A stretch of DNA of 63,018 nt, the filler included, from Dirinaria sp. TL-2023a (Eukaryota), in NCBI GenBank assembly GCA_051941275.1. It is 3 parts of 3 records of this genome, joined end to end, with 100 filler letters (N's around TTAATTAATTAA, not from the genome) between each part and the next. Parts side by side here need not be neighbours in the genome. Positions count along the whole stretch, not along the records: positions 42,174 to 63,018 come from JAVEBF010000274.1; 2 more parts are not named here. One strand, written 5' to 3'. Made by a program: the position numbers and the translations under genes. Under the pieces are notes generated by a model that worked only from the letters and a program-made list of their open reading frames with translations, ran no database searches and was not told the DNA's origin. Below, piece after piece: positions 1-63,018 of this stretch; within the stretch, counting starts at the first letter, position 1, and each line of letters begins with the position of its first letter.

Positions 1-1075
1 CACCCAAAAGAGATAGGTAAGGTATGCTACAGAATCTGAATCTAAAGAAATAGAATTCTCTTTCTTTCTAGGTAAATGTGTTGCGAGCGTAATCGTAATT
101 GGGCTATAATCCGATCTACGATGTGATTTGAAAGACTCCCATGCCTTGTGTCTTTGACGTGTTGTACGAAAGTATTGCATGCATGTGTCGGCGTTTCACC
201 CACGATTCCAGCAATGTTCGATCCATAGAGAAGTACCTACAAACCTGGAGAATTCATGGCGTGGTGAGACAATTTCAACGATATGCAGACAAACCTCTAA
301 TTGCACTTATTTGATCTGGGCCAGAGTATTGACGGTCGCAATTGATATGTGGTAGAATGTGTTCCGAATATCCATCCAGATGAGAAGGTAAGGTAAGGTA
401 CAGGGCATTGGATGTAGTTGATTTTCGAAGCAGCCTAGTGCCTGCATGGGTTAGCGTCAAGATGACCGGGCACCTCGGAGATGAAACAGCCAACAGGTCG
501 TGATAGCGGCACCCGTATATATACTAATACATGGCGGCTATCTTGTTCCTCTTCCTTGTTTCTCGACGTCTTTCTTCTTTGGGAAGCGAGGTCGATCGTA
601 TACATCCACCCATTGCATACACTTCTACATGTAAGTAGGTAGGTGGAGTCATAGGCAGTGTAGTTGCAATCCTGATAACGCTCTGACCCTCTGATCATTA
701 GCTATGGCTACGATGAGGTCTACGCCTTCTGCCTCGAGTATTGGCAGTGATATTGTGTCGAGTGCCTACTTTCGAAAGAAAAGAAGGGAAGAAAAAAAGA
801 AGCTGTGCTTGTGTTCGTACCCTACTGTGCCAGAGCACACACATCCTGAACCGGTCACACTACTAAGCGAGATCAGCTCTACCGGGCCTACTATTCTTCA
901 TCGATAAGATACCATATTTTAGTTCTGTGAGTAAAGAATTCACATGTCACTTCAACCGTGAATAAAGTCAAGATCAACACCCGCGCCTTTTGAGGAGCTC
1001 TCTGAATTTTTCCCCTTTGTTCATGAAGCAGAAGCTCTTCTTCCTCCATCTTGTGCACCTTCAATAGATCTCAAC

Positions 1076-2880
1076 ATGTCTAGCTGGACCGAAACACTAT
1101 CCAAGTGCGGCCTGGCCGATCAGCAGCCTTCTGAAGCTGGTGCAAAGAAGAAGCAGCGTACTAATGCGGCACTAGCACAAGTGTTTGTTCATGAGGATTA
1201 TGGCTTTCGTCCACCACCAGGTTTGCGAGATCATATGTCAGGCCCAGTCTCGAGATCGGCAAAGAAAACGTCGCCGCGAAAGCTAATTCGTGGTGCTAGT
1301 CGCAATGAGCGCGATCCTTTTCAGTATCTGAACGACGATGAAATCGTTCAGATCATTGGTCATCTAAGTTCCAGAGACACGGAGACTATGCGTAGAGTAT
1401 CCAAGTTCTGGAAAGCAACTTCCGAACGCGTGCTGCTTCGATTTTTCCCTGAGGCAGACGCGTGTGATTTAGACACCTTGTCTAGCGAGGAAACCAATCT
1501 CTACTATCGTCGCCAGTGTAAGTGAAAGTTTCCCTTTTCTGATATGAAGCTACGTCTCAGCAAAATGCCGACGAATGCTGACGTTTTACGCTACCAGTGT
1601 ACTTCCATGAGAGCCTCAAGATTGGACGCGCTAGTCGAGCGATCCAGTTCACGGGTGTCCGTGACTGGCATCTCAATTGCCATGTTCTAATGTTTTCTAA
1701 CGGCGTTGACAACGCTGCTGTTCGCACCCTCAGAATAGGGACCGCAGGTGGTACTCAACTTACCTCTGAGGATGAACGTATTGAATTCGGTGACCAATTC
1801 GAGCAGTCCCGTCTTGAGGTCCCTTACCTTCAGCTCACCAACGATGGCGATACGATTGGTGTGTTCCGAACTTACACTTCTGGGGCCGGGTTTAAGGATA
1901 CCATCTCCCTGATGCCTACGAATGAGGACAAAGGATGGCATCTCCCGCTGGAGGGTTAAATTTGCAAACCAGCGATAGGCGGGACTGCTATTTATTTCAT
2001 CGAGGCACCAAAGGACAACGGGAGCCGCGATAATCATGGGCCTGCTTTTAAGAAAGTCAGTCTGGTTGATGGTAGCCTCTTGTACGCTACTTTCCCACCT
2101 GAGATCAACGAATGCGGCCTCTTCGTTGGTCAAGACCGAGGAGAGGACCAGTCTGGCGCCTTTCCGAATGTTACATCAACCACACCTGGTCGTAAGATCA
2201 AGGTCGCTAAGCTGGACACATCTCTCAAGCTCACTGGGGATGAAACAATAGCTGTCTGGAGTGACCTTCGCTTGCGCGTCTATGTCTTTTCCGCCGACAG
2301 CGGCCAGATACTCTTGACTTACGATCGTCCAAAGCACAGCACGCTCAGCGTCAGTGCCTCAAGACCGCAATTTTGGGACCTTTCTTTTGGCCGGGACGTC
2401 AACGGTGTTGAGTCGTTGCGCTTCACGTCGTACAATGAGCGTACTGAAAAGCTGTCCTGCGCTTTTGGCGGCTCGACACGTGAACGAAATGACCACGTTG
2501 CTGTGCGGTTCGTTGATGCAGATTACCCCTTAGGATTTGACTTCCTCCACAGCATGGACATCTTCGATGAGAAGACTCGTGACCCCTTCACCATAATTGG
2601 CATCATGGGTGTTCAAAAACGATTTGAGAGGTCTCGAGGCCTATCTCATGTGTGGTTTGAGCGTAGCAATCGGGCAAACAATCCGTCAACGATTTGGGCA
2701 CAAACAAGAAGAATTACACTGCCACATCGGAAGTGCCCAAGATTTCGTCGTTTTTTGGAATTAGAAACACCCTGGTGCGTAGCGAAGAACGACTTCTTCG
2801 GATTGGTGAACGGTTACCTGATCTACCATAATTTCACGGACCAAAAACTCATTGTTATTGATTTCTGGCCTGAGTGGTAA
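1076..2880 (+). pseudogene. F-box domain protein interrupted by one in-frame TAA (1957-1959); pseudogene or recoded gene
   Basis: F-box-like motif DPFQYLNDDEIVQIIGHLSSRDTETMRRVSKFWK. Intron 1518-1597 (GTAAGT...GCTGAC...CCAG) joins to the 1597-1959 frame. After TAA the same frame stays open (ICKPAIGGTAIYFIE...) into ORF 2080-2880, ending LIVIDFWPEW*. Confidence 0.7.
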
Positions 2881-4996
2881 ATCTCAGCCTATGGCATCCG
2901 TAGGCTTGTAGCCGACTGAATTTGTGGGATCTCATGCTCACACAATGGTTAAGTTCTAAATGTACCCTTGTTGCTCCAGATTGAGCACTCCTACAACTCA
3001 CAGTCTCGAACATCGTGGTACGGGCGGGAGGAATATCGAGCGCATACAAGAAGACAACCTTTGAGCGGCGTCAGCAGTATTCCAATTACCATAGCAGCAC
3101 ATTCCTTCTCTCACAAATTTTCTTCTGTCTAGCACCAAAATATCAGAATGGCTGGCTCGGAAACGGCGCATCTGGGAAAATTGCGGGATGACCCCAAAAT
3201 GCCATCGGGACATTACTTACACAGCACAGGCGCTCTGAGAGATATTGAACATTCTGCAGCGATGCAGCACCCGAATAGTGTCATATGTAAGCAGGCATCT
3301 TTGCAGTGCTGCACTTGTGCCGTTCTCTGGGACGGGAAAAGGAAGTTCAAATATGTGCGGACTTCTTTACAAGATTGACACCCTTTTTCCCCTTTCAAGA
3401 GAACAGAATTTCTTTAGCTAAACGATTGCTCATCGATGTTCATGTGCCAATGGAGACGCAAGCTGTTGATAGTGACACGTTTTCATCTTTCGATCCTTCT
3501 TACTCGCCTGTTCGCCTCTAATTTTCCCCACCCATGAAGTGAGTGGTAATAGCGCTGGCTGCCAGCAAACATCTATACCTTGCCGCCGCTTACGGTCTTC
3601 GAAGGCAATGATATGCCCCGACCTGCTTATACAAGATCGACACAATATGCTCTTCGATACACCCAAAAGAATCTAGCTCAATGGCTTCAGAGACTCTATG
3701 CCGTGCCTGTCAGCGCAAGCCAGTCGTCGTTTATTGAGTCTCTCTTCTCGTCACTCTCTCTTGCTACCACCTTTCCCCTTGAATAGAAAACCGTAACTAT
3801 TCTCAAGTAATCTAGAGTTTCCTGACTTACTATACTACGGGAACAAGGGGACGCAATCGGTGCAGCATCGACATTTTCGATGTCAATCTCTTTAACAACC
3901 CCCCACACCTCCCAAAAAAACCTTTTCAGTTGAAGTCTATCATTTCGCTTCAAAGCAAAAGCCATAACAGCACCATAATCATGATCCCCCCATCTCCCAG
4001 ACACAGGTTCCGATCACCAAAATATCTCATCACTTCAAACACAAAACAAAAAAAAAAAACAAAAATATTAATCCTCCCACTTCACGCCTACCTAGCTGAT
4101 ACTTGGTACAGCAGATCCCTCTCTTTGATTTCCATACCAAAAGCTCGATATGCCGTACTTGATAAAAGATAAAAATGCCCTCATAAATGTCACACACGCT
4201 GTTTCTCTCAAGATAGAAGCCGGCTATGGCTGTAGATATGGCTGAGACGATACGCATGTTGAAATGGCCCAGATTTGAGGGATTGGAGATTTTGAAGGGT
4301 TGAGCTTTGGGTATTTAAGGCGGGGCGCGGGATATATACTTCTACCTTAGCTATTGTATTTTTCTTTTTTTTTTTTGCCGCGTTTTTAATTTGGATGTTA
4401 AAATGAGAGAAAGAAAAAAAAAAGATGATAATACAGTACTTATTCCATCTAGAAGTCCCGAGAAGAAAAGTATGAGTGGGTATTATATATCCATCCCACG
4501 GTAAGCGTTAAAAAAACGTGGAAAACGGGATAAAATCCGCTCATTATTCTCGCGCCTCTATAATAGAGGTTTGGGGAGGGCAGACCAGGTTTCGAACTAG
4601 AGGGTTTTTTTTTTATTTTTTATTTTTGGAAATGGGGCCTTGGATCTTGAATACAAATGGGGATGGCCGGTGGTACGTTTTTAATTTCGTCGGATACTGG
4701 ATGCTTGTGCCTTGATTGCTAAAATTGAGTTAGCTGGGGGTTCTGGGTCCTGGGTGGATGGTTTGGTGGCGGGAGCTGAGCTGAGATAAATGAATTCTCG
4801 GTTTTTTCTATCCATGCAGGGTGATTGATGTTGCTTCAAAGTGTTTGGAGTTTGTTCAGTGCATTCAATTTTCGTGATTACGGCAGAGGATGAGATATCA
4901 ATCTTTAGTAGATTTTAACGGATATCTTAGAGCGAGATTGTGCTACCTTTTTTCTTGCCGTCGCTCGGCTTCTGACTGCATAGTAAAAATGCGCTT

Positions 4997-6315
4997 CTAG
5001 ATGCCGCGATTGAACTCAACCTTACCATCCTCTCCTCCTTTCTCCCAGAAGATTCCTTCCAGCTTCCGTGCGTCGATAGACTGTCTTTGAGGAAATACTG
5101 CTAGAGCGAGCGGCAGTGCAAAGATGCTGGTTGTTAATATCAGCCCTGATAAATTTTAGCTCCTTGCCGTTCTTAAATACGTCATTCAAGCATTTCCCTT
5201 ACCCAAATTTACGGGGAGCGTCATCGCCGGCCTCCTCCTCAGCCATTTCATCCTCTGCAGCCTCACCAGTATCAACGGAGGCAAAACCATGATAGGTGTA
5301 GCATTGAAGACCCGACTCAAAGCAGTCTCGCCAACCGCCAATGTAGCCGCCTTCTTGCTCTTCCCAATACTCTCCACCTCTTTGCCGCTCTTTTCCCGTT
5401 CTCTCTTTTCTTGCTCGCTTAGCACAGGGTAGATATCGATCCCTTTCCTTATCTCCTCCCCTCTCATCAGAAATACGTTTAATGCCCCTGCACTAGCCAC
5501 AGCCGCGAATGGCACCAGACGTGTGAGGATGGTACGAGAAGCTGGTGAAAGGCGTTTCAGGCGGGGTACTAGGGCGTTCAGACCAAGAGCAACGGAGCAG
5601 GAGGCGGATACGGCGAGGAAGTAGGATTGGACGAGGGTGCTAGTAGAGAGTGGAGTAGATTTATTTGCGTTAGCACTGTTGATGGCGACGTTGAGGGACT
5701 GGTTCGTAATTTGCCAGAGAAGGGTGCCTGTCGTCTGATATTCCATCAGCAAGGGGCCTGAACGGTAGATTCATTCCTAGATAGGGTGTACCTTTAGCCC
5801 AGGAGTGAGCATGCCAGCTGTCACAACGAGATTCGAAATGACAAAACAGGACATGCGAAAAGGCAGAAAGACAGGTTGGCTGGTATCTGGGACTGTCAAT
5901 GATTGCTAATATATCGTAACTGAAATGACCGTGTACCGGGATGTAGCGTAGAGTCTACGATCTGCTTCGCGCGCCATAACTCCGGTGTCATGGATTGCGC
6001 ATACCCTTGCTTGTAGGAGGCGACGAGGTTCTTAGCGTTCTCGAGGCCCGCGGAGGAGACGAAGAGGGTTCTATGTGAGTGACGAGTATTAGCTCTTGGA
6101 GATTCACTAATAGATAGTAGTGACACAAGCGATTGAACTACGAGAAAAGAAGCGATTGCGGTCTACCTACCACACCAACGCATGGTGAAGCGGTCCCTCA
6201 GAGCTCCTCACCTAGGATCAGCTATTTCGGCCGACTGTTTGACGCGTCCCCAGTACGTGCTGAGATCATATCGAGACGCGGGGAGGTCGCGGCTCCCAGG
6301 CAGTGAGGCAGACAT
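4997..6315 (-). CDS. fsf1: Sideroflexin (mitochondrial Fsf1-like transporter), multi-exon
   Basis: N-term MSASLPGSRDLPASRYDLSTYWGRV; motifs DSTLHP, WQITNQSLNVAINSANANKS, PFAAVASAGALNVFLMRGEEI; C-term VEFNRGI*. First intron 6211-6071 (GTGAG...TAG); further introns near 5935, 5790 and 5200. Confidence 0.92.
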
Positions 6316-6581
6316 TAAGCTTCGGTTTAATGCAATAACAAGCAGCCGCAGTCAGAGTACAAGAGATTAGGACTGATACTACGGTTCGTAGGAAAGGACG
6401 TTTGGGAAGAAGGTAAGAAAGATCTTATCTGTTAACCCTCCGATTAGATAAGGTAGCCCTACAAGCGTGCGTGCTTGCCAGTGAAGCACCCATATTTAAG
6501 CTTAGATAATGAGCGTTTTTGGGCCTTAGAAAGTTTTTGTAAAATATATAATTTGATTAGATCTGAAAGCCAAGAAAACTG

Positions 6582-6654
6582 GGCCTCGTGGCCTAATGGT
6601 TAAGGCGTTGGTTTTCGGCACCAAAGATTGTGCGTTCGAATCGCATCGAGGTCG
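6582..6654 (+). tRNA. tRNA-Arg (anticodon UCG), intronless
   Basis: Acceptor stem GGCCTCG/CGAGGTC, D-arm GCCT-AATGGTTA-AGGC, anticodon arm TTGGT-TTTCGGC-ACCAA, T-arm GTGCG-TTCGAAT-CGCAT; T-runs downstream. Confidence 0.93.
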
Positions 6655-8234
6655 ACATTTCTTTTGCCTCACGCTCTTTTGGAGCTTCTGATTACTATGT
6701 TTACTGCATTGAAAGTATTGTTACTACCCTGATGATTCAAGAAAACGAGTGGTGTATGCCCAGAACGTTAGACGGCCAGATAAGATCACACGAGATCGAT
6801 TTCCTCTCTATTATGGTCACCGCGATACAAACACACATATCACCATTATCTGCATGCCATTAGAACTATAATTGTATTTTAGCTGCACACCCACTGGGAT
6901 ACTAGTGTGTATCCGAGGTAGGACATCGTATGCCATGTGTCAAGACTTTCTTACTCCCAACACTCCAAAGTGCGAGCTGTTCGTCGACATGGCCATGGCG
7001 AAAGCAAGAATTTTCCAGGAAACAATGGCAGACGTTGGGCTTAGGATCGTAGACCCAACGCTTGCCTAGGGTTTCTTTGAAAGCTTTCCGATATTTTTGC
7101 TTCTGTGGATGTAGACATCCAAGGCACACTTATTAGAAGCTCTTCGCAAGTCACTAGCCTCATACAATGATGCAAATTCGCTGCAAATTACCGCGAGAAA
7201 TCGTTCAGATGCAATCAAGCTAATCTAGCACAACTCATAGATAGTCGGGCTCAATGGTTGAATCCAAGACCTATAACCGGCAAAAGTGCTGAGGGTAGGT
7301 AAATAAACATAATCTATGTGTATGATTGTGAAGAATGTTGGTGAGATATAGGTCAGGAATGAGAAGTATAGTAGCCAGATACATCTAGCCTTTTTCGAAG
7401 CTGGATCAGAGTACTCACAACAGCAAGAAAATAACGCATTCGGTGATTCTGTATATTAAATTCCAGAAAACTGCATCAAAGGTATTGAAGACCATTGCAC
7501 GAAACTGCCACAATGTACAAATCGTCGATTGCAATGCTAAAAGCATCCAAAGGCTTGTAGCTGCTAACGAGATCGAAGATACACGGTTGGTACGACAAAT
7601 GATTGAATGAGTGTTTGATAAGGAATATCATGCACGGACAGGGCGCTTCTCTCAAGCACACTAGCACCTCATTGACAAAAAAGGCTTCACGAGATGATTG
7701 TGGACCATTCAGCCGCTGAAGCGCTACTGTCAGATTGGTAATTCGTGAATACGGTGACTGTATCACATTAAGAGGACCTAAGGATCACAAATAAAAGGAG
7801 GATATGAGATCGCAGTATTAGAACAAGCACGACTTTCTGGCCAGGGCATTGGATAGGGTGCGGCTGGCTGAGGGTATTGATGGGACATTATTTAGCGACG
7901 AGAAGTATATTGTAGGGTTGTACTGCAGTCTTAGGACTTGAAGACAGGGTTTTGGGCTGGTGAACATTGGCTCAAGGGTCGATGAAGGAGATGAGTCACT
8001 CACTGAGCCACGTAGCATCACTGTTAAACGAGAAGAGAATGCAGTAAACCATGAGAGAGGTTGTGCCTTCACTATGTGGCACTATATGACGAATCAAGGC
8101 TATAGTAGACTAACAATGCTTCCACCAAATGTATGTATCTATGTCAAAACAACTCGCTATGCAAATCCCAACATGAAGGCAGAAGGAGCCTCCCAGCATC
8201 TTGAAGTCAATTGTTCGCGATGGGCATTCAAGTT

Positions 8235-9896
8235 CTAAGATATTGTGCAGCCTGACAGTCGCCGAGAAGGATGTTGCGATGCATCCATGGTTTTCCGTAC
8301 ACGCTTAGCAGAATTTCGTATATCCATGTTCTTTGCAGGATTAGTATGGTCATTTATGCCGTTGTAGTCGTGATTCATCATTCCCGACTCCTGGTTCTCT
8401 TTTTCACTAATGGTAGAGGATCCATTGTCGGTCCAACGCTTGTCTACTGCACCATGCACATCTCCATTAGAGAACGGAGCTTTATGCAAATCACCAGCAC
8501 TCCGCAGCATGATCTCCCGAGCAGCGTAGAGGCAGGCACCGAAGGCAAAGCGTATGAGTGAGTCTCCAGTCAAGCTACCGATGACGAAAACATTCGGTGC
8601 AACCTCGAGACTTTCCTCTACCTTGGTTCGAAGCGTTTTGCCCGAGATAAGAGAACTCGGCGTCGATTCACTATGACCCAGCAACTCGAAGAGGAGACCC
8701 TGATCGAGATACTCAAGAGACCCACGTCTACCAATTACGTACTCCAAATGCGATATCTCGCGGTTGAAGATTTGGCCGTTATTGTCTTCCAAGGTGACGG
8801 TCGCACTCTCTCCATGGAGATCAACATCCTTAATGCAGGTATTCGGGAGCCCCTCATAACGGACATCACGCATGCGGTCTTGAAATGCATTGTTTTTCTT
8901 GCGCATCGGCGACTGCACCCGCTCTGAGCCTAACGCTTGTTTGGCGGCGAGTTTCATTTCCTTGTAAACGCTAGCATACTCAGGGTATGCGCTGGGATGG
9001 CACGCTTTCAGAGGCGAAGGATTCTCGTCTGGCGCCCACTTGAAGATGTGAAGCACCTTCCTATTGGCTGGTATCGACAGAACTACATCAGCTGCTGTAA
9101 AGCCTGAGCCGACTACAAGCCGTGGAAAATCATTAAGACCTAATGAACTAGATAGACGGAGAAGTGGCTGCAGAAGCGGCCTCGCTGGCACGAGGTTGGA
9201 AAATGTGCCTGAAGCGAGGACAAGATTTCTGCACCGTAAGTCATGCGATTTGATGTGAAAGCCTTGTTCTGAACGCGATATTCCTTCGACGTTGGTATTT
9301 GTGTAGATCGAGCCATCGATGCCGACCATTCTTGGATATATCTTCAAGTATTCAGCCACCATCCGACGCGAAGGCCTGTCGAAGTCCTCTGCTACCATTT
9401 CCTTCTGTCCCTTCAGATGTTCCATTAAGCTATACCCGGGTAACGAGAGCATCTCGGTATAACTTAAAGCGCCAATGTCCCAGCTCCCTACAATTGGGTT
9501 GTCCGCCCACTGACCGCCGGCATCCGCAGTATTGCCCAACACAACATGTTCTATGCGTCTTTGCGGCTCATAGCGCCATTTGATGCAGGATTCGTGCTCT
9601 CCTGGATCGATGTCTGAGAGCGGCCTGATGAGGGTGTCGAGGAGCACATTGATAGGTAGAGCCTGGGTAGAGTAGGAGATACGGGAAGCGGCGAAATGTG
9701 AAGTCAGGTCACTAACATCGATATCTAGAAGGCAAATCGAGTCCCGAAGCTTCTGATGCAGAATTGGGTCTGGATGCGGGTGTGCATTGTCGTAGTACGG
9801 AATGTTGCCATGAAGGATAAAGGACAGAATCAGGGCCGATGGGCCATTACCAATAACCACTGTATCTATTTTGTCAGGCCATTGCACCTGAGCCAT
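8235..9896 (-). CDS. OSGIN1/2-like FAD-dependent oxidoreductase
   Basis: Intronless ORF. Rossmann motif DTVVIGNGPSAL, LPINVLLDTLIRP, GGQW, LVLASG, second dinucleotide motif LVVGSGFTAAD, AYPEY, IGSLTGDSLIRFAFG. First ATG at 9896 (ORF track starts at an upstream TTG). Confidence 0.75.
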   Translation of the reverse strand: MAQVQWPDKIDTVVIGNGPSALILSFILHGNIPYYDNAHPHPDPILHQKLRDSICLLDIDVSDLTSHFAASRISYSTQALPINVLLDTLIRPLSDIDPGEHESCIKWRYEPQRRIEHVVLGNTADAGGQWADNPIVGSWDIGALSYTEMLSLPGYSLMEHLKGQKEMVAEDFDRPSRRMVAEYLKIYPRMVGIDGSIYTNTNVEGISRSEQGFHIKSHDLRCRNLVLASGTFSNLVPARPLLQPLLRLSSSLGLNDFPRLVVGSGFTAADVVLSIPANRKVLHIFKWAPDENPSPLKACHPSAYPEYASVYKEMKLAAKQALGSERVQSPMRKKNNAFQDRMRDVRYEGLPNTCIKDVDLHGESATVTLEDNNGQIFNREISHLEYVIGRRGSLEYLDQGLLFELLGHSESTPSSLISGKTLRTKVEESLEVAPNVFVIGSLTGDSLIRFAFGACLYAAREIMLRSAGDLHKAPFSNGDVHGAVDKRWTDNGSSTISEKENQESGMMNHDYNGINDHTNPAKNMDIRNSAKRVRKTMDASQHPSRRLSGCTIS

Positions 9897-11483
9897 GAGA
9901 AACTCAGGGTTCCATGATGCTTGGTGCAACAGATGGGCTCCCAGCGACCATGTGGCCGCTGGAATACGAACCTGTAGCCTCGCTCGCCTCGCTGACGTGG
10001 GGGTTAGGAAGTCGTCATTTTTAGCTGAGGTCCTATGTATATCAGAATCACGTGCAGGCGGTCCTTCATTGAAAAATATGTTCTCTTGTGAAGGCTTTGG
10101 TTGTCGTGTAGCAGTGGTAGCTTCTTCCTATAAACTTCCGTCCGGGATCTTCATTCATATCGAAGCAGCCTTCAAGGCCGATGCTAATTGAACAGTAGTA
10201 GATCAGTTCAATCACAAAAAGCACGGATGCATAAGACAAAAGACTTGACAATTATAGACATGATCTCGTAACAAATAGCTTGCGCGTTGAAAACTAAACG
10301 CTGCAGAAGATCATAGTTATGTCAGATGGCCCGAACTTCGTTCAACTGGACTGAGCTGTCCAGCTTTCCTACATAACGGAGATGAAAGAGGCCAATCGAG
10401 ATATTCGTCACGTCTGAAGAACATTCGGTGAATTATATAACAGTACTAAATCCGAGAGTCGCGCCTAGTAGGTAATTGGATCTACTTCTCGTAAGGGTTC
10501 GTTCTACTGAAACTTTCTTTCAACAAAGTTATCTATCACCTTCTCGGGAGAGTGAGCAGCCGAAGTCGATGCACAGTAAGGCAAGTGAACTGGCGTAGTA
10601 ATCTTCTACCATTTGTGAAGTGAGGACGATAGAGCCTCAAAAGGTGGTAGTATAACGGAAGAAGTAGCAGCCCTTCGAGGATTCGCACAGGCATATCGGC
10701 TTCTCGAAAAAAAGTTTATGGGGTCTCGAGCGCGGAACAATGGCTGGTGATGGACAGTAAAGTCGCTAGAAACATCTTCGTTCGCCCGAACAACATAAAT
10801 GTCTCACAGGTGATATAGGATCTTGAAAAACAATAGCAGCAAGTGGCACTAAGATTCAGTTTTTGCGGAACTTCATCATGCCGTCGATTGCAATGATTGC
10901 AAGTCAACGCTCTGGAACCGGAAATGAACATATTTGCTTGAATTTACTCAGCAGAACGGAGAGCTCAGATCAAGCACTAATAATATATTAGTCTCTGAAC
11001 GTCTTATTAGGATAAATTTTGAACCAGCTTATACGGATATTTACACCGCGGATGTGCCAGAATCATGCACTATGCACCAAGCGGACTCTCCTCAGCTTAC
11101 ACTCCACTATTGTCATACTACATCTATTCTTAATTGCTTTCATAATCTACGGCTTAATACGCGAAATGTATTTTATATGCATATCCCCTTCCTTTTAATA
11201 CGTCATTCACTGTTCAAGCTGATAAAAAGCAACTTTGAAATAGCCCTAAGCTTACGCTCTAGGATTGAGGAGGCAAATTACTGGAAGCATGATTAGGCTG
11301 CCTGCATGACTAGGCTGCTACGACGTAAGGATGACCATGATGGTTTACTTCAACCCCGCCTGAACCTATTTTGTGTGTGTAAGGCTACTTGTACCCCATA
11401 TGTATTGTTCGTCATTCTGCTTCAGCTGGCAAGTGTTAAAGTAATCATTGACACCTAGCTTAGCCTCTATATACTTTATTACC

Positions 11484-14400
11484 ATGGACCCTTCGACGGC
11501 TTTTAGCCTTGCCTGCGGGATCATACAGCTTGTGGATTTTAGTCTCAAAGCTTTTAAAAAATGCAAAGAAATCCACGACTATGGCGCCTTATCTGAGTAC
11601 GAAGGAGTCCAAGATACCATACAGCATCTTGTCAATCTTCAAGCGGACCTAAGTCTCCAAGAACTTGCTCAAACATCGGCTAGCACTCAGATATCCAGCG
11701 GAAAAGCGCTCCTCGAACTAGCTGCGCAATGCTCTGGTACCGCTCAGGAACTCGCAGATCTACTTGAGACCTTGAAGGTCAGTGGCTTGGACAAGAAGCG
11801 AGGGGTCTTCAAGGTGTTCTTGAGATCTCTTCGAATAAGACCACAGATCAAAGCAATTCAAGCACGGCTCGATGGGCATCGGAGTGCGATTGATACACAA
11901 TTGTTGGTTAGTCTAAGGTTTGTGGAAAATTATGTTCATTGAAGTCTGCAAATTACTGGAATGGCGACAGAGGAAAGATTGACGGAGCCTGTATAGCGAA
12001 TACATAATTTGGCGAGGTTGGGGTCTCCTTTGCTTAGCAAGCTCCTTGCTTTCTCACGCTTCTTATTCTGTACCAGCCTCTGGCACACCAATCAACTCTA
12101 GACCACCAAGCTGTCTACCTTAGTCATCATGAGAAACCCCTTAACAAGCATCATCACAGCACTCTATTTCACAGATTATTCTTATAGTAAAATTCAAGAA
12201 CGGATGCTGGCTTGCTTGGCAATTCCTATGGAACGGACCATTCGCCATGGCATTTAATAAGATGTTGTTGCTAATTTGTTGTGTGAACAGGCAGCGGTGG
12301 GACTTGAGCACTATCCAACAAAGCCGAGGGTTCAAAGATTTGGAGCAGAAGGTTCAGATCCTAATCACCGGCCTCTCCGCAGGACCAAAAGGGTTCGAAG
12401 AGCTGCGAATTTTACTGCAAAATGAAGGTGAAAGAACAAGGGCGCATATCACGACTGTACTCGAGCGGCAAGCAAGAGGATCAGAGGAGCAAGATTTGCA
12501 TCAACGGCTTCTTGACAGCTTGTGGTTTGACGAGATCAATAGTCGAGAGGAAAGAATCACTGATGCTCATAGAGACACCTTCAAGTGGATCTTTGATAAA
12601 TCTGATCAGGCTCTCGGCCCATGGGATAATTATGTACAATAGCTTGAGAGCGACAAGAGCACGTATTGGATCAATGGCAAAGCGGGTTCGGGGAAGTCGA
12701 CCTTGATGAGCTACTTATGTCAAGATGACCAAACAAAAGATGCGTTGAAACAATGGTCTGAAAACAAACATCTTCTTATGCCCAGATTCTTCTTCTGGAG
12801 TGGCGGAACGTTATTGCAGAAGAGTATCGAAGGACTTCTTCGATCACTTATTTGGCAAATTCTACAGCAATCACGAAACACAGCCGCGGCATTACTTGTT
12901 CGTCTAGGAAAATGGAACAGCACTTTTCAGAGTTCAACGGCAGTGGCTGCTTGGACATCGCGCCGGCTCCGAACAGCATTTGAGGATACATTACAGCAGG
13001 CATTGAGGCTCCATCGGCTGTGTTTCCTCATTGATGGGTTAGACGAGTACGAAGGGGATCAAGACGTCTTGATAAATTTTATCCAAGATATTATAAAAAA
13101 TGTTGGAGTTAAGGTGTGCTTATCTAGTCGACCTGACCGCACGCTTGATGAAGCCTTTGGTTCGTCAGCAAAACTCCGCCTACAAGATCTTACTGAAAAC
13201 GATATTCGCAAGTTCGTGATTGATAAACTTCAATCAGTGCCACAAACGCACTATGTAGGTCTACAAGACCCAAACTTGCTGAACAATGTCAAGGAGAAAA
13301 TTGTACGCAGAGCACAAGGAGTCTTCCTCTGGGTCTCTTTGGCTGTGAAAGATCAGATTCGAGGCCTCAGAAATGACGACAGCCCACAACAACTCACAGA
13401 GAGGTTAGATTGCTTGCCTAATGAAGTCGAGGGAATCTATCAGCGCATGCTAGATCATATCGAGAAACCGCATCGAAGACAGGCCGCACATTGGCTGAGG
13501 GTTGTTCTTTGTTTGAAGTCAAATCCATACCGCACCTTGTCTATACTAGATCTTGTGCTCCTCTCTCAGGAACAATTAGATGATATGGCTGGCTCTCCTG
13601 CGAGGATGCCCGAGCTCGAGCTTGTCGTGGCTTCATTTCGAACCTGGAGAAGGATTGGAACCGTTTGCGCTGGGCTTTTAGAAGTTCACGAGGAGCGCGA
13701 AGTAAGCAAGATTATCAGATTACATTATGAAGCGGAATACACTGGAGAAGCCTTTTCTTCCCTCCTTTACCTTTTCCAAACGACTGTTGACTTTGTTCAT
13801 CGCACAGCCCTCGATTTTATGCAAGATCGAGAAAGAGGATGGGCTTTCCTGGAAAAATATCCGTCCTCAACATTCACCCCTCAATTCGCCGTGGCTCGGC
13901 TTCTAATCGCCGAGCTGAAATTGTTTGGGCCTCACGACTCCACTATAGCATTCGTTATGGAAGAAATTTACCGTGCTGAAATTGAGACTGGAGTTGCGCA
14001 ACCAAGGTTATGTGAGCTCTTAGATAACACCATGCACAGTATAGACCGAACAGAGGCGGAAATGGCCACAAGTTCACATTGGAGTGCGCGTTGGGGGCTC
14101 ATTAGGCACGGTCACATTAAACAGCCACGTTCACTTCAAGGTTTACGATCCTCGAGCAGTCAAACGCAAGTTAGCAACAAGGATTGTATACAAGAGGGTC
14201 TTCAACAGCGGGATTTTCTAACTCTCGCAGCTTCATCCGGGCTTTTACTACACGTGCAACATGCACTTCGTAACTATACGGCACCCCTTGACACAGATAC
14301 GGCAAGTCGTTTATTGTATTGGTCTATTTTCTCAATTGACTCCAAGGTTGTCTCAGGTTTGCGACCTGCTCATCAGATTCTTCCACCCTTATCTCTCGCA

Positions 14401-15336
14401 AATGAATTCCTGAAGCGAGGCGGCAACCCAAATCTAGGTGCTTCGCCTTCAACTACTTGGATATGGTTCTTGCTGGCGATGCTCTACTACCTGCATATTT
14501 TTCAATATTCTGATAAACAGTCCTTCGATCTCGACGAAGCTGAAAAGATTGACATCCAAAGAGCTTTCATGCGAACTACCTTGGCCTTCATTGAAAACGG
14601 CGCAGATCTTCATGTGACCTGCTCCTCGAGTATGTATTCATTGGAACTCGATGAATCTCGGGTCTCCTTCAAAGTACACCTCTCGGCCTTGGTAATAATC
14701 AAGTTGTGTCTGCTTGATCAGCCGGAAATTTTTCGTGTCATTAACAAGGGTAATGCCGAAGGCGCCCGATATTACTCAAAATGCACCCAGCTAGCGGTTT
14801 GGATTGATGATCGCCCTTATCACATTCGCGGTTATCAAGAAAAGGGTCATGAAGAAAGCGTTGAACAACGGACTTTTCATCAAAAGGGCTTTAATCAACA
14901 AGAAGACAGGGATGTGAAAAGAGATTCAAGCTCTAGAGCCTTTGACGCTTACACTCATGACGATCAGGAATTTAGCCAGGAAGGAGATGAAAGAGCCTGC
15001 TTCAGTGATAGCCAGGATAATTTCGGCCAAGAAGGTGAGAGAGTCGAGAAGGCAAAGGGCCCTCTAGCCTTTGGCTCTTCCGTTCATGATGATCAAGAAG
15101 ACGTGCATAGGGGCGAAGCTTGGATCTTCTTGTCCTGGAGACCTCCAAGAATGGGACATCTCAAGGTCTATGACGTGCGTGAGGAGGAATCAGCTACATT
15201 TTTAGAATTTTTCTTAAGGAGGCCTAAACTTCAAGCGAACAGCAGATATTGGCACAGGATTCACGACCTTGCTGACGAGATTCAAGAAAATCGCACGGAG
15301 CCTTCACGCGAAATCGCCGACCCATGGTTGTTTTAA
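11484..15336 (+). pseudogene. Fungal NLR-like STAND protein (SesA/HeLo-like N-terminal helical domain + NACHT NTPase) with one in-frame TAG at 12640-12642
   Basis: N-term MDPSTAFSLACGIIQLVDFS, typical of the fungal STAND N-terminal domain. Intron 11918-12290 joins in frame. Pre-NACHT LDSLWFDEINSREERITDAHRDTFKWIF, then Q*LES, Walker A WINGKAGSGKSTLM, Walker B CFLIDGLDE, KVCLSSRP, AQGVFLWV, FVHRTALDF. Confidence 0.85.
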
Positions 15337-16153
15337 TGCGAGGTAAGTAGTGTATTCTGAGCTGAAGAAAAAGCTATCACTAAATCGACTCAGATCTAAG
15401 GCACCATGCTTCGTTGCCAGTATTGATGATGGTCTATTTTCATTGCTTTGAGATGGAAATCAAGAGCTTTAAGAGACAGAATTCACAGCTTAAAGCGTGT
15501 GCCAATAGTCAATCCATGTTCCATCTTCTTACTATAGTACTAGTTCATGCCATACGATTCCTAGTCGCGTGAGCCGTATCAATAGCATACACTGGCTTTT
15601 TGACCTCTACTGAGAGCCGATATAATGCCAGATAAGTCACTCGCACCACCTTAGAGACGAGACCCCGGATCCCGTACCTATTGGATCATCATATGCGAAT
15701 TTGAATACCTTAACATCTATAACGCAATGTCCAGGCTATCTATGAGCTACTAAAGCCTTACAGCGAGTAGAGTCACTTTATAACCTTTATCCAAAAGCTG
15801 TTGAAACTTTCATAGAACCTTCTTAAAGTCAGGGTTTAGCTAGAGATAGAGCTGAGCCTGCATGTAGCAGGGCGATGAACTACGCATTGATTGCTATTAC
15901 TAGAAATCTCACTTACGCTTTGTCTGGTGAGTGTTCGTATTTATGATCGTTAATATAGTAACACCGATGCCAATACCTCTTGGCACTATATATACATTGC
16001 ACTACACCTCAGTAGCACTTCCATCCCTAGTGTCTTCTTGTTTCTCAACAAATCCTCATCCTACATGCTTCGCGATATTGTCCAACGAGTGCTTAATAAC
16101 AAGTATTGGGAACAGTGGACCGTCCAAGAAGATCAAAATTATGTCGATTCATT

Positions 16154-17523
16154 CTAGTCGCGACCATCTCGGACTGCGCTATCGAGGCCTTTCTCCACAT
16201 CAAGCTCAAATGGCTTTCCCATCGAGACATTCGTCACTGCTGGTGGCCGCTCATTGAGCCGCGTGAAGGTAGTGACTCGGAATCCCCATCCGGTAGTCTT
16301 CTCACTAGAGTTCCTTCTGATAGAGGTGTTCTTCAAAAAGCTTATCACCTTCTCGGGGTACAATCTGAGCAACCAAGGTCGAGAGACAATAAGACAAGCG
16401 CTTATAACAGTGATGGTAGACTCTAACACAGTCCAAATGGTCGACGGCACTATGTAAACTATCAATCTGTCAGCGATCTCCCAGTAGTCGTGTAGTAAGA
16501 CTCGGAGATGGGGGGTGCTGACAGGTTACGTCGTCGTGCTGAAAGAACAGGGTGCTATATCTCACACAGCTCAAGACCATAGCACTGGCAGCATGTCAGT
16601 AAGATGCTTCGTTTAAGGGGGCCCGTGTAACTTACAAACCACCGAGCAAGAATAACACTGTTAGACCAAATCTTTGGAGTTTAGGTAAATGTAGATGCCA
16701 AACCATAGGCAGCGGCAGGATTAGGATGGCGAGATCGGTTGCGATTCCCGGTATTGGCGGCAATATGGCGAGAAGCTGCTTGTTACCACAGTGTGCATCG
16801 ATTTTTGGGTTCCAATTAGACTCTATGGGAATGCAGATCAACGTATCTGCTAAGAAAGTCCCAAGCCACCACAAGATTACGACTACTCCAATGATCCAAG
16901 TCCACACCCGAAAAGATGGCGTCACGAATATCCGATGGAACAGCATTAGGACCGATATCCTCGTAAGTGCAAGTAGCATCGGTTGGAACTGACCAACCGA
17001 ATACCAAAGCTACCAAAATCAACCGTCTGATATTTATTACGAGAATTATAGGAGGAAAAAGAGAAGTCTAAAGACGGGTATATACCTTATTAAAGCCAGC
17101 AAATTGGGCTTCGTTCAATGTCCAAACGTGGCGGCCCAGCCCATACTTGCGTGTGCCTATATGTAGGTTAAGTAAGGACCTCGACGACTTCTTCAACCTA
17201 AGTAACTTACCCACAGCGATATAGATATTTTGAGCTAACGTCAGTACCTATGGCAGAGCTTATCAATGCTTGCTCGAAGGATGGGTTTGGTACAGTATGG
17301 CAATTACCAAAGCAACGACGACCAGCACATCATCAAGACCTATCGCAACTTTCTTTAAATGTCTTGACGAGACTCTGAGGGCCGTAGCAATGACAGCCAA
17401 AACCGAGAATACTACAATAATCGTTATAATTTCCGCATCATGGTTCTCATCTTTGAGTATTGCAAGCTGCTCGGGCGAAAGTCCCTGCGTCAGAGCTGCT
17501 ATTACAGATGCTGAAGACATCAT
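16154..17523 (-). CDS. PTH11-like / fungal rhodopsin-domain 7TM integral membrane protein (no CFEM seen), multi-exon
   Basis: LRVSSRHLKKVAIGLDDVLVVVAL, YGLGRHVW, LTRISVLMLFHRIF, CIPIESNW, TDLAILILPLPMVWHLHL, WTVLESTITVISACL; several short introns. Confidence 0.85.
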
Positions 17524-18630
17524 TCAGGCTGCTTCCCGATCTAAGGCGATATGATTCGAGACGGAAGAATGAAAAGCAAGGATCTCAGAGGCAGATGCTC
17601 TGAGAAAGGAGCGATTTTGGGTTATTGTAAAAGGAGCAAGATTCAAGTCAGGCACTTCTAAGAGCTTGTTCCTAAAGTATTGCTGCTACTCGTCAAACTC
17701 CCAACCCCTCCATATAGATTTGTCGATAGGCACATCATCCATGGCCTAAAGTTGCCTGACGGCAAAGCTCTGCAGGAGAACGAGGGAAGTCTTAAGATCT
17801 ACGTTCGTATGAGAGCAAACTTAACTACATGCGGAGCTAATAACCTTAGGCAGAATTCAATTCATAGACTTTAGTCCTTGCTTGCCACACGATTGCATCT
17901 CGGCAGTTGAAATCGATAAGAAGGATGGGAATAGATTGCTCTAAGTGTTGCACCAGACGGGAGATATCGATTCGAGGGAGGCTGTGATTCATGCACCGAT
18001 CCACTGCGCCGTACATTGGATGCCGATCCGAAGGATTCAAACCAACAGTTCAACCACAGATACCGACAGATATGACATCTGCCGAGGGCCGATTTAATAG
18101 CAAAACGATCATTTGCATTAGCGAAGATGCCGATAGACACGTTTCTGAGATACCTAATGGGCCGCTTAATGGTTTCAATGCCTCTTGAATCCCTTGAGAT
18201 CAGGCTGAGCCTGCATGTAATAAGGCGACGAGCTGCGAAGTCATTGACATCATATGCGGCGCAGAGTCCATCCAATGTGCATTGCGCCATGTCTATAGTC
18301 TGCCCAATGAGAAGGGTTGGTGGGCGAAGGCATTCCCGAGATGTTTGCAAAAGCGAAGATCTCAACCTCACGACGGCTGCAGTTGAGGCAAAGTCCAGTA
18401 CGATTTCCACTGATACAACAGGCAGCTTCAGGAATGATGCCTGCTTATGTCAGCAAGATCTGGTCTTGGCACTTTGGCATACACAAACCCTTTTGCCGCC
18501 TTGAAGGAACCAGACTGTGACTACCAGTTTCAATAAGGTAGCCGTCACTTCATCCAAGTATTATTATCGTGCTGATTGTTTTGGGATTCTCTGTGTCTAC
18601 AGGAAATTTTATTATTTGGATCGAACAGTA

Positions 18631-20177
18631 ATGGCTGTTCATATGTACGAAACCCTCTTCGCACTTCTAGCAGCAACGATAGTGGTGCGTTACAGCACCT
18701 CACTTCGACTCACATCTTGCGCTCTTAACTGATTTCTCCTATCTAGTATTCAATTCTTGCAGCTATCCACAACATCTACTTCCATTCTCTTTCTGCTTTC
18801 CCTGGGCCTCGACTATGGGCTATTTCTCGCATTCCCTATGTTTGGATGCTTGCGAAAGGAGACTTGACACAGCGCACTAAGCAGATCCATGATCGATATG
18901 GACCTGTCGTTCGTCTAGCACCTAATGAGCTCTCATTCATCGATGGGCAAGCTTGGCATGACATTTACGGTCACCATCAAGGCCGCCCAAACTTCCCAAA
19001 GAATCCATTGTGGATGGCTCCAGGGCCGAACGGCATCCATTCGATATTCAGTGCCAATGATGCTGATCACGCTCGTTACAGAAGACTCCTATCGCATGCT
19101 TTTTCCGAACGTGCGCTTCGCCAGCAGGAGCATCTTGTGCTCCAGTACATTGACCTGCTGGTAAACCGGTTGGTCGAGAAAGCCAGATCCCCAGACGCAG
19201 TCGTGGATATTGTACAGTGGCTGAATTTTACAACTTTCGACATTGTTGGTGACTTGAGCTTAGGCGAGTCTTTCCACTGCCTCGACGAATCGCGCTATCA
19301 CGGCTGGGTCTCCATCCTCTTCACGCAATTTAAAGCTGCCGCTATTTTTATCTGCCTTCGCTTCTTCAAACTTGACAAACTTATAAAGATGGTGCTTCCC
19401 CGAAGGGTCCTCAGAAAAAACGCAGAGCATACCAGTATCGCTAACGAGCGTATTCACCGTCGCCTTGAGAGGGGCGACACAGATGCGCATAGAAATGACT
19501 TCATGACCTACGTACTTCGCCACAACGACGAGAAAGGCATGAGTGTTGTAGAGATCGAAACGACCTTTCGTACAATCGTCGTCGCTGGCAGCGAGACAAC
19601 CGCTACAGCTCTCTCGGGCATAATGAGAAGCCTACTCAGCAACCCTTTCGCTTATAATTCGCTAGCGAACGAAATCCGCACCTCCTTCGCACACGGGTCT
19701 GAGATCTGCGCCGACCGTGTCAGCGATCTCCGCTACCTCAATGCGGTCATCGAGGAAGGCTTACGCCTATGTCCGCCAGTAGCACTCGGAATGCCTCGTG
19801 TGGTACCGCCGGGCGGAGCGGAAGTCTCAGGACATCTGCTACGCGCAGGCACATATGTGTCTGCTTCAGGTTATGCGTCGAACCACTCACCTCTCAATTT
19901 CCCGCATGAAGCTGAGGGTTTTGATCCCTCACGCTGGCTCGTAGCGGAGGGTATGGCGAAGCCGCCGGCAGCTTTTAATCCATTTTCACTTGGTCCAAGG
20001 AATTGTCTTGGACGCAACCTAGCCTATCTAGAGATGAGGCTGATATTAGCGAGGTTGTTGTGGCATTTTGATTTTCAGGCTGAAGACCAGCGTCTTGGAA
20101 AGTGGGAAACGCAGAAAACTTGGATTTTGTGGGAGAAGAAGCCCTTGCATGTTAGATTGCGTATCCAACAAGCCTAA
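18631..20177 (+). CDS. Cytochrome P450 monooxygenase (CYP65/Tri11-like)
   Basis: Exon 1 18631-18684 (TM anchor), intron 18685-18746, then FPGPRL, YGPVVRLAPNELSF, I-helix AGSETTAT, ExxR (EEGLR), FDPSRW, heme motif FSLGPRNCLG. Confidence 0.93.
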
Positions 20178-21017
20178 GACAGGGTCTGGGCCTTTTATTC
20201 AAATCTTGACCTCGGATGTAATGGATACGGAAGCACGAAGATTGAGTATCTGCTTTCGAGCCAAGTCTTCCTTTAGCGGACGGCCAGGTGTCCACAGAAC
20301 GCGATTCTGAGAAGGGTCTCCAATTAAGAAATTCTCAGACTGTGGCAATGATGAATCATAATAACGACTTGGAGCACTATCCAAAAAAGAGCTGCTCCCG
20401 TTCATTCTCGCTCTCTCTTTTTTCTTTTTTCTTTTTTCTTTTCTTTTTTGGAACAGGCAGACGCTGATGGACAAACTGACTGTTGGTGTCAAATTCCACC
20501 TCGCGACTCAGGTAGGATCGATATATCTCGTGGTCACTGAGTTTTTACTTTGAAAGGATGCAGCGTCATCTTCGTGCTTGCGATTGGCTATCTTCATGCG
20601 TAGACGGTCCGCATACCATCCGACTCAAAGTCGCCCAAATTGCTCGGAGCCAGGAGAACGTGTGCTAGTGTTCAAGTGCCAAAAGAAGTTGCTTGCGAAG
20701 TGGATCATCATCGAATCTAACCTGTTAACCCATGTTAAAACAACAATCATTGATGCCACGCTCAGCCATAGACTATCATCCATTCGAAAATCTGGCCGTT
20801 GGCGGCTGGTCATGTGTGCAGTAAACCTTTAGCAGCGAGTAATCAGTGAATGGTCACAGTTGAATTTCGTGTTGATTCGTACAAATAGGTATCTCTTACC
20901 TTTTAACCATCAGCTTGTTTGTCTACCACTGGCACACGAGGACATGACAGACAAGCTTGGAGTGCGCTATACGAGGCTCACTTCTTTCCCTTATCCTTCT
21001 TCTTTTTCCCTCCACCA

Positions 21018-21117
21018 NNNNNNNNNNNNNNNNNNNNNNNNNNNNNNNNNNNNNNNNNNNNTTAATTAATTAANNNNNNNNNNNNNNNNNNNNNNNNNNN
21101 NNNNNNNNNNNNNNNNN
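21018..21117. other. Artificial contig linker (N44-TTAATTAATTAA-N44)
   Basis: N runs flank TTAATTAATTAA, which gives stops in all six frames; an identical linker is at 42074-42173. Confidence 0.95.
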
Positions 21118-23385
21118 GACATAGCCTTCTTCATCCTCGAAATAGCTCTCGGCGCCGGAACTCGCGTCGAAACTGCTCCTTCCTCCATCACCACCACCAC
21201 CGGCACCGCCAGGGCCACCGACATCGTCCATCTCTTCGCCGCCCGACTGTTGGAGTTGATCCCACTGCAGGCCCTGCAGGGCGGGGTACTGTGCCAACAA
21301 CGCTGCTGGGAATGCGAAACCGCCACCGCCGCCGCCGCCGCCGTTGAGGTTCGGGTTCAGCGGTTGATGGTCGGGGGCCAGACCGCCCTGGGCCGCGAGC
21401 ATGGACTCGTCGAACTGGCGCTGACGCTCCATGGCCTCTTCGTCCAGCAGCGGCTTGATACAGATCCGGCCGGCCTCGGATCGGAAATGGCGGCCGAGGG
21501 CGTCCACGCGGGCGAAGCGCCGGCCGCAACCCCAGTTGCCCCCCGTGCCCAGCTCGCCTTTACACACGAAGCGCTTCTCGCCGCTGTGTAAGCCTTCGTG
21601 GCGCTTGCGGTCGTGCTGACGCGCGAAGGCTTTGCCACAGACGGTGCAGACGAAGGGGCGCTCGTCGGTATGCGTTCGGAGGTGTGAGCGGAGGTTGTAT
21701 GCGCGGGTGAAGCGTTTTGGGCAGAGGTTGCATTGGAAGGTGGCGGGGTGTTTTTGGACTCGTTTTTCTGCGCCCGAAGCTGGTGGGCGGGTTGGGTCCG
21801 CTAGCTCGAGGATGTAGTCTCTGTTCGGGATTGATGAGGTGGAAGATCGTCGGGATTTAGAGGCTGGAGAGGCGTCGCGCGACGAAGGCGCGCCAGTGAA
21901 GGAGATATCGAAGGGGGAGAGGGACCGGTTTCTGTTGGACATTGAATCGGTTTCATTAGAGGAGACTGGGGAGGTAGGTGTCAAGGGGCGCGAGATGTAT
22001 GGGTCGGATTTAGCGCGCATTCGGCCGCGGCGGCCTGTTGTTAAGGTTAGTCAAGTAAAGGGACAGCGAACAAAATTGCTATTCTGACCTCGTTCAGGTG
22101 GACTAAGCGCGTCGAGATCGTTATCAGGGCGAAGAGGCTCAAAGTTGGTTTGTCGTGAGGGGGGCGCCAGTTCAACATTGATTTCCGGTGGCGCCATTTG
22201 GGCAGCCTGACCGATATCGCCGGAGTCTTGACGCATTGCGAATTGACCATAGTTTTGATTGGGTGAGGTTGTGTATATCTCTGGCCCAGTTTGCCCATTG
22301 AAGTTGGCTTGCATATCGTTCGACAGCATGAAGTTGTTATCCTGAGGTAGGCCGAAGCCTGAATGAGGCGTCATTCGAGGCGAAGGATACGGGCTATGCC
22401 TCGGACTAATTTGCTCACGATGTTGCTGCTGGTGCTGCTGTTGATGGTGTTGCTGAGCCTGCTGTTGTGGATCTGACAAGCTGAAAGACTCGATGCCCAG
22501 GGCATCAGTATATAGCTGCGGATCTTGCTGAGCTCCCAACATGGGCGAATGACTTTGATCAAATGCCTCGAAGCTGTCTTGCTGACCAAGGTACGGCGAA
22601 GGCGCTACTGATGACGAGACATCGGAATGCTCTGATGGCGCTCGTCGATGGGTCTGGAACTGTGCTCCGGACATCACGCCTGCCCAGTCTGTCGGCTGCT
22701 GGCCATTTGGGAAGTTCGCGGTGGAGGGATCCAATGACGCATGTCGTGAATGGTCTGGAGAAAAGTGTTGGCCGGTTGGGGACGGGGAACCATGCCTTGA
22801 CGAGACGAGGTCTGGAGGCATTAGATTAGGAGGTGTCGAGTTCATGTTCTGAGGTGAGGACATAGTGCTCATGATATCTGCAGGATTGATGGATTGGTGC
22901 TGTGCTTGCATGTTCACTTGGAGTTGAGGATCAAGCATGTAAGGGTTATCGAATGGCAGACTCTGCTTGGTTACGAACTCCTGGTCCTGTGTGAAATCCC
23001 CAAATTCCCTCGACTCGAGTATATTAGAGTTGAACTGGTTACTGTGCTCAGCATGTAGCTGCGGTGCTCTTCGAGAGTGGCTTGTGCCCTCCGCGTCGTA
23101 CTGAGTTGGGAGAGTTGGGTCACTAAAATCGTTACTTGGTAAGACGTGCTGTTGCAACGACAATTGATGTGAGTTCCCATTCATATACGGCACGTTGTAT
23201 TGGATGCCATTGCCAGCGGTGGAGAGGGTGTTCGAAGAGTAGTCCTGTGAGGTGAGTTCTGGAGTGGTAAAGGTAGGATCTAGGTTCTGCCCGTTGTATC
23301 GATGCGGCGATGGAGAATGCCTTATACGATTCTGGGGTAAGTTGCCGGCAGACGACGACCTTCCCCGATGCTGTTGAGGTTCCAT
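21118..23385 (-). CDS. crz1: Calcineurin-responsive C2H2 zinc-finger transcription factor Crz1/CrzA; 3' end lost in the gap
   Basis: [19 protein letters not shown] serine-rich region, PxIxIT-like [10 protein letters not shown], intron at about 22087-22036, [63 protein letters not shown], atypical third finger [22 protein letters not shown]. No stop codon before the Ns. Confidence 0.93.
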
Positions 23386-24207
23386 GATTGTCTTGATCCT
23401 TCTCCGGAAAAAGCTTTGCCTAGGCGCGAGCTATGGTCAAGCGACGATGGCTAGGTTCAATGTAGATGGGCTGTGAGCCGGATCCCCCTCCCGTGGTCCA
23501 AACGATAAGGTATGCTCTTGTGCGAACAGGATCTTCGAGGTGGCAGTGTATGTGTACAGGAAAGGTTTACTTCCCGGAGAGGCCGGATCGTTTGACAGCA
23601 ATGCCCGCCCTAGTTCTGCCTAGGCGATCGAAGCTCTTTGTGCACGGCGGCGGCTGTTTCGAAGAGTGTTCTCTGCCAGTCTCAGAGTGCGAGGCTTAGC
23701 GTACGGACGGAGGATCTTGATATGGTAAAGGCTTCAAGGCGGTAATAATATGGGATCCGGGTGCAATTGTAGGATAACTCTTCTTGCCAGCCCTTTAATC
23801 GGGCTGATCTCGTGATATAGCACTGCAGCAAAGGTAAGGTAGTGAGATAGACGAGGGCAGGATCTCTACCGTACGATATGCGATCGATTATTGGCGAGAT
23901 GTTTGGAGGCGGTGCGCGGGAAAAGGGCCTTGTAGCAATGCGAACCAACCGGTGGGCTAGCAGCAGCCTTACTCGCGGTGGGACGCCCGTGCTGTGCTAC
24001 GACTACCTGTAACTGTGTAAAGGCACGGAGGTGGTCAGTAGTGGTTTTTTGATGAAATAATGCGAAAGGTGAGGTAAGTGGGAGATAGGAATTAAGGATA
24101 AGTCACAGCCCTGAGGCTGCGCAGCTCACCCGAAGGATTCGGGGCGATCGTGCTGTACCTGCTGGATCCCCGTTTTGAGCCTCTGAAACACCGTCCTGTA
24201 CAGCTGT

Positions 24208-24246
24208 CGCGCGCGCGCACGCACACACACACACGACAGACACACA
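24208..24246. repeat. (CG)n(CA)n alternating purine-pyrimidine microsatellite upstream of crz1
   Basis: cgcgcgcgcgcacgcacacacacacacgacagacacaca. Confidence 0.8.
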
Positions 24247-25642
24247 GGTTCGAGGTTTCCAGCTGCAGGTTCGAAAATAGCGGACGATGATGATAATATT
24301 GGGTGATTCACTCTAGTTCGGGCTGATGAAGCGAGATAAGATGGATCGCAATCAGCGAGCCCGAGTGACTGGGGAAATAATAATCACTAAGGTACCTTAA
24401 GAATATTATGTATGTACTGTAGAAAGAGGAGCGCATCCGTCCCCAAAGATAGAAGTCAGCCAATGCTCGCTCGAGGGTGGTGCTGCGAGGTCATCTTTAG
24501 GCTTTTTAGCGGGCGTCTAATCAGGTGGTAGCTGATAGGTGAGAGGAAAGTGAGAGATACCTCTATTCCCTTGGTACAGTACGAGTACAGCACAGTACAG
24601 TACAGTGAAGTCCCTCGGGTACCTCCAGTAAGGTAAAGTACATTCACCTGCTTACCTAATTACGCGACCGGTGGGAAGGAAGAAATGGAATTGTTCCGCC
24701 AATCTCCTACCTTAGGTATCTTATCTCATCCAAGGTACTGCAAAGATAGTAACCCGGTGTACTTACTCGACCCAAATACCTTAATCTTACCACTTGAATT
24801 AAATAAGGAAGGTTGAGTGTCGAATTGGGTACTCGTGAGGTAAATATGTGAGGTATAGTACAACCCAATGATATCTCAGTAATGTGCAAACACCCGGTGA
24901 ACAAACAAAAATATGATGATGCAAGTCCACAAAAAGTGCCTCGGATCGTCCGACTACTACTGCCTTACCTCTACAGTACTTACTGTATGAATGATGAATT
25001 AATTATTGATTCCAAGTCTGTGGGAAATTGGTTCGAGAACTCCGCCTCCTTTCCCAGACATGTACAGTTGTCTTCAATAACAATCTCTCCAGGTTCTGGC
25101 TTAGGCACTATTGCCGCCTTTTGCACAGCCTACCTTAGCTGCCTGGTACCGAAGCAACCTCCTCACTTTTACCTCGACGTTTGTACATCCTACCTTACCT
25201 CCTCATCATCCTCCTCCTCTTCCCCTCGCTGTGGGTACGGCAAGGCATATTTCGCCATTGCGACCCATCTACTGGCCAATTATTCGCTGCTGATCGTGGG
25301 ACGACTGCTGTTCTTTTTCTATTATCATCATGGTGCAATGGCAGGATCGCGACATCAGCAAAAATGTAATCTGTTCAGAAAATAGCACGCTCGAGTACAT
25401 GTACATTGGCTATTCTAACCATCGAGTGAAACCGGCCTGTCCTTGTCCTGGCCCACTGGACCTCCACCCCTACTCCTGCCCGCTGAACTCCTCCGTCCCC
25501 ATGAACCTTTTCCCAATAGCCTGACCCAACATGGCAAACGATATCGCTAGCATCCCCATTCTCGAGTAGAGTAGATTCGAAGCACAATAATCAATTGCGA
25601 AATCTAGTCCAATCGTTGGCGCCAGATCCTCCGATTCGTCCC

Positions 25643-28468
25643 TCAATCCTCTTCCTTCGCCTTTTCTTTCCCCTTCTCTTTCTTCTGCTTTTCCGTCTCC
25701 TGAACACTGCCTTCGCGACTGACCATACTGACCCCATCGCCGTCCGGACCACGGTTGACCACTCGCAGCTTCTCTTTGGGGACAGTGAACATGACCTGGA
25801 CCACTCTCCGCTCGACTGCTGACTCGACGTCCCATTCTTCGTCACCGGCTTCCGGACCGTTGGCCTCGCCGTCGTCCCCTCGACCAGAAGTCCCTCCAAC
25901 GTTCCAATCCTTGGCGCCTTGTCGTTTCTGCCAAAGCGCCGCTCCAGCGCTCGCAGCACGCCGCGGCACTCCTGCCTCGGTGTGGTGATATTTGATAGGA
26001 GAAGACGACGCACTGGGGTTATTGGGGGATTCCGACGTATTTCGATCAACTCCCGTGAACACGCGGCGGACGCTACCCATCCACCCTCGTGCACGACTTT
26101 GCATCCGTGTTGGCGATGCTGCCTCTTGGCCAGGATAGCCACCCAGCAAGGCCTCTCCTTCGGACTGCAGCTGCGATGAGGGTGTTGTTGCCGTAGCGTA
26201 GATGTCGGATGTGTTGGTACCTCGTGGATTGGCAAGCAGCGTCAGCGACTGTGACCGGCGGTTGCTGGAGCCAGGTTTCCGTGTCATGCTGTGACTATGC
26301 TGGAAATTGCTGGCCTGTAATTGGCTATTGCCGTCAAGAGGTGGTGAAAAGGGTCTGGTGGTGAAAAGAGCCGTGGATCGCTGGGACATACTTCTGTTGA
26401 CGGAACCCGCTGAGTATTGCCATGATTGGGCAGAAACAGCCGAGTGGGCCGATTGATCACTGAGGCTGGACGATGTCCGATCCGTCTTGTCTGGTGAGAC
26501 TCGTCCATGGCGGTGGTGCATGAGCGCGTCTGCTGCCGTCCAGTCGCTCACCCAGTTCTCTACTTCCAATTGCCTTTCTCTCGCAGGTGACTGCGGAGAC
26601 GGAGTTCTAAATAAATCTGGATCACGGAAAGGGTCCAGTATGGGCGCGGATCGAAGTATGTCACCATCCCTGTGTTGACGGTGATCAGGTTCTAGAGAGG
26701 TATCCCTCTCTGTCTTGCCCTCTTCGTACTCATCCCGTTCGTCGATAGGATGGATGGTGTTCGGGCCACGCACTAGCCGGCTGTCATCGTAACGCGGCGC
26801 AGGTTGGTATGCTCCCCTGGAGTGCAGTGACCTACGAAGTCCCCTTGTGGGGCTTGGGATTTCGAATAACAGTCCAGTCCTCTCGGCGTCGGTGTTGTGT
26901 TTTCTTGTCGTGGCGTGCGCATCATTGGAGGCCATCTCCTGGCCATTACTGCCTGCGCCAAACGGAGGCAAATGAGCGGAATGGGCATCGGTCCCCAGAT
27001 TTCGCAACTCTCGTTCATGGGCTTCTCTGCGCTGTTTCAAACGGCGGCTGTACCAGAAGTACACAATGACCAATGCAAGCAGTGCCAATATCCCAAACGT
27101 GAGCCCTGCTCCCAAACCTGCCCGTTTGGAAGCTGTGACACCACGATTGTCTGCAGTGGGACCTTTCGACTGGCTTGGAGCTATGATGGGGGGAGAGTAG
27201 CTGTCTGTCCAAGTGCTAGATGTAGCATTGAAAAAGTAGCTCTTTTCGTTCGCCGAGGGACCAGCTCGTTTTGACTTTTTCGTTGTAGGTGCCGATAAAG
27301 TGTATCCGCCAGTGATCATCATGACATTGCCAGGGAGCATGACAGCACCATGGCCATAAATACCCTCTCCGTCGACTGGGCCGACTCCGCTTTGGTCTGG
27401 AATGCTCCACTGCCAACTACCATCCCCGCCATAACCATCCCCTAGGTCTAAAATGGCCAATTGAGGATCGGCAGCTGTCTGGATATCACCAACCCAACCC
27501 CCAAATACAACTACACGCTGGCCATCAGAGGTCAAGACTGCTGTGTGGCCGGATCGGGGGTCGACAGCTGTAGCTGCTCGGGCTGCAAGACCGGTCTTTG
27601 GTGAGATCGTTGGCTGCTCGACTGGCAAGAAACTCCAGCTCTGTTCAGGCAGCGAGAACAAAGCTACCTGTGACATGTTGATGAAGGCTGATTTTGTATG
27701 GCCACCCAAGAGTACGAAATTTTGATTTCGCTGTTGCGTCGCATTGCCATTCGAAGACTGCGAGCTCGTAGGCTGGAGACCAGTGATTGAGTAGCCAGCT
27801 TCGGCAATAGGTGGCCCTCTGCTGGGGGATAGCCCGAGAAGGAAGTCCGATTTTGCGCTGGAAGCTTGTGGCTGGAACGTCAACATGTCGTTCGAATATT
27901 CTGCAGACTTTGTCCACTCCGTAGAGTCCGAGTAGGCTTGGTCCGGGCACATGCCGCCAAAGATATACAGCTCTGGGGTCGAATTGGTCGTGGCGGAGAA
28001 AGCAACGCCAGAAGCCAGATAATTGGCATGCTTGAGCTTGATCTTGCTTGTGCTCGCATCGTCGTTCAGTGCCAGTTGTACCCACGTGCCGCTTCCATGA
28101 GATGTAACGTCGCTCGTCTCATATTTCCACAGCGTAGAAGTACTAGCCGAGACATTATTGCAATTGCCAGCATACACCAGTATGTTACCCTGCTCGTCGA
28201 GCGCAGGAGTATACGCTTCGTTTGAACCGTTGGAGAGGAAGGGCAATGCGCTCGATAGACTGGCTGTTGGGAGATTGGCCGCGTTGAATGTCTTGCTAGC
28301 ATTCAGAGCTACGAGCTCGGCAGCGGAAGACTGGAAAATAAGGTAGAGCGAGCTATCGTTGACGGGACCAAAGATTCTCGAAGGAATATAAGGGAACGTC
28401 GCCATGGCCTGTGCTGACAGCACAGGCTCTTGGTGGTTTGGGAAGAATTGAATTGCTGGTTTCACCAC
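25643..28468 (-). CDS. Kelch/galactose-oxidase-type beta-propeller single-pass membrane protein; true start uncertain
   Basis: Kelch-like LYIFGG, FVLLGG, PRSGHTAV..VVVFGG, GIYGHGAV..MMITGG; one TM (GLGAGLTFGILALLALVIVYFWY); long disordered tail ending WDVESAVERRVVQVMFTVPKEKLRVVN. No clear signal peptide in the ORF as called. Confidence 0.75.
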   Translation of the reverse strand: MVKPAIQFFPNHQEPVLSAQAMATFPYIPSRIFGPVNDSSLYLIFQSSAAELVALNASKTFNAANLPTASLSSALPFLSNGSNEAYTPALDEQGNILVYAGNCNNVSASTSTLWKYETSDVTSHGSGTWVQLALNDDASTSKIKLKHANYLASGVAFSATTNSTPELYIFGGMCPDQAYSDSTEWTKSAEYSNDMLTFQPQASSAKSDFLLGLSPSRGPPIAEAGYSITGLQPTSSQSSNGNATQQRNQNFVLLGGHTKSAFINMSQVALFSLPEQSWSFLPVEQPTISPKTGLAARAATAVDPRSGHTAVLTSDGQRVVVFGGWVGDIQTAADPQLAILDLGDGYGGDGSWQWSIPDQSGVGPVDGEGIYGHGAVMLPGNVMMITGGYTLSAPTTKKSKRAGPSANEKSYFFNATSSTWTDSYSPPIIAPSQSKGPTADNRGVTASKRAGLGAGLTFGILALLALVIVYFWYSRRLKQRREAHERELRNLGTDAHSAHLPPFGAGSNGQEMASNDAHATTRKHNTDAERTGLLFEIPSPTRGLRRSLHSRGAYQPAPRYDDSRLVRGPNTIHPIDERDEYEEGKTERDTSLEPDHRQHRDGDILRSAPILDPFRDPDLFRTPSPQSPARERQLEVENWVSDWTAADALMHHRHGRVSPDKTDRTSSSLSDQSAHSAVSAQSWQYSAGSVNRSMSQRSTALFTTRPFSPPLDGNSQLQASNFQHSHSMTRKPGSSNRRSQSLTLLANPRGTNTSDIYATATTPSSQLQSEGEALLGGYPGQEAASPTRMQSRARGWMGSVRRVFTGVDRNTSESPNNPSASSSPIKYHHTEAGVPRRAASAGAALWQKRQGAKDWNVGGTSGRGDDGEANGPEAGDEEWDVESAVERRVVQVMFTVPKEKLRVVNRGPDGDGVSMVSREGSVQETEKQKKEKGKEKAKEED

Positions 28469-29645
28469 AACATTGGCGCCAGATGACAGTGTGAGATGAA
28501 GTGGGCGTTCTCACATCATCTGCAGCAGTGTTCGTGAGCCATGCAGTTGCGTCGCCTACATTTATTCAGCTCCATGGTTATATCCGTAGAGTTGTACCAA
28601 GTCTCCTTTAGAGAGTCATTAGTTGTTCGATCAGGCGAAAGGGTGAGGAAGGAGGGGTAGAAAGAGACCACCTTGCAGGCCAATGTTGTAAACACACAGA
28701 TGAGGCTACAATCATGTGGGGTCTGAGTCCGGCCCATGTTCTAGATCTGAGCATTTGCGCCTCGTCTATTATTGTCAACATTGGTTGCGCAGTGCAACTC
28801 TCAAAGCTCGCCCAAAATGGTTTAGTGTACGTCGGCATCGCCAAACATGTGATACGGCAAGGTACCTCGGCTCACTCGGGTTGTCAATCCTATCGGTTTA
28901 TACCTTACCTACCTTAGGCACCTCCGGCGATGGAAACAGCTCATAGTACTTGTAGGCGTTTCCAAGAAATTGGTCATTAAAGCCAGAATGGTTTCACTGG
29001 CATATGACTGCGCGGACATATAGACTGATGCAGACCACCGTCCTCTATGGCGTGGCCTGGCGAGGGCAGGGGAGCATTGTGAACATTAAAAGCATGTCTA
29101 CGCTTCAGTGCACTCACAAGTAAGGCGCAACTATAGTGCTCGCATCTTTGCTGGCTAACTAGGTTCCAGGAATCTATGGACAATTGAGTTGCCATGAGAG
29201 ACGCTCCAATCCAACGCCGTGCTTTCCAGTATTGCTTCAAAGCCTGGACATTTTTGAATAATCCTGCCACCTCACGATTGGCGTCTTTCGCTATAAATGC
29301 AGAACAATGGGCCACGACGCCGACAGTATAGGCTGAGCAGAGAGATCTGGCAGCGAATGATGGGCACTTGTCAAAGAGGTGACAAGGTAGATCTTGCTCC
29401 ATGGCTAGAGATAAGGGTGTGGGCCGAAGCGAAGTCAGTTGGGGGTAAAGTAGTATGCGGCGATAGTGTCTCGTGATTGCGGCCCAAGATTAATGGCAAT
29501 TAAATTCGAGCGACGTATCAATGCAGAGTACGTCAAAGCTCATGTATCGTCGAAATTCCGGGTGCTTAAGGTCGTCGAAGCGTAGAGGTTTTGTACAAAG
29601 AGATGTGAAGGTTCAATATATGTTTCGTCTATCCCTCGAGGATCT

Positions 29646-32600
29646 TTACTTCTTAGGTCCCATCATTAGCATGTCGTCGTCACTATCCGAGTCCAGTTCA
29701 CCCTCCCCATTATAACCTGCCTCATCGTCATCCGGAGCGGACACCTTCAGTGCTTTTCCACGACGCTCAACAAAGTCCCTACTCGTGCCTGCCTGCTGCA
29801 CATCGCTCGTATCCGACACGTTTCTCGGTACCAGCGCTGACGGAGAAACCTGTTTGGCCGATCGCGATAGAACCTCTGCATCAACTGCGGCGGAAAAAGA
29901 GGAAGCACCGCTGACTACAGATGGCACGCTTGGATGAGAGAAGGATTCACTGATGCCGGAAGCCATTTGCTCAGATGAGGACGAGATGCCTACTGATATA
30001 GCTTGACGCTGTTGTTCGTAAAACGTGACGTCATCTGGGGAAGGTGGACAAGGTGCCTCAGATGTGTCCGGCGAGAGTTCAGGATGAGCCAGGCCGGAAT
30101 GGGACGCCTCGACTATCTGACGTCTAAAATTGTGTTCTTGTGCTTGCTGAAAAGCTTCGTTTGGTGATTCAAGAGCTATGTGTGGTTGAGCCGGCGACGA
30201 AGTTGGGGCTGTCTGATAAAGATCGGCAGGTGAAGGTTCCTCGCGTAGAACAGGTGGCTGATCAACGTGCCCAGCTGCTATGGCTGAGGAGATGGCTAGG
30301 CTGGGTGAAGCATGTGAGTCATCAATGTTAGACGCATTGGTGTCAGCCGATGATGACCGACTTGACTGAGATGGACTGTCTCGGCCACGCCCTCTCTCCC
30401 GGCTGCGCATGTTGTTGACAAAACGGCGACCAGCACCGTGAAATATTCCCCCAAGGCTTGAGGATGAGCTCGTGTCGATTGCTGTTGTTAGGGATGGGAA
30501 ACTCTCCTCGTTCGGAACGGTCGTCTCTCGAATGGCAGGCACTGTAGCCCTGACTGTCCTCGCAGACTCGGCGTTCGAAAGCGTCCGTTCTGGAAGGTTA
30601 GGCCGACTAGTATAAGGGCTGCTAGTAGAGCTAGCAGCTGCAGATTGGCCTCCAGCATCAAAATAGGAGGCACTAGTCATTGTTTCCGGGCTGGCGCTCA
30701 CACTTTGCGATAAAGGATGATCGGATCCTCCTTCTCTTGAAGCGCGTAGAGCATTGAATATCTGCTCGTCCCCCCTCAAACTCGTCCTTCTGGCCTCTTG
30801 GCTACTGGCACTAGCCTTCGAAGGAGGTGCTGAAGAAGGACTATCGGGTGTCTTGACACTGCTATCGGTTCTTTTACGATTATCTCGACCACGAACAACA
30901 GAGCTAAGTCTCTTCAATCCGGATTTGAGGCGGTCCACTAGAGTAACTGCTACAACAGCACCCGCTACATCTTCGCTAGAGACCTCGATCTTCTTGCCTT
31001 CGCTCTGTAGTGATGGATCGGTTTCGTCAACCCAGGCAGACTGGTTGCTGATGCCGCGCAGAACCCATGGATGATGTTTGACATCCTTGAGGTTTATGCG
31101 TTTCGCTGGATCTTTGTGCAGCAGCCGCTTGAGCAAATCGCACAGCTCCTCGTCAATAGGCTCGTATTCAATGATATCGTCCATTCGCTTCTCACTTGGT
31201 ATTGTTGGTTTGTCTGACCTCTCCACTCCTTTAAGTCTTACTTGTGGTATGAAGACCTCTTCTCGGGCAATCTTCTCGTACATGGCCATTTCGTTTGAAT
31301 CGAGAAACGGAAGTCGTCCGAAGACCATACAGTATAGCGTAACCCCGAGAGCCCATACATCGATCTGGCCCGTGATTCGAGGACGATGTGGTGTGCTCTC
31401 TATATCGAAAAGATCCGGATCGCATAGTTCGGGTGCGTAGAAGGCGGGGGTACCGACAGTCTTTGCCAACTCGACTTCCTCCGTAATATCACTTGCATCA
31501 GCCTCGGGCAGCTCTTCATCAATAGTATCATCAATTCTGATGGGCTTGCCTAAATACGACACTCCGAAATCTGAGATCTTCACGCGGAAGTCAGCCGTCC
31601 AAAGCAGATTAGCTGGCTTGATGTCACGATGGATAATGCCTTGGAAGTGGAGGTACTCGAGACCTAGGACAGTATCTCGAAAGGCATCTTGGACTTGATT
31701 CAAGGTCAAGCAAGGCACGTGCTTGTACTCCTCCTCTTCTTCGGTCCACTGAGTCTCGTCGTCAATGAATTGCTGTAATCTCCGTCGTAGAGACTCATTC
31801 GAGTAAGGATCGTCGTTCATATAAGGGCCATACATGGTCCCTTCGAGCTCCACAGGGAGATCTTCCAATGTTAAATTAGACATTGATTGTGTGGATTTTC
31901 GCTGCGCTAGAGACTCTGGAGTCACTGTTTCCAGAGTCATGTCATCTAAAGGGGTTGGCTTGGGTGTATCCATTTGTTTGGGAGTAGCCTCTTCAGGTGA
32001 GACTCCAAGATGCTCGGAACTTGCGATAAGCCGCGAGGAGGCGACCAGCGTCTCTTGAGTTTCTCCGTTGCGGCCGGCTTCACATTGACGGCTAGAATCT
32101 TCTTCCAATCCATCACCATGCTCAAGACTCCAATGTGGAGCGACAAGAGTCCTCTCGGATTGGACTTTCGACTTGTTTTTCTTCCTCTGGATAGAATCTA
32201 TTTTTCCTGCGCGGCGAGCTGGAGCGCCTCGATTGAAACGATCAACTTCTGCGAGTTCAAATGCCTCATCCATCAGACCAGCTTTCTCCCTTCTTACACG
32301 GTTCATTTCGAAGCTTGCAACGTCTTTGTCTGTCTGCTTTCGCCAAACAATTTCCCCTTTCTCCACAAACTCAAGCACTAAGTAGACTTTACCATACTCA
32401 TCGTCATCAATGACTTCTAACAAGCTGACGACGTGTGGATGGCGCGCTTTCTTGAGTATGGCGACTTCTTTCTTGATCATGTCACTAGGATCGCCTGATC
32501 TGCCAAGACGTAGCTTCTTCGAAAAGCGGCGGACGATCTTGACCGCCACTTTTTGTTGTGTGGTAAGATTCCGGCCCAACTTGACGGTACCGTGTTGGCC

Positions 32601-33808
32601 GCTACCAAGTTTCTCAAACAGCTCGTAGTCATTAATAGTCTTCCTACCGGAGATCGGATCGATATCTTTCAGCAGCTTATGAGTTCTAGTGCACGTTAGT
32701 GAAGCCTCACGCTGCTAGGAGAGCTTGCTGCAGGGAAAAGGGCACTTATGTTGAATATAGAAAGGGAAACTTACTCGATAGGCGTTTGAAGGTGGAGAGC
32801 ATGGGCAGGATGTAGTGCTGGTGTTCGATGCGTTGATTCGTCTGAGTCTTGACCAATGGGTTTGCTCCTGGGTATCAAGGGTGAAAAGAGTCCTGGACTT
32901 TGAGCGGGCGTGTTGCCAACAGTTTTGGCGCCTGACTGCATGGTTGGTAGATCTCTAGGTTGAATTGAAGAATCTGATGAATAAGAAGTATAATGTGATG
33001 ATTGGGAGCTACGAGTTCTCAAAGCTTGTGGCTGATGAGTTGAAGGGTAGTACTGAGACTGAAGAGCAGCAAAAGACTGATCCGGGTAGTTTGGATATGA
33101 AGGCCCCTCTCTGCGGCCTCTTGAACTCGATTTGCTTTTCAAATTAGGCACAGACGTAGGTCTCGCGGATGTTGCTTTGAAGATAGTAGGACCAACGACA
33201 GTCTGGGTTGCAGAATCTTTCCAAGTAGAGTCATGTTCTGCGATGCTCTGAGTATTTGCAGGTACATGGCTGGATGGTGGAATTGGACTGTCTGTACTAC
33301 TGAGATTGGTCCGGGATTCTGCAGTAGTGTTGCTGCCTGGTAACAACTCTAGAAGATTGGATTCTTCTGATTCGGTAAGCGCCCCGGTTTTCGATGATTC
33401 TCTTATTGAAACATCCACTGGCTTCAGTACATTGACATTGAGGTATTCACGACTCTGAAACGCTGACGGACCATCAGTCTCTGGCTGTAATGGATGTGTA
33501 AGAGCTCCATGTGCAGTTTCATGCAAATCTGCATGAGCATATGATGCATGTTTGTCCCTTGTGGAGCCTATCTGATCCTCCCTTGGTATGTTCATGTGAT
33601 GCCGTATGCTAGCAGAAGAGCCATTTCCGGTTATGTTTGACGATACCTGCTTCTCATTATGCACCTTATTGATGTTCATTGCTTCAGGTAGACCAATGGT
33701 GTCCTCTCCTCTCGCGGCCCGTTCCAAGGGTCTTTCTCCATCTTGTTCAGGCCCTCCATCGATGTAGAGTGTGTCTTTTGCCGCTTGACCTTGTCCGCTT
33801 GCCATCAT
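29646..33808 (-). CDS. CaMKK-family Ser/Thr kinase (Sak1/Ssp1-like, Snf1-activating), two exons
   Basis: Intron at about 32774-32686 gives ETHKLLKDIDPISGRKTINDYE..LGSGQHGTVKLG; VAVKI, KKEVAILKKARHPHVVSL, long insert, GLEYLHFQGIIHRDIKPANLL, DFGVS, ELAKTVGTPAFYAPELC, DVWALG. First in-frame ATG at 33808. Confidence 0.88.
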
Positions 33809-36360
33809 TGCTGAAGATCCAAACAATGCTGTCTTCTTGCTCTGATCTAGGTGTACCTATAGGGGTTTTTTGTTCCACCAACGTCATCGACCACTGAGGG
33901 AGCCTGGCAATAGACCTGCTTGCATTCTGCTTGCAGTTTGTATAGTGAACAAATTGCTCTTACAATCGTGGGTAGGTATTCGTCCTCGGTTTGCACTTTC
34001 AATTTCTCTTATCCTCGGAGCCACACGTTTTCTGTTTCTCTCAAACCCCCTGACACTGTGTACCGTATGGATCGATGCTGGGAATGAAGAGCTTCGGTAG
34101 AGCTAGAGTAATAAACGAGTGTGTGGGGTGAATGGGCGTCGAATGACTGGACCGGGGCCGTGGGTCTTCCTTTGCAAGATGGGTCAAGGTTAAGCTTGTC
34201 CTCTAGTGACCGAAGCCAGTGTTAAGGTTGTCATCAATCGCTGAGAAGAATGGAGGTTCGGCTGCTTTAGGAGGTGCGACACAGGAGGTGGGTTTTCTTG
34301 CAGGCTCCCCACACAATACGGAGTGACAGGCGAGGCGATTGCAATTTTTGGAGAGACGGGACTTTGGAGAATGGGCTGCGGTTAAGGAGGGAGGGATCTG
34401 CGAACGAATGGCGGACACCAAGATGCCCCCCGCAACCTTCGTCAGGGAATTTTGCCAAACGGTGGAGCATTAGCATTGCTCGGCAGCATCGACATTTGAT
34501 GGGTATCTGTGGCTAGCCGGGGTAATGATTGGTGGGTACTAGACCTAGTTGCAAAGAGGGCAGAATTTAGAGAGGCACCGTGTTGGCTCCCTTCTGGCTC
34601 ATGCATATCATTTTCCATCTGCGCCCGGCCCAATGATTGTCACCCGCCAGAGCGCTCGACGGCCCCTCAGTGGCTCGTGCTATCAGTGTATCAGCTAGCC
34701 TTGGTGGCCTTGGGCTTGCGCCCGAGCTGATCGGCAGTACCCAACTCAACTCAAAACCCTCTCTCGCCACTTCTCAAATGAAAAAGGTCGAGTGCATGTC
34801 ACGAACAGCTCGCCCTCTTCTGCCACGTCTCCAGCGTGTTGGCAGCGGCCACAGGGAAGTCGGATTCACCATACACTCCCACGCTCTTTCAACAACAAGG
34901 TTCAATTCCGCAAAAGCAAGCGCTGGCTTGATGCTGGACACAGGCAAGATCCGAGGAGACATACAGGGATGGGCGTATCTACTAGCTATGTTCAGTTGGT
35001 CCTGCATGTTTGCAACTCGCGATGAGCGCCGCTAGTCAAAACTATTTCGCTGTGCCTTCGCCCTTACCCCAGATTTGTGTTCGAGCCGAAGGCTGTCTAC
35101 ATGTGCTACAGGAAAACTGACGTTTTCACTGGGCCCAAGTAGAACATTCTGAAGAGCCAACACTTCTGCACGCGTGCCCCTTTCCTGCTTTCATATGTCA
35201 TACTTGACATCAAAAGCCTCCGCTTCGCAAGCGAGCCCATGGAGCGGCGCGACCTGACTGTTCCGCTGCATGCCGCGAGGAAGACGAATATGTGTTGAGA
35301 CTCTAATGGGTGAGGGAGGCCCACCCACGGAATAATAGCGATTGTATGCTATTGGAGATGGAAGTCTAAGGTACCTACCGCGCACGTTCCGGGCTGCGCT
35401 ACCGAAATGGGGGATGCGGGTTTGCACCAAGCCAGAGGCGGAGTCTATTGGCGATGGCTGACCACAGGCCGAACCGACGAACATACAATTGATACTCGTG
35501 ATGCTTCCAGATTCCTCTACGACTTCACTAAAACTCATGAAAAAAGACTAAGCGCAGATCATTCAATACACACACAATCCTCTACAGGGGAGCCATGCCG
35601 GCCATCCCCAGGGCCACGTCCCAGTCAGATGGTTGGTGGCTGTCCGTATACCATATCACAGAGGTCATGAATCAGAATTCTCCGACATACGACGTCAATG
35701 TATTTGCGCTAGGATCGCAAGAAGGGACCCTTGCGCTCCGATTGATCGCTTGAAAGCTCTCCAGCGGAATATTCTCCGGAGCTTGATTTGAGGTGTGTAC
35801 CATATATAGAAGGGTCCAACTATCAGTCTCGTGAGAAGCCGAGCAGCTACACCTTCGCGAATCGCTAAAATAGTTTCTCAAGGCTTCTCCTCTTGGCCTG
35901 TGCTCATGCTCTGTAGATGTTGCTCTTGGGGTGTCTTACGCTGCTCATCATCGCCAAGTTGTTGTCGAGTACTAGCTCTCCATGCTTCAACATGGCTTGC
36001 TCTTTAAGATATGAATACGACAAAAGACCTTCGATCGCAAGGCTTCTGTTGAGAATGATCCGTGCGGTCCGCTAACCATGGTGCGTTCCTCATATCCTTT
36101 ATTGGTGTATGTGGGCTGATCGAGATCGCGTACGAGACATCCACAAGCTACGCCACAGGCTTACAGGGTCTTGTATTTTATTTCTAATCATTCGATCTCA
36201 TGCTGATCCTTTGATCAATGCCTACGCTGGACTCGAGAGCATGGCATCATCCGCTTCACGACAAATTATATGACTACTTGATTAGTAGTGCTCATCGGAT
36301 GTCCAAAGGACGTTCTCCATAGGACCTTCTCCATTCATATCATGCGCACTGTACCTTATC

Positions 36361-37343
36361 TCACAGGATGCCGGGTATGACGGCTCTCCTGCCACCTATT
36401 TTTTCTTTCCCAAATTTCTCAAGATACCACTTGCGCCCATTCAGTGCTCGAGGTAACATCGACGTGATCTCATTGATGAGGAAAATCCTTGCTGGCACGC
36501 AGTTTGAGCCTCCTATCATCCACCAACCACCCCATTCGATCCATTCAAAAAGATAGTGTGGGTATAGTACAGCTCGGAACAAGCCGTTCTTGGGAATCAT
36601 ATATATCTTTTCGACCCCTTGATCGTGACCTTTCTTGGTCCCAGGCGGCTGATTCTTCTGCTTCCGTGCGGCGGCTCTTCTGATCTCCCGCAGATCGTCG
36701 TCGTGATACATATTAGCTAATAAACCGAAACCAAAAATCATCATGCCGACTTCTGCTACGAATACTCGGCCCGCCCAATCTTGGCGCGTGGTGGGACCAT
36801 AGCCGGCCAGCCAGCCCCCAATGCAAGTTGCGTTGCAGAGCTGGAAAGCCAAAGCCCAGAACCAAACGAAGGGATGTATCGGAGACATGCTTGGGTTGAT
36901 TAGAGGAGAGACGATCGATCGGTAGATGTAATGGAATGTCTGGGAGATGGTTGCTAATGTTAATGACCGTAGGAGAGGAGGGTCTCCTTAGGGGACTCAC
37001 AAAGAGTGCAACCATGAGCCAATTACCGACGGGTACTTGGTCCATATGGTTGATTTTTGGCAATGTGAACATGATGTAAAGCAGAGTTATGAAGCCCGGC
37101 ACTTCCATTGTCATCCAGGCAATCTTGCCGGGAATGTTCCAACGCGAACTGATTGAGGTTTTGCCCATTGGGTACCAAGCTGTGACCCATTGCGCGGAAT
37201 AAAACTGTAGCACCGAGCTTAGCGATGCGTCTCTATGAGGTGCAACTGATATTTACAATCGGCATCAGCTGCCAGAAGAAAGTGAGTGTTTCCCAGCTCT
37301 CTCGCGATGGGGGAAGGTATGGATATAGCGGGGCCTTATCCAT
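36361..37343 (-). CDS. 3-oxo-5-alpha-steroid 4-dehydrogenase (steroid 5-alpha-reductase family), 3 exons
   Basis: WYPMGKTSISSRWNIPGKIAWMTMEVPG, NMYHDDDLREIR, YMIPKNGLFRAVLYPHYLFEWIEW, MLPRA, RRAVIPGIL*; ATG at 37343. Confidence 0.88.
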
Positions 37344-38501
37344 GACTGTAGTTGCGGAAGAAGCGCCAATTCCTTGCAACTGTGTCCAACAGTCCGTCCA
37401 AATACTGCTGTAATACGACTACAATATGATCGTCAATGAAAAACCGCAAGGAAAGAGCTCTCAACACCAAATGCTTCATGTTGGTCCCAACCTCTCTCTG
37501 CAGTCCCCAGCAAGCGTTCTCGTTTTCGTCATTGCATATCGACAGTCTCTAGGCTTAAGCCCAAAAGGTAATAGCGCTGAGGAATCGAAGCGGGTAAGAA
37601 TTTAGTGCGAGGAAAATTGGCGCAGCTACTGGGCCGCTGTTACATATTCTCCTGCCTGCCTTTCACCTCATGAAACCATTATTCTGTCCTTACTCCAACT
37701 CGTGAATCTCATGTTGAAAGACCTACTGTATAAATGAAAATGCATTATTTCAGATGATTGTGATTCAAGCCGTATTTAAATTTCTGCATCTAAGACGAGT
37801 CCTCGAGCAATCAAGCACATGCCCTAGGATGCTGAACTTGGAGTCATCGTCGTCATCAATATGCAATTGGCAAACGAGGGAGTGTTGTACATAAGGTACT
37901 GTACTGTACATAGATACACGAAACACCGCTTTTACAATGGTCCCCCAGCAGGACTGAGCAATATCATTGATGCGCCAATACGATCGTCGAGAATTTTGAG
38001 CTTCATCCGTGCATAATCTACAGTACAGTAGAGTGTGGAACAGGAGAGAAGAAGGACAGTGCCAAGCAGCCGCACGGATTTCGCACGCGCCTAAATAATG
38101 AAGCCATATTTCGCCGACTTTTTTTTTTTTGTTACTCCTACTCAGGCCCCTTCAACCGGGTTTCCCGAAGGGTCCAGAATGTGGGGGCTACGAAGAGCTT
38201 GCGATCCGCCTAACTCTCATGGACCATGGAAATATTGAAGTTGAAAGGTTTCAAGTTGCAGCGTTAACAATGGCCTACTACTGTGGTCTCTGTAATGTCT
38301 TGTGATAACCAAGGAATTGCTGATAAGGTATTTGCATGGTGGCTGTCAATATGTATACTTAATGTACCTTACACATATGTAAAGTACCTTAAGTGTGGGT
38401 TCGGCCTCGCTTAGATTGGAAAGCCCGAAAACCGGGCCCACTCGGCTTAAGTAGAAGTAGAAGTAGATAGCCGTCTATGTCGCAATCGGAATTCTTTGCT
38501 C

Positions 38502-38545
38502 CATCCTCATCCTCATCCTCATCCTCATCCTCATCTCATCCTCAT
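38502..38545 (+). repeat. (CATCCT)n hexamer microsatellite in the met6 upstream region
   Basis: About 7 copies of catcct, one with a 1-nt deletion. Confidence 0.85.
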
Positions 38546-38689
38546 TAATATTCTCCCCACAACTTCCACCATCCGTTGAGAGACTTTAAACAAACTCTCA
38601 AATTCTATATCACCTTTCTCTTAACTTTTGACATACCCTTTGTTGCCATCAAGCCCTTTTTGAGTTGTTGCAGTGTCTTGACCGCCAGA

Positions 38690-41177
38690 ATGGTGCAATC
38701 GTAAGCACCACTATCTGCTTCTTTGCTCGCTAATTTGCCTAACGAATGCTGTAGCTCCGTGCTGGGCTTCCCTCGCATGGGAGTCAATCGTGACTTGAAG
38801 AAAGCTACCGAAGCCTACTGGGCTGGCAAACTTTCACAGAAAGAGCTGCTCGAAGAGGGCAAACGCCTTCGTCTCGAACACTGGAAGATTCAGAAGGATG
38901 CTGGTATTGACGTGATTCCAAGCAACGACTTCTCCTTCTACGATCATGTTCTCAACCACATTCAATTTTTTGGGGTACGCTTAACGATGGACTGCACAAG
39001 CTTGGAAGCTAACGCTATACATAGTGCATACCCGAGAAGTACACCAAGTACAACCTTGACCCAATTGACGAGTTCTTCGCCATGGGCAGAGGCCTTCAAA
39101 AGCCTCAGACTGACAAGGAATCCGCTGTGGATGTTCCCGCCCTGGTATGCAATCAATCCAAATGGTCTGTAGGATTAGCTCGCTTACACATCAACGACAG
39201 GAAATGGTGAAATGGTTCGATTCAAATTACCACTACGTCAAGCCCACGGTCCAAGATGGTCAAAAGTTCAAGTTGAGTCCAGATCCCAAGCCAGTCGTTG
39301 AGTTTTTGGAAGCGAAGGAGGCAGGTATTATCACGCGTCCCGTTTTGGTGGGACCTGTGTCATTCCTCGCGCTAGGGAAGGCCGATAGAGGTCAGAAAGT
39401 AGACCCGATCGATCTTCTAGACGACCTCCTGCCGGCGTATGAGGAGCTTCTAGTGAAGCTCAAGGAAGCTGGCGCTGAATCCGTTCAGATCGATGAGCCA
39501 TGCCTTGTTTTTGATCTTCCCCCACGGGTGAAGAACGCTTTCAAACCCGCTTATGAAAAATTCACTGGACTCGGAGACAAGATTCCAAAGATAGTCGTTG
39601 CTACGTACTTCGGCGACATCGTCCACAACATCGACGTCCTTCCAGCCCTGCAAGGCGTATCTGGTCTTCATATCGATTGCGTCCGCAACCCTGAGCAACT
39701 GGAAACAGTCATAGGATCGCTGGGTCCGAAACAAATTCTTTCTGTAGGTGTCGTCGATGGACGGAACATTTGGAAGACCAACTTCAAGCGAGCCATCGAG
39801 CTCATCGACATTGCTATTCAGAAGCTCGGAAAAGACCGCGTCATCGTCGCAAGCTCAAGCTCTTTACTACATACCCCACACACGCTTGAGAGCGAGAAGA
39901 AATTAGATGCCGACGTCAAAGATTGGTTTAGCTTCGCAGTTGAGAAGACTCGTGAGCTAGCCATCATCACCAAAGCAGTCAACGACGGCCCTGCAAGCGT
40001 ACGTGATGAGCTTGAGGCTAATGCCAAGTCCATTCAAGCTCGTGCGACGTCGGAGCGTACCAACGATCCCAAAGTCAAAGAGCGCCAATCAAAGATTACA
40101 GAAGAGATGTTCAACAGACTGTCTCCTTTCCCCACACGCATATCCCAGCAACAAAAACTGCTGAACTTACCCTTGTTCCCTACCACTACTATTGGCTCCT
40201 TCCCACAAACCAAAGAGATACGTATTCAACGTAACCGATTCACAAAGGGAGAGATCACTGAAGAAGAGTACGAGAAATTCATCGAGAAGGAAATCCAAGA
40301 TGTGGTGAAAATTCAAGAAGAACTTGGTCTGGATGTTTATGTTCATGGCGAGCCTGAGCGTAATGACATGGTACAATACTTCGGAGAACGCTTGACGGGC
40401 TATGTCTTTACCACACATGGTTGGGTACAGTCGTACGGTTCACGGTGCGTTCGGCCACCGATCATTGTGGGCGATATTAGCCGTCCAGCTCCCATGACTG
40501 TCAAAGAATCAAAGTACGCAGCCTCCATCTCCAACAAGCCGATGAAAGGTATGCTTACAGGTCCTATCACCTGCCTTCGATGGTCATACCCCAGAGACGA
40601 CATCCACCAGTCCGTGCAAGCCGAACAACTTGCTCTCGCTCTTCGCGATGAAGTTGTCGACCTCGAGTCTGCAGGTGTCTATGTCATCCAGGTGGATGAG
40701 CCCGCTCTTCGTGAGGGCCTTCCCCTACGTTCAGGCCTCGAGCGCGAGAACTATCTCTCGTGGGCCGTGAAATCGTTCCGACTCTCAGTCTGCGGCGTCA
40801 AAGACAGCACGCAAATTCACAGCCATTTCTGCTACTCGGAGTTCCAAGATTTCTTCCAGGCCATTTCAGCCCTCGACGCCGACGTTCTCAGTATCGAAAA
40901 CAGCAAGAGCGACGCCAAATTGCTGAAGGTATTTGTGGACGAGGCATATCCAAGGCACATCGGTCCCGGGGTATACGATATCCACAGCCCGCGGATACCG
41001 AGCGAGCAGGAGATCCAGGATCGCATTCAAGAGATGCTACAGTACCTTAAGCCGGAGCAGCTTTGGGTCGATCCTGACTGCGGACTCAAGACACGGCAAT
41101 GGAAAGAGACCAAGGCATCGTTGACCAACATGGTCAATGCTGCCAAATTCTACAGACAGAATGTGAAGGCGTATTAG
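38690..41177 (+). CDS. met6: Cobalamin-independent methionine synthase (Met6/MetE)
   Basis: 11-nt exon ATGGTGCAATC, intron 38701-38754, then SVLGFPRMG, DFSFYDHVL, EMVKWFDSNYHYVKP, TTTIGSFPQT, HGEPERNDMVQYFGE, Zn ligands IHSHFCYSEF and WVDPDCGLKTR. Confidence 0.97.
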
Positions 41178-42073
41178 GTACGCCAGCGGAGTGTGTCAGG
41201 AGGGGTTGGGGGTGGAGGTGGAAGGAAATGTATGATACCCACGACGACATGTTCAACAACATGAGTCCATGAAAAAGTGATCTCAACGATCTGGCGTTCC
41301 AGGGGCAGAAGCCGCCAGTAGACGATGGGGATAGATAGAGGGGCAAGCAAGGCCTGCTTGTTTCAACATTGCATAGCGGGTGTACAAAAGTCACGCTTCA
41401 ACCGTGTAACTTTAGTTCTGGCCAGTTGCCATTGCTGGCCTTTAAGGCTTGATTGATCAGTCTTACTTAGGCCTCAAACAATACATGTTGTAAAGCCTAA
41501 TAATTCAAACTGTAAATTGCGCTCACGGTGACCTTTCATCCACTTAAAAGATGTATATATCTTAAATGTTTCGTTATGGTGGATAAATGGTAGTAATCTC
41601 CAGCGTACCCCCGTTTATAAATAACCACTGATATTATTGCGTGGCTCTACATGGTACATGAGACGCCACTTAAGGAAATCAAAGTGGAAGTGATCAGCAA
41701 AATTCGGAGTCAAGTATGATCCTGTCGAATCCCTTGTGCGCAGCCTTGGGGACTGCGGTACTACGTTGACGCCACCGCCAACATCGCAACTATAATTTCC
41801 TTTTGATGTTTTTCCGCCTCCTTGTCTCTGGGCAAAGGTTCCGGACAGGTTCCACGCTCTTAAGTCTAAGGTACTGTCAGATGTGGAGATGAATTGGGCC
41901 TATTGTATGTGTATTTGTGCTCAATCGCCTGGAACTAAAGGAAGAATTTTTGTGGGCAGTAAGATACCCTCGTACCCGGTTTCTGCTGACTAATCTAAAG
42001 TCTAACCACTTTTGTCAAACCATCCTTGGCATTTTTTAAGGCCGCCGCTAAGCACACAACCCCCCTTCCTGAT

Positions 42074-42173
42074 NNNNNNNNNNNNNNNNNNNNNNNNNNN
42101 NNNNNNNNNNNNNNNNNTTAATTAATTAANNNNNNNNNNNNNNNNNNNNNNNNNNNNNNNNNNNNNNNNNNNN
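42074..42173. other. Artificial contig linker (N44-TTAATTAATTAA-N44)
   Basis: Identical to the linker at 21018-21117. Confidence 0.95.
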
Positions 42174-43019
42174 AAATTTAACACTCCCTAGACCCCTCTA
42201 CATAGGCACCATCTCACCTCCCTCCCTTACTCTATTACCTCGTAAGCCTTCAAGAACATTCCAGGTCCAAAAGCCCGAAAACGCTTCCTTTCTGTGCAAC
42301 ACATGAAAGGAACGGAGTAATCTAGGTACGACGCAAGAAAGAGATGAGGACAGAGAGGTTTGGGCCCGGGGGGAAAATGATGGTATGTATGTAGGTAGGA
42401 AGGTCCGAGGAATAGGTAGTAGGTGGTAGCTACGTACTTTACGTACAATGGACAAAAACCAGTTCAAGGTTCCAACAACTGGAATACGGTCTTAGGGGTG
42501 GGAAGAAACAGGAAACAGAGTGAGTCAGACAAGGGGGTATCTCTCATTCGAGTATGGCCATCTGAGACGATTAATTGTGCTTCATTGGACTACCTCGCCT
42601 TATTTTCACAAAAGTTTGTTAGGTGCATGTAGGATAAATAGGTCAGCGTAAGGTATGTTACATGAAGTCGATCAAGTAAATAACAAGATACGACTAGTCT
42701 AGATAAGTACAACAATGTAGCAATCTTACCGATGATTCAATATCGTTTTCTGTGGGGTGCATTTCTCTTTTGAAGACAGAAAAAGAGAAATTGATTGGGG
42801 AGAGGCACATATATAGGTATAATTAGGGAGGTGGAACTGATTCTTTTGAGCGAGCGAGGCAAGTACCTTACGAGCAATTTGAGCTTCTTATTCTATCTTA
42901 GGTACGTAGCTGACTTGAGACTTTTTGAGATTTGAAAATTTACAGCGTCATGGTCGAAGATCAGAAGCTTATAACATTTCGATACAAACGAGATAACGCT
43001 GTTGTCTACCTTAGTGTAG

Positions 43020-44311
43020 CTAGATCCCCCAAAAGCCACAAATCTCTCTCACCACCTGCCCAGCACATGGGACCGGGAATCCATGCCCTGCACTCACAGA
43101 CCTGAACTCTACATACTGCGAACCACCCATCATCGCCGTAAGATCTTCCTCGAGATCTGCCCGCGGCACTATAGTATCCTCGGCCCCAAGGATCAGGAGG
43201 AGCTTATTATGCCGAAGCTTGCTGTCCGAATAAGTGGTTCCGGTAATGATATTGCAAAGTTTCTTCCAATCACTTTGCTGGTTTATGGCGGGCCCGTAGA
43301 TTATGGTGTTTATAAAACTGCGCGTGAAGCCTTGGTGGTAGGTCAATTGCCAGCGGACTATAGACTGGATATCAAGAGGCTGGGTTTTGGCTTTAGGAAC
43401 TTCGGGTGCTGTGTCTTTAGTGCGGGAATTAACGCCCAGGAGCTCCCCTACTGCGTATTTCAGGTATGCAGAAGGAACCCATGATGGATAACGGAAGAGG
43501 GTATTTAAGTATTCCGTGGGTAAGGAGCGTAGGATACCGCCTGGAGCGAGGAGGATGATGGAATTGATGAGGTAGGGGTAGTGAGCTGCGAAAGAAATGC
43601 CGATTGCTCCACCGAGAGAGAAACCGATTAACGAGAATCCGTTGGAGGAAGCGCCAGTCCATGATATGGAGGATGAGGCGAGGGCGAAGAATATTTGCAT
43701 GCAAAACAAGCGGGAGTCATGAGGGACATTGAGGGGCGTGTCTGAATATCCTCTGCCCCAAAGATCTTGTGGAGGAATTAGTTTAGATGGTTGATCGAAA
43801 GGGGAAAAACGCGGATTGTGGTTTTCTATCGCCAGATATAGATATAGACATAGGATTTCGCTTTGAATTCCAAATTCCAGATAATCAGACCGGCGAGGAA
43901 GAGATTGATATTTACAAATCAATCGAGCACAGAAACGAACATACCTATAGTCATGACTCTACAGCCCTTCTCGACCAGCTGCTCAGCAATTGGTCCAAGC
44001 ATCGGTCCCGGTGTGGTGTCGCCATGGACAAGGACGACCTTCTTACCATCTTCCGCGCCCCATTCATTCACTCTCATCGATCCATAATGTGTTTCAACCT
44101 CACGAGCGCCGGGTAAAAGATTAGGAGGGTAAGGAAGCGTATCTGCTTCAGCTGACGATAGGAAAGGGAGCAGCGTGTCACGCGGAGAAGGCACGACCCG
44201 TCGTAGAACAGCTGGTTCGTTGTGAAAAGGAGTTGGCCGGCGGAGGAGGATTATTGAAGTTGTGACGCTTACTACCGTAAATGCGAGGAGTAATAAGACC
44301 CAGATGGCCAT
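43020..44311 (-). CDS. Alpha/beta hydrolase with N-terminal membrane anchor, two exons
   Basis: Hydrophobic N-term; YGSMRVNEWGAEDGKKVVLVHG; intron about 43944-43766 (GTATGT...CTAAT...AAG) gives IDLWGRGYSD; nucleophile elbow GFSLGG; LGAEDTIV; AGHGFP. Confidence 0.85.
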
Positions 44312-44576
44312 TGAATAGGGTCATTCAAAAGTTGTGCCTACAATTGTCGAGACTCAGAAGTGCTGTCTACCATTCAGCAGGATGAGGCCGTGATTGTATG
44401 GGTTTCGGAGGATCGCATGCAGGTCAAAGCCTAGATGGAAAGCTGTGTTTCTTCTGACAGATCTCTTATGAGATGCGGGAGAAGTGGGGATGTACAGTAC
44501 AGTAGTAGCTATCAAATATTGCCATCCTACGGATTCCTCTTCTTGTACAGGTCTATCGAGCAAGCTTTCAAAAAGT

Positions 44577-47392
44577 TTAGATAAACTCCCATCTTGCCAA
44601 TCGCCCTATACTCAGCCCTGCATCCCGGACAATGCAAATCTTGTCCTCACCTTTCAAATGCTTGACACTCTTGCCACCGTTCCGTGTGCTGTCCGCATCC
44701 ACATATCCGTCATCCTGGCCAGCAACTATTTTCGCGATCTTATCATCCCTGTCGCCGTTACCTTCAATTTTGCCAAGCACCTTCACTAGCGCTAGGCTGC
44801 CGACCGCTGTACCCTTGCCTGCGCCCAGATCAAAGTTTCCTGTCGTCACAAACCCCAACAGATCCTCCTCCGCAGGGCATGGGGGATAGTCTTTTTCCTG
44901 AGGCGTGGTTGGGCCCGACAGCAACATCCTTGCCAATGCCTGCCTCTTCTCCCAATTCGGAGCATCTTCAAGGAGGACACTCTGGCTAATTGGCTTCTTC
45001 GACTTCTCTTTTTGGTCTGGGTGAGAGTTGTTGGACGGATTGATGGACGTGATTTTGGAGGATTGGATGGTAGACAGGAGAGACAGCCATTGCTTGCGCA
45101 GAGCGAGATTAGCCTTTGGCAGGCGGTAGATACGCGCGCAGGTGGTGGGGGCACCGCGGTGGAGGAGTTTCAGGTTGATTGGTGAGAGAGCGCGAGGTGG
45201 GATGTCAGATGCTGGCAGAGTCGAGAGGATAGAAAGGGGAAGATGCTGGATTTGCAGGTCTTCAAAGGAGGATTCTTTTTCAGGCGCTGCAGACGCATTA
45301 GACATATTTTCGGTCCCCGTTCGAGACTCCTTAGATCCGTTCGCTTCACCCGATAAATCTGATGCAGGGGCCGGACCGAGAAAGAGACGTTCCCAATCAC
45401 ACGCCCAACCCATGCCCACTTCTCCTTTCTTGCCATCGCCAAGATTGACAGCATCCCAGCTTATGCGCTTGCTCTTGGGTCGCTTTTCCCATAACTTCTT
45501 GCGCTTGGCCCGTTCTCGAAGCTCCCATCCATACCCAGCTTTGGTGCCTGGGTAGTCGCCCGGAAACCATGGTTGGCCCCTTTCAAAGTGTATTTGACGG
45601 AGTTCGTCCAGGCCGCCGAAACGAGGATTTCCGCCTGTGCGGAGCGGATAGTGCATAAGACCATACCAGACCGGCAGAACGCATTTCCAGGGCAGTAGAA
45701 GCGTCCATGTGCCTTGTTGGTTTATGGATGGAGCACGGCAAGTCAACAGGATGACTGGTATAGCGGGATCGGTTGATAAAGGCTCGGGGAAATTTCCAGG
45801 TAAGGCAGTGGACTTGCGCCTGTTGATTGTTTTCTGGCTAGGCAGGTGGGAGGCAGTATGGCGCACTACTGAAGAGAAAAGGCATGATGGGGTAGGGCTA
45901 ATGTCCGGGGGCCACGCTGCTAGTAAATCAAGAAGAGCGTCTTCATTATTTGGCGGAAGAGCAACGGTACGTGGAGGGTGGAACAGTCGAGGATCGTGGG
46001 CGGCAAAATGCAAAAGTGCATTGGGCGGTAGAGTAGAAGGGTTCGAAAGGGCGCTGAGACAATCCCAGGTAGATTGCGGCAGACAAACTGCGGTGGAAGT
46101 GTCGTGAGAGGTAGATCGCAAAACCCCAATCAGTGCTTCTGTAGAACTAGGTCCAGTGATCTCGATACTGCCCATTTGAAAACGCAGATCTTCAATTGAG
46201 GGCGATGGGCGCTGGATCTTAGTATCTTTGATCAGTTCGTTCCAAAGCTCGAGAAAAGCTGAGGGATGAACTCGAAGGAAGGCCTGGCGCTTCTCTTTCT
46301 TTTGCTGAGTCCTGCTAGTTAGGGTGCCTTCATCCGCTTTGACTATATTTGAACACCAGACGATATTGATCTCTGAGATCCACCGCTTCTCACTGTCGCG
46401 CTCGCGAACCCATCCATACCATGATCGAGTACCTTGCCGCCACTTGGCTCCCTTCGTGCCAGTCAGCATGCGTCCATCAACGCCAACGTCTTCAAGCAGC
46501 CCAAGGAGGCTCGTTTCAACGCCTTCGATCAATATAGTGCTCATATAGCTCGTATCCCAAGCTATGCATCCTCTAGAGGATGCTGCACGATGCGTAGGTC
46601 GGTACACCTTTGCAGTCGGCGTCAGAGGAATTGCAAATCTCCAAAGAGGGTCCTTTGGATCAGGCATGTGGGCTCTCTTAGCATGGAATACGTGCGTCGG
46701 CAACCATACTTTGTGTATCTGCCTTCTGCGGTACTTCGCGTCTGGTTTCTGAGGATCGATGAGCGTATTCTTCTTACGCCTGGGTGGCCGCGACCCCGTA
46801 GATGGCCGTTTTGCCGCGTCGTCGAGCTTCTGTTGCTTGGCTTTCTCACGTTTGGCTTTGATACGCGCATTCAACACCTCAAGCTTCTTCGCCGTTTCGA
46901 GGCGAAGACGCATGTGCGGAGTCGATTTCCTCCGGCGAGCAGTCACTGTTGGTGTATTATCTTCTCTCATCTGTACGCTTGCGAGCCCTGTCAGCGCGCT
47001 TATCTTCAGCAATTTTCTCCCGATCAATGCTATTGGATGCACGCAGAACACACCTCTTTTGCAGCTCTCGCCCTCAATCTCTTAGGCACTCTTTTCACAT
47101 TGTGGCTCGCCGTCCTCCTCCTCAACTCCTTGGGCACCTGCTGAAAGGCTCTCGCCGCCAATGATGCTTTTGATTTACCCATACTAGTTTCCATAGCCTC
47201 GATCTCGAATTCACGTGCCTGAACGAAGGCTGATACATCGAGGTCTCCATGCTTGTTCAGAGCTTTGTCAGAGGTTTGAGATAGAATTGTCCGTGCTAAT
47301 GAGGTCTTAACGCGTTTGGCTGCCCGTTGGGTGCTGGAGACAGCAGAGTTATCGAACGGTTGATTGCGCTTTTGGGAACATTCGGGCGCCAT
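44577..47392 (-). CDS. pop1: RNase P/MRP protein subunit Pop1
   Basis: FVQAREFEI, RAFQQVPKELRRRTASHNVKRVPKRLR, intron 47053-46971, WLPTHVFHAKRAHM, AWDTSY, POPLD region WTLLLPW..FGGLDE..FERGQPWFPGDYP, GFVTTGNF. Confidence 0.93.
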
Positions 47393-47967
47393 TTAGCTTA
47401 GAATTCGATACTGCCACGGAAGTGAATACCCAAGATGGTGTGCCGGGCTCCGCACCTTAAGGTAGACTTAAGATACACCTCCTCACCTCTGGGAGTACAG
47501 AGTTTGGACAAAATGTCCTCTGAATAAGGTACTTTTACATCAAATATTTATTACATACATGACTATGAGCGGCTGCCCAAGCTTCCACTCCTACATCAAA
47601 ATTCCAAGGGTAGAGTACGTAAAGTAGCTTCATTGTTCGAGGTCAACGAACTCTGCGGAATTGTGGATCTGGCCGCGAATGGGTCGGTATCATTGATCTC
47701 TACTAGCCAATGAGATAAAAAGTAGCCAATAGTGAACTGACACTATCTTACTTTAGGAACCTGAGCACAGCCCAGTGTCATTGGATTACAGACCCATATA
47801 CACTGAGGCATCATTGAGCGACGGTCTATCTGGTACGGTCGGCAGGCTCTACCGAGTGCACTAAGGTAATAACATCTCCATCAATGCCAGGTTGCATGTA
47901 ATCTGTAAATGTAATTTTCCTCAAGGTCCTTCCGCAATTCACAAATACAGTTCGGCTGGTATGTTAC

Positions 47968-49440
47968 TTACAGTTCACTAGCGACAGTGGCGTCAACGTA
48001 TGGTTCGAGTCTCTCCATCAAGTCCTCCTCACTCAACCCTTCACCATGCCATTGTTCTTGAACACCCCCTATGTTCTTTGGTGGGATGAGGACATTTGAT
48101 ATAACGTGAACGACTCCGTCCTTTGCAATTCCGTCTTCAATAGTCACAGTAGAAAAGCCGTTGATCTTGATGCTGATTATTCGTCCGTAACGTCCTACAT
48201 CAATGCTCAGAGAGCGATCTTTGAGCAGTGTCGGAAGGTCAATCTGGGACAATTAGTGAACACTTCGACCACCACGGACGATGAGCCACTCACGTGAAAA
48301 TAACCCTTTGGGATACCAGTCTCATCGACACCCTCAGCCTTGTAGTAAGCGTCGGAGTATAGAGTCTGATTGGCCACAACATGGTATTCCAAGAGTGCCT
48401 TTAAATACTTCTGTCCATAGTTGCTGAACAAGAAGCCGTTGATCCTCGGGCCTAGCTTCTGGAAGGCAAAGTTCGAAGGCGCAAAGACAGTTCCTCCAAT
48501 GTGGTTGGATGTATCGTTCAGCGGTCCAAGCAACCCAGTCTTTGTCAACCCGAGTTCTAGCGTGCTGAACTCGCCGGGGAGCAATTGCAGGATTTCTACA
48601 GCCTTTGGTGGTGGTACCAAGATGCTGTTGACTCCGTGGATGACGCCGTTGGTTCCAAACTGAGCCCTATTAGGTCAATTACCCGTGTACGAAGGATTTG
48701 AGACGTACAATGTCAATGGCAACAATTCGGCTATAAAAATTCACCGTTAAGCCTTTCAAGCCAATGTTGGTGCTCAGCCTTTGTGCCTCAAATCCGATAT
48801 CCTCGCCTTCCAACAGAGTTGGGATCGTGTGGGTGACCAGGACTCTGCCTGCGGGGTAGAATTCCGACGAAACATGATACTGAAGGACCTTCTTCAACGT
48901 CTCTTTCGATGGCTTAGGAGCATGTTCGGGTATTTTCTCAAAAGCATAGTCTGTCGGGGCAAAGACTGTATAGTTTGCGGCTGTGCCATTAAGCGCCTCA
49001 ACCAGATCGGGAAAATCATTGATCAGCTTTGCGAGTTTTGTGGTGTACTTGCTCTCAGAAATCAATTGATAGACAGTCAGGTTAGGCTTCCCCTGGTGCC
49101 CATGGTGCCCATGATGCCCATGATGATCGTTCAAGCTAGTAGCAGCAGATTCAACCCATGACTTTGTGTTCGCTGCAGTATCGTCGAACACCTGGGTAAA
49201 TTCATCTCTGGCGTCGGCGGCAGTCTCGATGGCTTGGTCAAAGGCGTTCTTGGATGTTTCCTTGATTTTAGAGAAAGTATCCTCGAACTCGCTCACTAGC
49301 TGCTCCTTCGATGGCAATTGCTCAAAAGGAGTGTGTGGCGGTTGGTGATCCTCTATGGCTACCTGGTTCATCACCTTCTCATCTGGGATGACGAAGGCTG
49401 TAGCAAGAGCCGCAAGCGGCAAAAGATCCGTGAACTTCAT
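47968..49440 (-). CDS. Secreted fasciclin (FAS1) domain protein, 3 exons
   Basis: Signal peptide MKFTDLLPLAALATAFVIP; two FAS1 repeats (YTVFAPTDYAF..NGVIHGVNSIL; GTVFAPSNFAF..DGVVHVISNVL); His-rich HHGHHGHHGH linker. Confidence 0.9.
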
Positions 49441-50129
49441 GGTGGTTGTCTAATACTGATGGAAGTATGTCGAGGGGAGGATTATGACCAAAGGTTCAAT
49501 GAAGAAAAGTTGCAGCCTGACGTCCCCAAGGACTAAAAGTGCGAGAAGGAATATCTTACCTAAGGTACTGTTTCTGGAGGCAGCTCAAGCATACGCGGCA
49601 AATGATGACGCTGCTATGACATCTGCCAGGGCGGCACGGAGGAATCGGAACCATCGAAACCTTCCGTTTTTGCCTCAGACTCGGCGGCTTCTGAGGCTGA
49701 TCGATTAGATAAGTAGCTAAAGTACCTTGATCTCTTCATGGAAGCATTTACTCGAGAACTTTTAACAGATTGTGCTACCTTACAACCAGCGCAGGCATGC
49801 TTATCGATTAAGGTACGAGTTCATTAACCTGCTTTACAGACTTACCTGTGCTTTTTTTCTCTTCGACCCTACAAGTTGATCTTGGCGAAAACTTGGCATC
49901 AATTTCGCTCGAGACATCCGAAGATCCAAGCCTGGTGATTCCCATCTCCAAAAGCTTCTGGCGACTCGGGACGTCGCGCCCTATCCTACGCCATCCAAGG
50001 CTCCTGCAACTCAACCATTCAAGTTCTATGTAATGAATGTCAAATACAAAGGGCTGTGTCTGCGCCAAACTCCCTCTGATCCGGAAGGACATGTGTAAAT
50101 GTTCTATTACGTATTTTTCTCAGCAGCTA

Positions 50130-50501
50130 TTACTCCAACCATTTCTCGTCAGCAAGCACCTGCTCCCAACTCTCGCCATATTTCCTGCTGAATTGCCTTG
50201 TCGCCACGATCTCGTCCTGCCCCAAATCTGCCCCATAGAGATGTGCAAAGCACCCACTCTTGCTCTCCTCCCACTTCACTTTGTCTTCAATAGGGTCCAA
50301 CGGAATCTTCAGAAGCCAGAGCGCTTCGACGTGAGAGAAGAAGCGGCTAGCCGTAGCAGATACTTGTTCAGCGGTAGAAAAATGTATGTAGCCATCCCTT
50401 GCATCTAGCGGGTCCAACGGTAACGCTTTTGGAAGAGGGGACAGGGGCGCTTCAGCAAGGATTTTGTAGACATTGGTGGGGAGGGGCGAGGGCGGTGGCA
50501 T
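50130..50501 (-). CDS. DUF952 family protein
   Basis: VYKIL..LDARDGYIHFSTAEQV..TASRFF..KWEE..CFAHLYG. Confidence 0.85.
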   Translation of the reverse strand: MPPPSPLPTNVYKILAEAPLSPLPKALPLDPLDARDGYIHFSTAEQVSATASRFFSHVEALWLLKIPLDPIEDKVKWEESKSGCFAHLYGADLGQDEIVATRQFSRKYGESWEQVLADEKWLE

Positions 50502-50816
50502 TAGGCTGAGGAGTTTGCAGGATGTTTGCTCTATAGATTCAAGGTCCGATCAAAGACCACCACTGATCTTGTGAAAAAGTTGCAAAGAAATTCAAGATGT
50601 CGGCTGTGCGCGGACCTGCAGAATCTGAAACCTGTGTTTAGGGTTGTGAGTGAGAAATCTTGAAGCCCTGCCTCCCTGATGAGCATTTCGAAACATTGTT
50701 TTCGAGTCTCATGTGTTGTCCTTGATTGATAACGTTGGCACCAAGGTAACCCAATTGAAGAATACCTTCTAAAAATTGTCATTGAGAATCTTCCAATATA
50801 GCACGGAAAGGCATTA

Positions 50817-51827
50817 ATGGCGGGTCCGGCGGCGCTGGTTGTACCGGCGTTGACAAGGCATACTGCAACTGTAATTTGGGCCCATGGTCTCGGGGATACG
50901 TACGTGATTACTTTACTTTCCCAGGAACCAATTTGACATGACCTTAGCTGATCTAGATAGTGGCTATGGATGGTGAGTGCTGCACTACCGCCCTAGCTTG
51001 ACGTTTCTCATTGAATCCAAGGTCACCCATTGCAGAGAATTGGAGACGAAGAGGGAAATTTGAAGAGGTCTCATTCATATTTCCAAATGTACTATATTGA
51101 TCATCAGCTATCTTTGCCGCCCTTATTGACAGCTGATAGGCTCCAAACATCCCGATTACGGTGGTTAGTCAAGTCTCTCGACAAGTAACGCAAGACAAGA
51201 ATGACCACTGTTAGAATTTCGGCATGAGAATGCCTGGGTGGTACGATATAGTAAGACCACGAGACACTGTTTGAGTCCCTTGCATTTTTACAATGTCAAT
51301 ATGCGTCCGTCACCTGAGGCTGGCTCTGACGTGGGTAGACAAATTTCGATGAACTAGCTCAGGCACACGACCAAGTAGGTATACTGCGAAGTCGAGACTA
51401 CTTCAATTCCCTTATCAGGGATGAAATGGGAAAAGGCATCTCTTCGGATCGCATCATCCTTGGTGGCTTCTCCCAAGGTGGAGCAATGTCCATCTTTGCT
51501 GGCATTACGTGTCCAGAAAAGCTTGCTGGCATTGTCGGTCTTTCGAGCTACCTACTCATGGAGAACCAGATGGAAGATCACGTACCAGCTGAGAATCCAA
51601 ACAAGGAGACACCGATATTCATGGGCCATGGTGCTGTTGATCCGTTGGTGAAGACGGCCTGGGGCAAGCAGACTGCGGAGAGGTTAGAGGGATGGGGTTG
51701 GAAAGTTGATTTCAAGTTGTACCCAGGCCTTGCCCATTCAGCGGATCCGAAGGAGATTGATGATCTGGAAGCCTATATCCAGCAGAGGCTGCCTCCTGTT
51801 GGCGAAGGTGATAGCTTGAGAACTTGA
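50817..51827 (+). CDS. Acyl-protein thioesterase 1 / phospholipase-carboxylesterase, 6 exons
   Basis: HTATVIWAHGLGD, FIFPNAPNIPITVNFGMRMPGWYDI (assembled from small exons), GGFSQGG, FMGHGAVDPLV, GLAHS. Confidence 0.92.
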
Positions 51828-52321
51828 GTAGGTGAAAGGAATCTGCCAAGCTTGTTTTCTTCTATTGCCTGTGACTTTGCTTGCATGTTTGAGGAAGAGT
51901 TTCAGCGCAAATCAAGGATTTGGAGAAAGCAGAGTGCAGAGATTTGATGGTTTGCGTTTCTAAGCTGGGTTTCCATTGATCATTCGATGGAATCCTGGGT
52001 TTTCAAAAGAATGTTAAAAGAAGAAAAAATTTATCGAGATCTTTGCTGTGCTCGCGAGGCTTATATGATGCGATAGATATACATTTATTGCAATCGCCCA
52101 CTAGTAATACTAAGGTACTTATTGAATGGCGAATGGTTGGAAGGCTTGCTTACCTCATGGTGGGGTTGAGGGACACACCCCACTTGATCCAAACACGGTA
52201 TCCATTCCTGTTCGCAGGTCTACAGTAAAGTAGAGTAAAGAGGCTGAAGTCATAAATTTCAGATTTCATACATCTCCATTGTACAAAGAGAACCTGACAG
52301 CACAAGAACTCCGCAAGGACG

Positions 52322-53055
52322 ATGTCTGGGCCTTCGGCTGGCGACCCTTTTCCTGAAGGCGTTGAGTTCACGTGTGACCCATGCACAATGTGTGGTGCGC
52401 TGCAAAGCTAACGATCTTCACTCTATAGATGGGTTCCCTATACAGAGGAGTCTGAAGCCATGACCTCTTGCGGCCGACCTCAGCCGTATAATGCCAGTAA
52501 AGAGTTTGCGCACAAGAAAGTCGTTCTGTTTGCCGTACCAGGTCCGTCTCCAGACCAGCTCTGGCGATAGCATACCAGGCTAATCACTAAATCAATCTCA
52601 CAGGAGCTTTCACACCGGGCTGCTCGGCTCGTCATCTTCCTCCATACCTCGAAAACCTTTCTGAGATAAAGTCCAAAGGGGTGGATCTTGTCATAGTCAT
52701 CGCTTACAACGACGCTTGGGTGATGAGTGCCTGGGGAAAAGCGAACAACGTGCGAGGAGACGACCTTGTAAGCTACATCTAAAGATGTAGCAACATTATC
52801 AAATCTAACTACTGCGTTTGATGCAGCTCTTCATGTGCGACATCGACCTCGAATTCTCAAAGAAGATCGGATGGACAAAAGGAGAACGAACAAGCAGATA
52901 TGCTATGATTATTGATCATGGCAAGATTACCTATGCAGAGAACGAGCCTGGGAGTGACGTAACGGTGACTTTAGCCCCAAAAACAGAACAGTCCGTGAGA
53001 AACTGACGATGTAAAACAGGTATCGGGGGCGGAAGCTGTGATGTCACATCTATGA
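52322..53055 (+). CDS. Peroxiredoxin, Pmp20/Ahp1/Asp f3 type, 5 exons
   Basis: Spliced: [83 protein letters not shown] (PTS1-like SHL). Confidence 0.9.
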
Positions 53056-53867
53056 AGCTCACAGTCACTCTATCGCTAGCCGAGCACAGTGGCAGTATCT
53101 TCCGCATTAGTGGCTCTTCTGGTTCTGAGAAAAGACCTTGCCGGGCAAGAATCCTGCGCATACCTTGAGGACACCTTTCGATCCTGTAGCTCGAGTCTGC
53201 AGGATGGATGAATGCCCTCGAAGACTTCACTGCAGAAGAGCATCTCATTGCCTCATTTACACTCTTAAGATCTGATCGAATAACCAAGTCAACGAGCTCA
53301 TGCATGCGCGAAATTGAGCCTGAGAATGACAGCAGTAAGACTCCATCCAATATCTAGTACAATGAACCTTCGTTGTATGGAGTCGGAATTCTAGGCCTAT
53401 TACTTCCCATGATCCGAAAATCCCAATGGCCACAAATGTGATACGTTTGAATCTTACCTTGACTGACCTAGCGGTGTCTTGATTCATGTTCGTGATTGCA
53501 CTTCCAATGCTCTTACTATGCCCTAAACTGGTTCAACAGTTTATCAGATTGACGATGACCGTTGGTTGAAAAAATACATGTAGTAAATCATCATCTCGCC
53601 ATCGTGTCTTTGTCTTAAAGTACCAGGATTCTAACGGGTTTGATTCCTAACAGCCCGTTACGTCAGGTCTTACAATGCGACTCCTTATGGAGATTTACCG
53701 TGTACCTTAGCGAGCTTAGGTTCCCTAAAAAAGCCCAAAGAAGAAAGGCTTTGGCCCGGAGTTGTGCCGACCAATCATCGATGCCGCGCCTCCGCTTGGC
53801 CCTTCAAGAAGTGCTCCTCTCTGGACTTACGTCCTAGCGATACGCTCTGCAAAAGCATGAAAACAAG

Positions 53868-54475
53868 ATGTTCCGTTTTGTATGACCATCTCCTCCAAAC
53901 ATAGCTCCAGGTCGACAGCTACTGACGTATTGTGCCAATGAATAGCACAAGACCCTTGATGTCATAACCCTCTTCCACCGACCAAGTGCTCCTTCCTCAC
54001 TTCGTGTCCTGACACAGCTCAAGCAACTCTCTGCTCACGCATCAGAGACTGCCACGGAGGACCAAGCGACCGATCATACTCACCAGAATAAGTTGCAGAG
54101 GACACAATTCGAGCTCAATGTGACGGAAGAGCCCCCAACAAGTGACCAAGTCCGGACTATACTTGAATATGTGGGAGAAAGGAAAGCCAGCCAGCTTGTT
54201 GATGGCGCTAGAGACGCTAAGGATGCTATTCGAAAGTTGAAAGAAGATAGTCGCAGGTTCAAGGTTCCAGTAGTACGTCCAGAGGTGCGGTATGCGACTT
54301 GAGGGTCTTGATACTGATTCTCCTTAGACAGTCGACTGGAACAATGGCAGAGCTGGCAAGCCCCTTCTCCCAAGGAGTCTTTCATGGATGCTGATATTGA
54401 GTAGTCATTGGAGACGACCGGTCTGAGATAATGAAGATGATTGCAAAACTCCCTGAAGAGACAAGCTCTGTATGA
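53868..54475 (+). CDS. Fmp46-like (DUF1687) thioredoxin-fold protein, 4 exons
   Basis: MFRF|HKTLDVITLFH..FELNVTEEPPTSDQVRTILEYVG..FKVPV|TVDWNNGRA|VIGDDRSEIMKMI; last intron is GC-AG. Confidence 0.82.
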
Positions 54476-55421
54476 TCGGAGAACTCAAAGCTAGCATAGG
54501 GAATAAGTAAACAAATTTCCCGACCATCCATTTGGCTTCAATCGCTCTGGTATGGTAATGTGGCAACTCGAACAAGTTCCCGCATATTCGCGTCTCGTTC
54601 GCGCGATCCAAGTTCGGAAGTTTCGTCAATATGGAAATGCTGATCCCCGAAGCAATCAAAATCTGAATGGGACCTTTCGGATACTCAGTACATTCTCAAT
54701 GCGTTGCTGGCTTGTGTGACGGCCATGGAGGCAGACTTGCCTGTCAATGCGTGCTGATTTGTCTCGAGTCTTACTGTTCATATGTGCAGCGAGACGCTGA
54801 GGAAGTATTCGCAGCAAAATCGAAATGAATGCTTGTTGTTAGCCTTGCCCTGTCCACTAATGATGAGCAGGGTAATGTCAGCCTTTTCATCATTTCTGTG
54901 GGGTTGAGACCTGCCACTAGTAACTTTGGTACTAATGACAGACACTACAATTGCGATAGTAGGTTACTAGGTAGCATCCTTAGGTTTCCTAGACAAGGCA
55001 ACACGGTCAAGGTGAAGTCAACTATCTCCACTGAAAGTTGTTCCCCTCATAAATTGTAAACAAAAACAATCAGACAAAGCATGCTGAGAAGCTGAAAGAT
55101 AATGAGGTATCAACTCTTCACATCTACAAAAACTTCCAACTTCCACTATTGCGATGAGTGGCAGTGTTGTAGTGATACCTACCTCCTTTTTACCCTCCGC
55201 TGCTTAGCTCCTTCTTGATCTACCAGACCAGCCCCTTACCTTGACGTATCTTAGTTTCTTGAAGCTCTTAGCTTCTCTAGCCGCATCTTGCGGCATTCTT
55301 CAGATCGACTTTGGCTACGAATTTGCCCACAAGCCTATCGTAGTATCAAATACGATCATTCAACTACCAAGCAGCCACCCTTATCTAGTAACGTATTGCA
55401 CACGCTTTCGCTTCTTTCGTG

Positions 55422-58400
55422 ATGGAGCCGGAGCCTTCCATCTCGCGACAAGCATACTTCTCCACCAACGGTGGAAAGTGGGCTCCTCAGCCTATTCCTG
55501 CGGTTCGCTCACACGCTATTGTTAGGGGTGACGTTCCAGACATAGATGGCCGCGATGAATACGTTGCGAGACTACGACGAGAATTTCCAAAAAAATGCAA
55601 GGAGATTCTCAAACCGCCTGATCGTCCTTACGGTATCTATGATTACTTCGATGGCAAAGACATTTCAATACACAGCGCGAAGTACCTTTTCGCCATTCTT
55701 GACCGCATCGCCGGGGAAAACCTCCACCGCATCCAAAAGCTTGAGTTATTTGTCGAAAACTGGATGAATAGCAATGGGAATCTATTTTGGAGTCTTGCCG
55801 AAAGACCGACAGTCCAGGAGATCTTCAGTCAGACAGATATTGACGAATATTGTAAGGAATGGTTGGAGGACTCTCTGGAACGGATTTGGTCACGGCGAGC
55901 CCACGAAGCGGCGAATGGTATGTTTGGATCGCGCAGAAGCTTGCCGTTGCTGACTTGCCAATCTCCAGGTCATCCCACGCACGCGCAATTGCCTGACCGT
56001 GGCAACTTCCACAGCGATCCAGAACAATGGGTACGTGATCACGTCAACGAAGACCAGATGCAGAATATACCGAGCGCGACTCCGAAGGACATTGTCTCAA
56101 CCGTCTGGGCAGGGAATCCATCATCGCAAATTCAGTCCCATCGAGCTCGACCTCAATCTGGTGAAGTTGATCTCTATTCGGTGCCACCACCTCAACCTCG
56201 GCCGCGGAGGCTTCCCGTCCCCATGCCTGTGTCGAACGATGCTCGTGTGCTCGAAGACATTGAAGCCCAAAAGGTAAGGGAGAAGCAACTAACCCTTGCT
56301 TCCGGCAGTGTTAAGTTGGGTCTGCCCGTCATTCCTGAATCCTCTCGGTCGCCTTGTGAAGAGGGTTATCAATCTCAAGAACCGCTAGAAAACAACCAGT
56401 TCGTGGATCAATCACTTTTCCATGGGCCGCTAGCGATCGACCAGGATGCAAATCCACCTTACTCTAGCATCAACTCGTCTATTGACCTCGCTCCAGCAGC
56501 AGGACTTAGGGTAGGAAACCACCAGCGTGAGCGTTCAGTTCCACGCGTGCAGCCTCTGCATGCGAGACCGCTGGCTCGCGGTCCAGTATTGACGCCTTTG
56601 CTTACGCCCGCGCTACCGCCAGCAATTAAACCTTCCAAGACGCGTCAATACCCCATACCATATCCGAGCTACTATGGCCCTCAGCCCCAGCCGCCTCAGT
56701 CTCCGAACTACCCACTACCCTCCGACGGCCCACTCTCAAGCTATCAGCGGCGACGGAGCGGCAGCGGCCAGTCACGGCTGAGCAGCCAGGGAATGAATAA
56801 TAGACGAGCATCGTCGGCATCTGAGGAGTTCGGTCATATTCAACAGCAGCGAGACAGCTCATGTCGTAACACCATTGACCAATCGATATTCGAATGCAGA
56901 AAGCTCTGGGTTGGTAATCTTGTTGCATCAGATTGCTTCGAGACACTACAAGCCATTTTTCGCGAATGGGAACCTATTGACATTAGTAAAATTTTTCACA
57001 GTAAAATTTTTCACAATAGCAAGAAAGCATGGCCAAATAATCGGCGCTGTCGGTTTGCTTTTGTCACGTAGGCAGCCCATCGAAGTTATCGTACATTACT
57101 TTGCTAATGATAATTCAGCTTTCCAACTTCAGGTCAAGCAGCTGCTGCCATGGAAAACGTAAATTGCGTAAAAATAGCACTGCTCGGTGGCCGAGAATTG
57201 TCAGTTGATTATGCTTACCCGACTGCCCAGGATCAATATGTGTCGTCGTTTTACAGCCATCCGTCGGACAGCCAGCAATGGAGCAATTCATTTAATCAGG
57301 TTATTCCATACGAACCAGTGCCTCTAGCACTTGGATCGCGCTCAGCCTCCGCTGCATCGCGCACCCCATCTCAACAAAACCATGGTCCTGTGCAAGACTT
57401 CTCTCGTGGCGCTGCTGGCCCATCGTACGTCGGCAAAGAAGAGGTGGTCGTCCATATGGACTACGGGTTCAACCAGCCATCCGCGTTAGAGGCAACTTCG
57501 CTGCCGAACTGGTCACAGCCTACCGCTCAACTTTCGAAAGTAACACAGGAACATTCCATCGAATTCCCGACGTCTACTACGAGCCTTCAATCTGAAATGG
57601 AGACTGCACTGCTAGATCATGCAAATCAGGGGCTGACTGAGCATATTAATAGCCAGGCGTACAACGAACATGCACCACAGCCTGCGCTTGGTGATGACAC
57701 TGCAGCTGACGCTAGGTCCCAAGCTTCTGAGGTAAGGGAAGTTCTACATGAACGTCAGGACCAAATCGAAGAACGCAGCAAATCCAATGTTTCCAGAGGA
57801 TCCGAAAGCTTCCCTGGTCCCAACGAGCTAGAAGTGACTGCGCGTGACTTCGCATGCAAGTCTCCCAATATCATTATCGAGCCCAGCTCTAATGTACAAA
57901 AAGAACATGTCCAACATGATTCTCCAGTTGCCGAATCTCCTACCCAATCTATGATCGGCCTAAGAGAAGCTCCTGACCCAACGAATGTCGATGTGAGTAC
58001 TACCCGGACGTTGATTGACCGGCCTGATCTCGAGTCTAATCAATCTGCCAACATGAAGCAAGCCGAAGACGGCCTTGATCCTAGCCCTAAACTGGGCACT
58101 AAAGGAGCTCAAGGTCCCGAAGGCGGGAAGGACAAAATAGAAGCCAGCAACACTACGGAGGGAACAGTCCAGAACTTCAAACAGCCGCCAGCCATGGACA
58201 TGACAAGTATTTATAGCGAAAGTGCAGCAGACAGGCCAGTGAAGGATGGACAGCCTGTAAAGATCTGGAAACAACCGCCAAAGAACAAGTCCAAGCAGCG
58301 TAGAGCTTCGAGCTCTCAGCAAGAAGCCAGTGCAATCCCCATATCTAGCACGGTTTCGGCTAGTCAGACCTTCGCACAGGAAAAACCTATGGTTGAGGTC

Positions 58401-61400
58401 ATGAACGATCAAATTTTCGATAAAATACCCCCGGAAGGATCAGCCTCTCAAGAAATGACCCGCGGCGATAGCAGCTCCTCGCATGAGGTTACGCAGACAC
58501 CTGCACAGGGTGTGATGTCAACGCAGCCGACCACATACGCGCCTTCTGAAGTGTCTGAGACAGAAAACCTGGCTATTCAGGAGCAGCGAACCGTCACTAC
58601 CAGATATGATGGATACGAGAAGAAGCAAACTAGTAGAGAAGGTCTAAAGACTGGTAAACGAGACCCCAACGAAACTATGTATGAGGCCTATGGCACAACT
58701 GGTGAAAACGAAAGCACTACAGCCAAAGAACACCCTCGTTACCCCAGACAGTCATCGAAGAAACTCCTGCCAACCATTACCCCGGCAGTGCCTGACTTTG
58801 ACAAGATCCGGCAATTGCATCGAGACGAACAACGACTTCAGCGCATTCAGCAGCGCTTGGAGAGCGTGGCAACGGGTGAAGCTCTTCAGTCTCTATCTGC
58901 TAAGAGAGATGACTCAAAGCTTCGAACGAGCCATTCCACAAGTGACAAGGCTCCGAACTCCCTGCCAGTAGAAAAGGCTGAACAGTTCGTTGGTCGGGCC
59001 AAGCTTAGGTCCAATGGCATCAAGTTAACACCCTCGTTCGAACGCGACGATACCGCAGACGAGGAAACTCTTTTCCACGTCGAAGATACTGCACTTCCTA
59101 ACGAGTCTAGTCCAGATCAAGTGGATAGCATCAATACATTATGCAAATCGGCTTCAGAGGAAACACCACTTAACATTCTTGGAGAGACGAAACGCTCGGA
59201 GTCTGAAGTCTCTTCTGATAGTGAAAAAGTTGGGTCTTTCTCATCCACGGAAGCCGCAGCGCCTGCAGAAGGGTTGCAAGAGGAGTCGAAAGCTGAAGCA
59301 GTACTTAACCTTATGCCCACAGATCTTGAAGACTCCGAACCTGATGTAGCCCTCAATGTCGGTGCACAAGCTTCTCCTGTTGAATCAGAAATGGTTTCAG
59401 TGGGCCCTATAGTGACACATAAGAGGAGAAAAGTTCGTGAGGGTACTCTATCGCAAGATCATCTTGCATCGTTGGAGCCTAAGTCTACTTGCGATGATAA
59501 TCTCGGTCATTTGACGGGCTCGAACGACTCTATTGACATCTCCCAGGAAAAGTCAAATACAGAATTTGAAACGCAACGCCAGGATTCTCCAGATACGGTT
59601 CAGGAGCAGTCCGTGAGTCACACAAAGTCAGAGCTCGGCGAAGAGCCCCAACCGCCCACCTCAATTGGTGCTGGAACTCCCAGAGGCTCGGTGATGAGAA
59701 AGAAGAGGAAGAACAAGCCAAAAAGGAAAAAGCCGAAATCCTCTAGCATCAATACACCAACGGAAGCAAAATCCTCTACAATCAATACACTATCGGAAGC
59801 TGCTGGTCCAAAAAAGAATCTACCTGCGCCCGAGATGCCTTACCAAATTGATCCGGATCCTTCAACGGCTCGTCAGGCTCCAATCCATGAGCGGCAGCCT
59901 AGGCTTGAGACTTCTAAAGAGCAGATCAATCCACACTTTGTGTCGTTCAGCCGCGCTGCAGATGATTACTATGGCCAGAAAAACGCTACATACCTCCCTT
60001 GGTTTCCTTCTGAAATGAATAGTGCCCTAGCAGTTGGCAGCGACAAGGATGATTCGGACCCACAAGACGAGGAATCGTCTTCAAAGTTGTCGCCCGAGTC
60101 GCGAGCACGAGATATAGCACAAGCAATGAAAGACTGCGGATACATCATCGAAGAGGTAGTCGACGACGAAGAGCTTGAAGGCGACGATGAGATGGGTCAA
60201 GATGACTTCTCCGAGCAGAAAGACAAGCCGCAGCCGACAAGCATGTTCACCTCTGACGAGTTCACGGTCTTAAGTGCTCTAGGCAATCTTACCCGCACTA
60301 CAATCATAGAGAATCACGGCGACCAAGACCGATCTACGATTTTAAACGAGCTACCAGCTGATATTGTTGAAAGCTACATAGAGGGTTCTTTGACCCGTGA
60401 TTCTGCGAGGTTCCAATCCTTGGAGGAAAGTGTCAAAACAAAAGTGAAGCGGCTGGCGGCGCTCGACCTTAGAGAAGCTTATCTCAGGACAATGAGGGAG
60501 AATGATGACTGCAGCAGTGATTCGCCATCAACACCGGATGATGATCATTCTGTGAGTCCGGATCTGAATACTACCGTTGAAGCCACAGTTACATTGGCCA
60601 CTAGTCGTGTGTCCAGAGATACGGGAGGAGGTGAGGCTTCCAGAACCCGTCCAAGTACCGCGCCACAGAAGGAAAATGAGAGACCGACGACAGATGGTCC
60701 TATGGCGGCATCTATATCGAGCTCGAATATCCATGCACCCCAGGAATTTGTCAGAATTAAGCATGGAGACGGCAGTGAAGAAGTAATCCCTGCAGTCGAA
60801 AAGAGTGTTCGAGCGACAGTGGTAGCGCCAGATCCGACCTCAGACCATCCTTCATCAGTAAGCACAGCTCCTGAAGAGAAAATTGTGCCTGAAGGAGCTG
60901 CAAATGATATCAAGGCTTCTTCCGGCACCAGATCAGCACCCAACTACGTCCTGAACGGCATTATCTATACAAAGAGTCCTGGTACGGACGACGGATACAC
61001 AATCGACTACGAATTGCATGAAGACGATGAAGCAGTTTTAGATACAGAGGAATATCGCTTTGACTATGTGACTCGCAACGGCGCAATTGTATGGAAGCGT
61101 GAGGGGTTTGACGAGAATGCTCCCCCATCGAGCTCTACAATGAAGTTGAACATGGGCCAACTGATTTTTAGCAAAGCGGGATCGCTAGAGAATGGGGAAA
61201 TCGTAGCAGTGAGCGCGACAGAGGCAAGCGCTCTCAAACGAGGACAAGAGCAAGGACCCAACTCGAATGTTCCAGTGCCTAACTATTTCCGCCACGGCGT
61301 CATCTATACGAAGGTTCCCTCAACACTGCACAAATACACGATCGCATACAAACTCCAACCATTCGACCAGTCAGTCATGAACTGCGAAGACAATTGCTTC

Positions 61401-61781
61401 GACTTGGTGCTCCGCAACCGCGAAATTGTCTGGGCTCGCGAAGGCCTCAAGGACATTGAAGACGTCGATTTGATCAACCGCTGCGTGTTTAATTTCTGGC
61501 TTCAACCTCAAAACCAAGATTATAAAGTCGGCGACATCATCGAGGTTGTTAAGGGACAGGGAAAGGCAAATAGGAATGGGGATGCGAAGAAGAGGAAGAG
61601 AGGGCTGACGAGGGAGGATAAAGAGAAAGAGAGGCCGTTTCTAGAGAAATTGCCGCCCCCATTGGAGACTTATCTTCCGGAAAGGGAGAGAGGTCGGAGT
61701 ACGGGCCGTAGACTTGGGGATTTGGATTGGGGCGTGCCAAGGGGAGAGCCGGCTTGGGGTACCGGTGGTAGGAAGAGGTGA
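55422..61781 (+). CDS. Very large (~2,000 aa), mostly low-complexity protein with one RRM domain and a duplicated C-terminal domain
   Basis: ORFs 55419-57071 and 57150-61781 joined by intron 57068-57118 (GTAGGC..GCTAAT..CAG), which reconstitutes RNP2 KLWVGNL and RNP1 RFAFVTF..AAAAM..GGRELSVDYA. Probable in-frame intron 55918-55968. NLS-like RKKRKNKPKRKKPK. Confidence 0.75.
59736..59801 (+). repeat. 33-nt imperfect in-frame tandem duplication (KSSSINTPTEA/KSSTINTLSEA)
   Basis: aaatcctctagcatcaatacaccaacggaagca / aaatcctctacaatcaatacactatcggaagct. Confidence 0.8.
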
Positions 61782-62432
61782 TTGCCAAATGGAATGGGGA
61801 GCTCACCAGCGTACCGGGCAGCATGGGGTTTTACTGAGGGGGGGGGTTTGCCAATGAAATTGGATGCGACTTGTTTTTTTGCTTTTACTTTTGAGCGGTT
61901 GGAGAGGTTTCCTGTGGTTTTCGTTAAAATTGACTTTTTTCGGCAATCGAGCCTGCATTGTTGGGAAGGAATAAAACGGAATGGAACTAACCATTGGGTG
62001 CTCGGGGAGACTTTCATTAATTCTATTCTATCGGCTATGGTTAACTTCTCTCATTCCTGAGGAAAGGGTCAATACGTTGTATCGTGTTAGGACCGGTGCA
62101 AGAGGATGCAGATACTATCAACTAGAAACATGAGAAAGAAAATCTAGATACAGTGAGGGGATGGTAATTCAAAGGTAAATGTGTGACTATTGAACCCTGG
62201 AGCAGATATGCGTATCGGTATTCGAGCACGCTATTCCTCATGTTGTAAGGGAATCGTTGTGTAATCCTAGGCTCTAGATTGCTAGATGGCTCTGGAAAGT
62301 GATCTGCATCAATGGTCTGGAAAAATCGATCTGTATAAGTTCTATATGAAAATGATTACATTTTTTTTTTATTCTTACTCGATTCAACACCCACAAGGGG
62401 CCTATGCGAGATCTATATACTTATATCGGCGG

Positions 62433-63018
62433 CGCGTCAGCGCTGCGTCGACTCTTTTCTTATTACGTGCAGTTTTCTCTATTCATAATACTAGAAAATC
62501 CTTCATGCGAGAACTCTATGAGTCTAAGAATCTGAAGAAAGAGCAGTCGTCTGAAATTGACTGAGTAAATCAGTGAATAAAATCATGCGTATCGTCGCTG
62601 TGACATCAATGACGTTATCGAGCAGTTTTCTCACATCTGTGATGTTATTCGTTTTTCGTTGCATTTTTAGTTTTTTTGTCTTCACGTAAAACACGTTAAT
62701 AGCACGTGTCTGACTGTCATGCGATCTTATTCACAGTCGCAGATTTTTGTGATCATTTCAGAGACGAGTCGCTCGTTTAAAAATTGATTGAAATTTATTT
62801 TACTCGTTCTCAGCTGTGTAAACAAAACGCTGTGTGATTTCGCTCGATCATCGTGAAATCGCATATGACGCTGAGTTATCTTAAATGTCAACGCGCGATA
62901 ATGAGTTTCGTTGATGTCTTTTTTTCATTTTCTTTCTCATTCTGCGCGAGTTTGTTCTTGAATCAGCGCTGTTTTGACAGCAGATTCACACGTCAGTTGA
63001 TCGAGCAGCGAATATTTG
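62433..63018. mobile_element. Probable degenerate (hypermutated) repeat or transposon relic, family not identifiable
   Basis: AT-rich, no long ORF, no CC or GG dinucleotide from 62502 to the window end. Confidence 0.5.

Follow-up and report, generated by a model that had tools for sequence, protein, structure and literature searches.

A sharply bounded tract lacking CC and GG dinucleotides at a contig end of the lichen-forming fungus Dirinaria sp.: a possible footprint of CpC-directed C>T mutation

What could remove every CC and every GG from more than 500 nt of fungal DNA and leave CG, CA and TG plentiful? The question is raised by the last 0.6 kb of a 20.8-kb contig of Dirinaria sp., a lichen-forming fungus whose genome was assembled from a metagenome. 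The whole stretch of DNA analysed here, referred to below as the window (63,018 nt), is made up of three pieces of 21017, 20956 and 20845 nt joined by 100-nt blocks of the form N44-TTAATTAATTAA-N44 at positions 21018-21117 and 42074-42173. As the pieces are whole contigs, the tract sits at a contig end. The positions near 21017/21118, 42073/42174 and 63018 are contig ends, and no feature is readable across the filler blocks. The Pfam matches found in the window (NACHT/DUF7791, P450, POP1, protein kinase and Kelch repeats) fit a filamentous ascomycete.

The depleted tract occupies positions 62433-63018 (586 nt, not assigned to a strand) and ends together with the contig. It contains a single CC, at 62500-62501, and no GG at all, as compared with the expected 21.4 CC and 23.0 GG. 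Within it lies a strict CC/GG-free run of 518 nt (62501-63018, likewise unstranded), the GC content of which is 38.5% versus ~48% in the rest of the window. The preliminary description of this DNA had claimed that CC and GG are missing from 62502-63018, that only one CC occurs from 62433 onwards, that a few dozen such dinucleotides would be expected, and that CG, CA and TG are plentiful. Our recount agreed with the coordinates and the counts alike: the 517 nt of 62502-63018 (A131, C94, G105, T187) hold 0 CC and 0 GG against the 17.1 and 21.3 expected from composition, and CG, CA and TG occur 34, 33 and 43 times, at observed/expected ratios (O/E) of 1.78, 1.39 and 1.13, respectively. The O/E values of TC and GA are 1.47 each, those of CT and TA 0.79 and 0.44. 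When the tail was subjected to 20,000 mononucleotide shuffles, the sum of CC and GG averaged 38.0 and had a minimum of 20; the observed sum is 0.

The same run is the longest CC/GG-free run in the window, the next one being 102 nt long and ~76 nt being expected. No such excess is seen for the other nine strand-symmetric dinucleotide classes, whose longest free runs in the whole window reach 0.8-1.6 times the expectation. The rest of the window has ordinary O/E values for CC (0.95) and GG (0.93). The comparison of dinucleotide O/E in sliding windows, which had been suggested for the whole genome and was carried out across the window, showed that the tract stands alone: among the 300-nt sliding windows clear of the tract and its edge, the O/E of CC+GG fell no lower than 0.52. 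We conclude that the absence of CC and GG is real and far beyond chance.

The edge of the tract is sharp, with the boundary falling within ~70 nt. The last clusters of CC and GG at normal density (caccc, ggggcc and cggcgg; positions 62390-62401, 62428 and 62431) make up the left boundary at 62388-62432, to which no strand is assigned. The nearest GG dinucleotides upstream of the tract are those at 62428 and 62431, and the CC/GG density before them is normal. At precisely this left edge stands an imperfect, G+C-rich hairpin with a T-rich run after it (62430-62450, + strand). It is terminator-like by consensus only, and its occurrence is at chance level (one found versus a shuffle mean of 0.5, sd 0.7).

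No coding signal was detected in the tract: its longest stop-free frame has 68 codons versus 79.4 (sd 19.5) in 2,000 first-order Markov simulations, and each of the six frames is interrupted by 9 to 16 stops. An origin from coding sequence mutated by TGG>TGA was considered and rejected, as the reading of TGA as Trp opens a longest frame of 137 codons, which was estimated to be not unusual. The six-frame translations, with X placed at stops, gave best E values of 0.085 against Pfam and 0.14 against PHROGs, both of which were judged to be noise, and Rfam gave no match at E values up to 1. Excess stability of the RNA fold was seen on neither strand (z = -0.11 and -0.24), tandem repeats were not found in the tract, and its direct and inverted repeats are short and at chance level only; the promoter-like sites number one, with 1.9 expected. 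Having neither a coding signal nor a family match, the tract is non-coding. An uninterrupted ORF of 1543 aa (57150-61781, + strand), rich in Ser, Glu and Pro, ends ~650 nt before the tract and matches no Pfam family. In the part encoding its C-terminus, the segments starting at ~60942 and ~61281 look alike by eye; self-BLAST confirmed no repeat there.

Which process, then, could have produced such a composition? Classical RIP is recognised by a TpA/ApT ratio of at least 0.89 and a (CpA+TpG)/(ApC+GpT) ratio of at most 1.03. At 62501-63000, these ratios are 0.48 and 1.21 and the composite index is -0.74, and with TA at an O/E of 0.44 and CA at 1.39 classical RIP was rejected. Methylation-driven CpG decay was rejected as well, CG having an O/E of 1.78 with no CpG depletion. 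The view expressed in the preliminary description that both processes misfit the tract is thus borne out by the indices.

The direction of the change was examined with six saturating models, in which one C of CC, the 5' or the 3' one, was turned into T, A or G in ordinary segments of the window and the change was mirrored on the other strand. It should be noted that these model tests assume a native-like ancestor and that their training set is the same, mostly coding, window. Of the six models run on 235 segments, the one changing the 5' C to T (CC>TC, GG>GA) gave the best fit. Its GC content is 0.386 as compared with the observed 0.385, the distance of the tract from the model mean is equalled or exceeded by 12.3% of the 235 simulated segments, and the predicted numbers of TA and CG are 25 and 27 versus the observed 21 and 34. 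Meanwhile, only 1.3% of the segments are as far from the mean as the tract in the 3'C>T (APOBEC3G-like) model, which predicts 17 CG, 50 CT and 52 AG versus the observed 34, 27 and 28. This model fails mainly because CpG is destroyed in it. The Markov likelihoods of order 1 to 3 also placed the 5'C>T model first, with a lead of 9 to 16 bits over the next model, 34 to 37 bits over the 3'C>T model and 79 to 80 bits over unmutated DNA.

For the tract, the ratio (TC+GA)/(CT+AG) amounts to 1.62, a value reached by none of the 352 native segments (mean 1.06, sd 0.13). The directed 5'C>T model yields a ratio of 1.49 (sd 0.19), whereas undirected purges, in which either C is changed at random, yield 1.05 and 1.08, with 0 of 352 segments reaching 1.62. 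Per 517 nt, the directed model introduces 57.4 (sd 12.0) changes, and the resulting GC content is 0.376 (sd 0.028). The low TpA (O/E 0.44) and high CpG (O/E 1.78) of the tract can be accounted for, because shifts of this kind are predicted by the 5'C>T model. The earlier proposal of C>T changes at CpC on both strands therefore stands with regard to composition, namely the GC content, the dinucleotide profile, the Markov likelihood and the above ratio, all of them taken from the tract alone. The other elements of that proposal, a repeat as the target and a lineage-specific genome defence as the agent, are conjectural. In the broad sense of the term RIP-like, that is, a directional C>T footprint on both strands with a sharp edge, the tract is consistent with such a process.

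Two observations run against the CpC model. In a Markov model of mutated native DNA, 99% of the 352 mutated native segments score higher than the tract, which makes it somewhat unusual for the window even under this model. In addition, the + strand of the tract is T-rich (T 187 versus A 131), and TT occurs 73 times versus the predicted 45 (z = 2.6), of which the model gives no account.

Copies and relatives of the tract were sought in several ways. Purine/pyrimidine word matching for a progenitor copy in the window gave one match of 24 letters, where chance alone would give 2.3, and no match of 28 or 32 letters, and blastn of the tract gave no match either in the rest of the window or among plasmids and phages. 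A degenerate 28-letter pattern of the tract, carrying Y/R at the sites that the CpC model predicts as changed, had 0 matches in metagenome, viral and prokaryote genome contigs. The C-terminus of the neighbouring ORF was used to look for orthologous loci, and none of its 171 pattern matches in metagenome contigs was confirmed. The exact look-up of eight ORFs from 57150-63017 found 0/8 in the protein collection, and no homologue was found for a 92-aa ORF spanning the tract boundary. As there is one truncated copy, with neither a paralogue nor an orthologue found, no C>T change was directly observed.

The best fit to the sequence is, in our judgement, a saturating RIP-like C>T process acting on double-stranded DNA with CpC specificity over a sharply bounded stretch, a reading to which we assign a probability of about 0.4. 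The starting material would have been unremarkable non-coding DNA from the nucleus of the lichen fungus, and the tract may be the margin of a repeat or mobile element at which the assembly broke off. The mutator would hit C only if the next base is also C, which would give CC>TC, seen as GG>GA from the other strand, and ~57 changes per 517 nt would erase every CC and GG. In the course of this, the GC content would fall from ~48% to ~38%, CpG, CpA and CpT would be spared, and no new TpA would arise. Since a CC>TC process cannot regenerate its own target, a level of zero CC and GG should be reachable. The likeliest agent would be a RIP-like activity that prefers CpC over CpA. Dependence on the 3' base is a DNA-methyltransferase-like behaviour, known for RID or DIM-2 in RIP, and is unlike that of APOBEC-type deaminases; the proposed dependence on the 3' neighbour would thus implicate a methyltransferase-like enzyme and not one of the APOBEC kind. 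The DNA methyltransferase domain was absent from the nine long ORFs scanned on the three contigs. We infer all three of the following from the above: mutation rather than selection as the cause, a duplicated target, and the identity of the enzyme.

The location of the tract at a contig end speaks for the CpC-directed process, and repeats commonly break short-read assemblies. That RIP regions may fragment the assemblies of lichen genomes is suggested in the excerpted text of one study (PMC12542154). Against the CpC-directed process stands the requirement that all ~57 expected sites were changed and the other contexts suffered no visible collateral loss. Such saturation would imply a context preference of ~15-fold or more, as roughly estimated from the GC spread of the model. 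Besides, judging by how de Bruijn assemblers should behave, the continuous assembly of >500 nt with a unique flank speaks against a young, identical multi-copy repeat.

Selection could also keep DNA free of these dinucleotides if some factor reads the GG/CC step, and the tract would then be native or foreign DNA, for example, the terminal part of a mobile element or virus that has integrated, in which GG and CC are banned. The sharp boundary and the position at a contig end suit such a ban, but we consider it unlikely: the tract has neither a coding signal nor a meaningful Pfam or PHROG match, the remainder of the contig is plainly fungal (POP1, the 1543-aa ORF), and an undirected purge misses the (TC+GA)/(CT+AG) ratio of 1.62 (0/352) if the ancestor was native-like, as this test assumes. 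It is decidedly improbable that the last 0.6 kb is a piece of some other organism in the lichen metagenome, or a product of faulty sequencing or assembly, that became attached to a fungal contig. The metagenomic origin of the assembly, the position of the tract as the last part of a 20.8-kb contig, the fall of GC from ~0.48 to 0.385 and a T10 run ~60 nt before the boundary would all agree with a chimeric or artefactual end; however, the k-mers used in assembly are far longer than the T10 run, the 9 to 16 stops in each of the six frames are unlike gene-dense bacterial or phage DNA, and the searches of plasmids, phages, viral contigs and prokaryote genomes yielded no match. No error of sequencing or assembly known to us would strip out CC and GG yet leave AA, TT, CG and GC, nor are we aware of an organism with a CC/GG-free genome; both points count against a chimeric or artefactual end.

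Context-specific lesions of other kinds were weighed in the same way. The 5' G of GG is a preferred oxidation site, and its G>T change (GG>TG, CC>CA) corresponds to the 3'C>A model, which was second best, with 6.0% of the segments as far from the mean as the tract and a likelihood 9 to 16 bits behind the best. Nevertheless, this model predicts 18 CG versus the observed 34 (z = 2.9), 49 CA versus 33 and 36 TC versus 50, and random damage would not explain why a patch of 0.5 kb is saturated and has sharp edges, so that we give hardly any credence to oxidation or to another local transversion process. UV damage was rejected on the reasoning that TC, too, would be lost to it and that the 3' pyrimidine is the one altered, and the fit of the 3'C>T model is poor. 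APOBEC3G hypermutates retroviral cDNA at the 3' C of CC (CC>CT / GG>AG) and marks one strand. The tract resembles its products in the CC dinucleotide context and in the C>T / G>A changes but differs from them in having lost both CC and GG and in being poorly fitted by the 3'C>T model. APOBEC3G-type editing was rejected, since that model is 34 to 37 bits worse and mispredicts the CG, CT and AG counts.

The CpC-directed C>T process has its closest likeness in RIP of Neurospora and other Pezizomycotina, which involves RID and DIM-2: C>T changes, in the tract inferred for both strands, dependence on the 3' base, a sharp boundary and a drop in GC are common to the two. The difference lies in the target, which would be CpC in the tract, whereas Neurospora prefers CpA, and in TpA, which is depleted in the tract (TpA/ApT 0.48) and not enriched. 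CpC is the least-favoured RIP context in Neurospora. According to the available portion of one report, both RIP pathways of Neurospora prefer CpA, and CpA differs from the other contexts by about an order of magnitude at low RIP intensity (10.1101/344036). In the host class, Lecanoromycetes, RIP has been reported, and the excerpted parts of two lichen genome papers tell of sharply bordered, low-GC RIP regions in Xanthoria and Cladonia, giving no dinucleotide contexts for them (10.1101/2025.11.25.690456; PMC12542154). The GC content of the tract, 38.5%, differs from the peak of ~16% given for the RIP regions of Cladonia rangiformis in the excerpts of the latter source (PMC12542154). A full-text literature search returned no description of CpC-targeted RIP in the passages that matched, those of the lichen papers describing low-GC classical RIP only. 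Two matches of this search were discarded, judging by the passages returned: the 'CPC' of a Ramichloridium paper is a strain code and irrelevant, and the CpC of a Rhizoctonia paper is a mere table row (PMC4014442).

Precedents for a lineage-specific context of fungal C>T hypermutation are offered by Pucciniomycotina and Rhizoctonia solani AG8. In Pucciniomycotina, RIP-like hypermutation reportedly has TpCpG as its target, as described by Horns et al. in 2012. In Rhizoctonia solani AG8, the hypermutation is CpG-biased, as stated in the excerpted part of its description (PMC4014442). The contexts of both contain CpG, whereas the tract keeps CpG (O/E 1.78) and loses only CpC. It is an anomaly for which the full-text literature search brought up no described counterpart in fungi.

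To our knowledge, RIP and its relatives are the only homology-guided mutators of duplex DNA. The context of RIP-type processes (CpA; CpG or TpCpG in some lineages) reflects the enzyme doing the chemistry. The strict CpC version, if true, would mean that lichen fungi have a differently specified methyltransferase-like or deaminase enzyme, and would provide a natural sequence-specific C>T activity on dsDNA, which is of interest. As a CpC process lowers TpA/ApT instead of raising it, the standard RIP indices would miss such tracts completely. It is possible, though somewhat doubtful, that Lecanoromycetes, or at least the Dirinaria lineage, have a second mutator of duplex DNA beside the CpA-type RIP, one that is strictly CpC-specific and capable of the complete local loss of CC and GG; this would be a process of genome defence or of heterochromatin borders, with a context not known from RIP so far. 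More boldly, one could suppose that eukaryotic cells contain a factor reading the GG/CC step.

Several other features were seen in the window. An ORF for cobalamin-independent methionine synthase is located at 39147-41177 (+ strand) and has relatives at 94-97% identity in ENA and Logan assemblies. An NLR-like gene at 12706-15336 (+ strand) encodes NPHP3_N/NACHT and DUF7791 domains, an architecture typical of fungal non-self-recognition genes. The only repeat of at least 40 nt in the window is a 54-nt direct repeat, the two copies of which (15840-15893 and 18193-18246) are 76% identical and lie 2.35 kb apart.
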